Source of the DNA: Gemmatimonadales bacterium
Lineage (GTDB): Bacteria > Gemmatimonadota > Gemmatimonadetes > Gemmatimonadales > GWC2-71-9
Direction of reading: 5' to 3'
Length of the DNA stretch: 64,000 nt
Assembly (NCBI GenBank): GCA_035574255.1
Contig: DATLYZ010000102.1
Coordinates: forward strand, 47,194-111,193
In this document: positions 1-64,000 of the stretch, in pieces
How positions within the stretch are numbered: position 1 is the stretch's first letter
Layout: each line of letters begins with the position of its first letter
The notes under the pieces: generated by a model
What the model saw: only the letters and a program-made list of their open reading frames with translations
Database searches by the model: none
What the model was told of the DNA's origin: nothing
Translations under genes and position numbers: made by a program

Positions 1-354
1 GGCTATCTCGGGGCGAACGATCGGTTCATCGACATCCGGGTGTACGATGCGCCCGACCCCATCGCCGAGCTGGAACGGCTGCTGGCGCTGCACAAGCTCC
101 ACTTCTTCCCGAGCGAACCCGCCGACCTGATCCCGATCACACCCGAGATCGTCCGCCGGCTCGAGCCGATCCTGCTTCGAGAACCCCTGGGCCAGCCGGA
201 CAAGTGGTTGAAGGCTCGTCAGGGCCGCGCCACGCCGGCGTTCCTCGAAGCGCTGCGGGATTTCATGTACTGGGAGAACTACGACGTCCGAGTCCGGATG
301 GACGGCCAGATAGACCGGGTCGTGCTGGAGGACATCCTGCGCAAGCGCCGCTAG
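1..354 (+). CDS. C-terminal part of a DUF1028-like protein with a putative peptidoglycan-binding-like tail; the 5' end lies outside the window
   Basis: Frame 1 is open from base 1 to TAG 352-354. The strings DIRVYDAPDPIAELERLL and FMYWENYDVRV resemble my memory of DUF1028 family C-termini. Recognition is by memory only. Confidence 0.45.
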   Translation, partial: GYLGANDRFIDIRVYDAPDPIAELERLLALHKLHFFPSEPADLIPITPEIVRRLEPILLREPLGQPDKWLKARQGRATPAFLEALRDFMYWENYDVRVRMDGQIDRVVLEDILRKRR

Positions 355-404
355 GCTCTGGCACCCCGGCCCGCCCCCCCCACGTTCTCGCAAGGAGCAC
401 TGCC

Positions 405-1967
405 TTGGCCACCGCGACCACTCCCGATCAGACCGCCGTCCCCGGTTCTCCCCGCGCCCCGGACGACCGCGCGTTCTTCGGGCATCCCCGCGGCCTCTCG
501 ACCCTCTTCTTCACCGAGATGTGGGAGCGCTTCACCTATTACGGGATGCGCGCCATTCTCATCCTGTTCATGACGGCGCCCGCGGCGGCAGGGGGGCTGG
601 GGTTCGACACCGGCAAGGCCGGGGTGATCTACGGGACCTATACCGCGTTCGTCTACCTCATGTCCCTGCCCGGCGGGTGGGTGGCCGACCGGTTTCTCGG
701 CCAGCGGAGAGCTACCCTCTATGGGGGCACCGTCATCATGCTGGGCAACCTCTGCCTGGCGATTCCTTCGGCCGAACTCTTCTACCCCGGGCTCTTCCTC
801 ATCATCATCGGCACCGGGCTGCTCAAGCCGAATGTGAGTGTCATGGTGGGCCAGCTCTACGGGCAGGAGGACCACCGCCGGGATTCGGCCTTTTCCATCT
901 TCTACATGGGGATCAACCTCGGCGCGTTTCTCTCCCCACTGGTCTGCGGGTGGCTGGCCCAGAGCAGCCAGTTCCGGGGGGTCCTGGCCGGTCTCGGACT
1001 CCGGCCGGAGCACTCCTGGCACTGGGGGTTCGGGGCGGCCGCGCTGGGCATGCTGTTCGGCCTGATCCAGTACCTGATGGGGTGGAAACACCTGGGCGAG
1101 GCGGGGATGCACCCGGCGCCCGCGAAGAGCCCGGAGGATGCGGCACGGGCGCGGCGCCTGCTCCGCAACGGGGTCCTGCTCTCCGTGGGGCTCTTCGGGC
1201 TCCTGGCCGTGCTTTCGGGTACCGGGGTGCTCGAGGTCACGCCTGAGCGCGTGGGGAACTGGTTCGGGGTCCTGCTCTTCGGGACGGCGATCGGCTTCTT
1301 TGTGTGGCTCTTCGCCTCGGGCGGCTGGACCCGCGCCGAGCGCAAGCGGCTGGTGGTGATCGCGGTCCTCTTCTTCGGTGCCGCGGTGTTCTGGTCGGTG
1401 TTCGAGCAGGCGGGGTCCACGCTCAACCTGTTCGCGGAGCGGAGCACGGCCAACACCCTCTTCGGCTTCGATTTCCCGGCGAGCTGGTTCCAGTCGCTGA
1501 ACGCCCTCTTCATCATCGTGCTCGCGCCGGTGTTCGCGGCACTCTGGGTGAAGCTGGGCTCGCGCAACCCCTCGAGTCCGGCCAAGTTCACGGTGGGGCT
1601 GTTCTTCGTGGCCCTGGGCTTCGCCGTGCTCATCGTGGCGGCCCAGCTCGCCGCCGCCGGCCAGCGGGTGAGCCCGCTCTGGCTCACGGTGACCTACCTC
1701 CTCCACACCATCGGCGAACTCTGCTTGAGCCCGGTGGGGCTCTCGGCCATGACCCGACTCGCGCCCGCCCGGGTGGCGGGCCTCATGATGGGCGTCTGGT
1801 TCCTCGCGGCCTCGGTGGGCAACTACCTGGGCGGCCGGATCGCGGGGTTCTACGAGGCGTTCTCGCTCTCGGGGCTCTTCACTGCGGTGACCCTCTACGC
1901 CCTCGCGGCGGCGCTGGTCATGGCCGCGCTGGTGCGCCCGATCCGGCGGATGATGGAACGCGAGTGA
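405..1967 (+). CDS. POT/PTR2 family proton-dependent di/tripeptide transporter
   Basis: PTR2 signature FFGHPRGLSTLFFTEMWERFTYYGMRAILILFM and a multi-TM profile. I place the start at TTG 405, 7 nt after AAGGAG (392-397). The 204-404 extension in the ORF track is Pro/Arg-rich junk. Confidence 0.88.
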   Translation: MATATTPDQTAVPGSPRAPDDRAFFGHPRGLSTLFFTEMWERFTYYGMRAILILFMTAPAAAGGLGFDTGKAGVIYGTYTAFVYLMSLPGGWVADRFLGQRRATLYGGTVIMLGNLCLAIPSAELFYPGLFLIIIGTGLLKPNVSVMVGQLYGQEDHRRDSAFSIFYMGINLGAFLSPLVCGWLAQSSQFRGVLAGLGLRPEHSWHWGFGAAALGMLFGLIQYLMGWKHLGEAGMHPAPAKSPEDAARARRLLRNGVLLSVGLFGLLAVLSGTGVLEVTPERVGNWFGVLLFGTAIGFFVWLFASGGWTRAERKRLVVIAVLFFGAAVFWSVFEQAGSTLNLFAERSTANTLFGFDFPASWFQSLNALFIIVLAPVFAALWVKLGSRNPSSPAKFTVGLFFVALGFAVLIVAAQLAAAGQRVSPLWLTVTYLLHTIGELCLSPVGLSAMTRLAPARVAGLMMGVWFLAASVGNYLGGRIAGFYEAFSLSGLFTAVTLYALAAALVMAALVRPIRRMMERE

Positions 1968-1970
1968 CCG

Positions 1971-2993
1971 TCACCGCACGCCGGTTCCGGCACCCTTGAA
2001 CACCCGGAACAGGTAGCGGAGCGACGGCACCAGCACGAGCCCGCCGGCGGCGAGCGCCGCCGCGGTGAGGCCCAGCGTGAGCGCCGGGGCGGCCGCCCCG
2101 GTGACCGTGAGGTCCGGCGGGAGCAGATAGGGGTACTGCGCCAGCGCCCAGCCCCAGAGGATGGCCGTGACCTGGGCTGCGGCGGCCAGGCGGGCCAGCC
2201 CATAGCGGCGGCGATGGAGCGCGGCGAGCGCGGTGACGGCGGCGATGGCCGTGAGCGCGTGGACCAGGACCGCCTGGGGCCGGGCCATGAGTCCGCGCCA
2301 CATGAGCGGCGCATCGCGCCAGGCCAGCACGATCGTGAGCACCGCGACCCCGAAGGCCGCGATCCCGGCGGCGAGGGCCCGGCGCCGGAAGTCCTCCTGG
2401 AGCGCCGGCTCCCCCCGGGCTTCCAGGGTGAGGTAGACCGCGGCCAGGAAGGCGAACAGGACCAGGGTAAAGAGTCCCACTCCCCAGGCGAAGGGTGTGA
2501 ACCAGGGGGTCACGTAGTCGGCGAGGAAGCTCTGTCCCGCCGGCGAGCGGACCCGCCCGGCCGCGATCGTCCCGACGGCCACGCCAAGGAGCAGCGGCGT
2601 GACCAGGCTCGCCACGGCGAAGACCCGGCCCCAGCGGCGTTCCGCGGCGCTCGATTCGCTGCCGTAGCTCCGGAAGGTGAAGGCCGACCCGCGAAGGACG
2701 ATGCCCACCAGCACCAGCGAGAGCGGGATGTGCATCGCGATCGCGAGCCGGGCGAACACCCCGGGGAAACAGGTGAACAGCAGGACGACCACCACGATGA
2801 GCCAGACGTGATTGGCCTCCCAGACCGGGCCCATCGCGTGGATGATGAGGTCGCGCTGCCGGTCGCGGCGGGGGCCGCGGGCGAAGAGGTCCCAGACGCC
2901 GCCGCCGAAATCGGCGCCGCCCAGGAGCACATAGGCGTTGAGCGCGAGGATGATCGCGACCGCCAGCAGGTGGGCGAGGGCGTCGTGGGACAC
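1971..2993 (-). CDS. cydB: cytochrome bd ubiquinol oxidase subunit II
   Basis: N-terminus AVAIILALNAYVLLGGADFGGGVWDL, about 8 TM segments, and a start 3 nt after the cydA stop. Confidence 0.9.
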   Translation of the reverse strand: MSHDALAHLLAVAIILALNAYVLLGGADFGGGVWDLFARGPRRDRQRDLIIHAMGPVWEANHVWLIVVVVLLFTCFPGVFARLAIAMHIPLSLVLVGIVLRGSAFTFRSYGSESSAAERRWGRVFAVASLVTPLLLGVAVGTIAAGRVRSPAGQSFLADYVTPWFTPFAWGVGLFTLVLFAFLAAVYLTLEARGEPALQEDFRRRALAAGIAAFGVAVLTIVLAWRDAPLMWRGLMARPQAVLVHALTAIAAVTALAALHRRRYGLARLAAAAQVTAILWGWALAQYPYLLPPDLTVTGAAAPALTLGLTAAALAAGGLVLVPSLRYLFRVFKGAGTGVR

Positions 2994-2996
2994 GCG

Positions 2997-4346
2997 TCAG
3001 CCTTGCGCGCCGGACGCCGTCCCGGGCCGGTAGAGCCGGGTCCATTCCCGGTGGCCGGGGCTCCGGACGATCTGGGAATAGAGGAGCCACCCGACGACCA
3101 CGCCGAGAAAGACATAGAGCAGCGTGAAGAAGGTGAAGGGTACCACCAGGCCGGGCATGGGGGTCACCGCTTCGCTCGTCTTCATCACGCCACGGATGAT
3201 CCACGGCTGGCGGCCGACCTCGGTCACCGTCCAGCCGGCCTCCACCGCGAGGAACCCCATGGGCCCGGCGAGGGCGATGGCCTGGAGCAGCCGCCGGTTG
3301 CTGGCGATGTCCCGACGCCGCCAGGCGGCCCAGGCCACCCAGAGCCCCACCAGCGCCAGGTAAGTCCCCAGAGCCACCATGATCTGGAACGCCGCGTGGA
3401 CGATGGGGACGGGGGGCCACTCCTCGCGGGGTGCCGTGTCGAGTCCCTTCACCTCCGCGTCCGGGTCGTGATAGGCGAGCAGGGAGAGGCCGCCCGGGAT
3501 CTCGATCGCGTACCGCACCCGCCCCGCCTCGACGTCGGGCCACCCGCCGATCAGCAGCGGGGCGCCCCGGCGGGTCTCGAACAGGGCTTCCGCCGCGGCC
3601 AGCTTGATCGGCTGCTCCCGGGCCAGGGAGCGGGCGCTGAGATCGCCCGAGAGGGGCTGGAGGATCGCGGCGGGAGCGCCTAACGCCAGACCGAGGGCGA
3701 GCGCGCGGCGATGGAAGGCGTTGAGGGGGTCGAGGAGCAGCATGACCGCGTGAATGCCGGCCACCGCGAACCCGGTCGCGGTGTAAGCCGCCAGCGTCAT
3801 GTGCAGCGTCTGCTGGAAGGCGGCGCGGTTCGCCATGGCCCGGAGCGGGTCGAGGTTCGCGATCTGGCCGTGCTCCAGCGTGAAGCCGGCGGGGGCGTTC
3901 ATCCAGGCGTTGGCGATCACCACGAAAATGCCCGACACCGCACCGCTCACCGCGACCAGGATCCCGGCGGCGAGGTGGGCGCGGGGCGGAATCCGATCCC
4001 AGCCGTAGAGGTAGACGCCCAGGAAGATCGCCTCGGTGAAGAAGGCGAATCCTTCCAGCGAGAACGGCATGCCGATGATCGGGCCGGCCAGCTCCATGAA
4101 CCGGGGCCAGAGCAGCCCCAGCTCGAAGCTGAGCACCGTGCCGGACACCGCGCCCACCGCGAAGAGGATGGCGGTACCTTTCGCCCACCGCCTGGCGAGC
4201 TCCAGGTACACCGGGTCGCCGGTCGTGTGCCAGCGCCGTTCCGCCAGCACCATCAACACCGGCATGCCGATCCCCACGACGGCGAACACGATGTGAAACG
4301 CCAGCGACATGGCCATCTGGGCGCGCGCGGCGAGGAGATCCGGCAT
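2997..4346 (-). CDS. cydA: cytochrome bd ubiquinol oxidase subunit I
   Basis: N-terminus LLAARAQMAMSLAFHIVFAVVGIGMPVLM, 449 aa, adjacent to cydB. Confidence 0.9.
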   Translation of the reverse strand: MPDLLAARAQMAMSLAFHIVFAVVGIGMPVLMVLAERRWHTTGDPVYLELARRWAKGTAILFAVGAVSGTVLSFELGLLWPRFMELAGPIIGMPFSLEGFAFFTEAIFLGVYLYGWDRIPPRAHLAAGILVAVSGAVSGIFVVIANAWMNAPAGFTLEHGQIANLDPLRAMANRAAFQQTLHMTLAAYTATGFAVAGIHAVMLLLDPLNAFHRRALALGLALGAPAAILQPLSGDLSARSLAREQPIKLAAAEALFETRRGAPLLIGGWPDVEAGRVRYAIEIPGGLSLLAYHDPDAEVKGLDTAPREEWPPVPIVHAAFQIMVALGTYLALVGLWVAWAAWRRRDIASNRRLLQAIALAGPMGFLAVEAGWTVTEVGRQPWIIRGVMKTSEAVTPMPGLVVPFTFFTLLYVFLGVVVGWLLYSQIVRSPGHREWTRLYRPGTASGAQG

Positions 4347-4350
4347 ACCC

Positions 4351-4881
4351 CTACTCGACCGGCCAGGTGAGCGGCAACTCGGCGCAAGCGATCCGGCGGC
4401 CGGCGTTGCCGGCCGGATCGGTCACCTCGTCGTCGGGCTCGGCATGGATGACCAGGGCCAGGCCCGGTGATCCCGGTGGGGCGGGGGAGGCCCCGGGCAG
4501 GGTCACGACCGCCCGACCCAGGCCGGAGGCATCCACCACCAGGTTCGCAAGGTCGCCCCGATGGGGCCCGGCGGGATTGCGCCGGCCGTGCTGTTTGCCC
4601 GTCGGATTGTCATGGGGGCCCGCGGAAGCGAAATCCGGCGGCAGGCAGCGACCCACCTGGTGCACATGGAACCCGTGGAGGCCCGGGCTGAGTCCCCGCA
4701 CCTCGAGCGTGAGCCGCACCGCCGACCGCTCGCGGGCCAGGCGGACCTCTCCGATCGTCGTGCCGGCGGTGTCCCGGACGGCGATCGGGGCAGGCACGGG
4801 CGCCGAGCCCGCGGGCCCGTGCCCGCACCCGAGCCCCAGGGCCAACCCGGCCGCGAGCCCGGCGGCAGCCGGACGGGTCAT
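4351..4881 (-). CDS. sodC: periplasmic Cu/Zn superoxide dismutase, probable lipoprotein
   Basis: Motifs GFHVHQVGRC and GPHRGDLANLVVDASG. The internal ATG 4881 gives the signal peptide MTRPAAAGLAAGLALGLGCG. The ATGA overlaps the upstream stop. Confidence 0.85.
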   Translation of the reverse strand: MTRPAAAGLAAGLALGLGCGHGPAGSAPVPAPIAVRDTAGTTIGEVRLARERSAVRLTLEVRGLSPGLHGFHVHQVGRCLPPDFASAGPHDNPTGKQHGRRNPAGPHRGDLANLVVDASGLGRAVVTLPGASPAPPGSPGLALVIHAEPDDEVTDPAGNAGRRIACAELPLTWPVE

Positions 4882-5375
4882 ACCGGGCCGGCCTCGGCGA
4901 GGAGTCCCGCGAGATCGAGCGGACGCGTGACCATCAGGAGCTGCCCCTCCGCGGTGGCGGGCCACTGCTCCCGCGGGCGGTCGCAATACAGCTCGAGTCC
5001 GTTCTGGTCCGGATCCTCGAGATACACCGCCTCGCTCACTCCATGGTCGGCCGCGCCATGGAGCGGGACGCCAGCCTCCAGGAGCCGCCGGATCGCGTCG
5101 GCCAGCGTGCGGCGGTCCGGGTAGCGGATGGCCACATGGTAGAGCCCGGTATGTCCGGGCGGCGGCGGCGAACCGCCCCGGCTCTCCCAGGTGTTGAGGC
5201 CAATGTGATGATGGTATCCCCCGGCGCTCACGAAGGCCGCTTCCGTGCCCAGGCGCGCCATGAGCGCAAAGCCGAGCACGCCGCAGTAGAACTCCAGCGC
5301 GCGGCCCAGGTCGGACACCTTCAGGTGGACGTGGCCGATGTCCACCCGCGGATCGATCGGGCGGGGGGCGGTCAC
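4878..5375 (-). CDS. VOC (glyoxalase/extradiol dioxygenase-like) family protein
   Basis: DIGHVHLKVSDLGRALEFYCGVLGF and GYHHHIGLNTW are typical of VOC proteins. The GTG start at 5375 forms a GTGA overlap with the upstream stop. The longer ORF-track N-terminus overlaps the upstream gene. Confidence 0.75.
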   Translation of the reverse strand: MTAPRPIDPRVDIGHVHLKVSDLGRALEFYCGVLGFALMARLGTEAAFVSAGGYHHHIGLNTWESRGGSPPPPGHTGLYHVAIRYPDRRTLADAIRRLLEAGVPLHGAADHGVSEAVYLEDPDQNGLELYCDRPREQWPATAEGQLLMVTRPLDLAGLLAEAGPV

Positions 5376-5905
5376 TCGCAGCGGAGCGTGTCGGAGCGGT
5401 CGGCGAAACGCACTGGAAGCGCCGTGCGGGGGAGGCGGGCCAGGTCCACCGGCGAGGTCACCACCTGCGGGACCACGCACCCGGCGCCGGGCACCACGGT
5501 CCGGACGGTTACCGTCACCGCCTGATCGTCCTGCTGGGCCGCTTCGAGCCGGATGGCATAGCCGCCCGAGGGCTGGCGCCCCATCGCCGCCACGAGGACC
5601 ACCTCGCGACTGAAGTCCACCGCCGCAAGCGGCGGCTCGGGCGCCAGGGTGGCGTGGACGGTGTGCCAAACGGATTGCCAGGTGGCCTGATCGGTGACGA
5701 CCAGGCGTTCCGCCTGGTGGTAGCCCGAGACCGGCGAGTAGGCCTGGGAGTCGGGACGGAATCGGGCGAGCGGAATCACCGAGGTCGTCGGGTTACCGCT
5801 TCCCGGCTGGCCTCCCGGGCTCTGGGAGACCGGCCCATCGGGAGCACCGGAACCGGCACAGCCGGCCAGCGCGAGCGCGAGGCCGGTCAGGAGACGTCTG
5901 TCCAT
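5372..5905 (-). CDS. PrcB-like (protease complex subunit PrcB C-terminal domain) lipoprotein
   Basis: Lipobox LALALAGCAG and a core VVLVAAMGRQPSGGYAIRLE resembling PrcB_C. GGAGGA lies 3 nt before the ATG (plus-strand 5909-5914). Confidence 0.55.
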   Translation of the reverse strand: MDRRLLTGLALALAGCAGSGAPDGPVSQSPGGQPGSGNPTTSVIPLARFRPDSQAYSPVSGYHQAERLVVTDQATWQSVWHTVHATLAPEPPLAAVDFSREVVLVAAMGRQPSGGYAIRLEAAQQDDQAVTVTVRTVVPGAGCVVPQVVTSPVDLARLPRTALPVRFADRSDTLRCE

Positions 5906-5935
5906 GGGTCCTCCGGAGAACGAGCTCGATCGGGG

Positions 5936-5964
5936 CTTATAAAGGGTAAACCGGAAACAGTCAA
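5936..5964 (-). promoter_or_regulatory. sigma-70-type promoter candidate TTGACT-N17-TATAAG for the PrcB-like/VOC/sodC/cydAB operon
   Basis: The reverse complement reads TTGACTgtttccggtttaccctTATAAG about 30 nt upstream of ATG 5905. It sits in an AT-richer island of a GC-rich genome. Confidence 0.5.
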
Positions 5965-5979
5965 CGGTGAACAGTCAAC
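5945..5979 (-). repeat. five heptad-phased units (GTTGACT GTTCACC GTTGACT GTTTCCG GTTTACC on the minus strand)
   Basis: Counted directly: plus-strand AAC recurs every 7 nt at 5949-5979. Two of the units are the -35-like TTGACT. Confidence 0.8.
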
Positions 5980-6138
5980 CGGTGGGGCCGGCGGGCGGTG
6001 GGACCGGGGGGCGGGGCACCCCCGCGGGGGTCCCCGGCTGGTCCCGGTGACCCCGCTGGTCTCCGAGGCTTGTCAGGCGATCGTTACGCCCCCCCCCCAC
6101 CCCCCGCGGGAGCCGGGGCCGGAGCCCCGGGGCGCGTA

Positions 6139-6651
6139 TCAGCGCGGTTTCGGCTGGCTCTCGGCTCGCCGCAGGGCCCCGAGTTCGCGGAGCCGGTCGT
6201 CGCGCTCCCGCATGAGCCAGTAGGTGGCGCCCAGCGCCAGGGTCAGGGCGGCCAGCGCGGCGGCGGTGCCGGGGCCGGTCTGGCTGAGATCCATCACGAT
6301 GACCTTCCGGGCCAGCGCCAGGAGCGCGATGAGGATGACGACCTTGGCCTGGATGATCCCCCGCTCGCGCGAGACCACGTACTGCAGCGTGTGGTTGAAC
6401 TCGAGCGCGATCAGCAACGTCATGATCTCGCCGAAGACGTGCTGGAAGACCGCGTGGTCCAGCGGATTGAGCGTGCGCAGCACCAGCGTGTCCACCACGC
6501 TCACGATGAGGCGGTACAGGGCCACCAGGATGACGACCGCGATCACTGCGCGGAGCAGCAGGGCCACGGCCACTTCGAAGCGCTCGTAGAGCGTGAGCAG
6601 TGCCCAGCCCCGCCGGAGACCGTTCCAGTCGGCCGGAAGTCGTTTCGCCAT
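6139..6651 (-). CDS. psiE: PsiE-family (phosphate-starvation-inducible) membrane protein
   Basis: Four TM segments and FGEIMTLLIALEFNHTLQYV...LIALLALARKVIVMD, similar to PsiE as I recall it. Confidence 0.6.
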   Translation of the reverse strand: MAKRLPADWNGLRRGWALLTLYERFEVAVALLLRAVIAVVILVALYRLIVSVVDTLVLRTLNPLDHAVFQHVFGEIMTLLIALEFNHTLQYVVSRERGIIQAKVVILIALLALARKVIVMDLSQTGPGTAAALAALTLALGATYWLMRERDDRLRELGALRRAESQPKPR

Positions 6652-6697
6652 AGCGCCTCCCGTCGGCCCCGAAGATAATGGGGCCGGGCCCGGCGGC

Positions 6698-8353
6698 CTA
6701 CGGCGTGTAGACGAACAGGGTGCCGACGGCGTTCCCGGCCAGCCGGTGGAGTCCGGGGATCCGCTCGAACCTGGCCGGTTCCTGGTCCCGCCGCACGAAC
6801 ACGATGGTGACCCCCGCGCGCCGCAGGAACTCGGCTCCCTTGACCGGGTCCGCCTCGGCGAAGAAGGTGTTCACCTCCTCCCGCTTTCGGGCGTAATCCG
6901 GGGTGAGGGCGTAGTGTCCGGCGTAGAGCCGGCCCGGAAAGCCCTGGGTGAGCCACAGGTCGTCGGTGCGCCACGGCACCCGCGACTTGTCCACGATCAG
7001 CACGTCGTGTTCCGTGGCCTGCCGGCGGAGTGCCGTGACCAGCTCCTGATGGTCCGGACTCATCCAGGTGTAGGCGGGTGGGGCGCCGCTCGGATGGTGG
7101 GAGAAACTCATGTTGGTGAGGAGCCGCTTCACCTGCCAGATCGGGGTGGCCGCGAGCAGGGCCACCGCGAGCAGGGCGTGGCTCGGCGCGACCCGCGGCC
7201 GCCACGAGAAGTAGATGGCGCCTGCCACGATCGTGAGCGGGATCTGCAGGGTGAGGGTGCCGCGATCCGGATACGGGTAAAACGGCCCCGACAGCGTGAG
7301 GACGGTGCACCCCAGGATCCAGCCGAGGAGGAAGCACTCCTTGAGCCCGGCGGTCCGCCAGTAGCGTCCCAGGCCCCAGGCGAGGAGGCCCCAGGCCAGC
7401 GGATACGCGAGCGCCAGCTCGGAGGCGTAGATGCTCTGGGCCCGCCAGTCCGGAATCCGCAGGCCGGAGTGCCGGTAGAGGAGCATTTGCCAGAGAATGG
7501 CGGCGCCCGCCGCCGCCGCGCAGACGGCCAGCGTGATCGCGGCGTGCCGCACCGGGAGGCCGCGCAGCCGGAGCACCGCCACCACGCCGGCGGCGATGAA
7601 GACCAGCGTCACCCCGTCGTAGATATGGAGCACGGTGGCGGCTCCGAAGGCCAGGCCGGCGGCGAGGAGGCGCGGGACGGTGAAGTGCGCCACGGCCCGG
7701 TAGAGGGCCACGATGGCGAGGAGGGCGGTGCAGAGGAAAAAGAGAAAATGGGTGTCGAAGAGGGTCGTGAAGAGGTAATGACTTCGGTATTCCTCGAAGA
7801 CGATGGCGTTGCGGAGCCCTTCGCTCACGATGCGCGCGAAGAGGGTATTGCCCCGCAGGGCGTCCACCTCGTCGAGGAGCATCAGGTGGGCCCCCAGCCC
7901 GCCGCCGAAGAGGAGCGCGAGGTAGACCCACCAGGTCTGGTAGCGGGAGGCCAGGAAGTGATCCACGATCCAGAACGTCCCGAGGGCGAGGACGGCGGCC
8001 AGCACCATGCCGACGTAGGCGGCCACGTACGCTTCCCGGGCGTGGAGCCAGCGGGCGAGCCGGCCGATCCCGTAATAGAAGAACATGGCGATGTGCGGCC
8101 GGTTCGGCTCGGTGGTGAGGCGGTTCTCCACGATCGGCCCCACCGCCTGGGTCCGTTCCATCAGGATCCGGTACTGCATTTCGTCAGGCGAGCCGGTGAG
8201 ATTCCCGGTGAACACCCAGCCCGGAGGGGTGGCCCGCTGGGTGGCCCAGAAGGGCGCCATGTGCGTGAGGGCGGCGACGGCCGCCACGGCGAGCAGCGCC
8301 GCCGGCAGGTGGCGCCGGAGGCCGCGGGGGGAAGGGGCAGCGGGCTCGGCCAC
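6698..8353 (-). CDS. large polytopic membrane protein, possibly a GT-C-fold glycosyltransferase (uncharacterised)
   Basis: 551 aa, at least 10 TM segments, an early loop with SPDEMQY and a soluble C-terminal domain. It starts 2 nt after the epimerase stop. The functional call is contextual. Confidence 0.45.
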   Translation of the reverse strand: MAEPAAPSPRGLRRHLPAALLAVAAVAALTHMAPFWATQRATPPGWVFTGNLTGSPDEMQYRILMERTQAVGPIVENRLTTEPNRPHIAMFFYYGIGRLARWLHAREAYVAAYVGMVLAAVLALGTFWIVDHFLASRYQTWWVYLALLFGGGLGAHLMLLDEVDALRGNTLFARIVSEGLRNAIVFEEYRSHYLFTTLFDTHFLFFLCTALLAIVALYRAVAHFTVPRLLAAGLAFGAATVLHIYDGVTLVFIAAGVVAVLRLRGLPVRHAAITLAVCAAAAGAAILWQMLLYRHSGLRIPDWRAQSIYASELALAYPLAWGLLAWGLGRYWRTAGLKECFLLGWILGCTVLTLSGPFYPYPDRGTLTLQIPLTIVAGAIYFSWRPRVAPSHALLAVALLAATPIWQVKRLLTNMSFSHHPSGAPPAYTWMSPDHQELVTALRRQATEHDVLIVDKSRVPWRTDDLWLTQGFPGRLYAGHYALTPDYARKREEVNTFFAEADPVKGAEFLRRAGVTIVFVRRDQEPARFERIPGLHRLAGNAVGTLFVYTP

Positions 8354-8355
8354 GG

Positions 8356-9306
8356 TCAGGCTCCTTGCCGGATGGCCTCGATCACGGCGTCAATGTCGGT
8401 GGCGAGGCTCCGCTCCGGCCGGTAGCCGAGCCGGGCCCGGGCCGCGCGAATGTCGGCCACGGAATGGCGCAACTCGCCCTCCTGCGCCGGGGCGTGGACC
8501 ACCTGCACCGAGGGGGCGATCCGGTCCACCAGCAGCCGGGCCAGCTCCAGGACGGTGGTGCCGGTGCCCGTCCCCAGGTTGTAGACGCCGGGCGGACCGT
8601 CGAGTGCGGCGACGGTCCCCCGGGCGATGTCCTCCACGTGGACGAAGTCCCGCCGCTGGAGCCCGTCGCCGAAGATCACGGGCGGCTCCCCGCGGAGGAG
8701 CCGGGTCACGAAGATCGTGATCACCCCGACGTACGGGGTGAAACGCTGGCCCGGGCCGAAGGTGTTGAAGTACCGGAGCGCCGTGAACGCGATGCCCATG
8801 CGCTGGAGCACCTGGGCCGCGAGCAGCTCGGCTGTGAGCTTCCCCACCCCGTAGGGCGAGAGGGGCCGGCAGGGATGGTCCTCGCTCACCGGGCGGCCCG
8901 GCTCGGACTCGGCGTACACCGCCATGCTGGACGCGAGCACGAAGTGCCGGACCGCCCCGTCGAGCGAGCGGAGCAGATTGGCCGTGCCCAGGATGTTGGT
9001 CGAAACGTCGTCGTAGAAGTGCTCGAAGCTCCCCCGGACCGAGACCTTGGCCGCGAGGTGGAACACCGCCTCGGCGCCCTCGAGCGCGCTCCGCACCATC
9101 GCCGGGTCCCGCACGTCCCCCACCACCAGCCGCGCCTCCGGCGGAACCGCCGCCCGGGTCCCCGTGGAGAGATCGTCCAGCACCGTGACCGCGATGCCCC
9201 GCGCCAAGAGCAGCCGGACCACCCGGGAGCCGATGAACCCCGCGCCCCCCGTGACCAGCGCCCGCCGGAACCGGGGGGGGGCTACGGGCGCGCCAGCGGC
9301 TTGCAT
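8356..9306 (-). CDS. NAD-dependent nucleotide-sugar epimerase/dehydratase (GalE-like SDR)
   Basis: Rossmann motif VTGGAGFIGSRVV and catalytic-region motif SPYGVGK (the YxxxK). Confidence 0.85.
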   Translation of the reverse strand: MQAAGAPVAPPRFRRALVTGGAGFIGSRVVRLLLARGIAVTVLDDLSTGTRAAVPPEARLVVGDVRDPAMVRSALEGAEAVFHLAAKVSVRGSFEHFYDDVSTNILGTANLLRSLDGAVRHFVLASSMAVYAESEPGRPVSEDHPCRPLSPYGVGKLTAELLAAQVLQRMGIAFTALRYFNTFGPGQRFTPYVGVITIFVTRLLRGEPPVIFGDGLQRRDFVHVEDIARGTVAALDGPPGVYNLGTGTGTTVLELARLLVDRIAPSVQVVHAPAQEGELRHSVADIRAARARLGYRPERSLATDIDAVIEAIRQGA

Positions 9307-10241
9307 TGGATGGTGCTGTCGCCGTGCACGATGATGTGATCGTGGTCCGGCAACTCGTTGACCCGGGTGCCGGCGAACACCAGACTGTTGGTGAGCCGCA
9401 CCGGGTGGGCGAAGCTCGCGCCGGGTCCGACCACGCTGCCGTCGAGCACCGTTCCGGCCGGCGCCGTCACGCCCTCGCCGATCAACTGCGCGAGACCGCG
9501 GCGCCGGAGCTCCATCAGGTTGACGTGGAGCAGATCTTCGGGGAAGGTGACGTTCATGTCGTCCTGCACCACCGGGCTGTGATAGACCGAATGGCCGTCG
9601 TCAATCATGATCTGGATGCTGTCGGTGATCTCGTACTCGTCGCGCATCGCGGTCCGCGGCGTGCGCCGGATGGCGTCGAACACATGCTGGTCGAAGACGT
9701 ACAGCCCGCACCCCTTCACCGTGCTCCGGACGTAGCGCGGCTTCTCGATGACCCGGCGCACCCGGCCGTCGGGCTCCGCCAGAATGGCGAAGTTGCGCCG
9801 GATCATTTCCGGATCCGGCTCGATCTTGCTCGCCAGGCACGCGTTGATCTCCCCCCCCAGGACCCGAGCGATCGCCGGCCGGAGGTCGCCGGTGATGAAG
9901 TAGATGTCGCCCAGGAGCAGGACGAAGGGCGAGTCGATGTACCGCTCCAGCTTGCCCACGGCGTGGGCCATCCCCAGGGTCTCCCGCTGCTCCACGTACC
10001 GGATCGTGACCCCCCACCGGCGCCCGTCCCCCAGCGCGTCCACGATGGCGTAGCCGAGATGGCCGATCACCACGATGACCTCGTCCACACCGTGCCGCTT
10101 GAGAAACTCCAGCTGGTGCGCGAGCAGGGGTTGATTGCACACCGGCAGAATCGGTTTGGGCAGGGTCTCCGAGAACGGATAGATCCGGGTGCCTTTCCCC
10201 GCGGCGAGGATGACGCCGACCAGCTGGGCGGAGGGGCTCAT
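9282..10241 (-). CDS. sugar-1-phosphate nucleotidyltransferase (NDP-sugar pyrophosphorylase)
   Basis: GVILAAGKGTRIYPFSETLPKPILPV plus a C-terminal left-handed beta-helix-like tail. ATG at 10241. The upstream 300 aa of the 619-aa ORF overlap the GT2 gene in another frame. Confidence 0.8.
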   Translation of the reverse strand: MSPSAQLVGVILAAGKGTRIYPFSETLPKPILPVCNQPLLAHQLEFLKRHGVDEVIVVIGHLGYAIVDALGDGRRWGVTIRYVEQRETLGMAHAVGKLERYIDSPFVLLLGDIYFITGDLRPAIARVLGGEINACLASKIEPDPEMIRRNFAILAEPDGRVRRVIEKPRYVRSTVKGCGLYVFDQHVFDAIRRTPRTAMRDEYEITDSIQIMIDDGHSVYHSPVVQDDMNVTFPEDLLHVNLMELRRRGLAQLIGEGVTAPAGTVLDGSVVGPGASFAHPVRLTNSLVFAGTRVNELPDHDHIIVHGDSTIQCKPLARP

Positions 10242-10243
10242 CG

Positions 10244-10939
10244 TCAGGCGCTCCCCACCCGGCAGGCGATGAGCTTCTGGATCACGAACACCGCGTCCCA
10301 GGCCCGGATCTTCTTCCCCTCGGCGTGGGTGCGCCCCACGAAGCTGATCGGCACCTCGGCGAACCGCGCCCCCCGCCGCGCCAGCCGGGCGGTGAACTCG
10401 GCCTCGAAGTGAAAGCCGTCCGCCCGGAAGGCGAGGCCGCGCACCAGCTCGGCCCGGTACATCTTGTAACAGGTCATGAGATCGGTGATCGCGACACCGT
10501 AGAGCAGGCGGGCCACGGCCGACATCAGGCGGTTCCCCAGATGATTCACCGCCCGCATCCGGCGGATCTCGCCCTTGAACCGACTGCCGTAGACCACGTC
10601 GGCCCGCCCGGCGAGAATCGGCTCCAGGAGCCGGGCGTACTCCGCGGGATCGTACTCCAGATCGGCGTCCTGGTGGATGATGATGTCCCCGGTGGCGAGG
10701 CCGAGGAGGTGCTTGAGCACGCCGCCGCGGCCCACGTTCGTGTCCATGAAGTGAAGGTGGAGTTCGGGGTGCGGCGGCAGGGCCCGCAGGATCTCCCGAG
10801 TCCCGTCGGTCGAGCCGTCGTCCCCGACGAGCACTTCCTTGGCGATCGGAATCGGCGCGGCGAGCACCCGGCTCACCAGCTCGGCGATCGTCCTGGCCTC
10901 GTTGTACACCGGCACCAGGACACTCAGCTTGGACACCAC
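10244..10939 (-). CDS. family 2 glycosyltransferase (polyprenol-phosphate glycosyltransferase-like)
   Basis: LSVLVPVYNEARTI, GDDGSTDGT and QDADLEYDP motifs. The start is GTG 10939 or 10936, directly after GGGAGG, so the start is ambiguous by one codon. Confidence 0.8.
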   Translation of the reverse strand: MVSKLSVLVPVYNEARTIAELVSRVLAAPIPIAKEVLVGDDGSTDGTREILRALPPHPELHLHFMDTNVGRGGVLKHLLGLATGDIIIHQDADLEYDPAEYARLLEPILAGRADVVYGSRFKGEIRRMRAVNHLGNRLMSAVARLLYGVAITDLMTCYKMYRAELVRGLAFRADGFHFEAEFTARLARRGARFAEVPISFVGRTHAEGKKIRAWDAVFVIQKLIACRVGSA

Positions 10940-11003
10940 GCCTCCCTGTCGTTTCGGATGTTCCGCCGGGCAGCAAGCCCGGGGGGCGCCCCGCCCCCCG
11001 GGC

Positions 11004-11019
11004 CGCAATATTCCTGCCA
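11004..11019 (-). promoter_or_regulatory. sigma-54-type -24/-12 promoter candidate TGGCAG-N5-TTGCG upstream of the glycosylation operon
   Basis: The reverse complement of 11001-11020 is cTGGCAGgaataTTGCGgcc, with GG and GC at the exact consensus spacing. It lies about 65 nt upstream of the GT2 start, on the correct strand, in a 250-nt intergenic region. Confidence 0.5.
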
Positions 11020-11189
11020 GGGCTTTTCAGCCCACGCGGACCCGCCCTGATGGCCCGGCCGCAGGAGCCACCCAGGTGCCGGCGCGCCGGGGAATTCCCT
11101 CGGGGCAGGCGCCATGAACGGTGCTCGGCCTGCCACGACACGGCAACTTCCGCTGGGGGAGGGGGAGTCGGGAAGCTCGATCGCCGAAC

Positions 11190-11567
11190 CTAGTCCGTCG
11201 CCACCAGGATCTCGCCGCTCGGGTCAATTGCCCGCACCAGCCGCTGGAGCGCTCCGGCCTCCGGCTCCACCGATCGCAGCGCGCTGCCGTCCTTGAAGTG
11301 CACGGTCACCTTTCCGTTCCGGGACTCGGTCACGGCCCGGATCTCGCCGGGCCGCCGGCGCAGGCGCGCGGCGAGGGCGTCCCAGGAGACGGCGGTGTCG
11401 GCCGGCCCGGAGGGGGTAAGGATCCTGGGCGCGCTGTCCGCCAGGGCACGCGGCGGGGGTGCCGGGACGCTGTCGCGAGCGGCGCGCGCTTGGGGTCCGG
11501 GGCAGGCCAGGACGAGCGCCAGAAGGCACACCCTCGGGACCGGGGTCCGCAGGACCGACATCGGCAC
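11190..11567 (-). CDS. small secreted hypothetical protein
   Basis: 125-aa ORF with signal-like N-terminus VCLLALVLACPGPQARA. No recognisable family. Confidence 0.4.
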   Translation of the reverse strand: MPMSVLRTPVPRVCLLALVLACPGPQARAARDSVPAPPPRALADSAPRILTPSGPADTAVSWDALAARLRRRPGEIRAVTESRNGKVTVHFKDGSALRSVEPEAGALQRLVRAIDPSGEILVATD

Positions 11568-11612
11568 CTGACCGGCGGGGACGCCCGAAGTGTGGCGAGC
11601 CCGCCCGAGGGG

Positions 11613-12437
11613 TCAAGGGCCATAAGCCGGCCCGCCCCCGGACAGCACCCCGGCCTCGACCAGAAACCGGCGCACCTCGCGCCAGGGTCTCGGGCAGTCG
11701 TTGTGGGCGCAGGGCATCGCCACGAACCGCGCCCGCGGTGCGGCCTCGGCGAGGCGGCGGCCGTGCCGGAATGGAATCACCTCGTCTCGTTCGCCGTGGA
11801 GAATGAGCACGGGACCGGGGTAACGCCGGACGACCGCCCGCACCTCGAATGGATCCCGCACCAGGAACCCCGGCAGCCCGTAGGCCAGCGCCATGTCGCG
11901 GACACTGGTGAAGGTGGATTCGAGGACGAGTGCCGCCACCGGCCGGCGCGAGGCGAGCAGTGCCGCGGCCCCACCGCCCAGCGAGCGGCCGTACCCGACG
12001 ACGCGCCGGGGATCCACGCCCGGGCGCGCGACCACCCAGTCGTAGGCCGCGACCACCGCCTCGGCGATGGACCGCTCCGACGGCGATCCGGGGGAGCGGC
12101 CGTAGCCCGGATACTCCACCAGCAACACCGAGATCCCCCAGGAGCGCGGCGGGCCGAATTCCTCCGCCCAGTCATCCAGCAGCTCGCCGTTTCCATGGGT
12201 GAAGACGATCACCGGGCCCGGCCCCGCGCCCCCGGCGCTCGCCGGGAGAAACCAGGCCTCCACCCGGCCGCCCGAGGGGAGGTCGAGCCACACGAGTTCG
12301 GCATCCGACGGACGGGCCAGGGTGGGCCGGGGTCGCGGCGTCGGGAAGAGCACCGCGCGCTGGAGCAGAAAGAGCAGCGTCCAGTAGGTCCCTAAAGCGA
12401 CCAGGAGTATGGCGAGACCCTGAGCCAACCCGCGCAT
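11613..12437 (-). CDS. alpha/beta hydrolase
   Basis: Nucleophile elbow GRSLGGG, HG oxyanion-type VIVFTHGNG and an N-terminal TM anchor. ATG at 12437. Confidence 0.75.
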   Translation of the reverse strand: MRGLAQGLAILLVALGTYWTLLFLLQRAVLFPTPRPRPTLARPSDAELVWLDLPSGGRVEAWFLPASAGGAGPGPVIVFTHGNGELLDDWAEEFGPPRSWGISVLLVEYPGYGRSPGSPSERSIAEAVVAAYDWVVARPGVDPRRVVGYGRSLGGGAAALLASRRPVAALVLESTFTSVRDMALAYGLPGFLVRDPFEVRAVVRRYPGPVLILHGERDEVIPFRHGRRLAEAAPRARFVAMPCAHNDCPRPWREVRRFLVEAGVLSGGGPAYGP

Positions 12438-12762
12438 GGCCTCACGCTCGGTTTCCGGAGTATTCGCGACACGGGCCGCGGCCCCCGCGCGGCTGGTCCC
12501 GGGTGGAAGGCGGGGCTCGTGAGCCCGGTCACGCTCCGATTCGGGGTTCGTGACGGGGGCACTCTTGCAAAGCTCGGTGACCGGGAGCTCCCCACCCCGG
12601 CCCAGGGCCCGGGTGGGCGGTGGCCGCAACTCCAAGCCGCGCCACGAATTGCCGAGGCGCACCGCGGCTCGCACCGGGAGGCACCCGACTTGCTTCCTCG
12701 CTGCAGGCCGTTCCAGTCCGATCGCGCCGGGTCGCTGCACGCATCGCCAAGGGAGGCGTGTC

Positions 12763-13104
12763 ATGAAGGTCTTGCTGGTGCTCGCCCTGCTGCTGGGCGG
12801 GGCATGGTATTACTTCAGGCCCGAGCCTCCGGGGAAGGGCCCCGAGGCGGAGGCGGCGATCCGGGCGGCCCAGCCGCTCCTCCGGGCGCTGGAGGCGTAC
12901 AAGGCGGCGCGCCAGATCTACCCGCACGACCTCGACGACCTGAACCCGGAGTTCCTGAGCGGGCGCGTCACCTTCGCCAACGGCTCCCAACCGGAGTACG
13001 AGCGGCTGGGGCCGATCTACCAGCTCACCATCAATTACACCAACCCGCTACCCGTCCACTGCAGCTACCGGCCGGGCGCCAAGTGGCGCTGCGAGTGGTT
13101 TTGA
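12763..13104 (+). CDS. hypothetical exported/anchored protein
   Basis: ATG 12763 lies 6 nt after GGGAGG. N-terminus MKVLLVLALLLGGAWYYF. No recognisable family. Confidence 0.45.
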   Translation: MKVLLVLALLLGGAWYYFRPEPPGKGPEAEAAIRAAQPLLRALEAYKAARQIYPHDLDDLNPEFLSGRVTFANGSQPEYERLGPIYQLTINYTNPLPVHCSYRPGAKWRCEWF

Positions 13105-13165
13105 GGCGCGGGGTCTCGCGCGCTGCGGCACGCGTTGCCGGTGACCGAGGGGGTGGTCCTCCACC

Positions 13166-15934
13166 TCAGAAGCTCACCTCCGCGCCGAGCCGGAACAGTC
13201 GCGGCGGTCCGTAGGCGAAGAGCGGCTGGGTGAAATCGCGGGCCGCTGCGAGATAGAGCGGCATCAGTTCGTTCGGTCCCTCGACATAGCCGTTCCCGTC
13301 CAGGTCGGCCCAGCGACGGTAGCGGGGCGATTCGTACGGGATGGCCTCGGGATGGGCCTGATAGGCCGAGTTCGCCATCGCCTGGAGACCGGCGGCGGTC
13401 TGGAACGGGGTTCCGGTATCGCGGCGCACCGCGACCAGGTTCCGCCGGTTGAGCAGATTGCGGATATCCACATAGAGGCTGCCCGCGGTCCGGCCCAGCC
13501 GGAACGGGCGGCGGACCAGGAGGTCCACGGTCCGCGTGCTCGGCAGCCGGGAGTCGTTCGGGATTCCGATGATCGAGTCGGTGCCGGGTGCCACCCGTGA
13601 GAAGGGGAGGCCCGAGAAGTAGCGGAACACCAGCGTCCCTTCGAGCCCGCCGATCGGCCGGGTGCCGAGGACCGTGGGCCCGAATCGGGCCGGCACGGCC
13701 CCGCTCAGAATTGCGACCAACGCGTGGCGGCGGTCGAAGTCGAGGGGGAACTCGACTTTGGCCGGGATGATGGTGTCCCCGCTCACCGGGTCGATGGTGA
13801 TGGCGCGCCGGACGAGGAAGGCGTCGGTGGAGGTCGCCTCGGCCTGTTGCAGGGTATAGCTCACCCGGAGGCCCCAGGCGTCCCGGAACTCGCGCTCGAC
13901 GATGAGTTCCATGCCCTTGACCGAGCCGGCATCGGCGTTGCCGAAGATGCTCGAGTCGGGATCGGTGCCCAGCGGGACCGAGGCCACCAGGCCCTCCAGC
14001 CGCTTGACGAACACGTTGGCCCGCACCGACGCCTGGCGCACGGGCCGGACCCGGAGGCTGAACTCGTACTGGGTGGACTTCTCGAAGCCCAGGTCGGGGT
14101 TCCCCTGGCGGAAGCGGCCGGTCCGGGTCGTGTCGTCGAAGGCGGCGTCCACCAGGTACTGGTAGTCAGGCGCCTGCCGGAACTGGCCGAAGCTCGCGAC
14201 AAAGGTGGCGCCCCGGAACACGGTGCTCACCGCGAACCGCGGGGAGAGCGAGCGCCGGATCGTGCCGGTGCGGCCGGGCAGGTCGGTACGTCCGCGGAAC
14301 TGGTCGTAGCGCAGACCCGCCGTGAAGGCCAGGTCGTTGTGGCGGACCTGCACTTCCGAATAGAGCGCGCCGGCCCAGGGGGTGAAGTCCGCCGCGCTCG
14401 CGGCGGGGACCGAGTCGCCCACCGGCAAGGACCCCAGGATCCGCTGGAAGGTGCGGACCCGCTGACCGGCGTACTCGCCTCCCAGGTACAGGTCCGCGGC
14501 GGTGCCGGCCGCGATGGCCACATCCAGGCGGCCGCGCAGCTCGCGGAACCGGTTCCATCCGAGGTCGCCCCGCGGTGCCCCCCCCTGGAAGAAGGCCGGC
14601 ACGCCCCACGGGGTGCGCTCGCTCGGGATCGGCGGGAAGAGCCCGGGGAGGGGGCGGCGGGCCAGGGCGGTGTCCTGCGACCGGGCCAGGCCTTCGTTCA
14701 GGATCCGGAGCCGCCGGCCGGTGAACGCGCCGAAGAAGAAGTCCGCCGGTTCGGCCGGCGGACCCTGGAGGAACTCCCGCTCGAAGGAGCCCAGCCGGAG
14801 GTCGGCGATCATCCCGGGGCCGGGAAGCAGGCTCTGGAGGTGGAGGTTCAGGTGCCGGCCCCACACCCGGCGAGCGGGCGCGAAATCCAGGTCGTACTTC
14901 CAGGCCGGATCGTAGAGCTCGCGCTGCTCGGTGGAGTGCAGTCCGAGGAGCCGCAGCGTATGCCGGGCGCCGAGCGGGACGGTGAGCTTGGCGGCGAAAT
15001 CGTACTGCTCGCCGCTGTTATGCGGGAGGAGGCTCGGGTTCTGGCGCCGCGGGTCCCGGGGCTGGGAGGGATCGGGGGCGTGGACCGGGTCCGCATCGAG
15101 CCGCGCCGCGAGATCCGCGACCCCCACGAACCGCACGCCCCAGGGGAGCGGTCCCTCGGCCGTGAGCACGGTCCGATCGAGGCCGTAGTCCGCGCCTTGA
15201 CCCAGCGGGCGGTCGGTCTCGTACCTGGCCCGGGCCGCCCAGCGCTCGCCGCCGTCCCGCGTGGCGAGGTTGACCAGGGCGGACACTGCCTGTCCATAGC
15301 GCGCCGAGAACCCGTTGGTGATGAGCGAGACCTCGGCGAGGAGGTCCGGGGGCACGCGGAGGCCTAACGATCCGGTGGAGGCATCGAGCTGGTTCTTGAG
15401 CCCCAGCCCGTCCAGAATGAACGCCTGCTGGCCGGGCCGCCCGCCGCGGTAACTCTCGCCCACGGTTCCCGCCGAGAGCGCGATCGCCTCCGCGACCGTG
15501 GTGACGGGGAGGCGGCGCAACTCCTCCCCGGTGAAGCGCTGCACGTCCGCGATCGCCAGGGGATCCAGCACCGAGTCCACCCGCTCGCCCCGGACCTCGA
15601 GGCCGGCCAGCTCCACCGGCCGGGCCTCGAGCGCGAAGTCCAGCGCGGTGGTCTGGCCGCTGCGCACCAGCACGCTGTCGTACTGCACCGCGCGGTACCC
15701 GATGGCGCCGGCCCGGACCGCGTGCCAGCCGGGGACGAGTTCCCGGAGCCGGTAGGAGCCCCGCGCGTCGGTCATCGCCACCTGCCGCCCGCCGTCCACC
15801 TCGACCCGGGCCCCGACCAGGGGAGCGCCCCCCTCCCGGTCGCGGACCGTGCCGGTCACGTGTCCCAGGGACTGGGCCGCGAGCGGCCCGGCCGGCCCCA
15901 GGGCGCAGAGGAGCCACAGGAGGCGCTGCATCAC
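13166..15934 (-). CDS. TonB-dependent receptor with N-terminal carboxypeptidase-regulatory-like domain
   Basis: Signal peptide, then GTVRDREGGAPLVGARVEV (CarboxypepD_reg-like), a plug region and a C-terminal barrel ending in F. 922 aa. Confidence 0.85.
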   Translation of the reverse strand: MMQRLLWLLCALGPAGPLAAQSLGHVTGTVRDREGGAPLVGARVEVDGGRQVAMTDARGSYRLRELVPGWHAVRAGAIGYRAVQYDSVLVRSGQTTALDFALEARPVELAGLEVRGERVDSVLDPLAIADVQRFTGEELRRLPVTTVAEAIALSAGTVGESYRGGRPGQQAFILDGLGLKNQLDASTGSLGLRVPPDLLAEVSLITNGFSARYGQAVSALVNLATRDGGERWAARARYETDRPLGQGADYGLDRTVLTAEGPLPWGVRFVGVADLAARLDADPVHAPDPSQPRDPRRQNPSLLPHNSGEQYDFAAKLTVPLGARHTLRLLGLHSTEQRELYDPAWKYDLDFAPARRVWGRHLNLHLQSLLPGPGMIADLRLGSFEREFLQGPPAEPADFFFGAFTGRRLRILNEGLARSQDTALARRPLPGLFPPIPSERTPWGVPAFFQGGAPRGDLGWNRFRELRGRLDVAIAAGTAADLYLGGEYAGQRVRTFQRILGSLPVGDSVPAASAADFTPWAGALYSEVQVRHNDLAFTAGLRYDQFRGRTDLPGRTGTIRRSLSPRFAVSTVFRGATFVASFGQFRQAPDYQYLVDAAFDDTTRTGRFRQGNPDLGFEKSTQYEFSLRVRPVRQASVRANVFVKRLEGLVASVPLGTDPDSSIFGNADAGSVKGMELIVEREFRDAWGLRVSYTLQQAEATSTDAFLVRRAITIDPVSGDTIIPAKVEFPLDFDRRHALVAILSGAVPARFGPTVLGTRPIGGLEGTLVFRYFSGLPFSRVAPGTDSIIGIPNDSRLPSTRTVDLLVRRPFRLGRTAGSLYVDIRNLLNRRNLVAVRRDTGTPFQTAAGLQAMANSAYQAHPEAIPYESPRYRRWADLDGNGYVEGPNELMPLYLAAARDFTQPLFAYGPPRLFRLGAEVSF

Positions 15935-17040
15935 TCCTCCAGGAGCCAGAGATCGGCGGCGCGGGCCACGGCGGTGTCCGCGGCGAGAATGTTGCCGGCG
16001 GGGTCGCGGATCACGGTGACCGTGAAGGGAAAGGCTTCGACCGCGAGCCGGCGCCCGTCAGGCGACAGGGCCGGCCGCCGGTAAAACCGTTGGTCGAGCG
16101 GGAGGGGGCGCTCGGCGCCCGCGCGCAGGTCCACCTCCACAAGCTGGCCCCCTTCGTCCCGCGCCAGCAGGCCGAGCAACGGGTCGCTCGTCAGGCTGAT
16201 CCGTCCGCCCACCACGGCCACCAGCCGCTCGCCGGCCACCTGCACGTCGCGGGCGAACCGGCCCAGGCCGAAGTCGTGCACCTCGGTCACGGTGCCGGTC
16301 ACCAGGTCGCGCCGGAGCACCCGCGAGTCGCCCGCCACAGTGTAGTACACCGAGCGCCCGTCCGGCGCGGGGGCGGCGGAATTCGCGAGATAGGTGCCCG
16401 GGATGTCCTCGCGGGTCGGCGGCACGGTCCGCAGGTCGAGCCGCACCAGATCCTGGCCCAGGAACAGCGTGTCCGACCGGCAGTTGAGACAGGGCCGCAC
16501 CACGGCCCCGACCGCGCCGATGTAGAGGATCGTGGTCGAATCGAGCCAGCTCACCGCGAGGGCGAGGTCGTGGGGCCGGCCGGTGCTCGAGTGGTACGGG
16601 AAGCTCACCAGCCGTCGGGTCCGGAGCAGATCGGCGAGCGGTGCGACCACCAGCGCCCGCCGGCTCGGTGCGTCGTCGAGGGCGCCGCTCGTGGCGACGA
16701 GATAGGCGACCCGACCGCCGCGTTCGGCGGGCCACTCGAAGGCGTCCAGCGAATCGGCGAAGCCGGGGAGATTCTGGCAGGCGCTCCGCACCCGGCTCCC
16801 GCCGCCCGCCGGCAGCACGCCCAGGCACCGATCCGGCACGGTCCGGCTCAGATCCTCGTAGGAGTAGAGCAGGTATCGCCCATCGCTTGACCACGAGGGC
16901 ATGCGATCGGTCCCGCGGTTGAACGTGAGCTGCCGGGGCAAGGCGCCGCGGAAGGGGCCAGGCTCGCGCGGGTCGGGGGGACGAAACGGCTCGGCATGAT
17001 CGCAGGCCGCCAGGACGAGCAGCGCCGCCAGCCTCCTCAC
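15931..17040 (-). CDS. TolB-like beta-propeller lipoprotein (paralog 1)
   Basis: Lipobox LVLAACD and the PD40/WD40-like string PSWSSDGRYLLYS. 4-nt overlaps with both neighbours. Confidence 0.6.
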   Translation of the reverse strand: MRRLAALLVLAACDHAEPFRPPDPREPGPFRGALPRQLTFNRGTDRMPSWSSDGRYLLYSYEDLSRTVPDRCLGVLPAGGGSRVRSACQNLPGFADSLDAFEWPAERGGRVAYLVATSGALDDAPSRRALVVAPLADLLRTRRLVSFPYHSSTGRPHDLALAVSWLDSTTILYIGAVGAVVRPCLNCRSDTLFLGQDLVRLDLRTVPPTREDIPGTYLANSAAPAPDGRSVYYTVAGDSRVLRRDLVTGTVTEVHDFGLGRFARDVQVAGERLVAVVGGRISLTSDPLLGLLARDEGGQLVEVDLRAGAERPLPLDQRFYRRPALSPDGRRLAVEAFPFTVTVIRDPAGNILAADTAVARAADLWLLEE

Positions 17041-17858
17041 GGTTCCTCCAGCAACCAGAGATCGGCGAGAAAGCGGGGGGCGACCGTGGGCGACCCCTCG
17101 ACCGCCAGGCGGCGGCCGCCCGGGGCCAGCGCCGGCCGCCGGAACCCGTGGCTCGGCAACGCGAGCACCGTCTCCGCTCCGCTCGTCAGGTCCACGGCGA
17201 TCAGCGGCCCACCGTCGTCCCGCTGCAGCGGCCCCAGGGCGGGATCCACGGTGAACGTGACCCGGCCTCCGATGACGGCCACCAGCCGGTTCCCCTTCAC
17301 CTGGACCTCGCGCGGGATCCCGGTGCCGAAATCGTGGACGACGGTCGCGAGGCCCGTGACGAGGTCGAGGGCGAACACGCGAGTATCCCCCATCACGGTG
17401 AAGAAAACTGTACGGCCGGGCATGGGCCGGCTCGCGGCGACCTGGGCGATGCCGCTACTCGACTTCAGGCAGGCGACCCGGCTGCGGGTGGCCGCCGGAC
17501 TCTCCCAGGCGTCAACGGAATCCGCGGGTCCCGGTGTGTCAGGGCAGATGTCGAGGAGCCGGCTCCCGCCGCGCGGTGGGAGGGCGGCCAGGCAGCGATC
17601 GTGCCCGGGGTCCGCCGGCGCCTCGTAGGCGTAGAACAGGAGCTGGCCGTCGTCGGACCACGCGGGCGTGCGGTCCTGCAAGCGATTCCAGGTGAGGCGC
17701 CGGGGGATCGCGTTGCCAAACGGGATGCCTGGCGCGTATCCCCCGGGGGTGAACGGGGCCGCGTGGTCGCAGGCCAGGCGCGCCAGCGCCCGGAGCGCTC
17801 GGGCCCGGACGTCCAGCGAGGTGCGGTGCGGCGGGATGGTCGTCCGGTCCAAGAGCAT
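17037..17858 (-). CDS. TolB-like beta-propeller lipoprotein (paralog 2, shorter)
   Basis: Collinear with paralog 1: LACDHAAPF, RRLTWN, PAWSDDGQLLFYAY, DRCLAALPPRGGSR and C-terminal DLWLLEE. ATG at 17858. Confidence 0.6.
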   Translation of the reverse strand: MLLDRTTIPPHRTSLDVRARALRALARLACDHAAPFTPGGYAPGIPFGNAIPRRLTWNRLQDRTPAWSDDGQLLFYAYEAPADPGHDRCLAALPPRGGSRLLDICPDTPGPADSVDAWESPAATRSRVACLKSSSGIAQVAASRPMPGRTVFFTVMGDTRVFALDLVTGLATVVHDFGTGIPREVQVKGNRLVAVIGGRVTFTVDPALGPLQRDDGGPLIAVDLTSGAETVLALPSHGFRRPALAPGGRRLAVEGSPTVAPRFLADLWLLEEP

Positions 17859-18170
17859 GGAGGCTCGACGTTCAGCAGGTGAGCGGCGCTGGCCACGGTG
17901 GGGTCGGGAACGGGCGGGGAGTGTTCCGCCGGGTCTCGGACCCGCTGAGGCTCGCGGGATCCCCTGCGCCACCTGGCAGCGGCGGGCCGCGATAGCCGGG
18001 TTGCAAATGTGCCGCGGGCCGAAGGGGTGCACCAGGGGCGGGGTCCCGCCAGGCGGCCCGGGAGGATCCACCGCTGCTCGGGGCGCGCGGGGCCGGGGCT
18101 CATCCCGGCCGCTGGCCGTGGCGCGCGGGCCGGCACGGCGGAGCGAGGGGAGGGCCGCGGCGGGGGCGCG

Positions 18171-18193
18171 CTTTGTGACATAAAGTACTTGAC
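18171..18193. promoter_or_regulatory. 23-nt motif copy 1: CTTTGTGACATAAAGTACTTGAC
   Basis: Matches 19290-19312 at 18 of 23 positions with no gaps. It contains the palindrome AAGTACTT and overlaps the -35-like TTGACC. Confidence 0.6.
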
Positions 18194-18217
18194 CGCCAGG
18201 CGCGCCCCCGCTACCTT
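18189..18217 (+). promoter_or_regulatory. promoter candidate TTGACC-N17-TACCTT for the membrane protein/wHTH operon
   Basis: Read directly; about 30 nt upstream of TTG 18248. Confidence 0.4.
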
Positions 18218-18247
18218 GTACCTCGACACCGACCCCGAGACCCGACC

Positions 18248-18853
18248 TTGCCCCGTCCGCTCCGCGCCCCACCCCCCGAACGGCCCCTCCATGATCGGGC
18301 GCTGGAAGATCTCCGCTTCATTCGCGATACCATGGAGCGGGCCGGCTCCTTTACGGCGGTGCCGGGATGGGGTGGCGTGGCGATGGGGCTCACGGCCCTG
18401 GTGGCGAGCCTGATCGCCGCCCGCCAGCCCACCGTCGAACACTGGCTCCTCACCTGGATTGCGGCCGGCTGGCTCGCCTTCGCCATCGGTGGCGCCGCCA
18501 TGGTCCGGAAGGCCATGGCCGGGAATACCCCGCTCCTCACCGGCCCGGGACGGCGGTTCGTCCTGAGCTATGCCCCGCCCATGCTGGTGGGGGCCATCCT
18601 CACCGCCGCGCTCTACCGGCTCGGGCTCGCGCCGCTTCTCCCCGGGGTCTGGCTCCTGCTGTACGGGACGGCGGTGGTCACCGGGGGCGCCTTCTCGGTT
18701 CGGGTCGTTCCCGTGATGGGCCTCTGCTTCATGGTCCTCGGGACGGTCGCGCTCTTCGGCCCCGCCGCCTGGGGGAACACGCTCCTCGCGCTGGGGTTCG
18801 GCGGCCTGCATCTCGTCTTCGGGGTCATCATCGCGCGGAGGCACGGTGGCTAG
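18248..18853 (+). CDS. hypothetical integral membrane protein (partner of the downstream wHTH regulator)
   Basis: 201 aa, N-terminal amphipathic [15 protein letters not shown] followed by about 5 TM segments. TTG start. Its stop overlaps the next gene's start. Confidence 0.6.
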
Positions 18854-19232
18854 GCACAGCGCAGCCCGGAAGGCCCCGGCGAGCCGATCGGGTCCGGGCG
18901 CTCGGTTGCAGGGCATCCGCGGCGGGTCGGCCGTGCCGGTCGAGCTGGACCGGGTCATTCACGAACGGGTCAGACTGGCCATCGTGAGCGCGCTGGCCGT
19001 GAACGACACGCTGTCCTTCAACGCGCTCAAGACCTTGCTCGATCTCACCGACGGGAACCTGAGCGTGCACGCGCGCAAGCTGGAGGAAGCGGGGTATGTG
19101 CACTGCCTCAAGTTTTTCGACGGCCGGATCCCCCGCACCGAATTCCGCCTCACGGCCCAGGGACGCAAGGCGCTGGAGCGCTACCTCGCCCACATGGAAG
19201 CCCTGATCCGGGCCACCCGGCAGGGGCCCTAG
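18846..19232 (+). CDS. winged-helix transcriptional regulator (MarR/ArsR-like, HTH_34-type)
   Basis: [48 protein letters not shown]. The GTG start overlaps the upstream stop by 8 nt. Confidence 0.7.
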
Positions 19233-19289
19233 CACGATTCTCGCACCCGGCAAGGGGCGGCATCCCCCCCGGGGCGGTACGCGGAGCCT

Positions 19290-19312
19290 CTTTGTGATGC
19301 AAAGCACTTCAC
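19290..19312. promoter_or_regulatory. 23-nt motif copy 2: CTTTGTGATGCAAAGCACTTCAC, spanning the uppS start codon
   Basis: See copy 1. It covers GTG 19294 and ATG 19297 of uppS. Confidence 0.6.
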
Positions 19313-20001
19313 TCCACGTCGCCATCATCATGGACGGCAACGGCCGCTGGGCCCGAAGCCGGGGGCTCCCGCGCACAGCGGGCCACCGGGCCGGCGTGGA
19401 CGCCGTGCGCCGGGTGGTGGAGGCCGCCCCCGGACTCGGCATCCGGATCCTCACGCTGTACACCTTTTCCTCCGATAACTGGCAGCGGCCGCGAGCCGAG
19501 GTGAACACGCTGTTCCAGCTCTTCCAGGAGCACCTCGCGAACGAGCTGCCGCGGCTCCGGGAGAACGGGGTCCGGCTCACCGTGATCGGGCGGCGCGACC
19601 GGTTCCCGCTCCCGCTCCGGAGCGCGGTGGCCGCCGCGGAGCGCCTGACGGCCCGGTGCGCCCGGCTCGATCTCCGGCTCGCCATGGATTATTCCTCCCG
19701 CGACCAGATCCTCCGCGCCGCAACCCTGGCGCGTGGCGGCCTGCTCGGGCGGGAGCGATTCGCCGCGCTGCTCGGACATGCCGGCCACGGCCACGGCCCC
19801 TCCCCGGACGTGGACCTGCTCATCCGGACCGGTGGGGAGCAGCGCCTGAGCGACTTCCTCCTCTGGGAGTGCGCCTACGCCGAGCTGGTCTTCACCGAGG
19901 TCCCCTGGCCGGACTTCGGCCCCGAGCACCTGGCCCAGGCCGTCGCGGAGTTCCAGCGCCGCGAGCGCCGGTTCGGCCGGGTGGAGGAACGGACCTCCTG
20001 A
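19294..20001 (+). CDS. uppS: undecaprenyl diphosphate synthase (isoprenyl transferase)
   Basis: [13 protein letters not shown] and [14 protein letters not shown], plus a C-terminal RFG-type tail (ERRFGRV). Confidence 0.92.
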
Positions 20002-21479
20002 TGCCGAAGGCGACACGGCAGCCCGGGGTGCTCCTCGGGCTGGCGCTCGGGTTCGGCATCCTGGGCGACCTGCTGTTCCGCGCCCCCGGCCTGGGCCTCA
20101 ACGCCGCGCTCTGGATCTGGGGGATGACCGGGGCGTGGATCTGGGCGCGGCGCGGCGGGCCGGGGGGACTGCCTCGCGGCGAGCAGCTCCTGCTCGGGGC
20201 AGCACTCCTGGTGGGCTTCGGGTTCCTGGCCCGGGACGCGGAGTTGCTCCACCTCCTGGACGCCGCGGCTCTCGTCGGCCTCGCGATCCTGCTGCCGCTG
20301 GCGGCGCAGGGCGAGCCGCGGGTCTGGAGCCCGGCCGGCCTGGTGCGCGGCGCGGGCGAACTTGTGGCCCGGGGTGTCGCGGGGCTGATCCCGCTCGCCC
20401 TCGATGTCCGCCGGGCGGACGCCGGCCGAACCGCTCGAGCCGCCCGCGTGGCCTCGGCCTTGCTGCGCGGAGTGGTGATCACCATTCCGGTGCTCGTCGT
20501 CTTCGGGGGGTTGCTCGCGGCGGCGGACCCGTCGTTCGAGCGCTTCCTGGCGAGGCTGGTCCGATGGGACCTGGACCGCGTGGCCTCCCACGCCGCCGGA
20601 ACCCTGGCGGGGGCGTGGCTCAGCGCCGGGTTCCTGTCCGGCGCTCTGCCTCGCGTGGCGCCTGTCCCCGCCACCGCCTCCCGGCCCGGTGCCGGTGGAC
20701 TGGGTGCCCTGGAAATCCTGGTGCCGCTGGGCTCGCTCGACCTCCTCTTCGCGGCATTCATCGCCTTCCAGATCCCCTATCTGTTCGGCGGTCACGCCTT
20801 CGTGCTGGCCACCGGAGGCCTGAGCCTGGCCGAGTACGCCCGGCGCGGGTTCTTCGAACTGGTGCTGGCGTCCGCGCTGGTCCTGCCTTTGCTCCTGGCG
20901 CTCGGTGCCCGCCTCGCCGAGGAAGGACCGGCCCGTCTCGTGTACCGGGTGCTGGCCGGCATTCAGGTCGGGCTCATGCTGGCGATCATCGGTTCGGCGC
21001 TCCACCGCATGCTGATCTATCAACGCGAGTACGGGCTCAGCACCGACCGGTTCTATGCGACGGCGTTCGAGGTGGGCCTGGCCGCCACCCTGCTCTGGTT
21101 CGCGGCCACGGAACTCCGCGGCCGGTCCCGGCAGTTCGTCCCTGGCGCGCTCGGGGCATGGGCGGCGTGGCTGGTCCTGCTCCACCTGGTGAACCCCGAA
21201 CGCGTGGTGGTCGAGGTCAACGTGCGGCGGGCGGAGCAGGGCCGCGCGCTGGACGTCGCCTACCTGTCGCGGCTCAGCGCCGACGCCGTGCCCGCGCTGG
21301 TCGCGAAGCTCGATCGCCTCGAGCCCGACGCGCGCGCGGCACTCCGGTCGGCCCTCGTGACGCGCTGGCATGCCGAAGCCCCCGCCCCCGGCGCCTCGTT
21401 CAGGCGGGACCTGCGGAGCTGGAACCGGGCGCGGGCTCGCGCGGCCGCGGCGGTGGGGGCGCTGGCCTGGTCGCCGTGA
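20001..21479 (+). CDS. DUF4153/DUF4173-like polytopic membrane protein
   Basis: TGATG overlap with uppS. Many TM segments, with YARRGFFEL and IYQREYGLSTDRFYA strings that I associate with this family. Confidence 0.55.
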   Translation: MPKATRQPGVLLGLALGFGILGDLLFRAPGLGLNAALWIWGMTGAWIWARRGGPGGLPRGEQLLLGAALLVGFGFLARDAELLHLLDAAALVGLAILLPLAAQGEPRVWSPAGLVRGAGELVARGVAGLIPLALDVRRADAGRTARAARVASALLRGVVITIPVLVVFGGLLAAADPSFERFLARLVRWDLDRVASHAAGTLAGAWLSAGFLSGALPRVAPVPATASRPGAGGLGALEILVPLGSLDLLFAAFIAFQIPYLFGGHAFVLATGGLSLAEYARRGFFELVLASALVLPLLLALGARLAEEGPARLVYRVLAGIQVGLMLAIIGSALHRMLIYQREYGLSTDRFYATAFEVGLAATLLWFAATELRGRSRQFVPGALGAWAAWLVLLHLVNPERVVVEVNVRRAEQGRALDVAYLSRLSADAVPALVAKLDRLEPDARAALRSALVTRWHAEAPAPGASFRRDLRSWNRARARAAAAVGALAWSP

Positions 21480-21695
21480 ATCCCGAGTCGTCCCGGGCGG
21501 GTACCGCCAGGCCGGGCGATCGGCTCTGGGCCACCGGGGGAAGCCTTGCCGCTTCGAGCCGGCTCGAGGGGTGAGCCGGTCCCCTCAGAGTCGAGCGCAG
21601 CCCGTTGGGTGCGAAGGCCGGGCTGCGCCAGGCACCGGTATTGCTGCTCGCGGCCGCTCTTCTCGCCGGGGCGGGAGGTCGCTACTCATTCGGTC

Positions 21696-21914
21696 ATGTC
21701 AACGCAACTGGGACCCTGGCTGGTCGGGGTGGGACTCGCGATCAGTCTCCTCGGAGTGCTGGTGTGGTCGGGCGGACTGGCCTGGTTCGGGCGGCTCCCG
21801 GGCGACATCCGGATCGAGTCGGGCAACACGCGGATCTACATTCCGATCGTCTCCTGCCTGGTCCTCTCCCTTGTTGCCTCGCTCCTCGTCTACCTGGTGC
21901 GCCGGTTTCGTTGA
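21696..21914 (+). CDS. DUF2905 family small membrane protein
   Basis: 72 aa with FGRLPGDIRIESGNTRIYIPIVSCLVLSLV, characteristic of DUF2905. Confidence 0.75.
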   Translation: MSTQLGPWLVGVGLAISLLGVLVWSGGLAWFGRLPGDIRIESGNTRIYIPIVSCLVLSLVASLLVYLVRRFR

Positions 21915-21994
21915 TCGCCGGGCGGCCGCCGACCGGTCCCGGAAGACCTGACCCGGTGCAGCCGGTGCGCCGGCGCGACCACGCCATCCCTACC

Positions 21995-22924
21995 ATGCCG
22001 AATCGAACCGGTTGGACTCGTCGCCAGTTTCTCCTCGCCGGGGGCGGCCTCGTTGCCGCGGCCTCGGCCGGGGTGGCGACCGACGCCTTCGCCCTCGCTC
22101 CCCACCGGGTAGCCGTGAGCCGGATGGACTTCGGCCTGTCCGGCCTCGCGCCGGAACTGGACGGGCTCCGCCTGGCCCAGGTGACCGATGTCCATCTGTA
22201 CAACGGCGTCCACCGCGCCGCCCGGCGCGTCATGGAGGTGCTCGCTGCCGAGCAGCCCGACGTGGTGTTCTTCCTCGGCGACCTGTGCGAGCGGCCGGCG
22301 GAGCTACCCCACTTGGAGCAGGTCCTGGCCGCCTGCCGGGGGCGGCTCGGCACCTTCGTCACCATCGGCAACTGGGAGCGCCAGAGCGGGATCACGCCCG
22401 CCATGCTCGCCAGGACGTGCTCGGCAGCGGGCGCGGATTTCCTCTTCAACGAGTCGCGGGTGGTTCGGGTGGGCGGAGCCCTGCTCGTGGTGGTCGGGCT
22501 GGACGACCCGGTCCTCGGTTTCCCGGATCCGGATCGGGCGCTGAGCGGCGCCCCTTCAGGGGCGCCGGTGATCTGGGTGCACCATGGGCCGGACCTGGAG
22601 GGGCGCCTGCCCGCGAGCACGCCGCGCCCCGAACTCATGCTCGCGGGCCACACCCACGGCGGCCAGATCCGGATCCCGGGGCTGCCACCGGTACTCCCCC
22701 GCGGCGCTGGCCGGTTCGTGGCCGGCTGGTACCATGACACGCTGGCGCCGCTCTACGTATCGCGGGGGGTCGGAACGACCGTGATCCGGGCCCGATTCAA
22801 CTGTCCGCCGGAGCTCCCGATCATCACCCTTCGCCGTCACGGCGCCGGTTCTGTGGCCCACCACCACAGGCGCTCCAGCGGTTTGGCGCGAGGCCACACC
22901 TCGTCCAGCGTGTCCCCGTCGTAG
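21995..22924 (+). CDS. Tat-exported calcineurin-like metallophosphoesterase
   Basis: Twin-arginine TRRQFLL, then VTDVHL, FLGDL, GNWE and AGHTHGGQ. The 3' end overlaps the convergent gene by 88 nt. Confidence 0.8.
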   Translation: MPNRTGWTRRQFLLAGGGLVAAASAGVATDAFALAPHRVAVSRMDFGLSGLAPELDGLRLAQVTDVHLYNGVHRAARRVMEVLAAEQPDVVFFLGDLCERPAELPHLEQVLAACRGRLGTFVTIGNWERQSGITPAMLARTCSAAGADFLFNESRVVRVGGALLVVVGLDDPVLGFPDPDRALSGAPSGAPVIWVHHGPDLEGRLPASTPRPELMLAGHTHGGQIRIPGLPPVLPRGAGRFVAGWYHDTLAPLYVSRGVGTTVIRARFNCPPELPIITLRRHGAGSVAHHHRRSSGLARGHTSSSVSPS

Positions 22925-25900
22925 AGCCGGCCGTTTTTCATCACGTAGCGGATCCGTTCCGTCTGGTGGATGTCCTCCAGGGGGTTGCCGTCCAGCACGA
23001 CGAGGTCGGCCAGCTTGCCTGGCTCCAGTGAGCCCAGGTCCTGGCCCAGCCCGATCGCCTCGGCGCCAAAGAGGGTGCCGGCTCGGAGCACGTCGTGGGG
23101 TTTCAGGCCCCCGGCGGCCAGCGACCACAGTTCCCAGTGGTCGCCCAGGCCGTCGAGCTGGCCGTGGCCCCCGAGTCCCACCCGGCCCCCCGCCTCGACG
23201 ATCCGCCTGGCGCCTTCGGCGATTCGGCGGAAGACGTACTGGTTCTCCCGGAACCAGGGCCGCCGCTCCACCCGCCGGTCAATCTCCTGGTGCGGGATGA
23301 AGCGCCGGACCTTCGGCAGGTCGTGGATGTCATAGCGCTCGTAGTACCAGTTCTCGCTCCAGGGCCCGCCGTACGAGACGAGCAGCGTCGGGGTATAGGT
23401 GATGCCCGAGCGGGCGAAGAGCTCCACGGCGTCGCGGTACAGCGGCATGATGGGCAGGCTGTGCTCGAGCCCGGGATACCCGTCCATCGCGACGGTCAGA
23501 TTCATCTTGAAATCGAGTCCGCCCTCGGTGGTGGGCATCAGTCCCTGCTCGCGGGCCGCCATGATCACCCATTGGCGCTGCTTCCGGTTGCCCGCCATGT
23601 ACTGCTTGATGGTCCCGACCCGATAGAACTCCGAGTAGCGCTTGAGCGCGTTCCGTACCTCGTCCAGGTCCTTGAACGGTTCCTCGAGGAACGGGCCGAA
23701 GACGCCGGGGCCGGTGTGGTAGATCCGGGGCCCGAGCAGCGCTCCCGCCTCGACCTGGTCGGCGTAGGTGAGGACGTCGGTGGTCGCGGTCTGGGGGTCC
23801 CGGACGGTCGTCACCCCCCAGGCGAGATTGGCGAGGTACTTCCAGACCTGCGGCTGATGGATGCCCCACTGCGGCCAGGGGTGAGCGTGAATGTCCACCA
23901 GCCCCGGGATGATGGTTCGTCCCGCCACGTCGAGCACCCGGGCGCCAGGGGGGGTGGCGGTGCGGGGACCGGCGTAGGCAATCCGGTTGTCGCTCACCAC
24001 CAGGTCCCCATCCTCGATCACCTCGTCGCCCTTCATCGTGATGATCCGGGCGCCCCGGAGCACGAGGGTGCCGCGGGGCACGTCGCGCGGCACCGTGACG
24101 GTGACGTCGAGCCGGCGCGGCTCGTAGGCCGGGGCCTTCCTGAGCGAGTCCACCCGGGCCCTGGCGGCCGAATCCGCCCGGTCACCCAGCTCTCGAAGCG
24201 AATCGGCCCGCGCGCTGTCGGCCGCGGCCTTGCGCGCGGCGAGCGAGTCGGCGGCCGCAAGGTCGTAGCGGAAGAAGCTCCGGCCCAGCGACCAGAAGAC
24301 GCTCCTGCCGTCGCCGGCCCAGCCGATGAAGTCGCCGCCGATCCGAGTGAGGCGCCGGGCCGGGAAGGCGGTGGCGGTGGGGTCGGCCACGTTCAGCACG
24401 AGCGGCTGCTGGCCGGTCTGAGGGAGGGTTACTAGGTAGACATAGTTGTTCACCAGGGCCAGCACCCGGCCGCTGTCCGGGGCGATGAGAATCTCGTCCG
24501 CGGAATTCGGCTGGGCGTCCGGCACGTTGACGGTGAATCCGGTGATCTTGACGTGGGCGCGACGGTCGGTCCCGTCGTAGCGCAGGGAGACCAGCCCGTC
24601 GGCCGGGTCGTAGAGGTAGATCCGGTCCGGGTCGCGGCTCACGTGGGGGCGTCCCCCGGGATTGACCGGCGTGACGCGGGTGGCCTTCCCGCCGCCCGCC
24701 GGGATCCAGACCAGTTCGTATCCAGGCCCGAACCGTTCGGTGAGCCGCGCCTCGCGGGGACCGCGGAGTGCCACGAGGCGGCGGCCGTCGGGCGACCAGC
24801 AGGGCCACTGGTAAAAGCCGGGCTCCGTGGTGAGCCGGGCCGGCCGGCCGCCGCCGGCATCCACCTTGAGGATCGCACCGCCCTCCAGTCCCCAGGTCAC
24901 GTAGGCCACCGACCTGCCGTCGGGCGACCAGGCGGGGTTCTGCTCGTGGAGGGTATCCGTCGTCAGGCGGCGCGGCCTGCCGTTCGGGTACTGCATGACG
25001 TACAGCTTGTCCAGCGCGGAAAAGACCAGGCGGGTGCCGTCGGGCGAGAGCGCGGCGTCACGGACCTGCTTGACCTGCACCTCGCCGGTGTCCACCCGGG
25101 CCGGAAAGCTCACGGCCGGGCCGAGCGCGAGTCGGACCCGGGCGCGGAACGGGATCTCGGCGGCGGCGCCGGTCGCGAGGTCCACGCGCCAGATCCGCCC
25201 ACCCCAGGTCGTCACCAGCGCCCGGCTGTCCGGGGTGAAGGAGGACCCGGGGTAGAGGTCGCGGGTGAAGCGCGACTCCTGGTCGTCCCGCTGGACCGGG
25301 TAGCGGAGCCACCGCTCGTCGCCGGTGCGGAGGTTCCGGAGGCGGAGCCCGGTCTCCGCGTCGTGGCGCGAGGCGTACACCAGCCAGGCCCCGTCGGGCG
25401 AGAGCACCGGCCGCATGGCGCTCCCGTACAGGTCCGTCTGCACGTAGATGCGTCCGGTCTGCCGGTCGAAAATCGCGAGCTGCCACTGGCTCAGGTCAAT
25501 GTTGTAGCCGAACCCGCCTCGCTTGCGCGCATACCAGATATAGCGGCCGTCCGGGCCGAAGGCCGGGCCGAGCGAGTTGATGGTGGTTCCCCGCCCCGAC
25601 CCGAGGGCGCGTTCGCCCTTGTCATCCTTGGTGAGACTCACGCCGGCCCCGCCGTCCTTGTGGAAGAGCCAGAGCATGTAGCTGCTGCCGATCGGTCCCT
25701 GAGTCCGGGAGACCACGATGTACTCGCCGTCCGGGGTCCACTCCGGCGAGGCGTAGAGCTCCTTGTCCCCCTGGCTCACCTGCTTGAGCCGAGTCCCGTC
25801 GGCGTCCATGGTCCAGACGTTCTCGCTGCCGTCCCGATCGCTCAGGAACACGATCCGCCGGCCGTCCGGCGACCAGCGGGGCTGCGAATCGAATGCCGGC

Positions 25901-26175
25901 CCCGAGGTGAGGGGCCGGGCCTCGCCGCCTGCGAGGGGGAGCAGGTAGAGGTCTCCCATCAGCTCGAAGACGAGGCGGGTCCCGTCGGGCGAGACGTCGA
26001 GCGAGATCCAGGTGCCCTCGTCGGTCTCGAACTCGATGGTCCGCGAGGGGGCGAGGGGGAGGCTGTCCGCTTGCCGGCGGGCGGTATCTGCCTGCAACCC
26101 GGCCGGGGAGGCGACCGGCCGGGAGCGGGCGGGCAGGGGAGCGAGGAGCAGGGCCAGGGCAAAGGGCGGTAGCAT
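22837..26175 (-). CDS. secreted TolB-like beta-propeller / amidohydrolase fusion protein
   Basis: Signal peptide MLPPFALALLLAPLPARS from ATG 26175. Repeated PD40-like WSPDG strings, and a C-terminal amidohydrolase with VDIHAHPW. Confidence 0.8.
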   Translation of the reverse strand: MLPPFALALLLAPLPARSRPVASPAGLQADTARRQADSLPLAPSRTIEFETDEGTWISLDVSPDGTRLVFELMGDLYLLPLAGGEARPLTSGPAFDSQPRWSPDGRRIVFLSDRDGSENVWTMDADGTRLKQVSQGDKELYASPEWTPDGEYIVVSRTQGPIGSSYMLWLFHKDGGAGVSLTKDDKGERALGSGRGTTINSLGPAFGPDGRYIWYARKRGGFGYNIDLSQWQLAIFDRQTGRIYVQTDLYGSAMRPVLSPDGAWLVYASRHDAETGLRLRNLRTGDERWLRYPVQRDDQESRFTRDLYPGSSFTPDSRALVTTWGGRIWRVDLATGAAAEIPFRARVRLALGPAVSFPARVDTGEVQVKQVRDAALSPDGTRLVFSALDKLYVMQYPNGRPRRLTTDTLHEQNPAWSPDGRSVAYVTWGLEGGAILKVDAGGGRPARLTTEPGFYQWPCWSPDGRRLVALRGPREARLTERFGPGYELVWIPAGGGKATRVTPVNPGGRPHVSRDPDRIYLYDPADGLVSLRYDGTDRRAHVKITGFTVNVPDAQPNSADEILIAPDSGRVLALVNNYVYLVTLPQTGQQPLVLNVADPTATAFPARRLTRIGGDFIGWAGDGRSVFWSLGRSFFRYDLAAADSLAARKAAADSARADSLRELGDRADSAARARVDSLRKAPAYEPRRLDVTVTVPRDVPRGTLVLRGARIITMKGDEVIEDGDLVVSDNRIAYAGPRTATPPGARVLDVAGRTIIPGLVDIHAHPWPQWGIHQPQVWKYLANLAWGVTTVRDPQTATTDVLTYADQVEAGALLGPRIYHTGPGVFGPFLEEPFKDLDEVRNALKRYSEFYRVGTIKQYMAGNRKQRQWVIMAAREQGLMPTTEGGLDFKMNLTVAMDGYPGLEHSLPIMPLYRDAVELFARSGITYTPTLLVSYGGPWSENWYYERYDIHDLPKVRRFIPHQEIDRRVERRPWFRENQYVFRRIAEGARRIVEAGGRVGLGGHGQLDGLGDHWELWSLAAGGLKPHDVLRAGTLFGAEAIGLGQDLGSLEPGKLADLVVLDGNPLEDIHQTERIRYVMKNGRLYDGDTLDEVWPRAKPLERLWWWATEPAP

Positions 26176-26343
26176 GAGCGCCACTGGCACGCCGAAGCTT
26201 CCGGCGAGCGCGGCGTTGAGGCCGAGCTCGCCCACCGACGGCCCGTTGAGCCGGACGTCCAGACGAGGATCGGCCGGGTTGGTCTGGTCCTCGTGGACCG
26301 CACCCGCGATCCCCCCCATGTCCGCGGAGAGGTCGATCCGCAT
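26176..26343 (-). pseudogene. relic of an M55 (DppA-type D-aminopeptidase) gene, in frame with and directly upstream of the amidohydrolase start
   Basis: MRIDLSADMGGIAGAV matches the M55 N-terminus. It joins directly to RLNGPSVGELGLNAALAGSFGVPVAL, which matches a region about 130 residues into M55 proteins. The MEG metal ligand is changed to MGG. Confidence 0.5.
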
Positions 26344-26632
26344 GCGGAGAGATGGTACTCCGTCCGGCCCGCGACGCCAGGGGGCCCAGATCTCACCCCG
26401 CGGGTGCGGACGGGCCGGCTTCTCCCAGCGCAGGGAGCGCAGCTCGGCGCCTCCGCCCGGGCAGGCCGAAGCCGGGCGGTGGCCTCCCCACCGGCCTCCG
26501 CGCGGCGCCTGCTTCTCGAGGAAGTATCCGGGAGGGGACCAACGCCTGTGCCAGGCGGTCCAGCCGCCTCACGTCAACGCGGTGACCGGAGCTACGCTGG
26601 GGCGGCGCACCAGTGCGGCGCGGCCGAGGCGC

Positions 26633-26663
26633 GGAGGGGCCGTGCGTCCCCCCTCCCCCCCCC
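26633..26663 (-). repeat. hairpin plus bipartite homopolymer tract (plus strand GGAGGGG-N8-C6-T-C9; minus strand G9-A-G6) 14 nt after the flgM-like stop
   Basis: Counted directly. The GTGCGT-C-tract architecture is shared with 56342-56368. Confidence 0.8.
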
Positions 26664-26676
26664 GATCCCGGCGCGC

Positions 26677-26949
26677 TCACGGCTGGCCGATGAGGACCCG
26701 GCGGACCCGCTCGGCCACCCGTGAGCGGACTTCCGGCGTGTCGTAGTATCCGCTGAGCAGCCGGTCCCGGATCTGCTCCAGGCGGTCCGGGGAGATCGTC
26801 GGACCGGTGAGCCGCCGGCGGCGGGCGAGCTGCCAGGGGAGGCGCGCCCGGTGCGCCGGGCGGGAGCCCGGGGTGGTTCCCTCTCCAGGGTGTTGTTCCG
26901 GGGCCTCCCCGAGGGGGCTCGTTCGAAGGTCTGCCGGTTCTCTGGTCAT
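26677..26949 (-). CDS. flgM: anti-sigma-28 factor FlgM-like protein
   Basis: The C-terminus RLEQIRDRLLSGYYDTPEVRSRVAERV matches the FlgM helical motif, after a disordered N-terminal half. A sigma-28-type promoter lies upstream. ATG at 26949. Confidence 0.55.
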   Translation of the reverse strand: MTREPADLRTSPLGEAPEQHPGEGTTPGSRPAHRARLPWQLARRRRLTGPTISPDRLEQIRDRLLSGYYDTPEVRSRVAERVRRVLIGQP

Positions 26950-27038
26950 GCGGTGTCGGGGCCTCTCGCCGCCGGTGGGTGGAGGGCTGACTGCGCGTCC
27001 CAACCTGCCTGGGGTCCTCTTCCGTCCACTCTCCCTCG

Positions 27039-27065
27039 GTATCGGCCGAGCCGGGAAAAAAGTTA
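27039..27065 (-). promoter_or_regulatory. sigma-28 (FliA)-type promoter candidate TAAC-N15-GCCGATAC
   Basis: The reverse complement reads cTAACttttttcccggctcgGCCGATAcc, compared with the enteric consensus TAAA-N15-GCCGATAA. It lies about 90 nt upstream of the flgM-like ATG. Confidence 0.5.
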
Positions 27066-27170
27066 GCCGCGGCCCCGGCGGCCCGCGGCCAGGAGGCGTT
27101 CCCCCGCGGGGCGCCGCGTGGTATCTTGGCCGAAAGGCGGGTCTCGAGCCCGGGACCGCCGGAGGGAGGC

Positions 27171-28580
27171 GTGGCCACCATCCTTTGCGTGGACGACGAA
27201 CCCGCCACGGGCGTCGTCTTGGAGCACCATCTCGCCCGGCTCGGCCACCGACCGGTCCTCGCCTCCAGCGTGGACGAGGCCTTGAAAGTCGTGGTCCGGA
27301 GCCCGGTGGACCTGATCATCGCCGACTACCGGATGCCGGAGGCCACCGGGCTGGACCTCCTGCGCCTGCTCGCGCGCGAGGGGTACTCGATTCCCGTGAT
27401 CATCATGACCGGGTTCTCGAGTATCGAGCACGCGGTGGCCTCGATCAAGAGCGGCGCCATTGACTACCTCACCAAGCCCGTCCGCCCCGAGACGCTGGAA
27501 ATCGCCGTCGCCCAGGCCCTGGAAGTCGTGCGGCTCCGGCGCGAGAACGAGCAGTTCCGCCGCGAGATCAACCAGTACCGCGCCGCGCAACCCCTGATCG
27601 GCGAGAGCCGTCCGTTCCGCCAGGTCATGGAGATGATCGCCGCCGTGGCCCCGACCCGCGCGACCGTGCTGCTGGAGGGCGAGTCCGGCACGGGCAAGGA
27701 ACTCTTCGCCCGCGCGCTGCACGAGCAGAGCCCGCGGCGCGACGGGCCGTTCATCAGCGTCAATTGCGCGGCGATGCCGGAGGGGTTGGTGGAGAGCGCC
27801 CTGTTCGGGCACGAGAAGGGTGCGTTCACCGGCGCCACCAACCGGACCCCGGGCGCCTTCGAACGGGCCCACGGCGGCACCCTGCTCCTCGACGAGATCT
27901 CGGAGATGCGGCTCGACCTCCAGGTGAAGCTGCTCCGCGTGCTCCAGGAACAGGAGTTCGAGCGGCTGGGAGGCCAGCAGCCGGTTCGCGTGGATGTCCG
28001 CCTGATCGCGACGACCAATCGCGACCTCCTCGCCGAGGTGGATGCGGGGCGGTTTCGGGGCGATCTGTTCTACCGGCTCAACGTGGTGCCCATCCGGACT
28101 CCCCCGCTCCGGGACCGCCGCGAGGACATTCCGCTGCTGGTGCACCATTTCGCCCGGCGGGCGGCGGAGGAGATCGGCGTCACCGTCACCGGCATCGCCC
28201 CGGAGACGATTGACCTGCTGCTCCGGCATGCCTGGCCGGGCAACGTCCGCGAGCTCAAGAACGCCGTGGAGCGGGCCGTGATCCTCTCCCGGGGGGGGGT
28301 GCTGCCGCCGGCGGCGTTCCAGGGGGTGCTGGAGGCGGCCGGACGGGTGCCGGAAGCACCGGGGTGGCGGGCCGCCCCGGGGCGACCCGATTCCCCCGAG
28401 ACCGCCGGGGAGCCGTTCGACCTTCAGGAGATCGAACGCCGGGCCATCCGGCGCGCCTTGCTGGCGACGAACAACAACCGCACCCGGGCGGCCCGGCTGC
28501 TCGGGATCAGCGAGCGGACCCTGCGGAACAAGCTGAACGGCCGCAAGGGGGCTCCCCGCACCCCATGGCTGACCGAGTAA
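27171..28580 (+). CDS. sigma-54-dependent response regulator (NtrC family: REC, AAA+, Fis-HTH)
   Basis: ILCVDDEP...[11 protein letters not shown] in the receiver domain. [15 protein letters not shown] and GAFTGA in the AAA+ domain. C-terminal [20 protein letters not shown] 27171 follows GGAGGGAGG; TTG 27126 is an alternative start. Confidence 0.9.
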
Positions 28581-28692
28581 CAGCCCGGGCCGGCCGTCCG
28601 GAATTCCGAGCCCGCGGCCGCCAGTTCGCGCACCTTGTGGAGAGCGCCCGGGTGCGACAGCTTGAATGCACTCCAACTACCGTGGGGCCGGC

Positions 28693-28875
28693 ATGCTGAT
28701 TCTCAATCGCCGCCAGGGAGAGGCCATCCTCATCGATGGAGGGATACGCATCGTGGTGCTGTCCTCCGATCGCCGGGGGGCCAGGATCGGGATCGAAGCG
28801 CCGTCCCACGTGAATATCCAGCGCGAGGAACTGCTCAGCCGGGTGGCGAAGGCGACGCCGGACGAGCCGAAGTAA
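28693..28875 (+). CDS. csrA: carbon storage regulator CsrA
   Basis: MLILNRRQGEAILIDGGIRIVVLSSDRRGARIGIEAPSHVNIQREEL is near-canonical CsrA. Confidence 0.9.
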   Translation: MLILNRRQGEAILIDGGIRIVVLSSDRRGARIGIEAPSHVNIQREELLSRVAKATPDEPK

Positions 28876-28884
28876 GGGCCTCTC

Positions 28885-29610
28885 CTACCGCTTCCACCGC
28901 ACCAGCTGGATCGCCACCTCCGCGCCGCTTCCCTCCGGGCCGAGCCTCACCCGCCCGCCCCAGCGCTCCACGAGCAGGCGGACCGCGGTGAGTCCGATCC
29001 CGAGATGGCCTTCCCGGGTGCTCACGAAAGGCTCGAAGGCCCGCTCGGCGAGCCCGGCCGGAAAGCCGGGCCCGTCGTCTTGCACCAGGATCTCCACCCC
29101 CTCGCCGTGGGCCCGCGCCCCGAGCACCAGGCGTCCTCCCGCCGGCGCAGCGGCTTCCTTGGCGTTCTTGATCAGGCTGAGCAGGGCGTGCCGCAGGTCG
29201 GTCTCGACCGCGCGGACCGGCGGTAGCCCGCCGGCCGACCGCACCTCGACGTGCATGGCCGGGAGGGCCTTCTGGAACCGCTGCAACTCCGCCACTTCGG
29301 CGAGGACATCCTCCGCAATCACCGGTTCCAGGTCGCGTGGAGGGGTGGCGAACACGGTACCGAAGCGCTCCACCGCGGCGGCGAGATGGTCAACCGCGCC
29401 GGCCGCGTGGCCCTGCACGCTGGCCTCGTCCGCGGCGGAGCGCGGCGCTCCTGAGTGGGAGAGCAGCGTCAGAATCTGGAGCGCGCCGCGGCTGTCGTGC
29501 ACCATGCCGCGAACCAGGGAACCCGAGACCGAGGCCCAATCGGCCCGGATCAGGAGTGCTTCGAGGCACTCGACGGGGGCGGCTCGCGTCCAGTCGGGTG
29601 GAAGGGGCAT
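28885..29610 (-). CDS. soluble sensor histidine kinase without TM or recognisable sensor domain
   Basis: H-box VHDSRGALQ, N-box LIKNAKEA, G1 VQDDGPGF and G2 GIGL. 241 aa. Confidence 0.7.
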   Translation of the reverse strand: MPLPPDWTRAAPVECLEALLIRADWASVSGSLVRGMVHDSRGALQILTLLSHSGAPRSAADEASVQGHAAGAVDHLAAAVERFGTVFATPPRDLEPVIAEDVLAEVAELQRFQKALPAMHVEVRSAGGLPPVRAVETDLRHALLSLIKNAKEAAAPAGGRLVLGARAHGEGVEILVQDDGPGFPAGLAERAFEPFVSTREGHLGIGLTAVRLLVERWGGRVRLGPEGSGAEVAIQLVRWKR

Positions 29611-30151
29611 GGCTGCGGGTCGCTCGGGGAGGTGGCGCCCGGTATCCTACGGCTGGGCCCGGCGAGGTTGCAACGCGATGGCATCGCCGAGTCCGCCAGC
29701 GGCCGGGATGCGAAAGGACGGCGGGGCGGCCGTCCGGCCGCCCCGCGGCGTTGGGGGTCTCGAACTCGAACCGCGGGCTGACCTCAGGCGGATCGTCTGC
29801 TGAAGGCGCGCACCAGCCTGGCGGCAGTCTCGTTGGTTCCCACCAAGAGCACGAACAAAGCCTTGAGCATGCGCCCTCCTTTCGCGCAGCGATCCCTGTC
29901 CGGGGCGACCGTCCTGCCCCTGCGGGCCATCCCCGCAACTTCCGCACCAGCCTGATTCGCCCTTCGGCCGGATCTGCTCCAGCCACTAAACGACGACTTG
30001 CCAACCACTTATCCCCTCAGTCGAGGCGCCGGGGTTCCATCGCCTGTGTACACCGGGCACGCGCACATCTGCCACGGAACGACACCGATCCGAAGCCTGT
30101 CGGGATCGAGCGGAGTTCCGTATTCATGAAGACACCTTTCGGAGGTTTCCA

Positions 30152-30991
30152 TTGCCTCGACTGCAGCCGCGCCGCTCCCGACTCGCCTCACCACTCGTGC
30201 TGGCCTTGGCACCGGGATTCCTGGCTGCCCAGGACCCCAGCCTGCCGGATGCGGCCGTGGCCGACAATTCCTTCTTCATCGAGGAAGGGTACAACCAGGA
30301 ACCGGGAGTGGTGCAGCATATCAGTACGTTCACGGCGGCTGGCCGCTCCAATCGCGATCTCTCCTATACCCTCACACAGGAGTGGCCGTTCCGAGGCCAG
30401 CGGCACCAGCTGAGCTACACCGTTCCCGTGGTGCGGCCCTCGGGGGGCGGGGGTGGCCTCGGCGACGTGCTGCTCAACTACCGCCTGCAGGTGGGCGCAG
30501 GTTCCCGGCGCTGGGCGCTGGCCCCGCGACTCTCCCTGGTCCTCCCGACCGGCAGCGTCACCCAGGGTCGAGGGGACGGAAGTCTCGGCGTCCAGGCCAA
30601 CCTCCCATTCAGCTACCAGCTCTCCCGGGCCGTCGTCACCCACTGGAATGCGGGTCTGACCCACCTGCCCGGGGCCCAGGGCCTGGTCCAGACCGGCGGG
30701 CGAGTCCGGCGTACGCTGACGGACTACCATCTGGGCGGGAGCATCGTGGCGCCGGCGCATCTGCCGCTCCAGCTCCTGCTGGAGAGCGTCGTCACCTTCG
30801 AGAGCGAGATCACGGGCACCGGCCGGGTGGACCGCTCGGCCGTTTGGATCGCGAGTCCGGGGGTCCGAGGGGCCGTCAACCTCGGTGGGGTGCAGATCGT
30901 GCCGGGATTCGCGGTGCCGGTTGCCTGGACCCGTGGCGAGGCCGATTCCGATCTTTTCTTCTACCTCTCCCTGGAGCACCGCTTTCAGTAA
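30152..30991 (+). CDS. outer-membrane beta-barrel protein (MetA-pathway/transporter-like)
   Basis: TTG start 6 nt after GGAGG. Signal peptide ending AAQ, an alternating beta-strand pattern, and C-terminal LSLEHRFQ. The family call is tentative. Confidence 0.5.
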
Positions 30992-31113
30992 TCAGGCTCG
31001 GGGCATGGCGGGGGGCCTGTGCTTGCCGTTCTCGCTCAGGATTTTGCCCCACCGGGCCGATGATCCAAGATGGCGGGTGCTTTCCGCCGGGCCTGCGGCC
31101 ACGGAGGAACTCG

Positions 31114-33453
31114 ATGCGGAGTCTCCGAACCCAGATGGCGATGCTGGGGGCGGTCGTTGTGTTCGTCATCGGCATCGTCGTGGCGGCCGACGCGTTCCTC
31201 CTCCGGGAAGGGCGCCGGCCGCGCCTCGAAGAAAGCGCCACCTGGGGCGAGGTCAGTCGCGACGTCTTGGTTGCTGGGCTGGGCGCGGCCCTGCTGGTCC
31301 TCCTCGCCCTGGCCGCGAGGCGGCTCTTCCTCGCGCCCTCGGCGCGGATCGCGGCGCAGCTCGAGCGCATGCAGGCGGAGGGCACCGTGGAGCACCTCGA
31401 CACCGGGGTGCCGGCCCGCGACGAGGCGCTGGCGCTGGCCCAGGCCAGGAGCGACTTCCTGGCCAGCGTGAGCCACGAGATCCGGACCCCGGTCAACGGC
31501 ATACTCGGCATGGTCGGGCTCCTGCTCGAGACCCGGCTCGACGCGGAGCAGCGGGACTATGCGCTCACCATTCAGCGATCGGGCCACGCGCTGCTCGCCA
31601 TCATCAACGATATCCTCGACCTCTCGAAGATCGAGGTGGGGCAGCTCGCGATCGAGCCGCTCCCCTTCGATCTCCGGGTGGCGGTGGAAGAGGTGGGCGA
31701 ATTGCTGGCCTCGCGGGCCCAGGAGAAGGGACTCGACTTCGTGATCCGGGTGGCGCCGGAAGCGCCGCGCCGAGTGGTCGGCGACCCCGGGCGGATTCGC
31801 CAGGTCCTGATCAATCTGGTCGGGAACGCCATCAAGTTCACCGAACGGGGTTTCGTTCGGGTGAACGTGGAGCTGGCCGGTGAAGCGGAGGGCAAGGCCA
31901 GGCTCCGATTCGCGGTCGAGGACAGCGGCATCGGGATTCCTCGATCGAAGCTGGAGCGGATCTTCGATTGTTTCACCCAGGCGGCATCCGCAGGGTGGCG
32001 GCGGCCGGGTGGCACGGGTCTCGGGCTCGCCATCTGCCGGGAGTTGGCCGCGCTCATGGGGGGACGGCTCTCGGTGGAGAGCGAGGAAGGCCAGGGGAGC
32101 CGCTTCACGCTGGAGCTGGAGCTTCCGGTCGACCGCACCGTTCCGGACGCGGCCCCCCCGCAGTCGGGGATCGAGGGTGTCCGGGTACTGGTGGCGGACC
32201 CGGACGAGGCTAACCGCACCGTGCTCCTCGAGCGCATCGCCGCCGCCGGGGCGGAGGTGGAACCCGCGGCGACGGGCGCGCAGGCGATCGCGGCGATCGG
32301 GCGGGCGGACCGAAGCGGAGCCCCGTTCGGGATGGTGATCCTGGATGCCGGCCTGCCTGACGTTGGCCCGTCGCAACTGGTCGAGCTATTCGGGGCGCTG
32401 CGCCTGGGCGCTCGGCCGGTGCTGGTGCTGGTCACGGCGCACGGCCGCCCCGGCGAGGGGCGGCGCTACGCGGAGCTGGGGTTTGCCGCGTACTTCGTGA
32501 AGCCGGTCCGGGAGGCCGATCTCCGAGAGGGGTTGGCCCTGGCCTGGCGCCGGCGCCGCCTTCCCGGGCCGCAACCGCTCATCACCCGACATTCGCTGGC
32601 GGAAGCCAGGGCGGCGGCCCGTCCCGGCCTGCCGCCGGCGCCCCGGCCAGCGCCCCTGCGCGTGCTCCTCGCGGAAGACAATGCCGTCAACCAGCAGCTC
32701 GCCGTGTCACTGCTCGAACGGCTGGGGTGTCGGGTTGAGGTCGCCGGGAGCGGACGGGAGGCGGTCTCCCTGGTGGCGCGCCGGCCGTACGACCTCGTGT
32801 TCATGGACTGCCAGATGCCGGAGATGGACGGCTACGAGACAGCCAGGCAGATTCGCGCATCCGACGCGCCCTCGGCTCGGGTGCCGATTGTCGCGCTCAC
32901 CGCGAGTGCGGTCGAGGGTGAACGGGAGCGCTGCCTTGCCGCCGGCATGAACGATTACCTCACCAAGCCCATCAGCCTGGAAGCGCTGGCGGCGATGCTG
33001 GCGAGCTGGACCGGGGCGGGGCCTCCGGGAGCGCCTGGGGCTGGCGGCCCGGCGAGCGAGGCCGGATCGGTGGCCGCCGGGCAGAGCGGCGCCCTCGACC
33101 CCACCCCGCTCGACCAGCTCCGCCAGCTCGACGCCGGGCTGGCGCGCGAAATCTGCCGTATCTTCCTCTCCGAAACCCCGCTCCGGCTGATTGAACTCTC
33201 CCGCGCCGTGGAGGACGGGCAGATCGCCGACATCCAGCGGGTGGCCCATTCTCTCAAGGGGTCGTGTCTCATGATCGGGGCACGGGACCTCGGCCTCCGC
33301 GCCGAAGTGCTGGAGCGCCAGGCGGCGGCCGGCGCGCTGCATCAGGCCGGGGAGCAGATGAGCCGGATCTGGGAAGCGTGGCGGGCGGTGCAGCCGCTGG
33401 TGGAGCAGGTGGAGCGGGCTCAGCCAGCCGCCGTTGCCGGGAGCTCGGCGTAG
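31114..33453 (+). CDS. unorthodox hybrid sensor kinase (2 TM, HisKA, HATPase, REC, REC, HPt)
   Basis: [18 protein letters not shown]; [12 protein letters not shown]; REC with [16 protein letters not shown]; HPt with [15 protein letters not shown] 31114 follows GGAGGA. Confidence 0.85.
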
Positions 33454-34403
33454 TGGCAGGCGACCACTGACCGCCCCAGGGTCCTGAGCGCGGGTTCCTC
33501 GGCGGCGCAGCGGACGTCACGCGCGGGGTGAAAGCAGCGGGTGTGGAACCGGCAGCCCGGGGGCGGGTTGGCGGGGCTGGGCGGGTCGCCGGGGAGAATG
33601 ATCCGGCTCCGCTTGGTGACCGGATCGGGGACGGGCACGGCCGAGAGAAGCGCCTGGGTGTAGGGGTGCCGTGGCGAGCCCAGCACCTCGTCCGTGGGGC
33701 CGAGCTCGACGATCTTCCCCAGGTACATCACCGCCACCCGTTGCGCGATCTGCCGCACCACGGCCAGGTCGTGCGCGATGAACAGATAGGACAGACCCCG
33801 GCTCCGCTGGAGGTCCAGCAGCAGGTTGATGATCTGGGCCTGGACCGACACATCGAGGGCCGAGACCGGTTCGTCGCACACCAGGAAGGCCGGCTCGACG
33901 GCGAGCGCGCGCGCGATCCCGATCCGTTGGCGCTGGCCGCCGGAGAACTCGTGCGGATAGCGCGACGCGTAGGCGGGATCGAGGCCCACCTCCTCCAGGA
34001 GCGACGCTACCCGCCGCGGGATCTCCGCCCGGGGCGCCAGCCGGTGGATTTCCAGCCCCTCCGCCACCGCCTCGCCGATCCGCATCCGCGGGTTGAGCGA
34101 GCTGTACGGATCCTGGAAGATGATCTGCATGCGCCGGCGCAGGGCTCGGAGCGCCGCGGGCTCGAGGGCGAAGACGTCCTGGCCGTCGAACACCACCTGG
34201 CCGGCGGTCGCGTCCAGGAGCCGGAGGATGGTGCGTCCCACGGTGGACTTGCCGGAGCCCGATTCGCCCACCAGGGCCAGCGTCTCCCCCCGGTCAATGG
34301 TAAACGACACGCCGTCCACGGCCCTGATGGGCGCCTGCCCTCGTCGGAACAGACCCGCGGGGAGGTAGTGTTTGACGAGGTTCCGGACTTCGAGCAGGGG
34401 CAT
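33420..34403 (-). CDS. peptide ABC transporter ATP-binding protein (OppF/DppF-like)
   Basis: Walker [10 protein letters not shown], signature FSGGQRQR, Walker [13 protein letters not shown], and a C-terminal oligopeptide-type extension. Confidence 0.85.
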
Positions 34404-34516
34404 CGTGGCTCCAGGCCCAGTGCCGCGTGCGGGGTTCCGCCGGCTGCGTTCGGCGATCGGCACCGCGTCAGGTGCGGGACCCGGGCGGCCGCCGGGTGCC
34501 GCGCTCGCTGCCGCGG

Positions 34517-35488
34517 TCAGGGGTTCGTTTCTCCCAGCCAGCACCGCATCCAGTGCCCCTCGCCGAGCGGGACCACGGGCGGTTCGGTCCGGCAGCGCTC
34601 CATTCGCCTGGGGCAGCGGGGGTGGAATCGGCATCCCTCGGGCCAGGCGGTGGCGGAGGGCACCATACCCGGAATCGGGGTGAGGCGACCCGGGGGACCG
34701 GTAAGCCGCGGCATCGAGGCGAAGAGCCCCTGGGTGTAGGGGTGCGACGGGCTGGCGAAGAGGCGACTGGTGGAGGCCTCCTCGACGATGCGGCCGCCGT
34801 ACATCACGGCCACCCGGTCGGCCCGGCCGGCCACGATGCCGAGGTCGTGGGTGATGAGGAGGACCGCCATCCCGCGCGCCGCCCGCAGCCGGTCGAGGAC
34901 CTCGAGGATCTGGGCCTGCACCGTCACGTCGAGCGCGGTGGTGGGCTCGTCGGCGATCAGGAGCTCCGGCTCCGCCGCCAGTGCGATCGCGATCATGACG
35001 CGCTGCCGCATGCCCCCGCTCAGCTGATGCGGGTAACTTGCGAGGCGGGCTCGCGGGTCGGGGATCCCGACCTCGGCGAGGAGGGCCGCGGCCCGCTCCC
35101 GGGCCTCGCGCCGGGAGACCGGGAAATGGGCCCGGATCCCCTCGGCGATCTGGTCGCCCACCGTGAACACCGGGTTCAGGCTGGTCATCGGGTCCTGAAA
35201 GATCATCCCCACCCTCCGCCCGCGAATCCGGCGCAACGCCTCCCCTTCGAGGGCCAGCACATCGGTGCCGTCGAGGCGGATCGTGCTCCCGGGCTCGATG
35301 CGCCCCGGCGGCGGCACGAGCCGGAGGATCGCCAGGCTGGTCAGGCTCTTGCCGGAGCCCGATTCGCCCACCAGGGCGAGCGTCTCGCTCCGCGCGAGGG
35401 TGAAGCTCACCCCGTCCACCGCCCGCGCAGGGCCGGCGGCCGTGGGAAAGGTGATCCGAAGATCGGCAACCTCGAGCAGGGGGGTCAT
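34517..35488 (-). CDS. peptide ABC transporter ATP-binding protein (OppD/DppD-like)
   Basis: [16 protein letters not shown] and [12 protein letters not shown]. Confidence 0.85.
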
Positions 35489-36327
35489 GCCGGACCGGAG
35501 TCGGAGTCCTCCTGGAGCGCCTCGCCTACCAGCTGGACGGCCAGCACCGTGAGGACGATGGCCAGGCCGGGGGCCAGGCTCATCCAGGGAGCGGCGACGA
35601 GGTACGGCTTGGCGTCGTAGATCATCCCGCCCCAGGTGGGCGTCGGCGGCTGCACCCCGAGCCCGAGGAAGGAGAGTCCTGCCTCGAGGAGGATCACGTC
35701 GCCCACGGCGAGTGTCGTGGCCACCGTGAGGGGGGGCGCCACGTTCGGTAACAGGTGGCGAAAGATAATCCAGCCGGGGCCTGCGCCCAGCGCGCGGGCC
35801 GCGCCCACGAAGTCCAGAGTCCGGAGGCGGAGCACTTCGGCCCGCACCAGGCGGCTGGTGCCGAACCAGCCGGTGACCCCGATGACGGCGACCAGCGCGG
35901 GGAGCGGGATCCGCTCCAGGCTTGCCACCATGAGCAGCAGGAGGAAGAGCCGGGGGACCGCCAGGGCGCCGTCCACGAGGCGCATGAGCGCCGCATCGAG
36001 CCAGCCGCCGGTGTAGCCCGCCACGAGGCCCACCAGGAGTCCGAGCGTCATCGAGAGGACCACGGCGCCGGTCGCGATCGCGAGCGACACCCGGGCGCCG
36101 TACACCACCCGGGCCAGGACGTCTCGGCTCAGGTGGTCGGTGCCTAACCAGTGCGCGGCCGAGGGGCGCGCGAGCGCGCCGCCCACCACGTCGGGCTGGG
36201 CCCGGGGGTCCTGGAGGAACGGCGGCACGGCGACGGCGGCCAGGAGGAGCCCGAGCAGGACGGCGGCACCGGCCCGCCCCCCGCTCCGGCGCCAGATCCG
36301 GCGCCAGGGCGAACCGGGCCGGGTCAT
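35485..36327 (-). CDS. peptide ABC transporter permease (OppC/DppC-like)
   Basis: Six TM segments and a BPD_transp_1-like core. ATGA overlaps on both sides. ATG at 36327. Confidence 0.85.
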
Positions 36328-37307
36328 GCCCCTCCCCCCCCCACGCGCGGGTCCACGAGGCGCTGGAGGCCGTCGGCGAGGAGATTGCCGAGGACGACCA
36401 CGCCCGACACCAGCAGGGCGCACCCCATGATCACGGGATAGTCGCGGCTGCCGATGGCCTGGGCCGCCAGGGTCCCCAGGCCGGGCCACGCGAACACCGC
36501 TTCCACGAAAACCGACCCCGCCACCAGCAGGGGGAGCCAGAGCCCGAAGAGGGTGAGCACCGGGGTGAGCGCGTTCCGCCAGGCGTGGCGCCAGTACACG
36601 GCCCTCGGCGGCAGGCCCTTCATCTGCGCCGTGCGGACGTAGTCTTGGCGCAGCACCTCCAGCATCGCGGCGCGCTGGTGCCGGATGGTGGCGGCGATGG
36701 TCACGGCCGACAAGGTGAACACCGGCAGGACGAGGTGGCGCAGCAGGTCGCCGAGGCGGGCGAGCCAGCCCGCGTCGGCGGGGAGCCAGGGGCTCCGCAT
36801 CCCGGCCACCGGGAGCCAGTGCAACGTGGTCCCGAAGAGCCAGGCGAGCACGAGGCCGAGCCAGAACGAGGGCGTGGCGTACGCGGCGAGGGTGAGGGCG
36901 GTGAGGATGCGATCCGCCCGGGTGTGGCGGCGCCGCGCCTGCCACACCCCGAGCCAGAGGCCCACCGTGAAGTTGAGAGCCAGCACGGTACCGCCCAGGA
37001 GCAGGGTGGCCGGCAGCCGTTCCGCGAGCAGCCGGGTAACCGGCCGGCCCTGCTCGATCGAGAGCCCGAGGTCTCCGGTGCCCACCCCGCGGAGGAACGC
37101 GGCGAACTGCCGGAGCGGCGGCTGGTCGAGTCCGTATCGGGCCCGGAGCGAGGCGATGGCCTCAGGGGGGAGCGGGCGGTCCTCCGAGAGCCGGGCGAGG
37201 GGGTCGCCCGGCGTGACGCGCATGAGAAAGAAAATGATGATGACGGCGAGCACGTAGGTCGCGGCAGCCTGCAGCGCGCGGCGGAAGAGCCAGCTCGCTC
37301 CCGTCAT
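36324..37307 (-). CDS. peptide ABC transporter permease (OppB/DppB-like)
   Basis: N-terminus RRALQAAATYVLAVIIIFFLMRVTPGDP is typical of OppB/DppB. Confidence 0.85.
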   Translation of the reverse strand: MTGASWLFRRALQAAATYVLAVIIIFFLMRVTPGDPLARLSEDRPLPPEAIASLRARYGLDQPPLRQFAAFLRGVGTGDLGLSIEQGRPVTRLLAERLPATLLLGGTVLALNFTVGLWLGVWQARRRHTRADRILTALTLAAYATPSFWLGLVLAWLFGTTLHWLPVAGMRSPWLPADAGWLARLGDLLRHLVLPVFTLSAVTIAATIRHQRAAMLEVLRQDYVRTAQMKGLPPRAVYWRHAWRNALTPVLTLFGLWLPLLVAGSVFVEAVFAWPGLGTLAAQAIGSRDYPVIMGCALLVSGVVVLGNLLADGLQRLVDPRVGGGGA

Positions 37308-37313
37308 CTCAGC

Positions 37314-38948
37314 TCATTCCCGGTCTCGCGGGAGTTCGGCTCCCGGCCTGACCCTCCAGCGCCACACCTCGGACCAGGGGGAGTCGGGGCGCAGCACGAC
37401 GCCCTGGAAGCGGCGGTGCACCAGAGGCACCGACTCGGGAGCATACAGAAAGAGGGCCGGCGCGTCGTCGGCAAGGATCCGGAGCGCCTCAGGCCAGAGC
37501 CGGCCCGGGTCTCCCCGGCCCTCGGTGGCCCGCGCGATCAGGCTGTCGAGCGCGGGGTTGCAGTAGTGCGCCACATTGGACCCCCCGATCCCGGCGCAGG
37601 ACCAGCTCTGCACCAGTCCCGACGGGGTGGGATCCTGGGTGACGGACCAGAACTCGAGATCGAACTGGCCGGCCCGGCGGCGGGACACATAGGCCGCCGG
37701 CTCGAGGGTCTGCACCTCGAGCCGGATACCGAACGCGCGCCATTGTTCCTGAACCTGCTGGGCCATGGCCCGGCGCGGGGCGGAGGTGGCCGGCACGATG
37801 AGGGTGAGGGCGAGCGGAGTGCCCTGGTGGTCGAGGACGCCGTCCCCGTCGCTGTCACGCCATCCCTGGCCGCCCAGCAGGCGGCGCGCTTCGGCGGGAT
37901 CGAACGGCCGCGGGCGAGGAGGCCGGATGTTTCGCGCCACGACCTGGGAGATCGGGACGTCCGTGAGCACCGTATGGTTGCCGTAAACCGACCGGGCGAT
38001 GCGCTCGCGGTCGAGGCTCTGGATCAGAGCCCGGCGCACGGCCGGATTCGAGAGAATCGGGTGTGGCCGCGCCGTGTCGGCCGGATCGCGCTGGTTGAAC
38101 GTCAGGTAACCCAGGGTGAGGCTCGGGCCGGGGAAGCTCTGCAGGGCGGGTGCCCGGAGCAGCCGCTCCGGGTTGGGGTAGTTGTAGGCGTTGTCCAGCG
38201 CGTCGGCCTGACCGGCCAGGACCAGGTTCACCCGCGCCTCGGGGTCCGAGGCGAACAGGAAGATCACCCGCCCGATCCCGGGGCGGCCGAGGAAGAAATC
38301 GGGATCGGCGGCGAGCGCGATGAGCTGGCCCGGTTCCCGGCGCACCCAGCGATACGGACCGGTGCCGATCGGATGCCGGCCGAAGGATCCCGCGCTGACC
38401 GAGTCAGGCGGCAGACCCTCCAGGAGGTGCGCCGGCAGCAGGGGGACGTGATAGACCGCGTCGTAGAGCTGCTCGGGGTACGCGTCGGTGAAGGTGAAGG
38501 CTACCCGGCGATCGCCCTCCGCGGTCACCGAGCGAATCCGGCGGAGGAGGACGGCGAGCTGGCGGTCCAGGGTGGTATCGCGGGCCCGGGCGAAGGTGAA
38601 CACGACATCGCGCGCGGTGACCGGGCTTCCGTCGTGCCAGCGCGCCCGCGGGTCGAGCTCGAAGACGAGCGTGCGCGGATCGCGCCGGATCCAGCGCCGC
38701 GCGAGGCGGGGGATGAAGCTCGCCTCGTCGGTGGTCGAGAGCGAGGGCCCGAGATCGGCCAGCCGCAGGAACAGGAGGTCGGAGACCTCGCGGTTGGCGT
38801 TGTCGTTCCGGAAGAGCGTGGGGATCGGGGTGGGTGCCTCGCGGGGCGCGGCGATGACCAGGGTGCCGGCCTGCGGTGCGGCCGCGCCGGGCGCGGCGAG
38901 GACCAGCAGGAACGACCAGCGGACCAGACGCCGGGGGGCAGGGGCCAT
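37314..38948 (-). CDS. ABC transporter substrate-binding protein, family 5 (peptide/nickel)
   Basis: Signal peptide and a 544-aa SBP_bac_5-like sequence. First gene of the ABC operon. Confidence 0.85.
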   Translation of the reverse strand: MAPAPRRLVRWSFLLVLAAPGAAAPQAGTLVIAAPREAPTPIPTLFRNDNANREVSDLLFLRLADLGPSLSTTDEASFIPRLARRWIRRDPRTLVFELDPRARWHDGSPVTARDVVFTFARARDTTLDRQLAVLLRRIRSVTAEGDRRVAFTFTDAYPEQLYDAVYHVPLLPAHLLEGLPPDSVSAGSFGRHPIGTGPYRWVRREPGQLIALAADPDFFLGRPGIGRVIFLFASDPEARVNLVLAGQADALDNAYNYPNPERLLRAPALQSFPGPSLTLGYLTFNQRDPADTARPHPILSNPAVRRALIQSLDRERIARSVYGNHTVLTDVPISQVVARNIRPPRPRPFDPAEARRLLGGQGWRDSDGDGVLDHQGTPLALTLIVPATSAPRRAMAQQVQEQWRAFGIRLEVQTLEPAAYVSRRRAGQFDLEFWSVTQDPTPSGLVQSWSCAGIGGSNVAHYCNPALDSLIARATEGRGDPGRLWPEALRILADDAPALFLYAPESVPLVHRRFQGVVLRPDSPWSEVWRWRVRPGAELPRDRE

Positions 38949-39000
38949 TCCTTAACCTACCGAGCGGCCCGGCCGCCACGCCACGCTCCGGGGCACCGGT

Positions 39001-39846
39001 TCAGCGCCGCCAGGTCCAGGCGGGATCGCGGAACGCCGGGCCGAGTGCCTCGGCCCGGCGGGCGAGCGGAGCGGGCGTGGTGCCGAGTCTCGTGACCGGG
39101 CCCCAGGTGTCCTCGAGCACCTCGGCGATCGCGGCGGCGACCTCGTCGAACGCCACCCGGCGTCCGAGGAGACCGTGCAGGGTGGCCTCCCGAGGCCTCC
39201 TCGGGGTCTCCGGGGAGCGGGCGACCTCCGTCACGAGCGACTGATCGTCCTCGAGGAGCACGCTTCCGTGCTGCAGCACGGCGCCGCCCTGCCGGAGCTG
39301 TGCGCTGCCCACCAGCTTCCGGCCTCCGGCGGTGATCTCGCCGCCTGCCGCGCTGGCGAAGCACGCGCCGGCGCCGGGCGACTCGGCCGGCCGGGCCGGC
39401 GCCAGTTCCACCGGCGCGCCGAGCCGCGCGAGCCCGGCCGCGATCAGGCGGTGGATCCGGTGGTAGCTCTCCTGGTGCCCCCCGAGCGCCCCCACCGGGG
39501 CGGCCACCGCGTAGGTCAGCTCCCGAGCGTGCCACACCGCGCGACCCCCGGTGGGTCGCCGCACCACGTCGAGCCCCCTCCGCGTGATCGCGTCACGGTC
39601 GTAGCGCCGGAGCGCCGGTTCGTGGCGACCGAAGGACAGCGCGAAGGGATCCCACCGGTACAATCGCACGATGCCATGTCCGGTCCGTTCGGCGTGTTCC
39701 AGCAGCGCCAGGTCGAGCGCCATGTTGGCCCAGCCGGGCAGGGGCGGCGAGAGGAGGAGCGACCAGGAGAGGGGAGGCCGGGTGGCGGAGGCGCCGGCCC
39801 GGAGCCCGGCATGCGTCCCGGCCTCCAGGTCGGGCAGGCCGGGCAT
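39001..39846 (-). CDS. lipoate-protein ligase / octanoyltransferase family protein (BPL_LplA_LipB domain)
   Basis: NMALDLALLE...RLYRWDPFALSFGRHE...VVRRPTGGRAVWH. ATG 39846 follows GGAG plus 6 nt. The alternative ATG 39888 would overlap gcvP. Confidence 0.7.
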   Translation of the reverse strand: MPGLPDLEAGTHAGLRAGASATRPPLSWSLLLSPPLPGWANMALDLALLEHAERTGHGIVRLYRWDPFALSFGRHEPALRRYDRDAITRRGLDVVRRPTGGRAVWHARELTYAVAAPVGALGGHQESYHRIHRLIAAGLARLGAPVELAPARPAESPGAGACFASAAGGEITAGGRKLVGSAQLRQGGAVLQHGSVLLEDDQSLVTEVARSPETPRRPREATLHGLLGRRVAFDEVAAAIAEVLEDTWGPVTRLGTTPAPLARRAEALGPAFRDPAWTWRR

Positions 39847-39868
39847 CCCCGACTCCGGGTTCGCCAGC

Positions 39869-42790
<2,922 letters not shown>

Positions 42791-42802
42791 GGTGTGCGAC
42801 TC

Positions 42803-42845
42803 CCGAAAAACGGCGGGCGCCCCGGCCAGCAGGGCCGGGGCGCCC
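42803..42845 (-). terminator. intrinsic-terminator-like hairpin between gcvH and gcvP
   Basis: The minus strand reads GGGCGCCCCGGCC-CTGCT-GGCCGGGGCGCCC (perfect 13-bp stem, 5-nt loop), followed by GCCGTTTTTCGG. Confidence 0.55.
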
Positions 42846-42874
42846 GGGCGGCGAGCGGCGTGGGCATGGCGCTC

Positions 42875-43261
42875 CTACTGGCCGATCCTGGCCCGGTAGG
42901 CCGCCGCGTCGAGCAAGGTGCCGAGCTCGGCGGGATCCTGGAGGCGGAGCCGGATCATCCAGCCCGCGCCGTACGGATCGCGATTCACCAGGCCCGGATC
43001 CCCTTCCAGCTTGGTGTTGACCTCCACGACCTCGCCGCTCACGGGGCAGAAGAGTTCGGAGACCGCCTTCACGGCTTCCACGGTGCCGAAGACCGCCATG
43101 CGGTCGAAGCGGGCGCCGGGCTTGGGCAGCTCGACGAACACGATATCGCCCAGTTCACCCTGGGCGTAATCGGTGATGCCGACCTCGACCACGGCGTCGC
43201 CGGTCTTGCGGACGTACTCGTGTTCCGGGGTGTACAGCAGGTCGGCGGGAATGGTGGCCAC
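42875..43261 (-). CDS. gcvH: glycine cleavage system H protein
   Basis: IPADLLYTPEHEYVRK and the lipoyl-lysine region VEAVKAVSELF. GTG 43261 lies 9 nt after GGAG; the ORF-track start 43291 is an alternative. Confidence 0.9.
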   Translation of the reverse strand: MATIPADLLYTPEHEYVRKTGDAVVEVGITDYAQGELGDIVFVELPKPGARFDRMAVFGTVEAVKAVSELFCPVSGEVVEVNTKLEGDPGLVNRDPYGAGWMIRLRLQDPAELGTLLDAAAYRARIGQ

Positions 43262-43315
43262 GCGGGAGGGCTCCGGGATTGACGGGGGCAAGGATAGACG
43301 CGGCGGGGGAGGGAA

Positions 43316-43948
43316 TCAAGTCTGGGCCGCGGCCAGCCGTTCCAGTTCGTCCCACACGGCCCGGGCCCGCCGCTCGAGCGTGGGCAGGTCGCCGTCGTTC
43401 TCGATCACGAACGGGCTCCGGTTCCCGGGGCCGCCGCGCCAGGCGCGCTTCGCCGCGGCGGGCAGCTGGAGTGCCATCAGGTGGCGGGCCTCCACCTCGC
43501 TCAGGCCGCGGGTGGTTTGGAGCCGTGTCAGGCGAATGGCTTCGGGGGCGTCCACCAGCACCACCGCATCGAAGCGGCCCGGGTCGCGCACCTCGAAGAG
43601 GAGGGGGATGTCGCAAACCACGATCCGGTCCCCCCGGTCGCGTGCCGCCGCGATGTGCTCCCTCGTGAGGCGTTCCACCGCCGGGTGCACGATCGCGTTG
43701 AGCGCCGAGCGGGCGTCGGGGTCGCTGAGCATGAGGGCCCGGAGCCGGTCCCGGTCCAGAGTCCCGTCCGGCCGTACCACCGCGGGCCCGAAGCGCGCCG
43801 TGATGGCCGCGAACACCGGCGAGCCCGGGGCCTGGAGTTCCCGCACCAAGGCGTCGGCGTCGATGATCGTCGCCCCCCAGCGCCGGAACAGGTCGGCCAC
43901 CCGGGACTTGCCGGACGCGACGTTACCGGTAAGCGCGACGAGGAGCAT
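43316..43948 (-). CDS. coaE: dephospho-CoA kinase
   Basis: MLLVALTGNVASGKSRVADLF...IDADAL. Confidence 0.85.
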   Translation of the reverse strand: MLLVALTGNVASGKSRVADLFRRWGATIIDADALVRELQAPGSPVFAAITARFGPAVVRPDGTLDRDRLRALMLSDPDARSALNAIVHPAVERLTREHIAAARDRGDRIVVCDIPLLFEVRDPGRFDAVVLVDAPEAIRLTRLQTTRGLSEVEARHLMALQLPAAAKRAWRGGPGNRSPFVIENDGDLPTLERRARAVWDELERLAAAQT

Positions 43949-44383
43949 GGGGGAGAGGCGATGGGGGCCAGGCCGGGGCGCCAGACGCCGATGCCGGCCG
44001 TCCCCGGGCTGTTGAGGTTCACGGGCGGTTCACGCGTCGCCAGCCGCGGGGCGGGACGGCGGGGGGGGTAGCTCGCCGTGTCCACCCGACGACCCGGGCC
44101 GCGGTACTTCTCCCTTCCCTCCGCCGGCTCCTTGCCCGCCAGCCGAACGCCGCGGAGGGACGCGGACGGACGCGGAGAGATCACCGGGCTTTCCTCGACA
44201 GCCGCCCCGGGCCGGCGCCCTGACCAACCGGGCCTGCACCCTCGGTGTCCCTCTGCGTCCTCGGTGGCCCCTTGCTCCGGCTCGCCGGACCAGCGGCGCG
44301 GGGTAGCAGGGTTGACGGGAAGGCGCTCGCGCGGCTTCCCCCGCCGGGGTTCGGCGGTTCGCCCCTCACCACAGCCGGGCACC

Positions 44384-44986
44384 CTAGAGCAGGGCCGTCT
44401 GATCCTCGTCCTGTCGCGGGACCCGGTGGCAGTGGCGGCACCGGGCTTCGTAGGACTCGCGCCCGCCCACGAGAATGGTCGGCGAGTCGTAGCGCGCGGG
44501 GCGGCCATCCACCAGGCGCTGGTTCCGCGTGGCGAGGTCGCCGCAGATGACGCAGATGGCCTGCAGCTTGTCCACCGATTCCGCCACCGCCATCAGGTCG
44601 CCCATGGCGCCGAAGGGCTCACCCCGGAAATCGGTGTCGGTCCCCGCGACGATGACGCGCACCCCCCGGGCGGCGAGCGCCGTCACCACCGTGACGATCT
44701 CGGGGTCGAGGAACTGGGCCTCGTCAATGGCCACGAGTTCGGTGTCGGGCCGCACCTGCCGGAAGATCTCCGCCGCCGAGTCCACCGGCACCGCCTCGAT
44801 TTCGCGGCCGTCGTGTGAGGCGATGCTGGAAGGGCCGTAGCGGGTGTCGAAGTGCGATTTGAAGACCTGCACCCGGCGCCGCGCGATGATCGCCCGCCGC
44901 ACCCGGCGGATCAGTTCCTCGCTCTTGCCGCTGAACATCACGCCGGTGATCACCTCGATCCACCCCGGCCGCGACCCATGGTACAT
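44384..44986 (-). CDS. tdk: thymidine kinase
   Basis: [25 protein letters not shown] and a C-terminal Zn ribbon with CVICG...CRHCH. ATG at 44986 (residue 133 of the track ORF). Confidence 0.9.
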
Positions 44987-45035
44987 CGGTGGCCTCTGAC
45001 GGAAACGACGGGAACGACTCAGCGGGAGGGAACAC

Positions 45036-45102
45036 ACGTTACTCGGGCGACGGGAGAGGGTCAAGGAACTTCCTTGACCCCCCGGGCCCGGCTTTCCACC
45101 TT
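45036..45102. promoter_or_regulatory. divergent promoter region with a 21-nt perfect palindrome GGTCAAGGAAcTTCCTTGACC (45059-45079) that supplies a TTGACC -35 on each strand
   Basis: Plus strand: TTGACC-N17-CACCTT toward the HU gene. Minus strand: TTGACC-N17-TAACGT toward tdk. All counted directly. Confidence 0.5.
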
Positions 45103-45134
45103 TCCCCGCCCGCCCCGAGGACAGGAGTCGCCGC

Positions 45135-45422
45135 GTGAACAAGCCCGAGCTGGTGGCCGCGCTCGCCGCCCACCTCAAGACCAGCAAGGCCGTCGCCGCT
45201 CGCGCCGTGGATGCGCTGTTCGGCGCCGAGGGGATCATCGCTCTCGAGCTCAAGCGCGGGCGCAAGGTCCAGCTTTCGGGGTTCGGCGCCTTCGAAGCCC
45301 GCCGGCGCAAGGCGCGGTCGGTCCGGAACCCGCGGACCGGCCGGGCCATGCTGATCAAGGCGAGCATCGCGCCGGTCTTCAAGGCCGGGAAGGGGCTGAA
45401 GGCGATGTTGAATCGGCGGTGA
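45135..45422 (+). CDS. hup: HU family DNA-binding protein
   Basis: [10 protein letters not shown]...[28 protein letters not shown] start 7 nt after ACAGGAG. Confidence 0.9.
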
Positions 45423-45532
45423 CCGGCCCGGTGTGGGCTCTGGAACTCGGACGGCTCGGAACGCCCCGGTGATCGGGTTCCCGGCCCTCCCTCCCGGTGC
45501 CGATCCGCCGGGCTTCGCTCCCTGATCCTCCG

Positions 45533-46915
45533 TCACCGGCTCCCGTGCCGGTCCAGCCGGGCGACGACCCGGCGCCGGCGGATCGTCCGGCCGCTCAAGC
45601 GCCGACAGATGTCTTCAGCCTCGCCGGCCGGCAGTTCCACGAGCGAGTAGAGCTCGCGGATCTCGATCCGCCCGATCTTGGTCCGGTCCACGCCCACTTC
45701 CTTGGTGAGCGCGGCGACGATGTCGTTCGGCGACGCCTCGTCCTTGCGTCCGACCCCGATCCACACCTGGGCCACCCCGGGGCCGGCGGCCGGTTCCGCC
45801 CTGGCCGAACCGGCCAGGCGGTGGAGCGCGGCCGCCACCAGGGCGGGGTCGCGGCGTTCGAAGAGCGGCGCGAGCGCCACGAGCTCCGCGGTCAGGTCCT
45901 CCTGCTCGATGATCCGCTCGATCGCGGCTCGCCGGGCGCTGGCCTGGTCGCGCGCATCGTCGGGGGCCCCGGGCAGCCGGAGCGCCTGTTGTTTGCCCGC
46001 GATGCGCGCCACGTAGCCCAGCCCGTGGGGGGGGACCAGCAGCACGACCTCGCCGGCCGCGGCCAGTTGCGCGAGCCGCGCCGGGGCGGGCAGGTCCCAC
46101 GCCACAATCGCGGGGGCGGAGGGCGCGTCGCCCGTGACGACCGTGGTATCGCGGCCCAGCGGCACCGCTTCGGCCCGGTCCGCGCTGGCCCGGTCCGCCG
46201 CCCAGATCACGGCGTGGGCAGGATCCAGGACCTCGAGCAGCGCCGGGAGCGCGGTGCTGCGCTGGCCCCACGCCACCTGGACGGTGCGGACCGGGGGCCG
46301 GGCTGCGCTGCTGTCGGCCTGCACCAGCGGCCCGGTGGTGAAGGCCCGGCGCGCGTATCGCTCGACCAGGTCGGGCCGCGCCCCGGGGGTAGCCGGCTGG
46401 ATGATCCGGCAGCATTCGCGGGGCAGTTCCTGCATCAGGCTGGTGAGCAGCTCGTCGCTCGGATAGAGGTCGGGCCAGGCGAGCACGGCGTACTCGGCGG
46501 CCTCGAGCTTGAGGGCGCTGCGAGCAAGGAGGTCGGCGGCGGTCGAGGGGGCGGTGAGGAGGATCTCGACCCGCCCCTCGCGAAGCAGCCGGGTGGCGCG
46601 GGCCGCCCGGTAGGCCACGTGCGCGCGGTGCCCGGCCGCCTCGGCAAGGGGGAGCAACACGTCCGCCCACTCCGCGAGTGCCGGCGCCGGGGCGAGGATC
46701 AGGGCGCGCAGGCCGCCCGGGGTGAGCCCGCTCACGAGACCGGCGAGGGCTGGCGCGGCGTAGCGGGCTGCGGGCGGTACCGCGAGGACCAGGTTGGTCC
46801 CCCGCGCGGCACCGGACGCCTGCTCGCGCGGGCCCGCGTCGTCGGCGGTGTATCCCCAGGCCTCGAGCAGGGACGCCACCGGGGGGACGAGGTGGAGCTC
46901 GGTGAGGCCCGGCAT
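45533..46915 (-). CDS. DEAD-box-helicase-like protein with degenerate catalytic motifs and an intact C-terminal DbpA-type RNA-binding domain
   Basis: Collinear with the DEAD-box layout, but motif I is AVPPAARY, Ia APAPALA, Ib APST, II AWPD, III PAT and VI PPHGLGYVARIAG. The C-terminus VWIGVGRKDEASPNDIVAALTKEVGVDRTKIGRIEI is DbpA-like. Confidence 0.7.
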   Translation of the reverse strand: MPGLTELHLVPPVASLLEAWGYTADDAGPREQASGAARGTNLVLAVPPAARYAAPALAGLVSGLTPGGLRALILAPAPALAEWADVLLPLAEAAGHRAHVAYRAARATRLLREGRVEILLTAPSTAADLLARSALKLEAAEYAVLAWPDLYPSDELLTSLMQELPRECCRIIQPATPGARPDLVERYARRAFTTGPLVQADSSAARPPVRTVQVAWGQRSTALPALLEVLDPAHAVIWAADRASADRAEAVPLGRDTTVVTGDAPSAPAIVAWDLPAPARLAQLAAAGEVVLLVPPHGLGYVARIAGKQQALRLPGAPDDARDQASARRAAIERIIEQEDLTAELVALAPLFERRDPALVAAALHRLAGSARAEPAAGPGVAQVWIGVGRKDEASPNDIVAALTKEVGVDRTKIGRIEIRELYSLVELPAGEAEDICRRLSGRTIRRRRVVARLDRHGSR

Positions 46916-47053
46916 GCGGCGATCTCCATCGGTGCGCTGTGCCGCGGGCGGGACTGGCAACGCCACCCGCAGCCGACCAAGGCGTCTCGGAAGCCCGGGA
47001 TCGCTGCTCCCGGTCCCGCCGCGAAAGTAGTCGAGGACCTGATCGGAAGCCAG

Positions 47054-47082
47054 TTGACATCACGCGCCGGGGTGGGGACCTT
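47054..47082 (+). promoter_or_regulatory. promoter candidate TTGACA-N17-GACCTT upstream of the aminotransferase / nurA-herA-mre11-rad50 gene string
   Basis: Read directly; about 77 nt upstream of ATG 47159. Confidence 0.4.
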
Positions 47083-47158
47083 TGAGCGTCCTCGCGGGGC
47101 GTGGCGGTATCTCACCGGGCGTCCTCCCACGGTTTTCCAGTTGCGCGCTGCAGGTTCC

Positions 47159-48409
47159 ATGACCGATCCGCTTTCACCGAATCTGGCCCATCTGCGGCCC
47201 TCCGAGACCGTCGCCATCAGCAACGAGACCAGGCGCCGCCGCGCGCAGGGGGAGGATGTGCTGGACCTGAGCGTGGGGGAGCCGGATTTCGACACCCCGG
47301 GGCCGGTGGCGGAGGCGGGGATCCAGGCCATTCGGAAGGGGATGACCCGCTACCCTCCGAACATCGGGATCTTGGAGCTCCGGAGCGCGATGGCGCGCCA
47401 TCTCTCGCTCCTGTCAGGCGGGCGGCCGGTCAATCCGGACCAGTTCGTGGTGAGTTCGGGGTCCAAGCAGGCGATTTTCAACGCCTGTTTCGCGCTGTTC
47501 GGTCCCAAGGACAAGGTGCTGGTGCCGGCGCCCGCCTGGGTCTCGTATCCCCAGCTCGTGCATCTCTGCCGGGCGGAGCCGGTCATGGTGCCGGGCGATG
47601 CCGAGTGGGGGCTCAAGGTGAGCGTGGACGACCTGGAGCGGCGCACCGACAAGCTGGTGCGGGGGCTCATCCTGTGCTCCCCCTGCAACCCGACCGGGGC
47701 GACCTATTCGGCCGCGGAGATCCGGGCGATCGCCGAGTGGGCCCGGCGCCGCCAGGTCTGGATCATCGCGGACGAGATCTACCGCCGGATCTATTATGGC
47801 GACGGCCCCGCGCCCTCGTTCCTCGATCTGCCCGACGAGTATCTGGAGCGGACGGTCCTCATCTACGGCGCGAGCAAGGCGTACGCCATGACGGGCTGGC
47901 GGATCGGCGCCGCGCTGGCGCCGCTCCCGGTCGCGAAGGCCATCGCCGCGCTCCAGTCCCACACCACCACCGGAGCCAACCATCCGGCGCAGTGGGCGGC
48001 GGCCACGGCGTTCAGCGACGAGCGGGTCGAGCAGGACGTGCAGCGGATGGTGGCCGCCTTCCGCCGCCGCCGCGACCGGGTGGTGGAGCGGTTCCGGAGC
48101 GAGGCGCCCGGGGTCGAATTCGTCGAGCCCACCGGGGCGTTCTACTTCTTCTTCCGGGTGGACGGCATGACGGCGGCGCGGGATCTCACGGGCACCGCGT
48201 TCTGCGAGCAGGCGATGGCGGCCGGCGTGGCCCTGGTGCCGGGAGCGGCCTTCGGCGACGATCGCTGGGTCCGGATGAGCTACGCCGTCTCCGACCGCGA
48301 GCTCGAGACCGCGCTGGACCGCATCCTGGGGCTTGTCAGGCGGCTCGGCGCCGGGGAGGGCGCCAGCCGGCCGGCTGGCACCGCTGCGACCCGGAGCCCG
48401 GCCCGGTGA
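47159..48409 (+). CDS. class I/II pyridoxal-phosphate-dependent aminotransferase (aspartate aminotransferase-like)
   Basis: LSVGEPDFDTP, SPCNPTGA and YGASKAYAMTGWRIG (PLP lysine). Only the last 416 aa of the 970-aa track ORF are homologous. Confidence 0.9.
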   Translation: MTDPLSPNLAHLRPSETVAISNETRRRRAQGEDVLDLSVGEPDFDTPGPVAEAGIQAIRKGMTRYPPNIGILELRSAMARHLSLLSGGRPVNPDQFVVSSGSKQAIFNACFALFGPKDKVLVPAPAWVSYPQLVHLCRAEPVMVPGDAEWGLKVSVDDLERRTDKLVRGLILCSPCNPTGATYSAAEIRAIAEWARRRQVWIIADEIYRRIYYGDGPAPSFLDLPDEYLERTVLIYGASKAYAMTGWRIGAALAPLPVAKAIAALQSHTTTGANHPAQWAAATAFSDERVEQDVQRMVAAFRRRRDRVVERFRSEAPGVEFVEPTGAFYFFFRVDGMTAARDLTGTAFCEQAMAAGVALVPGAAFGDDRWVRMSYAVSDRELETALDRILGLVRRLGAGEGASRPAGTAATRSPAR

Positions 48410-48443
48410 GCCGCGCGGCGGCGGAGGGACCCCCGTGGGCACG

Positions 48444-49367
48444 ATGACCTGGACCCGGATGCGGCGCGCCGTGGCCGCCCGGGGATTCACGCCGGCCACC
48501 TGGATTCCCGCAGCCAGCGAGGGCCGGGCCGAAGAGGCCACCATCCAGCCGGCCCGCCTGCTCGAGGACCTGCCGCTCTCCGGGCGCGCGGTCGGACGTC
48601 CCGAGCCGTGGCCCGGCGTGGTCGCGTTCCTCGACGGCACCCAGCGCTACGAAGTCATGGCCTATGCCGATTCCACCCCGGTGGTGGTGGCGGAGATCGG
48701 CGCGGCGGTGCTGGAACGGCGCGAGCGCCGGCTCCGCCTGGCCCTGGCCGAGCGGCGCCGCCTGATCGTCGCCCGGCCGGAGGCGCTGGCCCGCCTCGAA
48801 GGCACCGCCGAGGGCCACGAGACGATCGCCCTCCCCGACGAGGGCCCCGTCCATCCGGTGCGCGACTTCCAGCTCGCCCGCCGAGCGGTGGACCAGGCCC
48901 GGGGCCGGCTGGAGGTCGAGGTGGGACGGCGTTACCGGGCCCGCTCCGACGCCTGGCTGATCGTGGACGGCCCGCTCACCGAGAGCCCTCAGTGGGCCCG
49001 CGACCCCCGCATGCTCGGGGTGAGCAAGAGCCACGCGACCCTCCCCTTCGGCGGCGAGGCGCTCGATCATTACCTCCGGCTCGCCGCGGGCCATCGCTCG
49101 CCGGTCTTCGAGCCGGCCGGTCATACCGTGACCCCAGTTCATTCCTGGGCGCTCCGGCTCTGGCCCTGGGAGGGCCGCGACGTGCTGCACGGGCTGGTCC
49201 GGATCGAGGCGGCCCCCACGCTCGACACCCTCGCGCAGGCCGACCAGCTCTCCCGCTGGCTCCTCGCCGAGCGGGCCCCCGTGTCCACGCCGGACCCCCG
49301 CTGGGACCGGCTGCTCTACGGCATTCACGCCGTGGAGCAGTACCTGAGGGCGAGTGCGGGACGGTGA
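48444..49367 (+). CDS. nurA: NurA-like nuclease
   Basis: Motifs AFLDGTQRY, WLIVDGPL and LGVSKSHA in the order I recall for NurA domains. Adjacent to the HerA-like ATPase. Confidence 0.6.
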   Translation: MTWTRMRRAVAARGFTPATWIPAASEGRAEEATIQPARLLEDLPLSGRAVGRPEPWPGVVAFLDGTQRYEVMAYADSTPVVVAEIGAAVLERRERRLRLALAERRRLIVARPEALARLEGTAEGHETIALPDEGPVHPVRDFQLARRAVDQARGRLEVEVGRRYRARSDAWLIVDGPLTESPQWARDPRMLGVSKSHATLPFGGEALDHYLRLAAGHRSPVFEPAGHTVTPVHSWALRLWPWEGRDVLHGLVRIEAAPTLDTLAQADQLSRWLLAERAPVSTPDPRWDRLLYGIHAVEQYLRASAGR

Positions 49368-49385
49368 ACGCCAGGACGGTGAACG
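49359..49385. repeat. direct repeat GGACGGTGAACG x2 (15-nt period) spanning the nurA stop codon
   Basis: 49359-49370 and 49374-49385 are identical. The reverse complement contains the GTTCACC heptad. Confidence 0.85.
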
Positions 49386-49547
49386 GGTCGTCCCGTGAGC
49401 CGAGCGGCGCCGCGCGCGGCGAGGGGTCGCCGGGTCGCTCGTGGCCCAGCGCCTGACCGCCGGGCACGGGCCCTGAGCGCCGACAGCCGAACCGTCCGCC
49501 GTTCCCCACGGCTTACCGCCATCCCTCCCTCCCCCTAGCTTTCCCGC

Positions 49548-51488
49548 ATGCCAGCCGCCCCGCCCCCGCCCATCGGGCGCGTCGTCGCCACCGAACTCAA
49601 GCCGTCCACGCCGCACCAGTTCCATTTCTGGACCGCGCGGGAGTCTCCGATCGGGATCGGCGCCATTGTCCGGGTGGAGGCGCCGGGCCGGACCGTGCTC
49701 GGGATCGTCACGGACGGGTTCGCCTACTCCGACCTGGTCACGCCGATCCACGACGTGATCGGGGCCGACGGCGATCCGGCGGTTGCGCTCGAGACCCCCA
49801 CCGAGCGGGCCGAGATCCGGCTGTACACCGCGGCGGTCCTGCGGCAGCTCCCCGAGGAGCCGCTCCAGCCGGTGCCGCTCGGCGCGGTGCACCTCGCCAC
49901 CGATGCGGACGTGGTCACCGCGCTCCGGATGGATGCGTTCACCCAGGTCGCCGAGCCGACCGGGATCCCCTGCGGGGTGTACGCGGCGGGCGGCCTGGAA
50001 GCCCCGGTGTACCTCGACGCCGATTTCCTCCTCGGTCCCGAGGCGGCTCACCTCAACATCACGGGCGTTTCGGGCCTCGCCACCAAGACCAGCGCGGTGG
50101 AGTTCCTGCTCGCGAGCATCTTCCAGACGTTCCCGGCCCACAAGGGGACGGTGGCAGCCCTCTGCTTCAACGTGAAGGGCCCCGACCTGCTGTTCCTCGA
50201 CCAGCCGGGCGCCCTGACCGACGAGGACCGCCGCCTGTACGCGCGGCTGGGCTTGAGGCCCGAGCCGTTTCGCGACGTCCGCTACTACGCCCCGTACAAG
50301 CCGGACGGGGTGAACCTCAACACGCTCCGGACCCACGAGGCGCTGGCGGCCTCGACCGTGCCGCTGGTCTGGGGCCTCCGCGAAGTGCTGGACTACGCGG
50401 AGGTGCTCCTCAACCGGGACGACGTGGATGCGAAGGCCGGGGCGTTCATTGATTTTCTGGGCGAGCGGGTGGTGGGGCGCGAATTCCGGGACGTGACCCT
50501 GGCCGACGAGGCCCTGACCGTGCGGAGCTTCGCCGACCTGGAGGGCTTCTTCCGCCGGATCTTCGAGTTCATGGAGACCCAGGGGCGGTCCAGCGAGGTC
50601 TGGCGCAACCACCATCTGGCCACCATCCGGAAAGTGCGCAATCGCCTGGGCAATATCAGCGTCCGGGCCAAGGGGCTGGTCACCGATGACGGCATCGCGA
50701 GCGACTTGCCCTGGGGCGCGTTCGCCGACCGGAGCGTCCACGTCATCGACGTGGCGGGCCTCGACCCGCTGGTGCAGGACCTGGTGTTCGCCCGCGTCGT
50801 CTCGAAGCTCCGCGAGCATCTCGAGCGCCGCGATCTCGGGGTGGACCATGTGGTGGTTTTCGTGGACGAGCTCAACAAGTATGCGCCCACCGATGGGCAG
50901 GACACCTACGTGCGGCGGATGCTGCTCGATCTCTCCGAGCGGGGGCGCTACCTGGGGCTGGTGCTGTTCTCGGCGCAGCAGTTCCGCTCCCAGGTGCTGC
51001 GCCGCGTGGTGGGCAACGCGGGTACGACCGTGTTCGGCCGCATGGACATGGACGAGCTGGCCCTCCCGGGTTACGCGACGCTCTCTCCCGCGACCAAGGC
51101 CAAGCTGGCGGCCCTCCCCAAGGGCGAGCTCATGATCCGCCACCCGCACTTCACCCAGCCGCTCTTCGTGCGTTTCCCCCGGCCCGCGGTGCTCCCCGGA
51201 CGCCTGGGCGTGGAGCGATTCCCCCCGGCGGCCGACCTCCCGTTCGCCCAGGCCGTGGCTCGCCAGCTCCGGGCCCTCGACCCGGGCATCACGACCCCCA
51301 AGGTGGAGCACCTGATCCACGGCCGCCGCGAGGACGACGTCCGGCGCGCCCTCCACGCCACCCGCCGGATGCGTCCCGAGAACGTGCTCGGCTTCTTCAC
51401 GAGCCAGCTCGGCCGGCGGGTGGAGCGCGAGGTGGCGCCCCCGCGGAGCATCCCCGCCCTCAAGCAGAGCGACGATCCGTACGGGTGA
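49548..51488 (+). CDS. herA: HerA/FtsK-superfamily ATPase (HAS-barrel-like N-terminus) with atypical P-loop
   Basis: N-terminal IGRVVATE...GAIVRVEA...VLGIVTDG barrel-like segment. P-loop position reads NITGVSGLATKTS. Walker B is HVVVFVDELNKYAP, followed by LVLFSAQQFRSQV. Confidence 0.65.
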   Translation: MPAAPPPPIGRVVATELKPSTPHQFHFWTARESPIGIGAIVRVEAPGRTVLGIVTDGFAYSDLVTPIHDVIGADGDPAVALETPTERAEIRLYTAAVLRQLPEEPLQPVPLGAVHLATDADVVTALRMDAFTQVAEPTGIPCGVYAAGGLEAPVYLDADFLLGPEAAHLNITGVSGLATKTSAVEFLLASIFQTFPAHKGTVAALCFNVKGPDLLFLDQPGALTDEDRRLYARLGLRPEPFRDVRYYAPYKPDGVNLNTLRTHEALAASTVPLVWGLREVLDYAEVLLNRDDVDAKAGAFIDFLGERVVGREFRDVTLADEALTVRSFADLEGFFRRIFEFMETQGRSSEVWRNHHLATIRKVRNRLGNISVRAKGLVTDDGIASDLPWGAFADRSVHVIDVAGLDPLVQDLVFARVVSKLREHLERRDLGVDHVVVFVDELNKYAPTDGQDTYVRRMLLDLSERGRYLGLVLFSAQQFRSQVLRRVVGNAGTTVFGRMDMDELALPGYATLSPATKAKLAALPKGELMIRHPHFTQPLFVRFPRPAVLPGRLGVERFPPAADLPFAQAVARQLRALDPGITTPKVEHLIHGRREDDVRRALHATRRMRPENVLGFFTSQLGRRVEREVAPPRSIPALKQSDDPYG

Positions 51489-51702
51489 TCGGGCGGCCGG
51501 GGTCCGTTGGGACCTCGGGGCAGAAGCCTGACCCGAGCGACCCGGAGGGGTGACCGGCTGCCCACCCGAAGAGGCCGGCCCGGCCTCGGCTCGCCGGGAG
51601 GAGGGTTGCCAGCGACCGGCGGCGCGGCGGTCCAAACGGCGCCTCCGGAGCGAGGGCGCCCGCCGCTCTGGCCGCGCCTCCCGCTCCGCTTACCTTTCTC
51701 CC

Positions 51703-52887
51703 GTGCGACTCGCGCATCTCGCCGATCTCCACCTCGGCTTCCGGCAATACCACCGGCAGACCCCGAACGGCATCAATCAGCGTGAGGCCGACGTGGCGCG
51801 CGCCTTTCGCCTCGCGGTGGACCAGGTCATCGCGGCGAAGCCCCAGGCGATCGTCGTGGCGGGCGACCTGTTCCACTCGGTGCGGCCCAGCAACCCCGCC
51901 ATCCTCTTCGCCTTCGCCCAGGTGCAGCGGCTCAGGGCCGCGCTGCCCGATACCCGGCTGGTCATCATCGCGGGGAACCACGACACGCCGCGCTCGACCG
52001 AGACGGGGTCCATCCTCGCGCTCTTTGCGAATCTGGGCGCCGATGTGGTGGCGGACCGGCCCAGGCGGCTCGCGTACCCGGAGCTGGATCTGAGCATTCT
52101 CGCGGTGCCGCACCTGGCGCTCGTCACCGGCCAGCGCCCGGTGCTCGAACCGGAAGGACGGGAGCGCTTCCAGGTGCTGCTGCTCCACGGCGAGGTGGCC
52201 GGGATCATCCCGGAGGACCGCTCCAGCCTGGAGTACGGCGGCGCCCAGATCCAGCCCGAAGAACTCGCCCGCGGCGGGTGGAGCTACGTTGCGCTGGGCC
52301 ACTATCATGTGCAGCGCGAGGTGGGGCCGCGCACCTGGTATGCGGGGGCGCTGGACTATGTGAGCCCCAATCCCTGGGGCGAGCTGCACGAGGAGGAACG
52401 GCTCCGGATCCCGGGCAAGGGCTGGCTGCTCGCCGATCTGGACACCGGCACGGTGACCCGCCAGCCGGTCCCGCCGGCCCGGCGGGTGATTGACCTGCCG
52501 CCCCTCGAGGGCGCCGGGCTCTCCGCGGCCGAACTCGACCAGCGGATCGCGGCGGCGATCGCAGCCGTCCCGGGCGGGATCCGGGACCAGATCGTGCGCC
52601 AGGTGGTCTGGAACGTGCTGCGCCCGGTGGGCCGCGAACTCAACCACTCGGCCATCCGGGCGTACAAGGCCGAGGCGCTGCATTATCACCTCGACCTGCG
52701 GCGCCCCGAACCCACCCGCGAGCCGGGGATCTCCGCCCCGGGCCGCCGCCAGACCCTCCCCGAGCTCGTGAGCCAGTTTCTCCGCCGCCGCGCCCTGCCG
52801 GCGGACCTCGACCGGGAGGCCTTCGTCCGGGCCGGCACGGAACTCATGGCCGAGGTCGAGCGGGAGTGGGCCGGGATGGAGGGCTGA
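51703..52887 (+). CDS. sbcD: Mre11/SbcD-type DNA repair exonuclease
   Basis: Phosphoesterase motifs LADLHLG, AGDLFH, AGNHD, LLLHG and LGHYH. GTG start at 51703. Confidence 0.85.
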   Translation: MRLAHLADLHLGFRQYHRQTPNGINQREADVARAFRLAVDQVIAAKPQAIVVAGDLFHSVRPSNPAILFAFAQVQRLRAALPDTRLVIIAGNHDTPRSTETGSILALFANLGADVVADRPRRLAYPELDLSILAVPHLALVTGQRPVLEPEGRERFQVLLLHGEVAGIIPEDRSSLEYGGAQIQPEELARGGWSYVALGHYHVQREVGPRTWYAGALDYVSPNPWGELHEEERLRIPGKGWLLADLDTGTVTRQPVPPARRVIDLPPLEGAGLSAAELDQRIAAAIAAVPGGIRDQIVRQVVWNVLRPVGRELNHSAIRAYKAEALHYHLDLRRPEPTREPGISAPGRRQTLPELVSQFLRRRALPADLDREAFVRAGTELMAEVEREWAGMEG

Positions 52888-55310
52888 TGCAGCTGGAGCG
52901 CCTTCGGCTCGTCAACTTCCGGCAGCACGAGGACACCGAGCTCGTGCTGGGCGCGGGGCTCACGGGGATCATCGGGCCGAACGGCTCGGGCAAGACCACG
53001 CTGCTCGAGGCGATCGCCTGGGCGCTCTACGGCAGTCAGGCGACCCGCGGCACCAAGGAGACGATCCGCCGCCGTGGCGCGGGGGCCCGGGCCCCGGTGC
53101 GGGTCGAGCTCGACTTCGTCCTCGGGCCGCACCGCTACCGGGTGGTCCGGTCCCTCAACACCGCCGAGCTGTACCAGGACCACGACTCGGCCCCAATCGC
53201 CCTGAGCCTGGAGGCGGTCACCGAGAAGATCACCCGGCTCCTCGGCATGACGCGCGAGGAGTTCTTCAATACCTACTTCACGGGACAGAAACAGCTTGCC
53301 GTGATGGCCGCGCTGGGCCCCAGCGATCGGGCCCAGTTTCTGTCGCGCGTCCTGGGCTACGAACGGCTCAAGGTCGCCCAGGAACGGCTGCGCGAACGGC
53401 GGACCGAGCTGCGGCTCCGGTTGCAGGCCCTGGAGTCGAGCCTCCCCTCGCTGGAGGAACTCGATCAGGCGGAAGCCAAGGCCCGCGAACGGCTCGAGGC
53501 GGCGCGGGCGGCCGAAGCCCGGGCGAAGGCCGCGGAACGGGCCGCCCAGGACCGGCTCGCCCAGGCGGAGCCTGCCTGGCGCGAGGCCCAGCAGGCCCGG
53601 GACCGGATGGCCGCGCTGGCGGCCGACCTCCGCCTCGCGGAGCACCGGGTGAGCGACGCGCGCGAAGCGTTCCAGCAGCTGGACCGCCGGCTGGTGGAGG
53701 CCAACGAAGCCCGACTCAAGCTCGAGACCCTTGCGGAGCACCTTGCCCCCCTGGATCGCCTCCGCCGGGAGCGGCAACACCTCGACGAGCTGGCCGAGGG
53801 GTACTCCCGGCGCCGGACTGCGGCGGGGCAGCTCGACGAGGCCCGGAACGCGCTCGCCGCGGTGCTGGACCGGGTGCGGCGCCTGCCGCCCGCGCACGCG
53901 CTCGAGGCGGCCCGGGAGCGGATGGAGGCGCTCGGGCGCCGGGTTCGGGAGCTGGGGGAGGCGATCGAGGAGCGGCGCGCCGCCTGGGTCCGGGACAAGA
54001 CCGACGCCGACACCCGGCTGGCAACGCTTCGCGAGCAATACCTCGAATTGAAGAAACAGCACGAGCGCATCACCCGGGCCGGCCCCGATGGCGTGTGTCC
54101 CACCTGCGCCCGGCCGCTGGGCGCCGAGTTCGCGAAGGTGCTGGAGCTGTTGGACCGGCAGCTTCAGGAGGTCCTCTTCAACGGCAACTTCTACAAGCAA
54201 CGGGCGGACCAGCTCGAGCATCCGCCGCCGGAGCTCCGGGACCTGGAGCGCGAGCGGGCGGAGGCGGAGAAGGCCTTTCAGGAGGCGACCCGGGAGTACG
54301 GCAGTCTCCAGGCGCAGGCCCGGGAAGGGCCAGGGCTGGAAGTCGAGCAGGCGCGGCTGGAGGGACGCATCCGGGAGCTCGAACACGTCCTGCGCGAAGC
54401 GCCGGACGGGTACGACCACGAGCGCCATCAGGAAGTGCGGCGGTTGCTCGAGCAGCTCGAGCCGATCGCGCTGGAGGCCGAGCGATTCCGCTACGCCGCG
54501 GAACAGGCCGGCGCCCTGGTGCACCAGGCCGAGGCGGCGGAGCGGGAACTCACCGAGCGCGAGGCCCGGGCCCGGGCGATTCGCGAGCAACTGCTGGCCC
54601 TGGGGTACTCGGAGGAGGCGTTCGCCAGGGCCCGAGAGGCCTTCGAGGCGGCCGAGCGCGCGCGGCGTGAGGCGGAGCTGGCGGGGGTGCGGGCCCGGGC
54701 CGAGGTGGGAGCGGCGGAGGAGGGAATGCGCCAGGTGGCGGCGCGCCGTGCGGAACGGGCTCGACGGGAAGCCGAGGCCAAACAGGCCGCGGCCGAACTC
54801 GCCCTCTACCAGGAACTCGACCGGGCGTTCTCCGATCTCCGGACCCATCTGAACCTTCAGCTCCGGCCCGATCTCTCGGAGCTGGCCAGCGGGTTCGTCC
54901 GCGACCTCACCAACGGCCGGTACAGCGAGATCGAACTGGACGAGGATTACGAGGCGACCCTGCTCGAGGGAGGCGAGCCGCGGCCGGTGATCTCGGGCGG
55001 CGAGGAGGACATTGCCAACCTGGCTCTGCGGCTCGCCATCAGCCAGATGATCGCGGACCGGGCGGGGCAGCCCCTCTCGCTCCTGGTGCTGGACGAGATC
55101 TTCGGGTCGCTCGACGAGGAGCGGCGCAACGCCGTGCTCGACCTGCTCAGGAGCCTGGCGGACCGTTTTCCGCAGGTGATCCTCATCACGCACATCGAGG
55201 CGGTGCGGGAGGGATTCGACCGCGTGATCCGGGTGGATTTCGACGCCGAGCGGGGTGCCGCGCGGGTGCGGGACGAGGCGCCGGGAGCGCTGGATGGCCT
55301 GGCTGCCTGA
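52887..55310 (+). CDS. sbcC: Rad50/SbcC-type SMC-like ATPase with CxxC zinc hook
   Basis: Walker A GPNGSGKTT, long coiled coils, central GVCPTCARPLG hook, signature SGGEEDIANLALRLA and Walker B LLVLDEIFGSLD. TGATG overlap with the upstream gene. Confidence 0.85.
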   Translation: MQLERLRLVNFRQHEDTELVLGAGLTGIIGPNGSGKTTLLEAIAWALYGSQATRGTKETIRRRGAGARAPVRVELDFVLGPHRYRVVRSLNTAELYQDHDSAPIALSLEAVTEKITRLLGMTREEFFNTYFTGQKQLAVMAALGPSDRAQFLSRVLGYERLKVAQERLRERRTELRLRLQALESSLPSLEELDQAEAKARERLEAARAAEARAKAAERAAQDRLAQAEPAWREAQQARDRMAALAADLRLAEHRVSDAREAFQQLDRRLVEANEARLKLETLAEHLAPLDRLRRERQHLDELAEGYSRRRTAAGQLDEARNALAAVLDRVRRLPPAHALEAARERMEALGRRVRELGEAIEERRAAWVRDKTDADTRLATLREQYLELKKQHERITRAGPDGVCPTCARPLGAEFAKVLELLDRQLQEVLFNGNFYKQRADQLEHPPPELRDLERERAEAEKAFQEATREYGSLQAQAREGPGLEVEQARLEGRIRELEHVLREAPDGYDHERHQEVRRLLEQLEPIALEAERFRYAAEQAGALVHQAEAAERELTEREARARAIREQLLALGYSEEAFARAREAFEAAERARREAELAGVRARAEVGAAEEGMRQVAARRAERARREAEAKQAAAELALYQELDRAFSDLRTHLNLQLRPDLSELASGFVRDLTNGRYSEIELDEDYEATLLEGGEPRPVISGGEEDIANLALRLAISQMIADRAGQPLSLLVLDEIFGSLDEERRNAVLDLLRSLADRFPQVILITHIEAVREGFDRVIRVDFDAERGAARVRDEAPGALDGLAA

Positions 55311-56262
55311 CCGGGAGATCTACGGGCCGGAGCGGCCGTCGGTCCGGGACATCGAGCCCTTGAACCGGGTGTTCTCCGAGGCCTTCACCGACCGCTACCG
55401 CCGCGACGGGATGACCGGGGTCCGGGTGCCGCACCTCAATCCGATGATCTGGCGGTACGCGCTGGAGGACGCCGGCGACGGGGCGATGGTCTGGCGGGAC
55501 GCCGACGGCTCGCTGGTGGGGTTCAACATCGTGCATCTCTCCGGGCGCGAGGGATGGATGGGGCCGCTCGCGGTCCGGCCCGACCGCCAGGGATTCGGAT
55601 TGGGCAAGGCGATGATCCGCGCCGGGGTGGAGTGGCTCCGGGCCCGACAGGCGCGGACCATCGGTCTCGAGACCATGCCTCGCACCATCGAGAACATCGG
55701 GTTCTACAGCCGGCTGGGGTTCGCACCCGGGCACCTCACGATCACCGTCACCCGCGAGACCGCTCGCCGGCCGGTGCCGCTGCCGGAACTGCTGTCGGCC
55801 GCGGGAGCGGCACGGCCCGAGCGGCTGCGGGAGTGCCGGGAACTCACCGCCGAGCTGGTGCCCGGCACGGATTTCACGCGCGAGCAGACGCTGACGGCGG
55901 AACTCCGGATCGGCGACACCGTCCTGGCGCGCGACCCTGGGGGGCGGCTCGCAGGGTTTGCCCTGGTCCACACCGCCCCGCTGGCCGCGGGCCGGCCGCC
56001 GGACGAGCTCCGGGTGCTCAAGCTGGTCGCGCGCGACGCGGCCACCTTCGACCGGCTGCTCGACGCCGTGGAGGCCACGGCCCTGCTGAGCGATATCCAG
56101 CGCACGAGCCTCCGGGCCCAGACCGCCTTCGCGGACGCCTATCAGCGGCTCATCCAGCAGGGGTTCCGGGCCCACTGGACCGATCTGCGGATGTCGCTGG
56201 TGAGCCATCCGGAACTGGAGCCGCCGGGCGAGGCGGTGGTGTTCTCCAACTGGGAGATCTGA
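55294..56262 (+). CDS. GNAT family N-acetyltransferase (two-domain)
   Basis: LAVRPDRQGFGLGKAMIRAG acetyl-CoA-binding motif. ATG 55294 overlaps the rad50-like stop by 17 nt. Confidence 0.75.
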   Translation: MAWLPDREIYGPERPSVRDIEPLNRVFSEAFTDRYRRDGMTGVRVPHLNPMIWRYALEDAGDGAMVWRDADGSLVGFNIVHLSGREGWMGPLAVRPDRQGFGLGKAMIRAGVEWLRARQARTIGLETMPRTIENIGFYSRLGFAPGHLTITVTRETARRPVPLPELLSAAGAARPERLRECRELTAELVPGTDFTREQTLTAELRIGDTVLARDPGGRLAGFALVHTAPLAAGRPPDELRVLKLVARDAATFDRLLDAVEATALLSDIQRTSLRAQTAFADAYQRLIQQGFRAHWTDLRMSLVSHPELEPPGEAVVFSNWEI

Positions 56263-56277
56263 CGCCGAGCGGGACCC

Positions 56278-56368
56278 CCGGGGGAGAGGGAGGGGGGGGG
56301 CGACGCCGCGCCCGGCAGCCGGCGGACCGTGCGGCACCCGAGTGCGTGCCTCCCCCCCTCCCCCCCCC
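56278..56368. repeat. G-rich arm (G7-AGA-G3-A-G9, 56278-56300) and C-rich arm (C2-T-C7-T-C9, 56349-56368) flanking about 48 nt in a convergent intergenic gap
   Basis: Counted directly. The arms are largely complementary, and each presents a G-tract on the sense strand of the gene it follows. Confidence 0.8.
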
Positions 56369-56444
56369 GTCATGCCGGCGAGAGCCGGGCATCCGGTGGC
56401 GACCCGCCTGGACCCCGGCGTTCGCCGAGGTGGCGGCCGGGGCG

Positions 56445-57776
56445 TCACCCGTTCGCCGCCTCTCCCGCCCCGTAGAGCCGGGAGTGCCGGTAGCGTTCGA
56501 TGGCGAGCGTCCCCAGCAGCTTCACGAGCACCGCCAGGGGCACCGCCAGGAGGAGCCCCGCCAAGCCGAGCAGCGCCCCGCCGAACGCGAGCGCCAGCAT
56601 GATCACCACCGGGTGCAGTCCCACCGAGCCGCCGACGATCCGGGGGCCGGTGACGGACCCGTCGAGGAACTGCACCACGGCGAACACGATCCCCACCCGG
56701 AGCAGCCCGCTGCCCGGGGAGGGCATCGCCAGGGCCACGACCAGCGCCGGGAGGAGCGAGATCAGGAGCCCCACATAGGGGATGAGGTTGAACACGCCCG
56801 CCGTGACACCCAGGAGGAGGGCACTCGGCACACCGAGTAGGGCGAGGCCGATCCCGGTGAGGATCCCGACCAGCGTGGCTTCGAGGAGCTGGCCCCGGAC
56901 GAAGCGGCCCAGCGCGGCGTCGTAGCGTTCGAGGAACTCGACCGCGCTGGCCCGGGTTCCGGGCGGGATGAGGCCTTCGAGAAACTCGAGCAGCGGGCGC
57001 CAGTCGCGCAGCACGTAGAACGCCACGATCGGGGTCACGACCACGTAGCCCAGGAACCCGACCAGCGTGCCGACCCGGCGGGCAAAGGCCCACCCCCACT
57101 CCGCGACCCGGCTCAGGATCTCGTCGGCGTTCTGCTGGAGCAGCAGCGCCAGTTGCTGGGCGTCGAAGCCGCGGATCCAGGTTCGCTGCTCCTCGGTGAG
57201 AAACGCCAGGCCGGCGATTCGGGTGCGGAGCCCCTGGAGCGCCTCCAGCACCGTGGTCGCGAAGCGGGGGAACGCCTCGACCAGCGCCACCGCCTGGCTC
57301 CAGAGTTGCGGCGCGGCCAGGCTGAAGAGCGTGATGGCCACCCCCACCGGGGGGACGCACACCAGGACGATGGCGAGACCGCGGTTCACCCCGCGGCGTT
57401 CGAGCCGCGCGACGAGAGGGGCGAGCAGGTAGGCGACCGCGAGCGCCAGCAGGAAGGGGCCGAGGAGGCTCCCGTAGAGGTGGAGGGTCCAGATGATGGT
57501 GAGCAGGACGGCCGAGACCAGGACCATCCGTACTCCCGGCCGTCCGCGGAGCGGCCAGCCTGCGAAGAGCAGGAACGGCAGCACCACGGGCGGGACCAGC
57601 ACCTCCCGGACGCTCACGAGGAGCAGGACGAAGAGGGCGCCGGTGAGGATAGTGGGGAGTGGATCGCGGGCGGGAGCTTCCACGAGGCGCTCCAGTCGTG
57701 GGTTCGGGGTGGAGTCAGTCGGCGATGCACGGGTGGGGGAGGGCCGGCTCCCGGAAGCTCGGGTCGGATGGCTCAC
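56445..57776 (-). CDS. AI-2E family (PerM/YhhT-like) transporter
   Basis: 443 aa, about 8 TM segments, with PYVGLLISLLPALVVA and HPVVIMLALAFGGALLG strings typical of the family. The exact start is uncertain. Confidence 0.8.
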   Translation of the reverse strand: MSHPTRASGSRPSPTRASPTDSTPNPRLERLVEAPARDPLPTILTGALFVLLLVSVREVLVPPVVLPFLLFAGWPLRGRPGVRMVLVSAVLLTIIWTLHLYGSLLGPFLLALAVAYLLAPLVARLERRGVNRGLAIVLVCVPPVGVAITLFSLAAPQLWSQAVALVEAFPRFATTVLEALQGLRTRIAGLAFLTEEQRTWIRGFDAQQLALLLQQNADEILSRVAEWGWAFARRVGTLVGFLGYVVVTPIVAFYVLRDWRPLLEFLEGLIPPGTRASAVEFLERYDAALGRFVRGQLLEATLVGILTGIGLALLGVPSALLLGVTAGVFNLIPYVGLLISLLPALVVALAMPSPGSGLLRVGIVFAVVQFLDGSVTGPRIVGGSVGLHPVVIMLALAFGGALLGLAGLLLAVPLAVLVKLLGTLAIERYRHSRLYGAGEAANG

Positions 57777-57805
57777 TCGGGGGCCGCGCCGGTCGGCCCC
57801 CCGCT

Positions 57806-57846
57806 CCCCGTTCCGCGTTCCCGTTTACTGTTTGCCGTTTCCCGTG
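57806..57846 (+). repeat. heptad-phased array (GTTCCGC GTTCCC GTTTACT GTTTGCC GTTTCCC) overlapping the 3' end of the small membrane-protein gene
   Basis: GTT recurs at 57810, 57817, 57823, 57830 and 57837, giving spacings of 7, 6, 7 and 7. Confidence 0.75.
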
Positions 57847-57983
57847 AGGGCCCACCAGCGCACCAGGAGCACTCCGGTCAGGCCGAGCAGCAGATGGAGG
57901 GGGGCCCCGGCGGGTCCCAGCGGGAAGACGAAGGTGAACAGAATCCAGACCACGAGGCAGACCAGCGCGGCGACGAGCGTCAT
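57825..57983 (-). CDS. small two-TM membrane protein (lmo0937/DUF-type)
   Basis: 52 aa: MTLVAALVCLVVWILFTFVFPLGPAGAPLHLLLGLTGVLLVRWWALTGNGKQ. ATG at 57983. Confidence 0.45.
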   Translation of the reverse strand: MTLVAALVCLVVWILFTFVFPLGPAGAPLHLLLGLTGVLLVRWWALTGNGKQ

Positions 57984-58008
57984 GGGACGAGGGGAGACGA
58001 GGGACGCG

Positions 58009-58037
58009 TTGACGGTCACGGGACCGGGCTCTATCTT
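58009..58037 (+). promoter_or_regulatory. promoter candidate TTGACG-N17-TATCTT
   Basis: Read directly, at the start of a 335-nt AT-richer non-coding region upstream of the PTPS gene. Confidence 0.4.
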
Positions 58038-58043
58038 GAGAAC

Positions 58044-58248
58044 CGAAGCGGTACCGGAGTACCCGTTATTGAGCCAACAAGTCCGATGAAGGGCCCATAT
58101 ACTGATTCCGATGTCAGGCCCCCTGGGGGAAGACAGGAGTCTCGGTGAGGGCGCCACGCATGTTCGTCGGGCTTCAATAAACCCCTCCGGTATCGCCTCA
58201 CCTGTCTTTCGCGGGGCGTCGGCCGCACCGGCCGGCGCCTCGTTGTTC
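58044..58248 (+). ncRNA. candidate about 200-nt structured RNA: either an independent sRNA or a cis-regulatory leader of the PTPS-folE operon
   Basis: Bounded by the promoter candidate and a terminator-like hairpin. There is no SD in front of its only ATG (58111). It has local hairpins (GGTAC-CGGA-GTACC) and long-range complementarity between GGTGAGG at 58144-58150 and CCTCACC at 58196-58202. No class recognised. Confidence 0.3.
58215..58248 (+). terminator. intrinsic-terminator-like hairpin
   Basis: GGCGTCGGCC-GCACC-GGCCGGCGCC (10 bp including one G-U pair), followed by TCGTTGTTC. The opposite strand lacks a U-rich tail. Confidence 0.4.
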
Positions 58249-58320
58249 GAGGAGGCGGCCGCTTTCCTTGACACCGGTACCGGCCGGGCGATCTTCCACG
58301 CACGAGGAGGACGCCCACTG

Positions 58321-58734
58321 ATGCCGATCTCGTCCGTGACCCGCCGGGTCCACTTCAACGCTGCCCACCGGCTCTATAACCCGGCCCGGTCGGAGGAGTG
58401 GAACCTGCAGGTCTTCGGGGTCTGCAGCAACCCCAACTATCACGGTCACAACTACGAGCTGGATGTCACCGTGGAGGGGCGGGTGGATCCCGAGACCGGG
58501 TACGTGATCGACATCAACGTACTGAAACAAGTGATCGAAGACAAACTGCTGCGCCACCTCGATCACAAGAACCTGAATCTGGATGTGCCGTGGTTCCAGG
58601 ACCGGATCCCCACCGCGGAGAACATTGCGGTGGTGTGCTGGGAGGTGCTGGCCCCCGAACTACCGTCCGGCCGGCTCGTTCGGGTCCGGCTCTGGGAGAC
58701 GCCTCGCAACTATGTCGAATATGAAGGCCGCTGA
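58321..58734 (+). CDS. 6-pyruvoyl-tetrahydropterin synthase / 6-carboxytetrahydropterin synthase (PTPS/QueD family)
   Basis: [11 protein letters not shown] and [21 protein letters not shown]...LDHKNLN. GAGGAGG lies before ATG 58321. Confidence 0.85.
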
Positions 58735-59326
58735 AAGCCGGGCCCGCCGCCACGCCCGCCCGCACATCTCGTTCCAGGCGGAGGTCCGCTCCATTCTCGC
58801 CGCGTTGGGGGAGGATCCCGACCGGCCGGGGTTGCTGCAGACTCCGGAGCGCGTGGAGAAGGCGCTGCGCTGGCTCACCAAGGGCTACGAGATGACCGTG
58901 GCCGACGCGGTGGGCGACGCGCTGTTCGAGGAGCAGCACAACAGCATGATCCTGGTGCGGGATATCGAGCTGTACTCGCTCTGCGAGCACCATCTGCTGC
59001 CGTTCTTCGGGCGGGCCCACGTGGCCTACATCCCCAAGGGGCGGATCGTCGGCCTGTCCAAGCTGCCCCGCATCGTCGAGGTCTTCGCCCGCCGGCTCCA
59101 GGTGCAGGAGCGGCTCTCCGACCAGATCGCCGACGCCATCATGGAGGTGCTGGAGCCGCACGGGGTCGGCGTGCTGATCGAGGCGGTGCACCTCTGCATG
59201 GCGATGCGCGGCGTGGAGAAACAGAACTCCCGCACCGTGACCAACGCGGTGCGCGGGATCTTCCGGAGCGATATCCGGACCCGGGAGGAGTTCCTCCGCC
59301 TGGTGCACGGGCGTCCGGTCGAATGA
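58712..59326 (+). CDS. folE: GTP cyclohydrolase I
   Basis: [29 protein letters not shown] and HLCMAMRGV. Overlaps the PTPS gene by 23 nt. Confidence 0.92.
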
Positions 59327-60036
59327 CGCTGCTGGCGGGACGCCTGGCGGTGGTGACCGGGGCCTCGCGCGGGATCGGGCTCGCCACCGCCCGCGCCCTC
59401 CAGGCCCAGGGGGCCCGGGTGGTGCGGCTGGCGCGGAGTCTGGCCGACGGGAGCCAGGACGGGTTTCTCGACCTCGGCTGCGACCTCGCCGACGTGGCGG
59501 CGACGCTCCGCGCCGCCGCCCGGGTGCTCGAGCAGTGGGGGGTGCCCGATCTGCTCGTGAACAACGCCGGTCGCTTTCAGCTCAAGCCGTTCGAGGAGAC
59601 GGATCCCGCAGAGCTGGACCGGCAGTATGCGGTCAACGTCCGGGCGCCCTTCGTCCTGGCCCGAGCGTTCCTCCCCGCGATGCGCCGGTCCGGCCAGGGG
59701 ATCGTCGTCTCGATCGGCAGCACCTGCGACCATCTGGCCTTCCCCGAGAACAGCGCCTACACGGCGACCAAGTTCGGGCTTCGGGGGTTGCACGAGGCGC
59801 TGGCCGCCGAATACCAGGGCTCCGGGATCCGCTTCACGCTCATTTCCCCCGGCTCCACCGACACCGATATCTGGGAGCCGTTCGACCCCGAAGCGCGGGA
59901 GGGCTTCCTCGCGCGCGCCGAGATGCTCCGGCCCGAGGACGTGGCCGAAGCCGTCGTCTTTGCGGCGACCCGGCCGCCCGGCGTCACCCTCGAATGGCTG
60001 CGGATCGCTCCCACTCCGCCGCGGGTCTCCGCGTGA
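59323..60036 (+). CDS. short-chain dehydrogenase/reductase (possible sepiapterin/pteridine reductase)
   Basis: [13 protein letters not shown] and YTATKFG (the YxxxK). ATGA overlap with folE. The pteridine role is inferred from context only. Confidence 0.75.
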
Positions 60037-61598
60037 GGGCCGCACCGGCGGCCCTCGGCCTCGCTGCCCTCGCCGGCACGCTGTCGGCGCAGGAGCGCGG
60101 GCTTCCGCCGCTGCCCGATTCGACGGGCTGGGGGGTCCACGTGCTCACCGTGGCGCGCGACCCCTGGGGGTCGCTCTGGGTCGGGACCTACGGCCAGGGC
60201 GTATTCCGCTTGCGGCCCGGGGCCCCCGCGTGGGAGCGGATTCGCCGGGACACCAGTGCCACCAGCCTCTCCTGGGACTTCGTCCACGCCTTCGCGTTCG
60301 GGGAGCGGGGCGCGATCTGGTACGGCACGGTCGGCAACGGCTGGGGCGTCTCGCACGACGGCGGCGCCACCTGGACCAACTGGACCTACCGCGAGCTCGG
60401 CCCCGAGTGGCAGTACGTGGCGCCTGACGGCATCCTGACGCGGGGCGACACCACCTGGGTGGCGACCGCCGACGGCCTCCAGATGACCACCGACGACGGA
60501 GCCCACTGGACCGCGTTCACCGACCGCATCGGCCCGCCGGCGCGCGGCCCCGCCGACAGTGCGGTGCCGGTGCTCACCAACGAGTACGTGCGGCGGATCG
60601 GCTGGAGCAGTCGCGGCCTCCTCCTCGCGACCCTCAAGGGGAACGAGCGGCTCTCCTGGAACGGGACCTCCTGGGTGACGGAGCCGCTGGCGAGCGCCGC
60701 GTTCCGGCCGCGCGGCCAGGTCGTGCTGAACGGCGTCGCATGGAAGGGAAGCCACTGCGGCCTCAAGCGGGCCACCGACACGCTGCCCTGCCTCCAGCGG
60801 GGAACGGCCGCTCCGCTCCCCCCGCGCGCCCCGCTCACCACCTGGTTTCGCCGTCCCATCGATCGGGCCGACAACAGCTTCATTGACCAGACCTATCGCT
60901 ACGGCTCGACGATGGGCGGCAACTTCCAGCAGCACCAGGGGGTGGAGTTCAATAACCCCGACGGAACCCCGGTGCTGGCGATCGGCGGCGGCCGCGTGGT
61001 CTACGCCGGTCCCGCGGAGCAGGGCGCCCTGACCGTGGCGATCCGCCACGATTCGGTGCTCGTCACGCCGCAGGCCCGGCTCCGGATCTACTCGGTCTAC
61101 TATCACAATTCCGCGCTGCGGGTACATCCGGGCCAGAAGGTGGAGGCCGGCGACACGATCGCGCTGGTCGGGAACAGCGGGCGCGCCACCAACGACCACC
61201 TCCATCTCGAGGTCCACGCGGCCCCGACCGATTCCGTGGGCGCCATCGTGGACTCGCTGGAGCGCTATCCCCGCTACACCACCAACCCGGAGCTCTGGAT
61301 CGAACCCCTGCCCGGCACCGGCATCGTGGCGGGACAGGTATTCGACAAGCTGGGGGAACCGGTACCCCAGACCCGCATCTACGGGCTGGTGAAGCCGGAT
61401 CCGGTGGAGACCCCGTTCTCGTACATCGAGACCTACGGCGACCGGGCCCACCCGCATCCGCTCTACGGCGAGCACTTCGCCATCGGCGACGTGCCGCCGG
61501 GGACCTACGTGCTGGGCACCGAGATCGGGGGCAAGCGGGTCTACCGCTCGGTCCTGGTGGAGCCGGGCAAGGTGAGCTGGGTCGTCTTTCGGCCGTAA
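60033..61598 (+). CDS. secreted M23 family metallopeptidase with N-terminal propeller-like repeats and C-terminal carboxypeptidase-regulatory-like domain
   Basis: GTGA overlap with the SDR gene and a signal peptide ending SAQ. HQGVEF...GNSGRATNDHLHLEVH is the M23 core. GIVAGQVFDKLGEPV is in the tail. Confidence 0.8.
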   Translation: MRAAPAALGLAALAGTLSAQERGLPPLPDSTGWGVHVLTVARDPWGSLWVGTYGQGVFRLRPGAPAWERIRRDTSATSLSWDFVHAFAFGERGAIWYGTVGNGWGVSHDGGATWTNWTYRELGPEWQYVAPDGILTRGDTTWVATADGLQMTTDDGAHWTAFTDRIGPPARGPADSAVPVLTNEYVRRIGWSSRGLLLATLKGNERLSWNGTSWVTEPLASAAFRPRGQVVLNGVAWKGSHCGLKRATDTLPCLQRGTAAPLPPRAPLTTWFRRPIDRADNSFIDQTYRYGSTMGGNFQQHQGVEFNNPDGTPVLAIGGGRVVYAGPAEQGALTVAIRHDSVLVTPQARLRIYSVYYHNSALRVHPGQKVEAGDTIALVGNSGRATNDHLHLEVHAAPTDSVGAIVDSLERYPRYTTNPELWIEPLPGTGIVAGQVFDKLGEPVPQTRIYGLVKPDPVETPFSYIETYGDRAHPHPLYGEHFAIGDVPPGTYVLGTEIGGKRVYRSVLVEPGKVSWVVFRP

Positions 61599-61718
61599 CG
61601 GTCAACGGGGAACGGCGAACGGAGCCATGGCTCACCAGTCAACCGCGACCTGTCCTTGGGCCTGCTCGCCACGTCCCGCTCGGCGTCCCTGTTCACCGCT
61701 CACCGTTCACCGTCAAGC
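61595..61718. repeat. inverted pair of heptad arrays
   Basis: The left arm GTAACGG TCAACGG GGAACGG CGAACGG (61595-61622) starts on the M23 stop codon. The right arm is GTTCACC GCTCACC GTTCACC GTCAAGC (61691-61718). Both are in perfect 7-nt phase, counted directly. The reverse complement of the right arm, TTGACGG TGAACGG TGAGCGG TGAACAG, mirrors the left arm. Confidence 0.85.
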
Positions 61719-62324
61719 GTGTTCATCGAACTCACCGATCTCCTGCGCTGTCCCGCCGCGCATGACGAGAGCTACCTCGTCCTGATCCCGGGCCAGCTCG
61801 AACATCGCCGGGTGATTCGGGGAGTGCTGGGCTGCCCGGTCTGCCGGCGGGAGTACCCCGTGGTGGAGGGTGTCGCGGAGTTTGGCGCCGCGGGCTCGCT
61901 TCCGGGCGGGCCGGGCGGCGCGGTGCCGTTTCCTGCCGCGGATGCCGTGCTGGCGTTTCTCGGACTGGGCGGGCCCGGAGGGTATGTGGCGTTGTTCGGC
62001 GACGCGGCCCGCCTTGCCGAAGGGCTCGCGGCGCTCCGGCCCGGGGTCCACTGGGTGGCGGTGAACCCACCGCCTGACGTGAAGGAAGAACCGTTCTGCA
62101 GCCTGCTCCGGGCCCCGCGGTCGCCCCTCAAGACACGGAGCGTCCGGGGCGCCGTACTGGGCAATGGATACGGGGCCGATCCGTTGTGGCAGCGCGAGGC
62201 GGCCCGATCCGTCCTCCCTGGGCTCCGGGTCACGGGACCCGGCGCGCCGCCCCTGGGCGAGGGGCTCGAGTTGCTGGCGGCCGCGGCGCAGTGGTGGGTG
62301 GCCCGGGTGGCGCAGGCCGGGTAG
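61719..62324 (+). CDS. hypothetical protein with N-terminal Trm112-like zinc-ribbon-like segment
   Basis: LLRCPAAHDES...LGCPVCRREYPVVEGVAEF. The start is uncertain (GTG 61719 or TTG 61656). Confidence 0.4.
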   Translation: MFIELTDLLRCPAAHDESYLVLIPGQLEHRRVIRGVLGCPVCRREYPVVEGVAEFGAAGSLPGGPGGAVPFPAADAVLAFLGLGGPGGYVALFGDAARLAEGLAALRPGVHWVAVNPPPDVKEEPFCSLLRAPRSPLKTRSVRGAVLGNGYGADPLWQREAARSVLPGLRVTGPGAPPLGEGLELLAAAAQWWVARVAQAG

Positions 62325-62687
62325 CGTGGGGGGGGCTGCTCCGTGGCGAGGCGCGCACCGGCTTGCCGCTAACGGGAAGGCGCGAGCGATTCGTCGCGCC
62401 GATGTGCATGACTCCGCAGCTGGCCTGCCTGGCCCCACGGGCGTAGCGGCCGCGGAGGGGATTGGGTCCGGCCAGAGAGGCTTTCGGGGTGCCTGGCCGG
62501 ATCATTCGAGGAGGGGGAATTGGGAACTCTTCCGGGTGCATCCGCGCTGCTCCGCGGCGCATCTTTTGGCCTGGCAAGGCGGGCCGCGGAGGACGCGGAG
62601 GGCCGCGGCGGAAGGCTCCTGCCGGCGCTCGTCCCACCGGCGGAGACCGGGCACCGGGCGGCCCGCCCCTGGTAGAGCCCGGACCGG

Positions 62688-64000
<1,313 letters not shown>

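Follow-up and report, generated by a model that had tools for sequence, protein, structure and literature searches.

One gene in the 64,000-nucleotide stretch of DNA that was analysed (hereafter the window) encodes a protein that is best read as a descendant of a DEAD-box RNA helicase of the DeaD/CshA/Hera type, an architecture composed of RecA1, RecA2, a dimerisation domain (DD) and a DbpA-family RNA-binding domain (RBD). Judging from the aligned family, the loss of its catalytic motifs is ancient and conserved, and purifying selection acts on each of the four domains throughout the phylum Gemmatimonadota. Because it is conserved across this phylum, we regard the protein as a functional pseudo-helicase and not as the product of a broken gene.

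The longest form of the open reading frame (45533..46966, minus strand) begins at a GTG codon. Since the N-termini of the orthologs coincide with an internal ATG, and a GGAG is positioned upstream of it, we take this ATG to be the real start (Table 1). Further upstream lies a conserved intergenic element (ATGTCAACTGG ... TACTTTCG), invariant across the window and loci L001, L003 and L004 (the last a 56%-identity ortholog locus), which is a candidate promoter or operator common to the pseudo-helicase gene and the divergent aminotransferase gene. A sigma-70 consensus was absent upstream of the pseudo-helicase gene, the promoter and terminator consensus scans were empty, and neither an Rfam scan nor a search of the protein for defence systems with PADLOC returned a match. 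Local GC content is 72%, and long spurious ORFs are frequent, for example one of 970 aa on the opposite strand. In all loci examined the gene is monocistronic, placed between the convergent HU gene and the divergent aminotransferase gene, with no co-located operon or partner gene. The neighbours (HU, thymidine kinase, CoaE, glycine cleavage, aminotransferase) are housekeeping genes, and no link to ribosome biogenesis was found among them. Synteny with the aminotransferase, HU and thymidine kinase genes persists at 56%, 37% and 33% identity.

Table 1. Features of the pseudo-helicase gene and its product, in window coordinates.
Feature	Residues	Position	Strand	Characteristics and evidence
Pseudo-helicase CDS	460 aa + stop	45533..46915	minus	ATG start at 46915; ORF list, ortholog N-termini, translation, family searches
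Shine-Dalgarno-like GGAG		46924..46927	minus	8 nt upstream of ATG; sequence read directly; kept in L001 and L003
Conserved intergenic element		47022..47060	minus	upstream of the pseudo-helicase gene
RecA1-like domain	1-200	46316..46915	minus	degenerate Q, I, Ia, Ib, II, III; HMMER vs CshA, Hera, DeaD, eIF4A N-domains; hhalign; AF2 pLDDT 83-98
P-loop remnant AVPPAARYA	45-53	46757..46783	minus	4 residues shorter than AxTGSGKT; lacks Gly-Lys-Thr; P47 97%, P48 92% conserved
Motif II position, AWPD replacing DEAD	146-149	46469..46480	minus	W147 94%, P148 91% conserved
Reduced RecA2-like domain	201-312	45980..46315	minus	hhalign vs DeaD; HMMER vs CshA and Hera; DSSP of model
DeaD/CshA-type dimerisation-domain-like three-helix segment	313-372	45800..45979	minus	family motif APLFERxDPxxVAAAL
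DbpA-family RNA-binding domain	385-453	45557..45763	minus	GxGRKD, IGRI, basic C-terminal RRRR stretch; aligned to DbpA, DeaD, YxiN RBDs

Searches with the single sequence (Pfam, NCBIfam, PDB phmmer) gave, apart from a faint match to DDX52, just the RBD, and family profiles were required to establish the homology of the core. With these, the collinearity with DEAD-box helicases claimed in the initial annotation was confirmed along the whole length, by alignment to DeaD and DbpA as well as by Foldseek. The family profile was aligned by hhalign with E. coli DeaD (99.45%, E 4.7e-22, 463 columns) and more weakly with DbpA (98.6%, E 5e-16), and HMMER matched it to CshA (3.3e-25, query 3-371, DD included), Hera (1e-19) and DbpA (2.4e-28). 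For the AF2 model (mean pLDDT 87), Foldseek gave 411 matches at E<=0.001, headed by DbpA (1.7e-20), the best 50 of the 411 all being DEAD-box proteins. Profile HMMs, hhalign and Foldseek thus all recover a pair of RecA-like domains that share descent with the DEAD-box core. PF03880 (DbpA) is the sole Pfam domain on the window protein; PF00270 matches weakly in 13 of 61 family members, and PF00271 (Helicase_C) appears on no family protein, either in the domain annotations precomputed for about 240 relatives or in the scan of members. The protein does not score as a full-length DbpA/YxiN equivalog: NF008744 (NCBIfam) gave 38.9 bits, far below its cut-off of 524, with the match confined to the RBD region. 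The earlier label "DbpA-type" therefore fits the RBD, which is Pfam DbpA, but not the overall layout of core, DD and RBD, which by HMMER and hhalign is closer to DeaD/CshA/Hera than to DbpA/YxiN. A motif scan found no canonical DEAD-box helicase in the window, and the sole tblastn match of the DbpA core in about 1 Mb of Gemmatimonadota loci was a member of the pseudo-helicase family. The gene may be the lineage's converted DeaD/CshA ortholog instead of a paralog.

Five of the motif replacements originally listed, AVPPAARY(A) for motif I, APAPALA for Ia, (T)APST for Ib, AWPD for II and PAT for III, do occur at the aligned positions. For motif I the canonical sequence is indeed gone, but the replacement is not one-to-one, the loop being shortened (PP....AARY, with Y52 at the position of DeaD F60 and P55 at that of DeaD P63). 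The sequence given for motif VI, PPHGLGYVARIAG (aa 295-307), had been misplaced: it is the helix following strand beta6, whereas motif VI itself corresponds to APARLAQLAAAG (aa 277-288), a stretch that lacks about 6 residues, among them the arginine loop. The family consensus at motif II is AWPE, with AWAD in the Gemmatimonadaceae type; the motif III columns are not conserved across the family, and the Q-motif glutamine is lost. The RecA2-like domain, in a reduction overlooked at first, is about 38 residues short, owing to a gap of about 26 aa at beta3/alpha3 and to the missing ARGxD (motif V) and HRxGRxxR (motif VI) loops; it retains IVAWDLP, the counterpart of VVNYDIP. Regular-expression searches found Walker A (G[ST]GK[ST]), DEAD, ARGxD or HRxGRxxR in place in none of the 394 family proteins, and GK[ST] is absent from the core throughout. 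Members with surviving motifs were sought as intermediates; the few matches were due to chance, in N-terminal extensions or R/G-rich tails. The Gemmatimonadaceae subfamily, with a full-length P-loop region, AWAD and a weak PF00270 match, is a partial intermediate and still dead. Motifs I, II, III, V and VI and a full Helicase_C, the equipment of a functional DEAD-box enzyme, are all lacking. The protein was rightly called catalytically degenerate, as every element of ATP binding and hydrolysis is gone, several by deletion. Because the Walker A lysine, the acidic pair of DEAD and the arginine fingers are all missing, and loops are deleted, ATP independence is strongly implied.

The family search (E<1e-30) returned 151 clusters at 50% identity; relatives are encoded in 267 GTDB species genomes, and all organism-labelled matches belong to Gemmatimonadota. 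Many members are mis-annotated as "ATP-dependent RNA helicase DeaD" or "DEAD/DEAH box helicase". The dN/dS ratio is 0.17-0.20 overall, with 0.21-0.25 for the RecA1-like domain, 0.18-0.22 for the RecA2-like domain and 0.04-0.10 for the RBD. The choice between conserved loss and recent decay, which the initial annotation had left to ortholog and dN/dS comparisons, falls to conserved loss, the same losses being present in hundreds of orthologs with conserved synteny and a dN/dS of about 0.2. Orthologs with intact motifs, which together with signs of decay in the window gene would have spoken for a pseudogene, are missing among the 394 proteins. The residues that replace the catalytic ones (PP, AWPE, QR, WDLP) are 90-99% conserved, which points to a gained function at the former active site. 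With a helicase fold, catalytic motif loss and retention under purifying selection, the family has the properties of the pseudohelicase class.

The DD-like segment, which had also been overlooked, aligns continuously with the DDs of CshA (LLEEHDSVTIVAACLKML) and DeaD (ELDLETLAAALLKMAQG). It has the lowest pLDDT of the model (61-82), and PF25399 matches it weakly, in 7 of 61 members with a best E of 9.5e-4. Hera is reported to form stable dimers mediated by its DD (PMC11850223); the pseudo-helicase is probably dimeric as well. The RBD was initially described as well conserved, and it is: PF03880 matches it with E 1.4e-19 and 70.3 bits (cut-off 25.6) over profile positions 3-71 of 72, it is matched in 61 of 61 family members, and the IGxI strand is kept in what is by dN/dS the most constrained domain. 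Within this strand, I414-G415-x-I417 aligns with the guanine-reading backbone residues I436/G437/I439 of YxiN and V461/G462/V464 of Hera (PMC3695512), and K405 occupies the position of YxiN K427. A domain charge analysis found no basic RNA-binding face on the pseudo-core, the two domains being near neutral with net charges of -2 and -1. Since the core is not basic and motifs Ia, GG, Ib, IV and V are degenerate or deleted, it may make no contact with RNA.

The reading that we favour, and consider reasonably probable, is that of an ATP-independent, RBD-anchored RNA-binding scaffold, probably dimeric, that arose from a DeaD/CshA/Hera-type ancestor. Lacking ATP binding and hydrolysis in the DEAD-box style, such a protein would have no ATP-driven cycle of clamp opening and closure, and would act as an RNA-binding protein independent of ATP. 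The RBD would anchor it on structured RNA with a single-stranded guanine beside a hairpin, as do the RBDs of YxiN, DbpA and Hera; the DD-like segment would form a homodimer, whose two RBDs could tether or hold two RNA segments; and the frozen, re-purposed RecA-like core would be a rigid scaffold or a docking surface. The weakest step concerns the arena, for which the maturation of large-subunit rRNA, or RNA chaperoning and turnover in general, seems the likeliest. A role in ribosome assembly or as an RNA chaperone, proposed from the start, is one that we infer only, by analogy with DeaD, CshA and DbpA. In E. coli, a DbpA without helicase activity that can still bind its site is reported to be dominant-negative, and 50S assembly stalls (PMC4911913). 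A naturally dead protein bound there would thus have to follow another logic, such as that of a placeholder or checkpoint, or have another RNA target. It is tempting to speculate, although we think it rather unlikely, that Gemmatimonadota have turned their DeaD/CshA-type helicase into a factor that is obligately non-enzymatic. Such a dimer, anchored by its RBDs, would sit as a placeholder or checkpoint on 23S rRNA near the peptidyl-transferase centre of immature or idle large subunits and would be released without ATP hydrolysis of its own, and the invariant Pro-Pro, Trp-Pro and Arg residues would line a new pocket for a ligand or partner where ATP was once bound. If this were true, the protein would be a natural, selected counterpart of the dominant-negative helicase-dead DbpA, and not an extra paralog.

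What else could maintain a helicase body of this kind? A protein-interaction adaptor or regulator is a possibility to which we give a minor but real chance. The dead core or the DD would dock on an active DEAD-box helicase (as a DD heterodimer) or on an RNase/degradosome-type complex, or the protein would compete with an active helicase for the RNA site of the RBD and in this way tune the activity of that enzyme. RecA-like domains of DEAD-box proteins often dock proteins, as with eIF4A and MIF4G or RhlB and RNase E, and the strong conservation of the residues newly acquired at the former catalytic sites suggests a new binding surface; the lack of a basic pseudo-core and the DD homology are in line with this, as is the reported competition by helicase-dead DbpA in vivo (PMC4911913). 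The monocistronic gene, however, has no co-located partner, and because constraint is strongest on the RBD, RNA binding remains central.

A nucleotide might still be bound or hydrolysed through non-canonical residues, since ligand binding survives in some pseudo-enzymes. The final position of DEAD is still acidic (D/E149, 83% E), and the invariant arginines R106, R109, R170 and R186 lie within the RecA1-like domain. We nevertheless find such a cryptic NTPase improbable, given the absence of a core GK[ST] from all 394 proteins, the shortened P-loop of the window's subfamily, a Trp-Pro where Asp-Glu would bind Mg and activate water, the lost Q-motif glutamine, and the deletion of motif V and of the arginine-finger loop of motif VI. 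Least credible of all is the idea of a pseudogene in decay, or of an ORF annotated in error in a high-GC genome, which the frequency of spurious ORFs and the loss of every catalytic motif might have suggested. This reading is refuted by the conservation data, with full-length intact ORFs in hundreds of genomes, a low dN/dS in every domain and conserved synteny; the confident AF2 model, the Pfam RBD match and the Shine-Dalgarno sequence also speak against it.

DeaD/CsdA (E. coli), CshA (Geobacillus/Bacillus) and Hera (Thermus) are dimeric helicases with a core, a DD and a DbpA-family RBD. The pseudo-helicase shares their fold and is collinear with them over the full length, DD-like segment and RBD included, and keeps the DD motif xxDxxxxAAALLxxL and the IGxI strand. 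Unlike them, it has lost the ATPase motifs and parts of RecA2, with its P-loop shortened and no Helicase_C match, and so cannot be a working DEAD-box enzyme. DbpA (E. coli) and YxiN (B. subtilis) are monomeric DEAD-box helicases specific for hairpin 92 of 23S rRNA; with these it has in common the Pfam DbpA RBD, a basic residue where YxiN has K427, and the IGxI strand, and DbpA is among its best Foldseek and HMMER matches, but both lack a DD, and DbpA is an active ATPase. Two naturally degenerate proteins are also comparable. PriA of Deinococcus radiodurans (PMC4504706) is likewise a bacterial SF2 homolog that has naturally lost its helicase motifs and is retained in its lineage, but it acts in the restart of DNA replication, is classed with the PriA proteins and not with the DEAD-box proteins, and has no RBD. 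Utp25/Def (PMC9539457), a DEAD-box pseudohelicase of the eukaryotic SSU processome proposed to be a structural RNP factor, has the DEAD-box fold with vestigial motifs, and is conserved and presumably functional without catalysis. It belongs to an unrelated eukaryotic lineage, carries an N-terminal IDR and lacks the DbpA RBD and the DD; it also retains motif Ia, partial Q, IV, V and VI and full-size RecA domains, in contrast to the trimmed RecA2 and deleted P-loop of the pseudo-helicase. We found no evidence for common descent of the motif loss in Utp25 and in the Gemmatimonadota family.

ATP-gated clamping of RNA is the defining trait of DEAD-box proteins, and naturally dead members are, to our knowledge, rare. 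The paper describing Utp25 named it the first fully validated pseudohelicase (PMC9539457), and our literature search turned up no account of a DEAD-box pseudohelicase from bacteria. Identification of the family corrects a widespread mis-annotation as helicases. It also presents a natural experiment, in which a whole phylum has, over a very long evolutionary span, kept a helicase-shaped body, a putative dimerisation module and an RNA-targeting domain, with the motor deleted. By what it has retained, the Gemmatimonadota family shows which elements of a DeaD/CshA-type protein remain useful in the absence of ATP, and it allows one to test whether tethering by an RBD is by itself enough to serve ribosome or RNA metabolism.

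The protein was searched with its own sequence and with profiles of its family. With the single sequence, PF03880, the RNA-binding domain (RBD) of DbpA, was the sole Pfam match (E 1.4e-19, 70 bits at a gathering cut-off of 25.6 bits, 69/72 profile positions), DEAD and Helicase_C not being matched. The NCBIfam equivalogs DbpA and DeaD were matched far below threshold and in the RBD region only, no curated NCBIfam model covering the family was found, and phmmer against the PDB gave marginal matches. A 32-sequence family profile matched CshA (E 5e-11) and eIF4A (E 3.5e-7), and one of 61 sequences matched DbpA (E 2.4e-28), CshA (E 3.3e-25, a single alignment of query 3-371 with CshA 3-425) and Hera (E 1e-19). 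With hhalign, E. coli DeaD was aligned over 463 columns, residues 2-454 (99.45%, E 4.7e-22), and E. coli DbpA was matched at 98.6% (E 5e-16). In a Foldseek search of the PDB with an AlphaFold2 model built from the family alignment (mean pLDDT 87.3), full-length DbpA ranked at the top (E 1.7e-20), followed by CshA, eIF4A, Dhh1 and Hera. The collinearity with DEAD-box helicases proposed in the initial annotation is thus borne out by profile alignments and Foldseek, and the family profiles show unambiguously that the N-terminal 310 residues are homologous to the DEAD-box core.

The same annotation had read every catalytic motif as replaced. This was confirmed, with one motif misplaced and several features missed. 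The Q motif glutamine is not kept. The motif I position reads AVPPAARYA (aa 45-53), with a 4-residue deletion in the HMMER alignment exactly at the G-S-G-K site, and Y52 and P55 align with the F and P conserved in GKTAAFxLP. Motif Ia has changed from PTRELA to APAPALA, Ib from GTPGR to TAPST, II from DEAD to AWPD, and III from SAT to PAT, a position variable across the family. The RecA2-like domain is without the 26-residue beta3/alpha3 segment and has lost the motif V loop, ARGxD, by deletion; DSSP of the model is consistent with a RecA2 one beta-alpha unit short. IVAWDLP is the counterpart of the VVNYDIP strand. The helix at the motif VI position is APARLAQLAAAG, where about 6 residues are deleted, the arginine loop among them; the segment first assigned to motif VI, PPHGLGYVARIAG (aa 295-307), forms the helix that follows the next strand, and the loss of the motif stands. 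None of the 394 fetched family proteins has a Walker A, DEAD, ARGxD or HRxGRxxR motif in its proper place, and the few regular-expression matches sit in mis-called N-termini or tails. Judged by these defining motifs, the protein falls outside the DEAD-box enzyme family. DEAD-box proteins bind and hydrolyse ATP with motifs I, II and VI and bind RNA with motifs Ia, Ib, IV and V, the bipartite RNA-binding site being made by ATP-dependent closure. Given these roles, loss of the motifs would leave the protein unable to perform such closure.

The RBD was described as well conserved, and the data bear this out: Pfam DbpA is passed by all 61 sampled family members, and dN/dS is lowest here. In an alignment with RBDs of known structure, those of DbpA, DeaD and YxiN, the GxG(K/R)KD turn and the I-G-x-I strand (I414-G415-R416-I417, with G415 at least 90% conserved) are kept, and K405 occupies the position of YxiN K427. 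In the RNA complexes of YxiN and Hera, this strand reads a guanine with its backbone amides, via three hydrogen bonds, the sole feature common to both (PMC3695512). The RBD carries a net charge of +3 and is the only basic domain (pseudo-core domains, -2 and -1); it closes with a basic RRRR stretch, which in many orthologs, as in Hera, is followed by an Arg-rich tail. Between RecA2 and RBD lie three helices, APLFERRDPALVAAALHRL, which align with the dimerisation domains (DD) of CshA (LLEEHDSVTIVAACLKML) and DeaD (EELDLETLAAALLKMAQ); PF25399 (DeaD_dimer) gave weak matches in 7/61 members. The term "DbpA-type" holds for the RBD, while this DD-like segment makes the overall architecture DeaD/CshA/Hera-like, not DbpA/YxiN-like, and the protein probably descends from the DeaD/CshA/Hera group. 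The segment's pLDDT is the lowest in the model (61-82), which might be expected of a module folding upon dimerisation; Hera is described as a stable dimer mediated by its DD (PMC11850223).

Features in and around the pseudo-helicase gene (window coordinates, or residues where marked aa)
Feature	Position	Strand	Remarks
HU-family DNA-binding protein gene	45135..45422	+	PF00216, E 3e-25
Pseudo-helicase gene	45533..46915	-	460 aa
Open frame	45533..46966	-	GTG start, 477 codons
Intergenic region	46916..47158
Conserved intergenic element	47022..47060	-	reads ATGTCAACTGG, then TAC(T/C)TTC ~20 nt on
Divergent aminotransferase gene	ATG at 47159	+
Four-gene cluster	48333..55310	+	downstream of aminotransferase gene
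RecA2-like domain	aa 201-312		AVIWAAD at motif IV
DD-like segment	aa 313-372

Ortholog N-termini all correspond to an internal Met (MPGL/MSGL...) of the open frame, and a GGAG lies 8 nt 5' of this ATG; together they fix the gene at exactly the limits first proposed. The window has a G+C content of ~72%, and long ORFs overlapping the gene in other frames or strands, such as a plus-strand ORF of 970 aa, are compositional artefacts. In most of the ortholog loci examined, the HU gene converges on the 3' end of the pseudo-helicase gene; the Gemmatimonadaceae-type locus L088 lacks it, and in L004, whose protein is 56% identical, it is called at 9424..9795 and overlaps that end by 68 nt. In the window, the gap between the two genes showed no terminator-like hairpin. 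The intergenic element does not vary between the window and three ortholog loci, one with a protein only 56% identical, and may be a promoter or operator common to the gene and the divergent aminotransferase gene; a promoter consensus scan detected no sigma-70 consensus there, and an Rfam scan of the whole 64-kb window gave no family at its gathering score. The nearby cluster comprises a 344-aa ORF without family match, a 646-aa ORF whose HAS-barrel/HerA-like signals are weak (PF09378 E 2.4e-3; PADLOC HerA 1.3e-3, mads_8 4e-7), and SbcD/Mre11-like Metallophos and SbcC/Rad50-like SMC_N genes, an arrangement resembling a bacterial end-processing cluster of the NurA(?)/HerA-like plus Mre11/Rad50 type. 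Both unannotated genes recur in the ortholog loci L001, L003 and L004, followed by Metallophos and SMC_N in L001 and by Metallophos in L003.

A search found 569 relatives, of which the best 120 were all full-length proteins of 460-512 aa, at 46-92% identity, with PF03880 as their only domain; when the 50%-identity representatives were searched exhaustively, 151 clusters were found at E<1e-30, down to 29% identity. A relative is encoded in at least 267 GTDB species genomes, a lower bound because two subfamily-specific peptide patterns were used, and the best 80 of these are all Gemmatimonadota, each a different assembly. With a divergent 624-aa member as the seed, a further search yielded a Gemmatimonadaceae-labelled subfamily whose P-loop region is full-length but lacks GKT (lPHDw..i..fL.P), with AWaD and LYDlP; RecA2 trimming is common to all subfamilies. 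Its members (P0240, P0246, P0259, P0231 and others; L088 6001..7875) have low-complexity, R/G/D/E-rich C-terminal tails of 80-200 residues, resembling those of DeaD/CsdA-type helicases and absent from the window protein. Its sequences make this subfamily a partial evolutionary intermediate, in which the same pseudo-helicase is less degenerate.

Synteny, selection and residue conservation bear on whether the gene is a pseudogene or an artefact. The gene order (divergent aminotransferase, target, convergent HU, then thymidine kinase, CoaE, GcvH and GcvP) is preserved in loci at 92%, 77% and 56% protein identity. At 33% identity the side from HU to GcvP is preserved, with an aminotransferase two genes further upstream; at 37% the divergent aminotransferase and thymidine kinase are preserved without HU between, and the contig ends shortly after. 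By this synteny, the compared relatives are orthologs. Nei-Gojobori dN/dS against the two closest orthologs (unsaturated, dS 0.27 and 0.75) was 0.17 and 0.20 overall, and 0.21-0.25 for the RecA1-like domain, 0.18-0.22 for RecA2-like, 0.16-0.22 for DD-like and 0.04-0.10 for the RBD. Replacement residues are among the most conserved of the family (235 sequences: P47 97%, P48 92%, R106 93%, R109 89%, W147 94%, P148 91%, R170 99%, W238 92%, D274 90%, P276 99%), and P47, R170 and R186 never vary, even when the alignment spans the subfamilies (61 sequences), which indicates new constraint, not relaxation. Hundreds of relatives, conserved synteny, low dN/dS and conserved replacements exclude a pseudogene or artefact, and the loss is conserved, not recent decay. 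A cryptic NTPase, a core still binding or hydrolysing a nucleotide, is unlikely, the deletions counting against it. A plausible rival of fairly low probability makes the protein an adaptor for, or regulator of, an active helicase or RNase complex.

The protein is a helicase-derived fold without ATP machinery, under purifying selection, with its RNA-binding module intact. It would act ATP-independently, held on RNA by the RBD and probably dimerised through the DD-like segment, with the re-purposed core as a scaffold or docking surface. The initial interpretation is partly supported: its degenerate core and well-conserved RBD are borne out, and its ribosome-assembly or RNA-chaperone role draws on analogy. 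On the model of DeaD, CshA and DbpA, the protein would work in the maturation of large-subunit rRNA or in RNA metabolism generally, which the gene neighbourhood neither supports nor contradicts. Helicase-dead E. coli DbpA is dominant-negative, with accumulation of a 45S intermediate (PMC4911913), so a naturally inactive protein would have to act as a placeholder or checkpoint at that site, or else bind elsewhere.

Functionally, the protein can be likened to the eukaryotic DEAD-box pseudohelicase Utp25/Def, the "first fully validated" according to its authors (PMC9539457), and to D. radiodurans PriA, a bacterial SF2 pseudohelicase (PMC4504706). Database labels of members include 'DbpA RNA binding domain-containing protein' and two that are mistaken, 'ATP-dependent RNA helicase DeaD' and 'DEAD/DEAH box helicase'. 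In the full-text literature on pseudohelicases and on Gemmatimonadetes/Gemmatimonas helicases, we found only one Discussion sentence, with data not shown, placing a DbpA-RBD of Gemmatimonas aurantiaca outside a DEAD-Helicase_C protein (Lopez-Ramirez et al., 2011; PMC3093544); in that passage the degenerate core goes unrecognised. The same sentence names three Treponema species with such genes, where proteins with an RBD alone or with a degenerate core may have arisen independently. The phylum-wide bacterial DEAD-box pseudohelicase of the Gemmatimonadota is real and apparently undescribed before.

Follow-up and report, generated by a model that had tools for sequence, protein, structure and literature searches.

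The RNA encoded in the gap upstream of this PTPS-folE operon is probably a divergent 6S RNA (ssrS) of Gemmatimonadota that has so far gone unannotated, as judged from comparative analysis of its sequence and predicted fold. 6S RNA, a global regulator of transcription in most bacteria, mimics an open promoter and sequesters RNA polymerase. It is typically a rod of ~160-200 nt with an enlarged internal loop (PMC8414754; PMC12005410). The general Rfam model for the family (RF00013) appears to be blind to the form present in Gemmatimonadota, which are common soil bacteria, and its failure there would be the reason that no ssrS gene is annotated in these bacteria now. Text searches of the literature found no paper pairing 6S RNA with Gemmatimonadetes, Gemmatimonas or Gemmatimonadota; a candidate could still be present in the surveys of Barrick 2005 or Wehner 2014. 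If the assignment is correct, the Gemmatimonadota RNA adds a compact (149-nt), terminator-bearing variant to the 6S family. The alignments and covariance models produced here (A2, A3, R1 and R2) then provide a means of annotating 6S RNA in Gemmatimonadota, together with a product RNA (pRNA) sequence that can be tested.

Conservation and boundaries of the gap RNA

The window (the whole 64,000-nt stretch of DNA that was analysed) comes from a genome of the Gemmatimonadales with a G+C content of ~70%. The gap, at positions 57984-58320, lies between a 52-aa ORF on the minus strand and the PTPS operon on the plus strand. It had been described as richer in A+T than its surroundings, and indeed the G+C content is 0.57-0.61 over 58000-58200 as compared to ~0.70 in the flanks. 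The 52-aa ORF (57825-57983, minus strand) is hydrophobic, is divergent from the RNA promoter and has no Pfam match. In many relatives a minus-strand gene start (CAT) is found 20-40 nt upstream of the -35 box of that promoter.

Homologous loci were collected in two sets. The genome set consists of the 80 loci of the genome collection whose PTPS is closest to that of the window, the proteins being 66-82% identical to it. All but one of these (79/80) come from Gemmatimonadales MAGs, the exception being a single, probably mis-binned MAG. This is L047 (JBLMWC010000098.1), labelled 'Bacillota bacterium', which carries a Gemmatimonadales-type PTPS (71% identity) along with the RNA and is likely to be a binning contaminant. 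The metagenome set consists of 80 further loci obtained by a pattern scan of metagenome contigs, and it includes some lineages whose PTPS is only ~50-57% identical. In the genome set, nhmmer recovered the gap sequence in 79/80 loci, with E-values down to 7e-38; the single locus that was missed has just 135 nt of upstream DNA. In the metagenome set, a covariance model built from close relatives (R1) detected one full-length copy of the RNA in each of the 80 loci, with scores of 71-167 bits. The original prediction had counted on conservation in relatives, and the RNA is found at 157/157 related Gemmatimonadota loci that have sufficient upstream DNA. On these alignments it is conserved far more than the neighbouring gene, with PTPS just 66-82% identical across the genome set.

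The aligned loci show a fixed order of blocks: a promoter (P1), the RNA body, a linker, a GC hairpin with a U-rich tail and, in 38/77 loci, a second promoter (P2). Promoter, length and spacing counts were made on 77 genome loci. P1 (58009-58037, plus strand) has a -35 box TTGACG at 58009-58014, a 17-nt spacer and a -10 box TATCTT at 58032-58037. This element had been picked out from the letters alone, and in a consensus scan it is the sole promoter-like site in 57500-58800, where shuffled sequences give 0.1. The motif is kept as TTGAC-N17-19-TAnnnT in 77/77 genome loci, with the -10 box ending 6-14 nt before the closing stem of the RNA, and the predicted transcription start in the window is ~58044-58047. 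Close relatives have TATCTT as the P1 -10 box, and distant loci have TATTAT or TATAAT. Throughout the clade (58032-58037 and 58290-58295 in the window; L001-L080) the -10 boxes read TATCTT or CATCTT, which may represent a clade-specific -10 preference.

The predicted 3' end of the transcript is an intrinsic terminator at 58214-58250 (plus strand), with an 11-bp GC stem (58214-58224/58230-58240) that is followed by the tail CGTTGTTCGA. Both the GC hairpin (58214-58240) and its tail had been noticed at the outset, and the comparison with relatives adds that the stem covaries over its 11 pairs (e.g., GC/AU 52/24 at one pair in RNAalifold). The terminators of relatives have canonical U-tracts, e.g., TTTTTTGCCG and TTTTGTTC. 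The window terminator is absent from the output of a strict consensus scan because its T-run is interrupted. Between rod and terminator lies a linker (58197-58213, plus strand) that varies in both sequence and length among relatives; in the genome loci it is 2-34 nt long with no conservation of sequence. At one locus (L151:423-508), a long hairpin directly 3' of the RNA scores 46 bits against a plant microRNA precursor model. It probably represents an extended terminator or else a long inverted repeat.

Structure of the rod

In the consensus structure, the RNA body is a rod of 149 nt (58048-58196, plus strand) made up of a closing stem, an internal loop, a helix, a central bubble and an apical arm. 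The closing stem has 13 bp (58048-58060/58184-58196), and the second helix pairs 58068-58075 with 58170-58178 (UUAUUGAGCC / GGCuUCAAUAA). The two strands of the central bubble are 17 nt each. The 5' strand (58076-58092; AACAAGUCCGAUGAAGG) is nearly invariant and is the proposed template strand, while the 3' strand (58153-58169; GCCACGCAUGUUCGUCG) is conserved in length and variable in sequence. The apical arm (58093-58152) has a base helix GCCC/GGGC (58093-58096/58149-58152) and a terminal hairpin at 58119-58129. All of these elements are read on the plus strand. The length of the rod is 149-152 nt in 77/77 genome loci, and the G-C pairs on either side of the 17x17-nt bubble are invariant. In RNAalifold the 5' bubble strand is unpaired save for an invariant mini-stem of 2 bp.

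Several results support this structure. The ~170 nt after P1 had been described as rich in hairpins, and the transcribed region folds far better than its shuffles (z = -4.8, with 0/200 shuffles as good). Covariation analysis, which the original prediction had proposed, gave compensatory changes in both sets of loci. For 77 sequences in an unfitted MAFFT alignment, RNAalifold predicted 54 pairs, 34 of them with compensatory changes. For the 80 metagenomic homologs, 93% of cells were paired as compared to 43-56% in controls slid by 1-3 columns, and 27/46 pairs had changed on both sides, values that 0/500 shuffles reached; this second alignment had been fitted to the model and is thereby biased towards the structure, and the unfitted alignment agrees with it. 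The many conserved G-U pairs (e.g., U-G in 76/77 sequences at one pair) fit the plus strand only.

A long-range pairing of GGTGAGG (58144-58150) with CCTCACC (58196-58202) had also been proposed. Both strings are present, but their pairing is specific to the window and was rejected as unconserved among relatives. CCTCACC falls mostly in the variable linker, with its first base, 58196, closing the closing stem, and in the consensus structure the partner of GGUGAGG is 58095-58103.

The apical hairpin of the RNA has sub-threshold matches to the whalefall-1 motif (RF01762) in four loci (L083:380-416, L106:501-540, L123:828-864 and L051:37-73), with scores of 16-21 bits against a gathering score of 37. 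The resemblance may be due to chance, or whalefall-1 may represent part of a related RNA.

Comparison with 6S RNA

The 6S arrangement, two imperfect helical arms around a large central bubble, is present in the Gemmatimonadota RNA as the closing arm, the 17x17-nt bubble and the apical arm. Set against the ~160-200 nt of 6S RNAs, the rod measures 149 nt and the distance from predicted start to terminator is ~205 nt. E. coli ssrS (RF00013) is likewise a rod with a large central bubble flanked by G-C pairs, and its bubble is directly preceded by UGAGCC and followed by GGGUUCAA; its apical hairpin ends in GAGAAGCC where the Gemmatimonadota RNA has GGGGAAGAC. Three sequence islands are collinear with both the RF00013 consensus and E. 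coli ssrS: one (UGAGCC) borders the bubble on its 5' side, another (GGG(C)UUCAA) on its 3' side, and the third is the apical CAUGCCCC...GGGGAAGgC hairpin. In both alignments the 5' bubble strand (58076-58092) falls opposite the bubble of the known 6S RNA. There are also differences. The rod is 149 nt rather than 184 nt, mainly through a shorter closing arm, the sequence of the 5' bubble strand is another (AACAGGUCCG... in the Gemmatimonadota RNA), no E. coli-type release hairpin is evident, and the Gemmatimonadota RNA has its own intrinsic terminator hairpin.

Rfam was scanned with the whole window at gathering score, and permissively with the window RNA and with individual homologous loci. 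The whole-window scan at gathering score returned nothing, and permissive scans of the window RNA returned only junk (sX14, lncRNA or miRNA fragments). For RF00013, whose gathering score is 46.4 bits, there was no match to the window RNA even at E <= 10 and none to L094. Three other homologs were matched. L096:587-739 scored 21 bits (E 0.015) over model positions 1-187, where RF00013 shares the lowest E-value with BjrC68, a family with a short match at the terminator hairpin; L127 scored 18.6 bits over the whole model (positions 1-187); and L090 scored 15.1 bits (E 0.38) over positions 16-171. In all three the match is on the right strand, with boundaries within a few bases of those given by R1. 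All three scores are below half of the gathering score, short of formal membership in the 6S family. No other Rfam family recurs over the whole RNA body.

A reverse test was carried out with the annotated E. coli ssrS sequence (L081), which was searched using R1 and using R2, a covariance model built from a broader set. R1 did not find ssrS with default filters or with filters off, its top matches being short hairpins that skip the model core. With R2, the whole of ssrS is aligned and the three islands are in register, at a weak score of 10.8 bits (E 0.14 for the 10 kb and 0.003 for the gene by itself). This is the best long alignment in the 10 kb, and only two short hairpins score higher.

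There is a precedent for a 6S RNA that escapes the general model. Some 6S RNAs of the FCB superphylum (Fibrobacteres-Chlorobi-Bacteroidetes) are too divergent for it and need a model of their own. One such lineage-specific model is RF01685 (6S-Flavo), which in the Rfam scans gave no match to the window RNA. SRP RNA was also considered for the string CAGGUCCGG, which we take to resemble domain IV of 4.5S RNA; it was rejected, with no SRP family match and an apical hairpin that lacks the SRP loops.

The RNA could instead be a lineage-specific trans-acting sRNA unrelated to RNA polymerase, e.g., a protein sponge or a base-pairing regulator, with a 6S-like shape that is coincidental. We regard this as unlikely. 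This reading fits a gene that stands by itself, with a promoter and a terminator of its own, and it fits RF00013 scores far below the gathering score and a window copy that is unmatched. However, three independent homologs do match RF00013 on the right strand and with the right boundaries, in two cases along the entire model, and the three sequence islands occupy structurally equivalent places in E. coli 6S RNA. The near-invariant length and the highly conserved bubble strand suggest a large conserved partner. Base-pairing sRNAs are rarely so long, so rod-like or so widely conserved.

As a 6S RNA, the element would work as follows. P1 (58009-58037) would drive a transcript from ~58045 that folds into the 149-nt rod (58048-58196) and ends at the terminator (58214-58250). 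By analogy with the 6S RNAs of E. coli and B. subtilis, the rod would mimic an open promoter and bind RNA polymerase with the housekeeping sigma factor, and in non-growing cells the polymerase would be sequestered in this way. During outgrowth, the template for a short product RNA would be the 5' bubble strand together with the strand of the helix next to it, and as the polymerase copied them the helix would be unzipped and the polymerase released. The predicted pRNA template is 58065-58078 (plus strand), from which a product 5'-GUUGGCUCAAUAAC-3' would start opposite C58078. The template strand here is GUUAUUGAGCCAAC, and its positional equivalent in E. coli ssrS (L081) is ...CCCCUGAGCCGAU, within which we take the E. 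coli pRNA start site to lie. The pRNA of B. subtilis 6S-1 is GUUCGGUCAAAACUA (PMC12005410). The predicted GUUGGCUCAAUAAC resembles it, and both would start with a G a few nucleotides into the bubble. The likeness is a short one, 9/13 template positions without gaps, between a known pRNA and one that is only predicted. With the template strand forced unpaired, RNAalifold showed no conserved pRNA-release hairpin at the consensus level.

The downstream operon and the leader question

The PTPS-folE-SDR operon (58304-60036, plus strand) is a neighbour that lies outside the RNA. Its ribosome-binding site, GAGGAGG, is at 58304-58310, as had been seen before, and the PTPS ATG is at 58321. The three genes, all on the plus strand, encode PTPS (58321-58734; PF01242, 1e-37), GTP cyclohydrolase I (folE, 58712-59326; PF01227, 9e-76) and a short-chain dehydrogenase (SDR, 59323-60036; PF00106, 2e-42). 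Promoter P2 of this operon (58268-58296, plus strand) consists of TTGACA at 58268-58273 and GATCTT/ATCTTC at 58290-58296. The TTGACA had been noted together with what looked like a poor -10 box. The site is real, and it is conserved as TTGAC-N16-19-(C)ATCTT(CC) in 38/77 genome loci, the window included. At ~25 genome loci, where only 14-46 nt separate the terminator from the ATG, P2 is missing.

The RNA is found near folE in almost all loci. In L084, L096 and L100 it is followed directly by folE with no PTPS. In L087, L135, L094 and L152 a convergent gene of ~400 aa comes directly after the terminator and before PTPS/folE; that of L087, the locus for which Pfam was run, belongs to the Na/Ca-exchanger family (PF01699). 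Even where the convergent gene intervenes, folE is close by. L109, with neither PTPS nor folE within ~500 nt downstream of the RNA, is a possible exception. The persistent proximity to folE could indicate a functional tie to the operon.

The position of the RNA is another point of resemblance to E. coli ssrS, which is directly upstream of a folate-related gene, fau/ygfA, that starts 20 nt after it. E. coli ssrS and ygfA are co-transcribed by read-through. In lineages without P2, transcription of the operon probably relies on read-through from the RNA gene, in the same manner as that of E. coli ygfA (fau) after ssrS. The linkage of ssrS to ygfA, the gene for 5-formyl-THF cyclo-ligase, is known in several phyla (PMC9130861). 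The Gemmatimonadota loci would be a second, independent case of a 6S gene beside folate/pterin genes, and as such would bear on the unexplained ssrS-ygfA linkage. A bolder and rather improbable version is that a 6S-type RNA feeds the pterin/folate operon by terminator read-through, the 6S-folate linkage being a functional coupling of polymerase sequestration to the supply of folate or biopterin, or, more radically, that the element is not 6S RNA and is a new pterin-sensing regulatory RNA.

The original prediction offered two readings of the gap: either a small RNA is made there as a unit of its own and the operon after it has an independent promoter, or the gap is a terminator-controlled riboswitch leader. 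The sequence comparisons support the former, with a small-RNA gene that has a promoter and a terminator to itself: P1, P2 and the terminator are conserved, and in some loci the next gene is convergent. The riboswitch is disfavoured, with no antiterminator and no match to a known class. It is very unlikely that the element is a cis-acting leader in which the rod serves as an aptamer (for a pterin, folate or related ligand) or a protein target and the terminator at 58214-58250 attenuates PTPS-folE. Such a leader would be expected upstream of PTPS or folE, where the RNA is found at nearly all 157 loci, but a P2 between terminator and PTPS would mean that any switch is bypassed, yet the RNA is equally conserved in the 38/77 loci with this arrangement, including the window. 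A point in favour of a leader comes from the ~25 genome loci in which 14-46 nt lie between the terminator and the PTPS ATG and no promoter intervenes, so that there PTPS must be read through from P1. In other lineages (L087, L135, L094 and L152) the gene directly after the terminator is convergent and encodes a membrane protein, which speaks against a cis leader. The nearly invariant 5' bubble strand is what a ligand pocket could look like. The fold around it, however, is a long rod with a central bubble and has no junction or pseudoknot aptamer, and a 13-bp closing stem and rod shape are atypical of aptamers. Rod and terminator form two modules that covary separately, with a variable linker between them, and no antiterminator pairing was seen by inspection or with RNAalifold.

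Known riboswitches of the pterin, folate and queuosine group fit no better. With THF-II (the folE motif), THF-I, preQ1, ZTP and Moco riboswitches, the Gemmatimonadota RNA shares a place upstream of folE/PTPS-type genes and a terminator after the element. It differs from them in being much larger and rod-like, in having a promoter 3' of the terminator and, in some lineages, in having no co-oriented downstream gene. No preQ1, THF or ZTP consensus had been recognized in the gap when it was first described, and Rfam agrees: neither at gathering score nor at E <= 10 was there a match to THF, THF-II/folE, preQ1-I/II/III, ZTP or Moco.

The weakest alternative, an N-terminal extension of PTPS or a small leader peptide translated from ATG 58111, is effectively refuted and has next to no chance of being correct: in the window this ORF (58111-58734) is open and shares the PTPS frame, but the homologous ATG is in frame with PTPS in 30/71 loci and the frame is open in just 10, there is no ribosome-binding site at this ATG, which had been raised as a possible start and is part of the conserved RNA, conservation tracks base-pairing rather than codons, and the supposed ORF runs through a terminator and a promoter.

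De novo synthesis of tetrahydrobiopterin uses three types of enzyme, PTPS, GTP cyclohydrolase I and short-chain dehydrogenase, and the operon encodes one of each. The active-site string of the window PTPS is CSNPNYHGH (C-x5-HGH), which we take to be the eukaryote-type PTPS pattern and not that of QueD.
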